From positions 1,890,001-1,922,000 of the forward strand of contig NZ_RSDW01000001.1 of the NCBI RefSeq assembly GCF_003945235.1: a stretch of 32,000 nt of DNA, in the 5' to 3' direction. This document shows positions 1-32,000 of this stretch, piece after piece. The translations under genes and the position numbers were made by a program. The notes under the pieces are model-generated. The model searched no databases. It saw only the letters and a list, made by a program, of their open reading frames with translations, and was not told the DNA's origin. This stretch comes from Edaphobacter aggregans (GTDB lineage: Bacteria; Acidobacteriota; Terriglobia; Terriglobales; Acidobacteriaceae). Every line of letters begins with the position of its first letter. Within the stretch, counting starts at the first letter, position 1.

Positions 1-216
1 ACGCAGCAGATACGGACTTATTGCGAGCTGTCGTCGGATGCGGAGCGGTTGCTGGAGAGGGCGATGCAGCAGCAGGGGTTGAGCGCGCGGGCGCATGACC
101 GGATACTGAAGGTCGCGCGGACGATTGCCGATCTGGCTGGGGAAGCGATGATCGCGGTACCGCATATTGCTGAGGCGATTCAGTATAGGACCTTGGATCG
201 GAGTTATTGGGCGTGA
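1..216 (+). CDS. 3' end of a YifB/ComM-family Mg-chelatase-like AAA+ ATPase (5' part outside window)
   Basis: Frame 1 is open from base 1 to TGA at 214-216. The translation ...[45 protein letters not shown] matches the C-terminal motif of YifB/ComM proteins (S-x-R-x(3)-RIL-[KR]-VARTIADL ... H-x(2)-EA-x-QYR). Confidence 0.7.
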
Positions 217-695
217 AGTTATTGATTTGACAGGGTCAAAAAATCCTATTTCTGGAATATCATTATTGGTGGGTTCCCAAAATAAGTATTGACCTGAGCG
301 CTCGAACAAGCTATTTTTCTTAAGTGTCGAAGCTGCTCTGGTTGATGGATCTTCCCAACGACAAGTAGGGGTGGTTGACACAAGCGTCTGGTTTTGCTGG
401 ACGTTCACTGCTTTTTCTGTTTCACGCCTGGGTGCTGACCCCTGAACGACATGGGAGTGACAGGTTTGTGCAGACGTAGTCGAGGTTTGACTGCGAGGCG
501 GATTCTTGTCTGCCAGATTGGCACATAAGGATTTGATTTGAGAGATTTACGGAAGTTTTAGAATCCGCAGGCACTTGGTTTGCGTCTAACAGTTGGTATG
601 CAGCGCTTGAAAGAGGCTGCTCAAGAACGAAGAAAATTTTGAGGCGAGTGAGCGCTATAAGACGCTTTTGCCTTGAAGACTGAAAAGGAGAAACT

Positions 696-914
696 ATGCG
701 CTCAGATCTTATTTTTGGAGCCCTCACGCACGTCACAAACCGGTATGAGCTGTGCCAGTTGGCGTCGAAGGCAACCCGTAAGCTGCACAAGCCGAATACT
801 CGTTTGCAGGACACGACGAATGAAGTTCTCGATCGCTTCAAGGACACCGTTCCGATGGGTGAATCTGAAGCAGTTGTAGAGAAGGTACATGTTCAGGAAC
901 GCCGCGCAGCTTAA
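696..914 (+). CDS. Small 72-aa protein with an RNA polymerase omega (RpoZ)-like core motif
   Basis: ATG at 696 is preceded by AAGGAG (685-690) with a 5-nt spacer. The stop TAA (912-914) lies in the loop of an intrinsic terminator. The segment NRYELCQLASKATRKLHKP follows the omega pattern N-R-[FY]-x-L-[VC]-x-x-A-x-K-x-[AT]-R-x-L. The functional call is by motif only. Confidence 0.6.
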   Translation: MRSDLIFGALTHVTNRYELCQLASKATRKLHKPNTRLQDTTNEVLDRFKDTVPMGESEAVVEKVHVQERRAA

Positions 915-927
915 CGCGCGGCTTTTT
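901..927 (+). terminator. Rho-independent terminator closing the small omega-like ORF
   Basis: GCCGCGC (901-907) pairs perfectly with GCGCGGC (916-922). The loop is 8 nt (agcttaac) and is followed by TTTTT (923-927). Confidence 0.75.
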
Positions 928-1075
928 CCTCTTACGCACAACCCACTATCTGCAGTACAATCCATCCTCAGTACAAATTCTCCTTACAATTGGCCTTCCG
1001 CACGACCCCCTCGTCAAGCAGATCCCGCCTCAGTTCCAAACAATCCCTCCTAAATTACAAAATTCCAGGTAAAAC
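928..1075 (+). promoter_or_regulatory. C-rich/G-poor rho leader, a candidate rut-like autoregulatory region; it must also hold the rho promoter if the terminator at 901-927 is efficient
   Basis: Hand count gives 55 C against 15 G in 148 nt, although the surrounding + strand is G-rich. TACAA motifs recur at 956, 972, 985 and 1056. CAGTACAA is repeated at 953-960 and 969-976. I could not identify a convincing -35/-10 pair. Confidence 0.35.
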
Positions 1076-2326
1076 ATGACGATTTCTGAACTCAAAGAAC
1101 ACAATATTGCGGAGTTGGGCAAGCTCGCGCGTGGACTTGATATTGCCGGTACCAGCGGTCTGCGGAAGCAGGACCTGATCTTCAAGATTCTGCAGGCGCA
1201 GAGTGAGAAGGAAGGGCACATCTTCGCAGAAGGCGTGCTGGAGATCCTGCCGGACGGCTACGGCTTCCTGCGGTCGCCTGACTACAATTACCTGCCCGGT
1301 CCTGACGACATCTATGTCTCGCCTTCACAGATTCGCAAGTTCGATCTGAAGACGGGCGACACGATCAGCGGCAATGTGCGTCCGCCGCATGAGGGCGAGA
1401 AGTACTTCGCGCTAGTGAAGATCGAGGCGATTAACTTTGAGTCGCCGGAAGAGACGCGCAACAAGATTCTGTTCGACAACCTGACGCCGCTGTATGCGCA
1501 GGAGCGCGTGAAGATGGAGACCGTGCGTGAGCACATCTCAGGCCGCGTGATGGACCTGCTGACTCCGGTGGGCAAGGGGCAGCGTGGGTTGATTGTGGCT
1601 CCTCCGCGTACCGGTAAGACGATGCTGCTGCAGTCGATTGCGAACAGCATTACGTCGAATCATCCCGAGATCGTGCTGATCGTTTTGCTGATCGACGAGC
1701 GTCCGGAAGAAGTGACGGATATGCAGCGGTCGGTGAAGGGCGAGGTTATTTCGTCCACGTTCGATGAGCCGGCGGCGCGTCACGTACAGGTTGCCGAGAT
1801 GGTGATCGAGAAGGCGAAGCGGCTGGTCGAGCATAAGCGCGATGTCGTGATTCTGCTGGACTCGATTACGCGTCTGGCGCGTGCTTACAACACGATCGTT
1901 CCTCCTTCGGGCAAGGTGCTCTCAGGCGGTGTGGATTCGAATGCGCTGCAGCGGCCGAAGCGATTCTTCGGTGCGGCCCGTAATATCGAAGAGGGCGGTT
2001 CGCTCACGATTATTGCTACCGCCCTTGTTGATACCGGTTCGCGTATGGACGAAGTTATCTTCGAAGAGTTCAAGGGTACGGGCAACATGGAAGTGATCCT
2101 GGACCGCAAGCTTGTCGATAAGCGTGTGTTCCCGGCGATCGACATTCAGCGCTCCGGTACGCGTAAGGAAGAGTTGCTGATTCCGAAGGAAGACCTTCAG
2201 CGGATCTGGATTCTGCGTAAGGTGCTGAATCCGCTTTCGCCGGTTGAAGCCATGGAGTTGCTGACGGATAAGCTGGCGAAGACCAGGAACAACTCGGAGT
2301 TCCTGCATAATATGAGCTCGATCTAA
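1076..2326 (+). CDS. rho: Transcription termination factor Rho
   Basis: 416-aa ORF. It has an N-terminal Rho_N helix ([19 protein letters not shown]), an RNA-binding OB region ([14 protein letters not shown]), a Walker A motif (PPRTGKT) and the conserved block [38 protein letters not shown]. Confidence 0.97.
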
Positions 2327-2368
2327 GAGCTCTCGAGATCATCGGGTCCGGGTGGTACTGGTCCGATG

Positions 2369-2409
2369 AAAAGAGGCGCGGTTCATATGGGCTGCGCCTC
2401 TTTTGTTTG
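2369..2409. terminator. Bidirectional intrinsic terminator between convergent rho and the SDR gene
   Basis: AAAAGAGGCGC (2369-2379) pairs with GCGCCTCTTTT (2394-2404). The + strand trailer is TTTTGTTT, and the A-run on the left provides a U-tract for the - strand. Confidence 0.8.
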
Positions 2410-2418
2410 CAGGGGAGA

Positions 2419-3168
2419 TTAGCGGAAGCCGCCGGAGGCATTGACGATTTCGCCGGTGAGCCAGTAAGAGTCGTTCGAGGCGAAGAAAGCGACAATGGGT
2501 GCAATGTCACTGGGTTGGCCGATACGACCGAGGGGCGTCTCGGCTTCGCGCTTTTTCTGCATATCTCCGCCTATCATTCCCACTGTATGGGTACCTTCGG
2601 TTTCGGTGAGGCCAGGGTTGACGGAGTTGACGCGAATCTTTCTAGGTGCGAGCTCCTTGGCCAGTACGCCGGTAATGGCGTCGACTGCGGCTTTGGTGGC
2701 CGTGTAAATGGCGCTGCCGGGAGGGGTGTAGGACGATACGGTCGAGCCGATATTGATGATGCTTCCGCCTTGCTCGCCGAAGAGTTTTGCTGCTTCGCGG
2801 CTGACGAGAAGAAGGCCAAGAACGTTGGTATTGAAGTGGCGGTGGAACTCCTCTTCAGTGACTTGATCGAGCGTGCCGAATTTAAAGACACCTGCGTTGT
2901 TGACGAGGATGTCGAGCTGGCCGAAGGCCTTCTTCGTCTCAGCGAAGAGACGCTCGATGTCAGTGGCCTTAGCTACATCCGCCTGAACGGCTATCGCTTT
3001 ACCTCCGCTGGAGGTGATTTGAGTTACGGTGTCTTCCGCACCTTTGCTACTGGACGCGTAATTGATGACGACAGCAGCTCCTTCTTTGGCGAGTTCGCGC
3101 GCAATGGCTGCTCCGATTCCCTTTGAGGCTCCTGTGACGACAGCGACTTTACCTGTTAGCTTGCCCAA
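2419..3168 (-). CDS. Short-chain dehydrogenase/reductase (FabG-like SDR oxidoreductase)
   Basis: 249 aa with a TTG start preceded by GGAAGGA. It carries the cofactor motif TGASKGIG, an NNAG motif and the catalytic Y-x(3)-K (YTATK). Confidence 0.9.
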   Translation of the reverse strand: MGKLTGKVAVVTGASKGIGAAIARELAKEGAAVVINYASSSKGAEDTVTQITSSGGKAIAVQADVAKATDIERLFAETKKAFGQLDILVNNAGVFKFGTLDQVTEEEFHRHFNTNVLGLLLVSREAAKLFGEQGGSIINIGSTVSSYTPPGSAIYTATKAAVDAITGVLAKELAPRKIRVNSVNPGLTETEGTHTVGMIGGDMQKKREAETPLGRIGQPSDIAPIVAFFASNDSYWLTGEIVNASGGFR

Positions 3169-3271
3169 TTTCCTTCCCTTCTGGATTTCCCAGCTTCACG
3201 TTTTAATAAGCTTCTAATGGATGAGGGAAGAAACAAAAGGATTCGTGTAGCAAGTTTTGTCTCTGGCGATC

Positions 3272-3856
<585 letters not shown>

Positions 3857-3873
3857 AATTCGTCCTTTGATGG

Positions 3874-4545
3874 CTAGTAGCCGTTGGCCATGAGGTATTG
3901 CTCGGTCAGGGTAAAGCTTTCGGCGGTTTGTTTTTGCTGGCGTTCGGCATATTTGCTGAGGACGTCTACTTCGATGTTTAAGGGGTCGCCGGAGGTAAGG
4001 GTGCGGAGGCTGGTGGAGGCGTAGGTGTGGGGGATGATGGCGATGGTGACCTCGTTGTCGTAGATGGCGGCTACGGTGAGGCTGATGCCTTCGATGGTGA
4101 TGGAGCCTTTTTCGACGACGTAGGGGGTGAGGGTGGGTGGGATGGTGAGGCGGAGACGGTAGTCGGTGGTGTCGGGCTGGTCGGGGTGGAGGGGGTCGAG
4201 GGCGAGGAGGGTAGCAGTGCCGTCGACGTGGCCCTGGACTACGTGGCCGCCGAGGGGGGAGCCGGCGGGGGTGGGGAGTTCGAGGTTGACGATGGATTCG
4301 GGGCGAAGGTGCGAGAGGGTGGTGCGGGCGATGGTCTCGGCGGCGAGGTCGGCGGAGAAGCGTGGGGGGAAGGCATTGGGCTCGATGTCGAGAGCGGTGA
4401 GGCAGACTCCGCTGACGGCTACGCTATCGCCGGTGTGGAGGCGGCTGACGAGTTCCGGCGAAGCGGCGATGGTGATGCGCGTTGTGCCCGCGGTAGGGGT
4501 GAGGCAGAGGAGGGTTCCTGTGGTTTCGATAAGGCCAGTGAACAT
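3874..4545 (-). CDS. ribE: Riboflavin synthase (alpha chain)
   Basis: 223 aa. The hallmark N terminus MFTGLIE is present. The two-barrel repeat is visible ([12 protein letters not shown] in the first half, [13 protein letters not shown] in the second). Confidence 0.93.
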
Positions 4546-4666
4546 GGGTATAGGGTACTCATGGATCGGGAGAGGAACAACTCACCAAGCTCATGAACGC
4601 TTCTTGTGAGGTAGTTTCATGGAACTTCTCGATTTTGTTGGTGAGGGATTGTCTTTCTCGGCTGCT

Positions 4667-6292
4667 TTACCAGCGACATATCACGCCATCGTTACCGGCG
4701 CCGGTGCCGAGATTACAACTCCAGGGAAGTGGCGGCGTACGCGCGATGCCGAAGACGGCGCCATCCTTGATGGGGATGCTGCAGAGGTTGCTGGCATCGG
4801 CGTAGTCATAGATGCTGGGCAGCGCTTTGCAGGCTGGGATGCTGGCCGCGGGTGTAATCGGAACGGTCGTGCCGCCGGGCGCGAAGATAATCCGGTAGAG
4901 CGGCGCGTCGTCTGAGTAGACCTGGGGATCGTTGGGCCATGTATACGCGTGGGGAAAGACCATGTGAACCGTATCGTCGCCAATACATAGGGCATTCGGA
5001 TTGCCGGGATCAACGTGCTTGCATGTACCAAATGGAGGCTGCGTCGACTTATCCGGGATGCCTGTATATGGATTTATATAGTCGTAGGGAAAGGTGCAGA
5101 TATCGGAGTCACAATGCCCTTGCGGATTATCGACGAATCCGCGGAGCACGCAGCGATGATCGGTTTCGCTGCCAGGATTGATCCAGCACGCGCCATTTAC
5201 GGGGCAGTCGGAGTCTTTCGTACACATTGTCTTGTTGGTTGGGTAGTACTGGCTCGGATCACCGGCGCAGAAGGTCTTCCAGTTGTAGCAGGTGGGATCG
5301 GATATGTTGCAGTCCATCGCTGGTTCCGTGGGGAATTTGTACTTACCGCAGTTTGAGAAACAGGCTACGGTACCGTCCCCCCCTTGCGGCTTTCCGTTAT
5401 CGTCGAGGATGACGAAGCCGTAGTTTTTGCTGTAGGCGCCGCGCGTGGTGAGGTCGGCGCGCGTAAGCCGGAACGCTTCCGGACACCGGTTGTCCGCTCG
5501 CAGATCGTCTCCGTGAACTGAGAGAGGAGAGTTCGGAGGGGTAACCCGGGAGTTGGTTAGCCAGAAGATGTTCTGGGGGGCTCCGGGGTCTTCAGCGCTA
5601 CCGCCTACCTCCTGGATATCTACGGTGAGGCTCACTCCATTGACTGCGCTGATATCGAAGTTGTCTTTATAGTAGGTGGCTCCGCTGGTCGATGTTGAAG
5701 TTTGATAAAAGGTCCACTCGGTGATGGTGGTGGCTCCCGGGGGTCCGAGCTTTGCCTTGCTGACGTCGTATACGCCGCCAGCTCCGCCGGTTTCGCACTG
5801 TGCCTTGTCCGCAGCGATGTCGTAACGGCAGCCGGTTCGTGCCCAGATATTCGGAGCGATGCTTCCCTTCGCTATGGTGGAGGCCCATGCTGGCGGTATA
5901 TCGATGGTCAGGACGTTGCCGTGGTTGGGTGCACCGACCGGTCCCATGACCCAGGTGCCTTCTCGTGGGAAGACCGAAGTGAGTGGCTGATTTGCAGAGG
6001 CGGCCGCATTCGCTGCGCCTAGCAATGTCTGGTCGGAACAGTTGACCAATTGCACGACTCTGACAGCGGGCGGTGTTGGCGCAGGTGCTGGCAGATTTTC
6101 CAGGCATGGATCTGGAGCCGGATTCCTGCGGCGGCGAGATTCCTGAGCGCGACCATCGACGACCCACAGCAACTGGAAGGCTAAGCTGAGCACGAAAGAG
6201 ATACGCGCAACTGCGAAGAAAAACTCACTCGACCAAGTTCGTTTACCGCGTTGAACTGACTGCGTTGGGAGTGGGGGGGCTTTGGTTGTCAT
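4667..6292 (-). CDS. Secreted, Cys-rich, expanded thaumatin-like (PR-5 family) protein
   Basis: 541 aa with an N-terminal hydrophobic signal/anchor (FFFAVARISFVLSLAFQLLWVV). Motifs occur in thaumatin/osmotin order: VQLVNCS, NIWARTGC, CETGGAGG, TTITEWTF, DNFDISAVNGVSLTVDI, ACFSNCGKYKF and the C-terminal FPHAYTWPNDPQ...YRIIFAP (compare CPDAYSYPQDDPTSTFTCP..NYRVIFCP). GGGAG lies 6 nt upstream of the ATG. Confidence 0.8.
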   Translation of the reverse strand: MTTKAPPLPTQSVQRGKRTWSSEFFFAVARISFVLSLAFQLLWVVDGRAQESRRRRNPAPDPCLENLPAPAPTPPAVRVVQLVNCSDQTLLGAANAAASANQPLTSVFPREGTWVMGPVGAPNHGNVLTIDIPPAWASTIAKGSIAPNIWARTGCRYDIAADKAQCETGGAGGVYDVSKAKLGPPGATTITEWTFYQTSTSTSGATYYKDNFDISAVNGVSLTVDIQEVGGSAEDPGAPQNIFWLTNSRVTPPNSPLSVHGDDLRADNRCPEAFRLTRADLTTRGAYSKNYGFVILDDNGKPQGGDGTVACFSNCGKYKFPTEPAMDCNISDPTCYNWKTFCAGDPSQYYPTNKTMCTKDSDCPVNGACWINPGSETDHRCVLRGFVDNPQGHCDSDICTFPYDYINPYTGIPDKSTQPPFGTCKHVDPGNPNALCIGDDTVHMVFPHAYTWPNDPQVYSDDAPLYRIIFAPGGTTVPITPAASIPACKALPSIYDYADASNLCSIPIKDGAVFGIARTPPLPWSCNLGTGAGNDGVICRW

Positions 6293-6395
6293 GGGTAGCT
6301 CCCGTATACGGAGATTCCGTTTTAGGGCCCAACAACTTCTGAATAGATATACCTTCGGGGAATGTCTGCACGGTATTCCCGAGGTCTATTCGCTG

Positions 6396-7601
6396 TCAAC
6401 ATGGCGGCTCGCCGTCAACCTGCGGCCATGGGTTGTGGAGGTAGCCGGTGATGCAGGCGTCAGGTTTTTCGGGTGAGCCGAAGGTGGTGCGGGTGACTCG
6501 GCGTAGGGATTGTGCGAAGAGGTAGGGGGAGGGGATGCCTTGGGCGAAGGGGATGGCTTGATCGCCTAGTTCGGTGTCGGAGTAGAAGAGAACGGCCTTG
6601 TCGACGAGGTTCTGGCGGAGGAAGGCTCCGTTGAGGTGGGAGCCGCACTCGAGCAGGAGGCTGAGGATGTTGCGCTCGGCTAGCGTGGCGAGGACGGCGG
6701 GGAGGCTGAGGCGTCCGGCGTAGTCCGGGATGTGGTCAACTTCGACGCCGAGGGAGCCAAGGGAGGCGGCTTTTGCAGTTGGGGCGAGTTCGCCGCAGAG
6801 GATGAGGAGATCGTTGTTTGCAGAGCGGATGAGCTGCGAGGTGAGGGGGATGCGTAGGTGGGTGTCGAGGATGACGCGAAGGAGGGGGCGGCGGCGGGGA
6901 AGCATGTTGGGGCCGAAGACACCGCTGCGGTCGGTGAGCTGGGGGTCGTCTGCGAGGACGGTGCCGATGCCAGTGAGGATGGCGTCGGAGGCGTGGCGTA
7001 GGAGTTGGACCTCGTAGCGGGCGGCGGGGCCGGTGAGCCAGTAGGGCTGATTGGGGTAGCGGCTGGCTGGGGGTGGGGCTAGTTTGCCGTCGACGGAGAG
7101 GGCGGCTTTGAGGGTGACGAAGGGGCTGCGGGTACGGATGAAGTGGGCGAAGGCTTCGTTGAGGTCGCGGGCTTGCTGCTGGAGGGTGCCCAGGGTGACT
7201 TCGATGTTGGCCGCGCGGAGCTTGGCGATTCCCTGGCCGCTTACGAGCGGGTTGGGGTCGGTGGTGGCGATGACGCAGCGGGCGATGTCGGCGGCGATGA
7301 GGGCGTCGGCGCAGGGACCGGTGCGGCCATGGTGGCTGCAGGGCTCGAGGGTGACGTAGGCGGTCGCTCCCTTTGTCGAGTGGTGGTGTTCGGCGGCTTG
7401 CTTGAGGGCTACGATCTCGGCGTGGTCGTAGTGGTCATAGAAGTGTGCGCCTTCGCCGATGATCTTGGCGTTTCCCCCGTCTGGCGGCGATTGTGTGATG
7501 ACGCAGCCTACCTGAGGATTGGGCGAGGCGAGGGCTACAGCCTCGGCGGCGAGCTTGAGTGCTCGCTGCATGAAGACTTCGTCTTGTGAGGCGGTAGCCA
7601 T
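6396..7601 (-). CDS. ribD: Bifunctional riboflavin biosynthesis protein RibD (pyrimidine deaminase / uracil reductase)
   Basis: 401 aa. The deaminase zinc motifs HAEIVAL and PCSHHGRTGPC are present, followed by a C-terminal reductase domain. Confidence 0.93.
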   Translation of the reverse strand: MATASQDEVFMQRALKLAAEAVALASPNPQVGCVITQSPPDGGNAKIIGEGAHFYDHYDHAEIVALKQAAEHHHSTKGATAYVTLEPCSHHGRTGPCADALIAADIARCVIATTDPNPLVSGQGIAKLRAANIEVTLGTLQQQARDLNEAFAHFIRTRSPFVTLKAALSVDGKLAPPPASRYPNQPYWLTGPAARYEVQLLRHASDAILTGIGTVLADDPQLTDRSGVFGPNMLPRRRPLLRVILDTHLRIPLTSQLIRSANNDLLILCGELAPTAKAASLGSLGVEVDHIPDYAGRLSLPAVLATLAERNILSLLLECGSHLNGAFLRQNLVDKAVLFYSDTELGDQAIPFAQGIPSPYLFAQSLRRVTRTTFGSPEKPDACITGYLHNPWPQVDGEPPC

Positions 7602-7690
7602 GTTATTTCCGAGGGTTTACCACTGCAATACTTGTTCTTTGTAAAGTATCTGCATTCCTTATGTTAGGTTTACATGCAAAACATGGTTCT

Positions 7691-7730
7691 AAAAGAGGAG
7701 GCCCCGGTTTTGGTCCCGGGGCTTCTTTTG
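7691..7730. terminator. Bidirectional terminator-type hairpin about 90 nt upstream of the ribD start
   Basis: A 10-bp stem pairs 7698-7707 (GAGGCCCCGG) with 7716-7725 (CCGGGGCTTC) and includes one G-U pair. The loop is 8 nt. The hairpin is flanked by AAAA (7691-7694) and TTTT (7726-7729). Confidence 0.6.
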
Positions 7731-7864
7731 CTCTCTGTATTTAGTATAGCGGTTTGAGTGGAATGACTATGCACGCGAATCTCCTTGATTGGTGAGGGGA
7801 TTTGCGTTTTGGGGTTGACAGATTTTTCGACGAGATTGGTCGAGGCGCGATGTTCAACAACAGT

Positions 7865-7903
7865 GCTCATCTTAGCGACAGTGAGGCAGTCGCTAAGATG
7901 AGC
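7865..7903 (-). terminator. Perfect 15-bp stem-loop 28 nt downstream of the stop of gene 7931-8860
   Basis: GCTCATCTTAGCGAC (7865-7879) pairs with GTCGCTAAGATGAGC (7889-7903) around a 9-nt loop. The trailing - strand sequence ACUGUUGUUG is only moderately U-rich, so terminator function is uncertain. Confidence 0.4.
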
Positions 7904-7930
7904 ACCGGACTAGAAACGGTTATTCCGAAA

Positions 7931-8860
7931 TCAGTGTGCGGTTACCATCAAGTAAGCGGTTCCTGATGCGGTAGGACATGGGTTAGGGTTTGACGTTGTT
8001 ACGGTGTAGTGAATGCTATTGCTCGAGCCCGATGGGATCGCAGATGTTTGCACTGTGCACACTGAACTGGTGTTGTTGATGGCCGCTTCTTTGCAAACCT
8101 GTACGGGGTTATTGCTGGCGTCAAGAAAGCCGCTGACCGAAAATCCTCTCTGACCAGACGTCCACTGAATTTTTTGTCCAACAACTGCGCTCATGGTGAT
8201 GGGCGTAGTTGTTGAATCCGTCGACGACCTGACGATAGGAGCGTTGGGGGTGTTTGTGTCGCACGATATGCCAGCCAACACTGCCGCCTGGTGTGTACCT
8301 GCGGCTGGAGGTGCAGCCCCAAGAGGTGCAGCAGCAGGAGTAGCAGCAGCAGGAGCAGCTGATGGAGAAGCAGCTGGCAGAGTGGGAAGACCTTCGCCTG
8401 GGTCCTTGCCGAAGGCAGTCTTTATGCTCCCAAAGGTTGTCTGTACAGCGTAGACGTCGTTGTTCGGTTGGGGATCATTTCCGGGATCACAAGCGGCCGG
8501 TTGACCACTGCTGGGATCTTTGCACAAATATACGTACTGCCCTTTATCAACCGCTACCGTACAGATTGATTTGTCGGCGTTATTCGGCATGCAGGGAGAG
8601 TCTGTTAGATAAGCGATGTTTATTCTTTGCAATGGGCCATCAGGGGTGCTGCGACCTACCCAATTGACGACATCATTCTTGCGTGGCATTACTTTAATCT
8701 GATCACTTTGCTGGTCTAGTTCAAGGGTGATGTAGTTGGGGCGAAAATGCGCGTCGAATAATAGTCCCAAGGCGAAGCCAAGGATGAAAACGCCAAGACA
8801 GGATGAGGCGATTAGGCCCCAGCGTGGTTTAGATTTCGTTTGGACAGTCTCGTCAGACAT
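7931..8860 (-). CDS. Membrane-anchored hypothetical protein with two Cys-containing extracytoplasmic domains joined by an Ala/Pro linker
   Basis: 309 aa with one N-terminal TM segment (WGLIASSCLGVFILGFALGLLF) and an AAPAAATPAAAPLGAAPPAAG linker. Both domains carry W...C...S-[IV]-C-T-V...Y...C. The gene starts 43 nt after the kinase stop on the same strand. Confidence 0.7.
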   Translation of the reverse strand: MSDETVQTKSKPRWGLIASSCLGVFILGFALGLLFDAHFRPNYITLELDQQSDQIKVMPRKNDVVNWVGRSTPDGPLQRINIAYLTDSPCMPNNADKSICTVAVDKGQYVYLCKDPSSGQPAACDPGNDPQPNNDVYAVQTTFGSIKTAFGKDPGEGLPTLPAASPSAAPAAATPAAAPLGAAPPAAGTHQAAVLAGISCDTNTPNAPIVRSSTDSTTTPITMSAVVGQKIQWTSGQRGFSVSGFLDASNNPVQVCKEAAINNTSSVCTVQTSAIPSGSSNSIHYTVTTSNPNPCPTASGTAYLMVTAH

Positions 8861-8903
8861 TTTGGTAGTCCTTTCAAATTTGGCGATAGAAGTGTGGAAC
8901 AGG

Positions 8904-11729
8904 CTAAGAAGTTGCAGGGCCGGATGGGGATTGTTTTTTTGTTACCTGGGAGATATACCTTGGGTCCTTACGAATGTCTTTGAGGTCGACAGCCAGGTTC
9001 ACTTCGGCGGGAGACAGGCCTCGATCCATACAGGTGAGAAGTAGTTTGGTTGCATCCTCTTTTTTGCCGAGCACAGCGAGCGTCTGCACTTTCATGAATT
9101 GGGATTCGACATCGATTGCGCCCCGGCTTTCCGCGTTCGCCATGTCTGTTGCGGCTCCCGCGGCGTCGCCTATTTTGGCGTGATAGAACGCGAGAGTCAT
9201 CCAGCCTGGACCGCTGTGAGGATTGTTCTTGAGTACCTGCGCCATCGAATTTGCGGCCTTTGTGTAGTTCTCCCGTACCTGAGCCGGCTGGCCCAGCATC
9301 GTGTAACAGTCCCCGATATTTCGCCAAATAAGGTGATTTTTAGGGCGAAGCTGTGCGGCTTGGTTGTAGTTGTTGAGAGCGCCTTTGTAGTCGCCGTCGC
9401 CGAAGGCAATGTCGCCGAGAACAAGACGAGCGGTGTAGTTGTTACTGCGCCGGATGCTTTCTTCCGCAGCCTCCTTGGCTTCGTTACGCTTGCCCATCGC
9501 AATGTACATATTGCCGAGGTTGGCCATTGGCAGCGCCACATCGGGGGCGGACATGGCTGCTGCATCGAAGGCATCGGCTGCCTGTTGATACTTTGCCTGC
9601 CGGAAGAGCATCAAGCCTAGATCGTTATTGGCGAACCAGTAGTTGGGGCGCTCTTTGAGAATCTCCCGATAGGTTTGTTCCGCCTCGGGCAAGTGGTTCA
9701 GGTCGCGCAATGCGTGCGCCCTGTAGAGCATGATCTCGGGATTGCCGGGATCGGCTTTGAGAGCCTTGACGAAGTAATCCATCGCCTGGTTGGTGTCGTC
9801 AGAGTAGAGATAGACGAGTCCGCGGCTGAAGAGTCCTTTGGCTGAATCGCCGGCCTTTTCTGCGTTCTGACGTGCGAGAGTAAGGAGAGCCGAATCATGC
9901 ACGATGTAGTATTTGCGGATATACGCGATGGCCAGTTTGGCGTAGCCCAGGCGGAAGTTCGGATCCTTTTCGAGGCATTCGCTGTATTTGAGAATCGCCG
10001 CGTCGACGCCGGTATTGTTGGGCTGATTGGCAAATTGCTCGGCCTGACTAAACGAGGAAAAAACATCCGCGGAGACGTTCCGTAGCTCATCTGCGTCTTT
10101 GGGCGATTTTTCCTGTTCAGACAGATCAAGGAGTCTGGCTGCTGCTGCCGATCCTTTTTCGGGGAGGGTACTCAACTGCGCGCGGCTGGATGAGACGTGC
10201 TGTCTGCGAAGGAGGTGTTGAGTTGCGGCATCCAACACCTGAAGGAGGAGTGTGACTTTGGTTGCAGTGGCTTGAAGTGAGGCTGCCAGCACGAGGTTGG
10301 CACCCAGGGCGTTTACGGATTCGGCCGGCGTAGTCGGCAAACCGGTGGGACTCGGGAGATCGTTGGAGGTGATGATCAGGAGGTTTTTGACGTAGGCCTC
10401 GGCGCGGGCGAGGCGGCTACGGATAGAGCCGAGGACAGTAGAGACGATGGGCTCCGATTCGCTGCTGGCGGTTGGCCACGCCATGAGGGCAACGAAGCGC
10501 TTCTCCGGGAGCGGATGTATCCACAGGTCGATCTTTGGCCACTCGAACCAGATGCCTCCAGCGGCGGCGAGGGACGCACCGGTCCCCATCTCAATCATGT
10601 GTCGGCGCGTAATGGAGCGTTTTGTCGTGACCTTCGGAGAGGAGGAATCGAGGGCGGTCAGAGCATCCGGAATCGTCTGATAGCGAGACGAAATATCAGG
10701 TTCGAGGCAGCCTCGAATAAGCTGTTGCCACTCTGGCGGGAGTGTCTCGAATGCACTGTTCTGTGCAGGTTGCAGTCCCTTCCCTACGTTGATGGGCGGC
10801 AATGTGCCAACTAACATTTCGTAGGCAACGACGCCGAAGGCATAGACGTCAGTCGTCTTCGATGGGGGCTCTCCGCGGAAAAGCTCCGGAGCCATATAGG
10901 CCGGTGTTCCAGCCACGCCAAAGGAGGTCTGGGTATAGTCTTCGGCTAGATTGGCATGGGCCAGGCCGAAGTCCATGACGCAGACACGGACCTGTTCGCC
11001 GGAGCCGTCCAACATAATGTTGGAGGCTTTGATGTCGCGGTGAAGGATTCCGGCATCGTGGATGGCAGCCAAGGCTGTCGCCACCTGCTTGATGATCGAA
11101 GTGGCTTCGGGCAGGTCGATTCGTCCCTGTCTGCTTATTCTGGAGGCCAGGGTTTCGCCGGACAGGAGCTTCATCGTCAGGAAGTTGAGCTGGCCTTTTC
11201 GCAACTGGACGTGAAAGATGTCGTAGATAGGACAAAGATTCGGATGGATGACTTCGCGGGCGAGCAGGACCTCCCGCTCGAAGCGCCTTTGCATAGAAGG
11301 CTTGCCCGCGACTTGTGGGAGCACCGTCTTCAAAGCGAGACGAACACCTTGCAGGTGGAGGTCCTCGACTTCGTAGACCTCCCCCATTCCACCTTTTGCA
11401 ATAAAGCGAATGACAAGGAATCGGTCTCCCAGGATATCGCCTGGGGAGATTCGAATTGCTGGTGCGGATGCTATGGCTTCATCAATCTCTTCGAAGCCCT
11501 TTGTTTCGTCACTTTGAAGAGGAGTAGGCCTCAATTTTTCCTGGAGACCAGGCGGTGGATGTTGAAGAAAGCTTCCAGCTTGCTCATCCCTGATAAGGAG
11601 GGAGTCGACCGAACGCCTGAGTTCCAGATTGTCGCCGCATGCTCGATCGAGATAGGCACGCCGCTCTGCAGGATCCATTGCGAGGGCGGCATCGAACAAC
11701 TGCTCGACTAACTCTTGCTGATCAGCCAT
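8904..11729 (-). CDS. Ser/Thr protein kinase with a transmembrane segment and a C-terminal TPR-repeat domain
   Basis: 941 aa. Hanks-type kinase motifs are present: GKGGMGEVY, LALK, HRDIKASNIML, DFG and APE. One central hydrophobic segment (GTGASLAAAGGIWF) is followed by multiple TPR-like repeats (for example AxxxYxxALxxxPxxxxA patterns). Confidence 0.92.
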   Translation of the reverse strand: MADQQELVEQLFDAALAMDPAERRAYLDRACGDNLELRRSVDSLLIRDEQAGSFLQHPPPGLQEKLRPTPLQSDETKGFEEIDEAIASAPAIRISPGDILGDRFLVIRFIAKGGMGEVYEVEDLHLQGVRLALKTVLPQVAGKPSMQRRFEREVLLAREVIHPNLCPIYDIFHVQLRKGQLNFLTMKLLSGETLASRISRQGRIDLPEATSIIKQVATALAAIHDAGILHRDIKASNIMLDGSGEQVRVCVMDFGLAHANLAEDYTQTSFGVAGTPAYMAPELFRGEPPSKTTDVYAFGVVAYEMLVGTLPPINVGKGLQPAQNSAFETLPPEWQQLIRGCLEPDISSRYQTIPDALTALDSSSPKVTTKRSITRRHMIEMGTGASLAAAGGIWFEWPKIDLWIHPLPEKRFVALMAWPTASSESEPIVSTVLGSIRSRLARAEAYVKNLLIITSNDLPSPTGLPTTPAESVNALGANLVLAASLQATATKVTLLLQVLDAATQHLLRRQHVSSSRAQLSTLPEKGSAAAARLLDLSEQEKSPKDADELRNVSADVFSSFSQAEQFANQPNNTGVDAAILKYSECLEKDPNFRLGYAKLAIAYIRKYYIVHDSALLTLARQNAEKAGDSAKGLFSRGLVYLYSDDTNQAMDYFVKALKADPGNPEIMLYRAHALRDLNHLPEAEQTYREILKERPNYWFANNDLGLMLFRQAKYQQAADAFDAAAMSAPDVALPMANLGNMYIAMGKRNEAKEAAEESIRRSNNYTARLVLGDIAFGDGDYKGALNNYNQAAQLRPKNHLIWRNIGDCYTMLGQPAQVRENYTKAANSMAQVLKNNPHSGPGWMTLAFYHAKIGDAAGAATDMANAESRGAIDVESQFMKVQTLAVLGKKEDATKLLLTCMDRGLSPAEVNLAVDLKDIRKDPRYISQVTKKQSPSGPATS

Positions 11730-11995
11730 AATCCCGCTCCAACGAGGCTCCCGGGTAATACGGAGGATCTGTGCCGAGGATAGACTGTGTGGCTAACAGA
11801 CCCTGGTCGTACGCGGCCCGTTTCGCTTAGTTCATCACACCGAACGATAGATAGAATCCGGAGTTTTGGTCAGGACAACTTCGGAAAGCCTCTGTTTCGG
11901 TGAATTTAGCTAACATCCATCCGCCACTGCTAAGAGTGATATAGAGCTTATACGAGTCGAGGCATCGTATCAGGAAATTTTATTTTTGGGGAAGA

Positions 11996-12991
11996 TTATT
12001 CGAGGAGAGAGTCGATAAAGGTTGTGCTGTCAAAGGGGATAAGGTCTTCGATCTTTTCGCCTACCCCGGCGTAGATGACGGGGAGTTTGAGTTCGGTGGC
12101 GATGGCGAGGACAATGCCTCCCTTGGCGGTGCCGTCGAGTTTGGTGAGGACGATGCCGGTGACGCGGGCGGCTTCGGTGAAGAGGCGGGCCTGCTGGAGG
12201 CCGTTTTGGCCAGTGGTAGCGTCCATGACGAGGAAGGTTTGATGCGGGGCGCCCGGGACGAGCTTTTCGGCGGTGCGGCGCATCTTGTCGAGCTCTTTCA
12301 TGAGGTCGGACTTGGTGTGGAGGCGGCCAGCGGTGTCGGCGATGAGGATGTCGGTGTTGCGAGCCTTGGCGGCGATGCAGGCGTCGTAGAGTGCGGCTGA
12401 AGGGTCTCCGCCCTGCTTGGTTTTGATGATGGGGACGTCGGAGCGCTGGGCCCAGACTTCGAGCTGCTCGATGGCGGCGGCACGGAAGGTGTCGGCGGCG
12501 CAGAGGAGGACGGTCTTGTTTTGAGAGCGGAAGAGAGCGGCTAGCTTACCGGTGGTGGTGGTCTTGCCGGTGCCGTTGACGCCTACCATCAGGATGACTT
12601 CGGGCGGAGTGGAGGGGTGTTGAATGGGATGGGCTACGCCGTCGAGGATCTGCTTGAGCTCCTGCTTGAGAAGCTGCTTGAGTTCGGCTCCGCTTTGGAT
12701 GCCGGTACGGAGGGCGCGCTGGCGGAGGTTCTCCATGATGATGGCGGTGGTGGCGCTGCCGATATCGGCGGCGAGGAGGAGCGGCTCCAGGCTGGTGAGG
12801 GAGGCTTCGTCGACCTCGCGGGTGAGCGCGATGACGGAGCTGATCGACTCGGAGAAGGTCTCGCGGGTGCGGGTGACCGCCTGCTTCATGCGGTCGAAGA
12901 GGCCGAGCTTCGGCGTGGACTCCGGGGTGAGAGATTCGGACTCGGCTGGTTCGGGTTTGTCGCGTTTTCCGAAGAGAGAAGAAAAGACCAT
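11996..12991 (-). CDS. ftsY: Signal recognition particle receptor FtsY
   Basis: 331 aa. SRP-GTPase motifs are present: [10 protein letters not shown] (G1), DTAGRL (G3) and [10 protein letters not shown] (G4). The N-terminal region is acidic. Confidence 0.95.
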
Positions 12992-13050
12992 GCTGAGTCT
13001 AGTTTATCGGATTGGGCGGAATAGCATTCGCGGAGCCTTCAATCTGCGGG

Positions 13051-13224
13051 TCAATAGCCTGCGCGAGCGATGAGAAGCAGGTAGATGATGAGGATGGCGA
13101 CCAGAAATAAGGCTCCAATGACGACATGGAGAGGTTTGAAGCCAAGGATGCGTTTTTCACGAGGCAGATCGGGCGGCGGGATGTGGTCTTCGTCGTGATG
13201 GTGTCCGTGATTGGGTTCGGGCAT
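13051..13224 (-). CDS. Possible small (57 aa) His-rich membrane protein
   Basis: From the ATG at 13224 the product is MPEPNHGHHHDEDHIPPPDLPREKRILGFKPLHVVIGALFLVAILIIYLLLIARAGY, with one clear C-terminal TM helix. It lies 59 nt upstream of ftsY on the same strand. No good SD is present. The longer TTG-initiated version (13278) looks non-coding. Confidence 0.4.
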   Translation of the reverse strand: MPEPNHGHHHDEDHIPPPDLPREKRILGFKPLHVVIGALFLVAILIIYLLLIARAGY

Positions 13225-13391
13225 GGATACAAGGTAGTCCTGAATACACGATATGGGCAGGAAAAAGTGATTTTGCAATCTAGCAGTTGTCAGGCGATGC
13301 GGTGTATCTTGGCGCGCATGACAAAGGTGGAGCTAAACTGTCAACGGCCAAGACCTCGCCCATAACATCTTCATCGACAAGGAATCGGAAC

Positions 13392-14504
13392 ATGCGTCTC
13401 GCCTCAATCACCCTTCTGCTTTCGTTCGCCCTCGCCGCCCCCGCCCAAACTATGTCCTCCGGTCAGCCCTCGGCCCCTGCCCAAAAGTGGCCCACCAAAG
13501 ACAACGTCTACGTCATCAAGAATTTCAAGTTCGGCACCGGCGAATCCCTCCCCGAGCTCACCCTCCACTACCTCACGCTCGGCTCCCCGCACCGCAACGC
13601 AGCCGGACACGTCGATAACGCCATCCTTCTCCTCCACGGCACCGGCGGCGACCGCCACACCCTGATGAACCCCGTCTTCTCCAACGTTCTCTTCGGTCCC
13701 GGCCAGCCCTTCGACATCACCAAATACTTCCTCATCCTCCCCGACGACATCGGCCAGGGCGACTCCTCCAAGCCCTCCGACGGCCTCCACATGAAGTTCC
13801 CCCAGTACGACTACGACGACATGGTCCGCTCGCAATACATCATGCTCACCGAGGGCATGCACGTCGACCACCTCCGTCTCATTCTCGGCACCTCCATGGG
13901 CTGCATGCAATCCTGGGTCTGGGGCGAAACCTACCCCACCTTCATGGACGGCCTCGCCCCCTTCGCCTGCTACCCAGTCGAACTCGCCGGGCGTAACCGC
14001 ATGACCCGCTACATCGCCATCACGAGCATCGAGAACGACCCCGCCTGGAAGGGTGGCGACTACACCACCCAGCCCGCTGAAGGCCTCCGCGGAGCCGCAG
14101 CCATGCTCCTCGTCATGGGCTCCGCCCCCCTCCAGATGCAGAAGAATTACCCCACCCGCGCTCAGGCTGAAAAGTACGTCGACGACTACATGACCCGCGC
14201 CATCGCCCACACCGACGCTAACAACCTCATCTACTACGTCAACGCCTCGCGCAACTACAACCCCGAGCCCAAACTCTCCACCATCGTCGCCCCCGCCCTC
14301 TGGATCAACTCAGCTGACGACTTCATCAACCCACCCGAGCTAGGCGAAAAGATCATCAACGACCGCGTCCTCCCCAAGATGCCCAAGACAAAATTCATCC
14401 TCATCCCCATCTCCGACGCCACCCGAGGCCACGGCACCCACACGGTCGCCACCATCTGGAAGCAATACCTCATCGACTTCATGGCCGAAACCGAACCCAA
14501 ATAA
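13392..14504 (+). CDS. Secreted alpha/beta-fold hydrolase of the MetX (homoserine O-acetyltransferase)-like family
   Basis: Start chosen at ATG 13392 (AAGGA 9 nt upstream), which gives the signal peptide MRLASITLLLSFALAAPAQT. It has a nucleophile elbow GTSMG within LILGTSMGCMQSWVWGETYP, a LLLHGTGGD motif and an FLILPDDIGQGDSSKPS motif. Confidence 0.85.
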   Translation: MRLASITLLLSFALAAPAQTMSSGQPSAPAQKWPTKDNVYVIKNFKFGTGESLPELTLHYLTLGSPHRNAAGHVDNAILLLHGTGGDRHTLMNPVFSNVLFGPGQPFDITKYFLILPDDIGQGDSSKPSDGLHMKFPQYDYDDMVRSQYIMLTEGMHVDHLRLILGTSMGCMQSWVWGETYPTFMDGLAPFACYPVELAGRNRMTRYIAITSIENDPAWKGGDYTTQPAEGLRGAAAMLLVMGSAPLQMQKNYPTRAQAEKYVDDYMTRAIAHTDANNLIYYVNASRNYNPEPKLSTIVAPALWINSADDFINPPELGEKIINDRVLPKMPKTKFILIPISDATRGHGTHTVATIWKQYLIDFMAETEPK

Positions 14505-14521
14505 GCCACTCATTCCCCGAC

Positions 14522-14564
14522 AAAAAAAGAAGCGACGGCATCGCGACCGTCGCTCTTTTCTTTT
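14522..14564. terminator. Bidirectional intrinsic terminator between convergent genes
   Basis: An 8-bp stem pairs AGCGACGG (14531-14538) with CCGTCGCT (14547-14554) around an 8-nt loop. An A-run (14522-14528) lies upstream and TTTTCTTTT (14556-14564) downstream. Confidence 0.8.
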
Positions 14565-14574
14565 CGGTACGGAC

Positions 14575-16008
14575 TCAACTTCCAGGAGCAATCGCCAGAT
14601 ATTGCTCAAGCTTCCCATCCGGCTCCTCAAACACCAGGATGCGCACCGACCTCCCCGGAAACTCAGCCGTAAACACCCGGAACACCATCCCGCCACGCTT
14701 TGACGTCGAAACCTGCTTGAAGCTGGTCGGCGTACCCAGCGGCTTCAGGCTCGAGGCAAAATCATCCAGCGCCTCCTGCGTAAAATAATCACTCGCTAGC
14801 TGCGTCAACTGCGACCGGTCGATCTTCCCCTCCTGCAGGCCAGTGAAGATCGCCAATGCCCGCGCCTCCGCAGCTTTTGTTGCAGGGGAGTCATCGACAG
14901 CAGTGGCAGAAGCACTAGCAAGCACCAGAGGCACAATCTGGTGAACCAGGGTACCCGCCGCACTGGAAGCGTCCTCGTTCGTCAGCACCGTTACAGCGAT
15001 TTTGTCGTTTGGAAGAACCATATTCGCTGAGACAAAACCCGACACTTCACCATCATGGAACACAGTGCGATGTCCATCGTGATCTCCAACGAACACACCC
15101 AACCCATACTTGCTGCCTGTGCCGTCCTTCAGCTTCACCTCGGTGAACATCTCGTCGTACGAAGCCGGAGCCAGCAGCGACCGATTCATCAGACTGATGT
15201 TCCACAACGCAAGATCGCTCGCCGGCATCGCCAACTCACCCGCGGCAAACATCCAGCCCCTCCCCTCCTGCGGTGCTGGACGCAGCGGCCCCAGCGCATG
15301 CTGGTAGTACCCTGTAGGATCGTTCGCCGGCAGCCTGCTCGCATCCGAATTAAAAACTCCCGTCATCTTCAACGGTTTGAAGATTCGCTCCTGCAATTGC
15401 TCAATCAGCGGCTTGCCTCCAACGATCTCCCCAATCCGTCCTGCAATCACATAGTTCGTATTCGAGTACTGCCATTGCGTGCCCGGCTCAAAGTCCAGCG
15501 GCTTCTTTCCCCACACATCCAGAATCTGTTGCGGCGTAGTGGGCTTCATCATCGAGGTCATCACATAGTCTTCAGGCCAGAAGTCCTGATACCCCGACGT
15601 CATCGACAACACCTGCCGCACCGTCACCTCATTGGCCCGCGTCAACCCCGGCAGAAACTTCCCCACCGGATCATCCAGCGTCACCTTGCCTTCCTGCACG
15701 AGAAACAAAATCAGCGCCGCCGTGAACTGCTTGCTGATCGACCCAATCGAATACTGCATCGACGGATCAGCCGCTATCGGAGGCTCCAGCCGCGCCATCC
15801 CATAGGCCTTCACATACGCAATCTTCCCATCCTTCACCACCGCGACGGACGCGCTGGGCACACCCGATTTCTCGAGCACCTTCTTCGCAGCAGCATCAAT
15901 CTGGCCCGCCGTAGCCGTCGACAAAGAGTTCTGAGCCACGCAAGGCAACACTGCCATCGCACACGCCAACCCCAAAACACCCGCGGTCCTTACAGTCAAA
16001 TTTGTCAT
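14575..16008 (-). CDS. Secreted serine hydrolase of the beta-lactamase / penicillin-binding (class C-like) family
   Basis: The S-x-x-K motif (SISK in SIGSISKQFTA) and the Y-x-N motif (YSN) are present. Start chosen at ATG 16008 because it gives a canonical signal peptide (MTNLTVRTAGVLGLACAMAVLPCVAQ). The ORF remains open up to 16068. Confidence 0.85.
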   Translation of the reverse strand: MTNLTVRTAGVLGLACAMAVLPCVAQNSLSTATAGQIDAAAKKVLEKSGVPSASVAVVKDGKIAYVKAYGMARLEPPIAADPSMQYSIGSISKQFTAALILFLVQEGKVTLDDPVGKFLPGLTRANEVTVRQVLSMTSGYQDFWPEDYVMTSMMKPTTPQQILDVWGKKPLDFEPGTQWQYSNTNYVIAGRIGEIVGGKPLIEQLQERIFKPLKMTGVFNSDASRLPANDPTGYYQHALGPLRPAPQEGRGWMFAAGELAMPASDLALWNISLMNRSLLAPASYDEMFTEVKLKDGTGSKYGLGVFVGDHDGHRTVFHDGEVSGFVSANMVLPNDKIAVTVLTNEDASSAAGTLVHQIVPLVLASASATAVDDSPATKAAEARALAIFTGLQEGKIDRSQLTQLASDYFTQEALDDFASSLKPLGTPTSFKQVSTSKRGGMVFRVFTAEFPGRSVRILVFEEPDGKLEQYLAIAPGS

Positions 16009-16145
16009 GCCCGAAAGATTACCAACCCCGCCCCCAAAATGTATCGACATTTCTTTTACCCACTCCACGACTGAATTCCCGTGACGCGCGCACCTCCGTC
16101 AGCGTCCAACCATGTAACACGCGCAGTCGTTGATCGGAGGACCTG

Positions 16146-17114
16146 TTGCTCACACGCCGCCGTTTTCTTCACACAGGCCTTCGCCTCGCCGCGACCTCCA
16201 CATTCGTCCCACATATCTTCGAAGCAGAAGCCTTCCAACCCCCATGGCGTCAACCCGTAGCCTCTTCGCAAACCATCACAGTTGGCAACTCGTCGATCCA
16301 ACTCGACCTGGGCAATGGCAACCTCGATCTCTCACACGACGCCATCACCCTCTGGGTCCGCCGAGCCGTCGAAGCCATCGCCAAATACTACGGCCACTTC
16401 CCCATCTCAGGCGCACGAGTCCTCGTCCTTCCCTCCTCCGGCGGCGGAGTCCACAACGGCACTACCTGGGGCAACGTTGGAGGCTCACCAGCCTTCACCC
16501 GCATCCGCGTCGGCGAACACACAACCTCCGATCAACTCCGCGAAGACTGGATGATGACCCACGAGCTCATCCACACCACCTTCCCCTCGCTCCCCGAAGA
16601 AAACCATTGGCTCGAAGAAGGCACCGCCGTCTACGTCGAACCCATCGCCCGCGTACAAGCGGGTCAGCTCGATCAACAACTCGTCTGGGCCGACATGATC
16701 CACAACATGCCTCAAGGCAATCCGCGTGACGGCGACCGCGGCCTCGACCGCACTCCCACCTGGGCCCGCACCTACTGGGGCGGCGCCGGCTTCTGCCTCC
16801 TCGCCGACGTCGAGCTTCGCAAGCAAACCCGCAATCGCCTCGGCCTGCAACAAGCCCTCCGCGCCATCGCCTCCGCGGGCGGCACCATCGACCACGACTG
16901 GCCCATCGACCGCACCCTGGCTGTCGCCGACAAAGCCACCAGCACCGACGTCCTCACCAAACTCTACAGCCGCATGAGCACCACGCCAGTACCCATCGAC
17001 TTCGATTCCCTCTGGACACAACTCGGCGTCACCCCATCCGGCAACACCGTCATCTTCAACTCCAAAGCGCCACTAGCCGAAATCCGCCAGGCAATCTTCA
17101 CGCCGCTTGCCTGA
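16146..17114 (+). CDS. Tat-signal-bearing putative zinc metallopeptidase (HExxH, gluzincin-like)
   Basis: The TTG start is the first start codon after an in-frame stop and is preceded by GGAGG (16136-16140). The twin-arginine motif is TRRRFLH. HELIH is followed by WLEEG, resembling the HExxH...WLNEG arrangement of gluzincins. Confidence 0.7.
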   Translation: MLTRRRFLHTGLRLAATSTFVPHIFEAEAFQPPWRQPVASSQTITVGNSSIQLDLGNGNLDLSHDAITLWVRRAVEAIAKYYGHFPISGARVLVLPSSGGGVHNGTTWGNVGGSPAFTRIRVGEHTTSDQLREDWMMTHELIHTTFPSLPEENHWLEEGTAVYVEPIARVQAGQLDQQLVWADMIHNMPQGNPRDGDRGLDRTPTWARTYWGGAGFCLLADVELRKQTRNRLGLQQALRAIASAGGTIDHDWPIDRTLAVADKATSTDVLTKLYSRMSTTPVPIDFDSLWTQLGVTPSGNTVIFNSKAPLAEIRQAIFTPLA

Positions 17115-17176
17115 ACGAAGCAAGTGCTCGCGGACGAACTCGACCTCGTCCATCCGCGAGCTTCCCTCTCCATTCC

Positions 17177-17659
17177 TCAGTTGGTCTCAAGCAGCCGTTG
17201 CAGCTTGTCGAGCCCATTCGACCAGCCGTACGAATGTCCCTGATGCGACTCAGCCGTAGCGAATCCTTCATGCACCAGCTTCATCTCCGTTCCGCCTTCA
17301 ACATCCCGCAGCATAACGGTCACCAGCGACTCCTCGTCCGGAGACCAGGTTGCCTTCCACGTAAACGCCACCAGGTCATATGGCTCGACACGAACATATC
17401 TCCCCGTGACGTGACCCGAGCGCTCCACTTCTCCCGGCTTCACAACGCCCCGCGTCGAGATGCTGTACTCCCCATCCACTCGGGTATCCGTATCCGCCTC
17501 AGTGATGGATATCGGCCCCGGCCCAAACCACTGCCGAATCATCTCCGGTCGGGTCCATGCATCGAATACTCTCTGCCGACTCGCCTTGATCACCCGTGTC
17601 ATCTCGACCTTCAACTTCTCTGCCTTCGCCGTCTGATTCTCAACTACGCTTGTCGCCAT
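17177..17659 (-). CDS. SRPBCC-superfamily protein, AHSA1 (activator of Hsp90 ATPase homolog 1-like) family
   Basis: 160 aa. The motif RVFDAWTRPEMIRQWFGPG is typical of the family. AAGGAGAAG lies upstream of the ATG. Confidence 0.85.
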   Translation of the reverse strand: MATSVVENQTAKAEKLKVEMTRVIKASRQRVFDAWTRPEMIRQWFGPGPISITEADTDTRVDGEYSISTRGVVKPGEVERSGHVTGRYVRVEPYDLVAFTWKATWSPDEESLVTVMLRDVEGGTEMKLVHEGFATAESHQGHSYGWSNGLDKLQRLLETN

Positions 17660-17697
17660 CGTCTTCTCCTTTTTTGCTCTCGTCTTTAGTTCACAAC

Positions 17698-18186
17698 TTA
17701 AACCGCAAAAAACGCCTGCAACTTATCCAGCGCACTCTCCCAGCCAGAGGCATGCTGATCGCGCGACGCCTCCGTGAGGAAGCGCTCATGCGTTAGCTTC
17801 AGCTCGGTTCCACCTTCCACGTCCTTTAGCTCGATCGTTACCAGCGATTCCTCCTCCACAATCGTCGGATTCCTCCACGTAAACGCCAGAACGTCGTAAG
17901 GATCCACCCTCGTATAACGGCCGGTCACCAGCGTCTGCCTCTTCTCATCCTGCCGCTCACCGTCTACGCACTCGCCATTCAGCAACAGCCGCCATTCGCC
18001 GCCCACACGCGCATCCATGCCGGCATCAGCAACCGTCATCGTCCCCGGAGTGAACCACAGCCGTATCGTCTCCGGACGAGTCCATGCGTCAAACACCCTC
18101 CGTCGACTCGCCCGAATCACTCGCACCATCTCCAGCTTTATGCCCGCATCAACCCGCTCATCGACCCCGACCAAACTAGTTGCCAT
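17698..18186 (-). CDS. SRPBCC-superfamily protein, AHSA1-like (paralog of 17177-17659)
   Basis: 162 aa with the motif RVFDAWTRPETIRLWFTPG. AAGGAGAGG lies upstream. The start overlaps the arsR stop by 11 nt. Confidence 0.85.
   Translation of the reverse strand: MATSLVGVDERVDAGIKLEMVRVIRASRRRVFDAWTRPETIRLWFTPGTMTVADAGMDARVGGEWRLLLNGECVDGERQDEKRQTLVTGRYTRVDPYDVLAFTWRNPTIVEEESLVTIELKDVEGGTELKLTHERFLTEASRDQHASGWESALDKLQAFFAV

Positions 18187-32000: not shown

Follow-up and report, generated by a model that had tools for sequence, protein, structure and literature searches.

The question raised by this Edaphobacter aggregans locus is whether the abrupt switch from a G-rich to a C-rich + strand near 13.3 kb of the window (the whole stretch of DNA analyzed here, 32,000 nucleotides) is a replication terminus or the end of an inverted segment, both of which had been offered as explanations in the original prediction. 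The switch is real and lies where it had been placed. When the + strand GC skew was calculated in 1-kb intervals, all values left of 13 kb were positive (+0.004 to +0.39), and the values from 13.5 kb to the end of the window ranged from −0.15 to −0.52. In 500-bp intervals, 25 of the 26 values left of the step were positive (mean skew +0.18) and all 37 values right of it were negative (mean skew −0.29). In 200-bp intervals, the skew fell from +0.30 at 13150–13349 to −0.28 at 13300–13499, i.e., the sign changed over approximately 150 bp, between ~13250 and ~13400, and the cumulative GC skew of the window had its maximum at position 13332. The 167-bp gap between divergent genes to which the flip had been assigned (13225–13391) agrees with our coordinates, the small open reading frame (ORF) on its left ending at 13224.

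The bias was also found to be independent of the coding strand, as originally claimed. Expressed in the sense of the + strand, the skew at third codon positions was +0.25 to +0.83 in all genes left of the step (rho on the + strand and ten genes on the − strand), and −0.34 to −0.81 in 12 of the 13 ORFs tested right of it, which included both strands. The exception was the ORF at 26397–26945, with a third-position skew of −0.03, which is probably a wrong frame. The bias was strongest at third codon positions, and the AT skew reversed along with the GC skew, G and T being enriched together. Because the sign was the same for genes of either strand, we consider the asymmetry to be mutational and of the replication type, and a skew driven by transcription or codon usage was ruled out on the same ground.

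Gene content was assigned with Pfam, and the main features are summarized in Table 1, in which loci of related genomes and metagenome contigs carry L numbers. Left of the step, rho lies on the + strand, and SDR, DJ-1, ribE, a 541-aa ORF, ribD, a 309-aa ORF, a Ser/Thr kinase with TPR repeats, ftsY, and a 57-aa ORF lie on the − strand. Right of the step are an alpha/beta hydrolase (+), a beta-lactamase family gene (−), two AHSA1 genes (−), mnmA (+), CarboxypepD_reg, a BON-domain protein, a GH57 branching enzyme (+), and others. The encoded proteins match those of E. aggregans (taxid 570835) exactly, and their GenBank identifiers run sequentially through SDR (RSL16073), DJ-1 (RSL16074), ribE (RSL16075), ribD (RSL16077), and FtsY (RSL16080) to the hydrolase (RSL16082) and the AHSA1 pair (RSL16085 and RSL16086). 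The 57-aa ORF, which is also called beside ftsY in L081, L086, L087, L088, and L091–L093, would be RSL16081. An Rfam scan of the window gave no matches.

Table 1. Features around the skew step, in window coordinates.
Feature	Position	Strand	Basis or remark
Right-hand 13.3 kb of the putative ~34.4-kb inverted segment	1..13335		Collinear with sister loci L081/L086/L087, which are uniformly skewed; mean skew +0.18
ftsY (SRP receptor), RSL16080.1	11996..12991	−	Pfam SRP54/SRP54_N; last large gene of the inverted block
57-aa small membrane-protein ORF, His-rich N-terminus	13051..13224	−	Translation
Ancestral divergent intergenic region and extreme 5′ end of the PNPOx-family gene	13225..13333		Alignment to L081/L086, three-way junction view
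"dif candidate" 28-mer, chimera across the joint	13311..13338	+	Parental alignments
Crossover point, 2-bp TA microhomology	13334..13335		TA common to both parental sequences
Native hydrolase upstream region (RBS, leader), ancestral orientation	13336..13391	+	Local alignment to L089 and L090 upstream of the hydrolase ATG
Secreted alpha/beta-fold hydrolase, RSL16082.1	13392..14504	+	Pfam Abhydrolase_1; first gene of the non-inverted flank
Non-inverted flank, C-rich + strand	13336..32000		Mean skew −0.29; native Edaphobacter genes

We compared both sides of the step with related genomes. The synteny rho-ribE-ribD-ftsY is common to the ftsY loci of 80 Acidobacteriaceae genomes and ends at the flip; the right-hand genes occur in none of the 80, and a tblastx comparison of the right block with these ftsY loci returned low-complexity noise only. 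Such a break might be expected if the window contained a horizontally acquired insert or genomic island whose skew is opposite by chance. However, both sides are native Edaphobacter DNA, with collinear homologues of 88–92% identity and equal skew magnitude, and the two new adjacencies described below are reciprocal, which is expected of an inversion and not of an insertion. Furthermore, the searches revealed neither an integrase or transposase nor a tRNA or direct repeats, and there were no mobile-element genes among the ORFs scanned in 13336–32000. An island is therefore a very improbable explanation.

The close relatives L081 and L086 were found via their identical Rho protein. In the closest lineage with long flanks, represented by L087 and L088 (FtsY 96% identical), the region upstream of ftsY contains the small ORF, a divergent PNPOx-family gene, panE, gpsA, plsY, and cinA, and the skew in the ftsY orientation stays near −0.3, without a change of sign, over ≥ 10 kb to either side. 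The gene order of L002 (88%) is collinear with these two loci, and its skew is uniform over a distance of ≥ 10 kb to either side as well. On the other side of the step, L089 and L090 are 88–92% identical to and collinear with the window from 13389 on, and have the same skew. The hydrolase is preceded by GSHPx and then the M61 peptidase in L089 and by other genes in L090, and the skew upstream of the hydrolase is uniform in both. Thus, neither the site nor its flanks are conserved at a step in the relatives, as they would be at a terminus: L087, L088, L002, L089, and L090 are uniformly skewed and have other neighbours.

From these relatives, the ancestral order was read as plsY-gpsA-panE-PNPOx-small ORF-ftsY-kinase-...-rho-...-citrate synthase-...-GSHPx-M61 peptidase-hydrolase. 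This chain was pieced together from the contigs L094, L089, and L095, with the AAperm622–AAperm627 link of the non-inverted order bridged between contigs. The ancestral segment would have been located on one replichore with uniform skew. The part that was inverted contains neither an origin nor a terminus, as judged from the uniform skew in L087, L094 (40 kb of one contig), and L089, and no DnaA, XerCD, or FtsK motifs were detected in any fetched locus. An inversion that spans the origin or the terminus makes no skew steps at its own breakpoints. Since the skew of the block is uniform in the relatives, the event would be an inversion within a single replichore. Taken with the joints described below, we consider it highly probable that the step marks an endpoint of a recent inversion, ~34 kb long and confined to one replichore, in the Edaphobacter aggregans lineage. 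The inversion breakpoint that had been named as the alternative to a terminus is supported in detail, and the relatives show it to be lineage specific, with local skew flips.

The joint in the window could be located almost to the base. Homology to the sister loci L081/L086 stops after ...GAGCTA at window position 13335, and homology to L089/L090 starts with TAAACTGTC at window position 13334. With the break marked by a stroke, the 5′ end of the PNPOx gene in L081 reads ...GAGCTA/TTTGGG, the region upstream of the hydrolase in L089/L090 reads ...GGAAATGTA/AACTGTCC, and the window reads ...GAGCTAAACTGTC... across the joint. In the window, only the dinucleotide TA at 13334–13335 belongs to both parental sequences. 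The joint is therefore seamless, and it lies 2–3 bp away from the peak of the cumulative skew (13332). When the gap was aligned with L081 and L086, the conserved sequence ...GCGCGCATGAC[A/G]AAGG[TG/CA]GAGCTA was recognized as the extreme 5′ end of the PNPOx-family gene (Pfam PNPOx_N), which is intact in both of these loci. The start codon called in the relatives (ATG GCT) is 9 bp past the break, and window position 13318 is the counterpart of an in-frame ATG farther upstream; with either start codon, the gene body is absent from the window joint. The local alignment with L089/L090 shows the 57 bp directly preceding the hydrolase ATG of the window to be the native upstream region of this gene.

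An inversion should leave a second, reciprocal joint. In E. aggregans, GpsA is RSL16054.1 and the M61 peptidase is RSL16055.1, which belongs to the same 90% cluster as the M61 peptidase of L089. The metagenome contigs L095 and L096 represent an E. aggregans-type population and come from two JGI samples that also gave the window-type joint. In the orientation of the M61 gene, these contigs contain citrate synthase, a 325-aa protein, DUF1254/1214, DinB, an aminotransferase, two amino-acid permeases, GSHPx, and M61, followed by the joint and then by gpsA(−), plsY(−), and cinA(−). The skew of L095 flips from C to G with a cumulative minimum at L095 position 12192, and 2 bp from this minimum, with its boundary at 12194, is what remains of the PNPOx 3′ end, 54 bp in length. 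The remnant is 90.7% identical to L087 9319–9267, and its translation is RWIRYSDF followed by a stop, in place of KWIRYSDFDQ in the intact protein. At the joint in L095/L096, panE and most of PNPOx are absent, and for ~282 bp beside M61 no parental sequence was found. This second joint departs from a clean reciprocal product, which requires that further deletions, or an event of greater complexity, be postulated.

The number of genes also agrees with this arrangement. The stretch between M61 and citrate synthase, both included, accounts for nine genes (L095) and that between DAO and ChlI for seven (L081/L094); with two more (the 72-aa gene and rho), they fill RSL16055–16072 exactly, which places SDR at RSL16073, as observed. 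From this protein numbering and the ~97%-identical metagenome contigs, we infer that the isolate itself carries the left joint between RSL16054 and RSL16055. The inverted block would therefore comprise 27 genes, RSL16055–RSL16081, and its length would be ~12.9 kb + 8.2 kb + 13.3 kb = ~34.4 kb. In the orientation of the window, the layout is a C-rich flank of at least 9.7 kb, the G-rich block of 34 kb, and a second C-rich flank of at least 18.7 kb. Two reciprocal adjacencies are seen, as in an inversion: small ORF-PNPOx-panE-gpsA and M61-hydrolase were replaced by the PNPOx 5′ end joined to the hydrolase and by M61 joined to the PNPOx 3′ remnant and gpsA. Likewise, opposite skew steps are paired at the breakpoints, G-to-C at window position 13332 and C-to-G at L095 position 12192.

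These results bear directly on the proposal that replication terminates at the step, i.e., that forks converge and chromosome dimers are resolved at a degenerate dif/XerCD site at 13311–13338. The G-to-C polarity is that expected of a terminus and the step is abrupt; the reasoning that this polarity is terminus-like whichever strand is read was correct, but one end of an intra-replichore inversion looks alike. The terminus itself is contradicted by the uniform skew of both flanks in the closest relatives and by the opposite step at the reciprocal joint ~34 kb away. As for the 28-mer at 13311–13338, it is indeed the sequence in the window that most resembles the E. coli dif, and it falls on the step, but the resemblance is at chance level and the sequence is a chimera of two parental sequences brought together by the rearrangement. 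Of its 22 arm positions, 15 agree with the E. coli dif, where we estimate that ~1.6 equally good matches would be expected by chance in a 64-kb two-strand search, and the 28-mer lacks the TTATG core. Its supposed XerC arm, its spacer, and most of its XerD arm (through 13335) derive from the PNPOx 5′ region, and only the last three bases, plus the shared TA, were supplied by the region upstream of the hydrolase. A search of all fetched loci showed that the 28-mer is absent from their skew flips and is not conserved. Judged from these alignments, we regard it as a chance resemblance and not as a recombination site.

A Firmicutes-like dif has been predicted for Acidobacteria by Kono et al., with the sequences ATGTCCGATAACAGATATTATGTTAACT and ACTTCCGATAACGAATATTATGTCAACT (PMC3025954, supplement 2). 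We used the two credible sequences of this prediction, those of Ellin345 and Ellin6076, as queries. The best match in the window was 18/28 at position 7850, which is unrelated to the step, and no match of ≥ 19/28 was present in the window. Similarly, no match of ≥ 20/28 was found in 86 loci, several of which have skew flips. A scan with the dif sequences of E. coli, B. subtilis, Caulobacter, and Streptomyces and a scan for a degenerate dif core within ± 1.5 kb of 11 flips both gave nothing credible. Motifs of DnaA, DnaN, XerCD, FtsK, and highly expressed genes were sought in all loci, and the only genuine match was ftsZ in L002, where it sits on the G-rich strand. As markers of replication direction, tRNAs were sought in the window and 60 loci; there were two in all and none in the window. 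The locus thus shares with the dif/XerCD terminus (E. coli GGTGCGCATAATGTATATTATGTTAAAT; Acidobacteria ACTTCCGATAACGAATATTATGTCAACT, PMC3025954) the G-to-C polarity and an abrupt intergenic transition, but differs from it in that it has no dif-like sequence, including any counterpart of the ACTTCCGATAACGAATATTATGTCAACT type, its position is not conserved, and an opposite step lies 34 kb away. A terminus at this site is highly unlikely.

The event can be reconstructed from the two joints as follows. One break fell in the PNPOx-family gene, at its very 5′ end, the other 57 bp upstream of the hydrolase, and the segment between them was rejoined in the inverted orientation. The use of only the 2-bp TA at the window joint points to illegitimate recombination, presumably together with extra deletion or decay at the other joint. 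PNPOx was destroyed, leaving a stub at the window joint and the decayed 54-bp 3′ remnant at the other, and panE was lost. The strand asymmetry is a mutational record carried mainly by synonymous sites, so the inversion took a G-rich strand into a C-rich context, and because the block keeps its old strand bias in the reversed orientation, the step would run from G to C at the window joint and from C to G at the reciprocal one. The true terminus would then lie elsewhere on the 6.15-Mb chromosome.

A segment of 34 kb could alternatively be turned repeatedly by an invertase, as a programmed and reversible switch. A second Edaphobacter lineage (L001/L082) has an independent rearrangement that ends within ~400 bp of the joint, which could suggest a preferred site. 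However, the two joints share no inverted or other repeats (the best local alignment between them is 12 bp), and no recombinase, transposase, integrase, or IS element is present among the annotated neighbours at either end. Moreover, a gene was destroyed at one joint, deletions accompany the other, and a single orientation is found in all four assemblies of the lineage. We consider such a switch to be very unlikely.

The inversion is also present outside the isolate assembly. L091, L092, and L093, i.e., three independent metagenome assemblies (ENA ERZ27279679, JGI 3300005533, and JGI 3300027826), are 97.1–97.5% identical to the window, are collinear with it across the joint, and have an identical junction sequence. 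Assembly errors are visible in skew plots (SkewDB, PMC8941118), and a chimeric join, in which contigs of opposite replichores had been wrongly connected in the isolate assembly, would likewise put a skew step and a break in synteny at one position. Nevertheless, the same joint is found in all three metagenome assemblies, and the reciprocal joint is present in two of the same samples; an artefact is accordingly extremely improbable.

The inversion is present in the isolate and in environmental populations that are ~97.5% identical to it, and is absent from lineages with 81–91% DNA identity. The skew of the block was almost the same as that of the non-inverted orthologous DNA in three comparisons (+0.184 vs. 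+0.183, +0.359 vs. +0.357, and +0.174 vs. +0.194). Both the distribution and the skew mark the inversion as recent; the skew of the block has not yet begun to re-equilibrate. Lineage-specific substitutions showed the same apparent erosion of skew in all lineages, with the window lineage not more extreme, a result to be read with the bias of parsimony under skewed composition in mind. The absence of a skew reversal among the substitutions fits a very recent event, and is not positive evidence for recency.

We also considered the orientation of the genes relative to replication. The original prediction had pointed out that most genes left of the step lie on the apparently lagging strand, and our analysis supports this observation: 10 of the 12 genes or gene fragments there are on the − strand. 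As a rule, the G-rich (G + T-rich) strand is the leading strand. If this rule is applied to the skew of the flanks, forks would cross the region from right to left, and 19 of the 27 block genes, those on the − strand (including ftsY, ribD, ribE, and a Ser/Thr kinase), would now be co-directional with replication. Co-directionality after the inversion partly accounts for the odd orientation in E. aggregans; in non-inverted relatives, the same block genes are on the C-rich strand, so the oddity remains there. An unusual sign of the skew relative to the forks in this clade is not favoured, given that G and T are enriched together, as is standard for leading strands, and that L002 has ftsZ on its G-rich strand.

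Skew flips occur within 10 kb of ftsY in ~15 of ~90 related loci. These flips and the L001/L082 rearrangement are compatible with a hotspot, and it is conceivable, though doubtful, that inversions in Edaphobacter and Acidobacteriaceae end repeatedly just upstream of ftsY. Equally doubtful is that the E. aggregans inversion was favoured because it took 19 of the 27 block genes from the C-rich strand, presumed lagging and head-on, to the co-directional orientation.

Intra-replichore inversions are generally considered disfavoured. Local skew reversals caused by inversions, called "notches" and used as a forensic trace of rearrangements, have been described (SkewDB, PMC8941118; SkewIT, PMC7717575; PMC6220195), and the E. 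aggregans locus resembles them in its paired opposite steps at the breakpoints and in flanks that keep the sign of the replichore. It differs in that both breakpoints are resolved nearly to the base, by a 2-bp microhomology and a pseudogene remnant. The magnitude also differs: a typical skew is ~0.025 (PMC8941118), whereas the skew in the window is 0.2–0.5 and that at third codon positions (GC3) is up to 0.8. Inversions symmetric about the origin or terminus (X-alignments; PMC5850607) are likewise large inversions that became fixed in a single lineage within a bacterial genus, but they span the origin or terminus and leave the skew intact at their breakpoints, whereas the E. aggregans inversion lies within one replichore and has created two new steps. 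The phenomenon is thus a known and ordinary one, an inversion-induced local skew reversal, and the case is clean because the skew in this clade is unusually strong.

For annotation, this means that the E. aggregans locus should not be recorded as a terminus, nor 13311–13338 as dif. More generally, since one end of any intra-replichore inversion looks terminus-like, a sharp step of terminus polarity is insufficient evidence for a terminus. Such events are easy to detect in this clade owing to its very strong skew at synonymous sites (GC3 skew up to 0.8), and the strength of this skew may merit a study of its own. In this soil acidobacterium, the inversion is fixed and has re-oriented ftsY, rho, the riboflavin genes, and ~20 others relative to replication, and the locus may be useful in the debate on head-on vs. 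co-directional gene orientation. Because the skew of the block is still fully "wrong," it may offer a natural time-zero point for measuring the rate at which strand asymmetry re-equilibrates.

At the reciprocal joint of the approximately 34-kb inversion, as recovered in the metagenome-derived locus L095, 282 bp for which no parent sequence was identified lie between the stop codon of the M61 peptidase gene and the 3' remnant of the PNPOx gene, and the M61 protein is 636 aa long, compared with 689 aa in L089, a relative matching the right flank. This unparented DNA and the shorter M61 show that an additional deletion or replacement took place at the second joint, where panE was also lost. A non-coding stretch of approximately 640 bp upstream of the hydrolase gene is well conserved between L089 and L090, a second such relative, and its upstream neighbor is M61 in L089 and a 306-aa gene in L090. 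Within this stretch lie a GC-rich hairpin (GCCTCCGGC..CCGGAGGC) with a T run after it and direct repeats of GAATGAATAnTTTACAA. Except for its last 57 bp, the stretch was found at neither of the two E. aggregans joints.

In about 15 of the ftsY-centered loci, the GC skew changes sign less than 10 kb from ftsY, with both polarities represented and most flips lying 0–6 kb upstream. The lineage represented by L001 and L082 has a rearrangement of its own, in which an inverted plsY-gpsA pair directly adjoins ftsY, and approximately 400 bp separate its endpoint from the joint in E. aggregans. The region near ftsY may be a recurrent breakpoint region, or alternatively, the flips may simply mark the point at which a block of conserved synteny ends.

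Coordinates of features in the window and comparison loci
Locus	Position	Strand	Feature
Window	4667-6292	-	541-aa ORF between ribE and ribD; no Pfam match
Window	18634-20535	-	ORF, 633-aa protein; weak GH43-like and beta-propeller-type Pfam matches only
Window	18653-19479		Tandem repeat inside ORF 18634-20535 (-); 291-bp unit, 2.8 copies, 76% identity
Window	12617-13073	+	Antisense ORF (example)
Window	13404-14210	-	Antisense ORF (example)
Window	21178-22905	+	Antisense ORF (example)
L095	11912-12193		282 bp between M61 and PNPOx remnant
L089	4572-5058		Conserved intergenic stretch
L090	3786-4451		Conserved intergenic stretch
L001	8366		Skew flip near ftsY
L082	19013		Skew flip near ftsY
L005, L016, L030, L040, L042, L052, L055, L067, L071, L073, L074, L079			Skew flip near ftsY

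By the usual rule, the C-rich strand is the lagging strand. In a local sample of non-inverted relatives around ftsY (L087 and L094, 40 kb on one contig; L088; and L089), this strand carries approximately 60–65% of the called genes, including 22 of the 34 genes on contig_141503, and ftsZ in the comparison locus L002 lies on the G-rich strand.

In the riboflavin gene region, ribE adjoins ribD without the intervening 541-aa ORF in the sister loci L081–L086, and the counterpart of this ORF in two 97.5% identical metagenome contigs (L091 and L092) was called as 426 aa. Despite the presence of ribE and ribD (3874-7601), an Rfam scan of the whole window detected no family at the gathering score, including the FMN riboswitch.

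Across the window and the 96 comparison loci, strand asymmetry in the Edaphobacter/Granulicella clade was very strong: the window skew was 0.2–0.5, and the skew at third codon positions reached 0.83. A typical bacterial value is approximately 0.025 (SkewDB; PMC8941118). Skew was nearly absent in related genera such as Terriglobus (L038 and L039), and no discussion of the strong skew of this clade was found in the literature searched. Many long antisense ORFs, of up to 575 aa and including others besides those tabulated, overlap real genes in the window. These ORFs probably arise as a side effect of the high GC content combined with the extreme skew, and would misguide a naive ORF caller.
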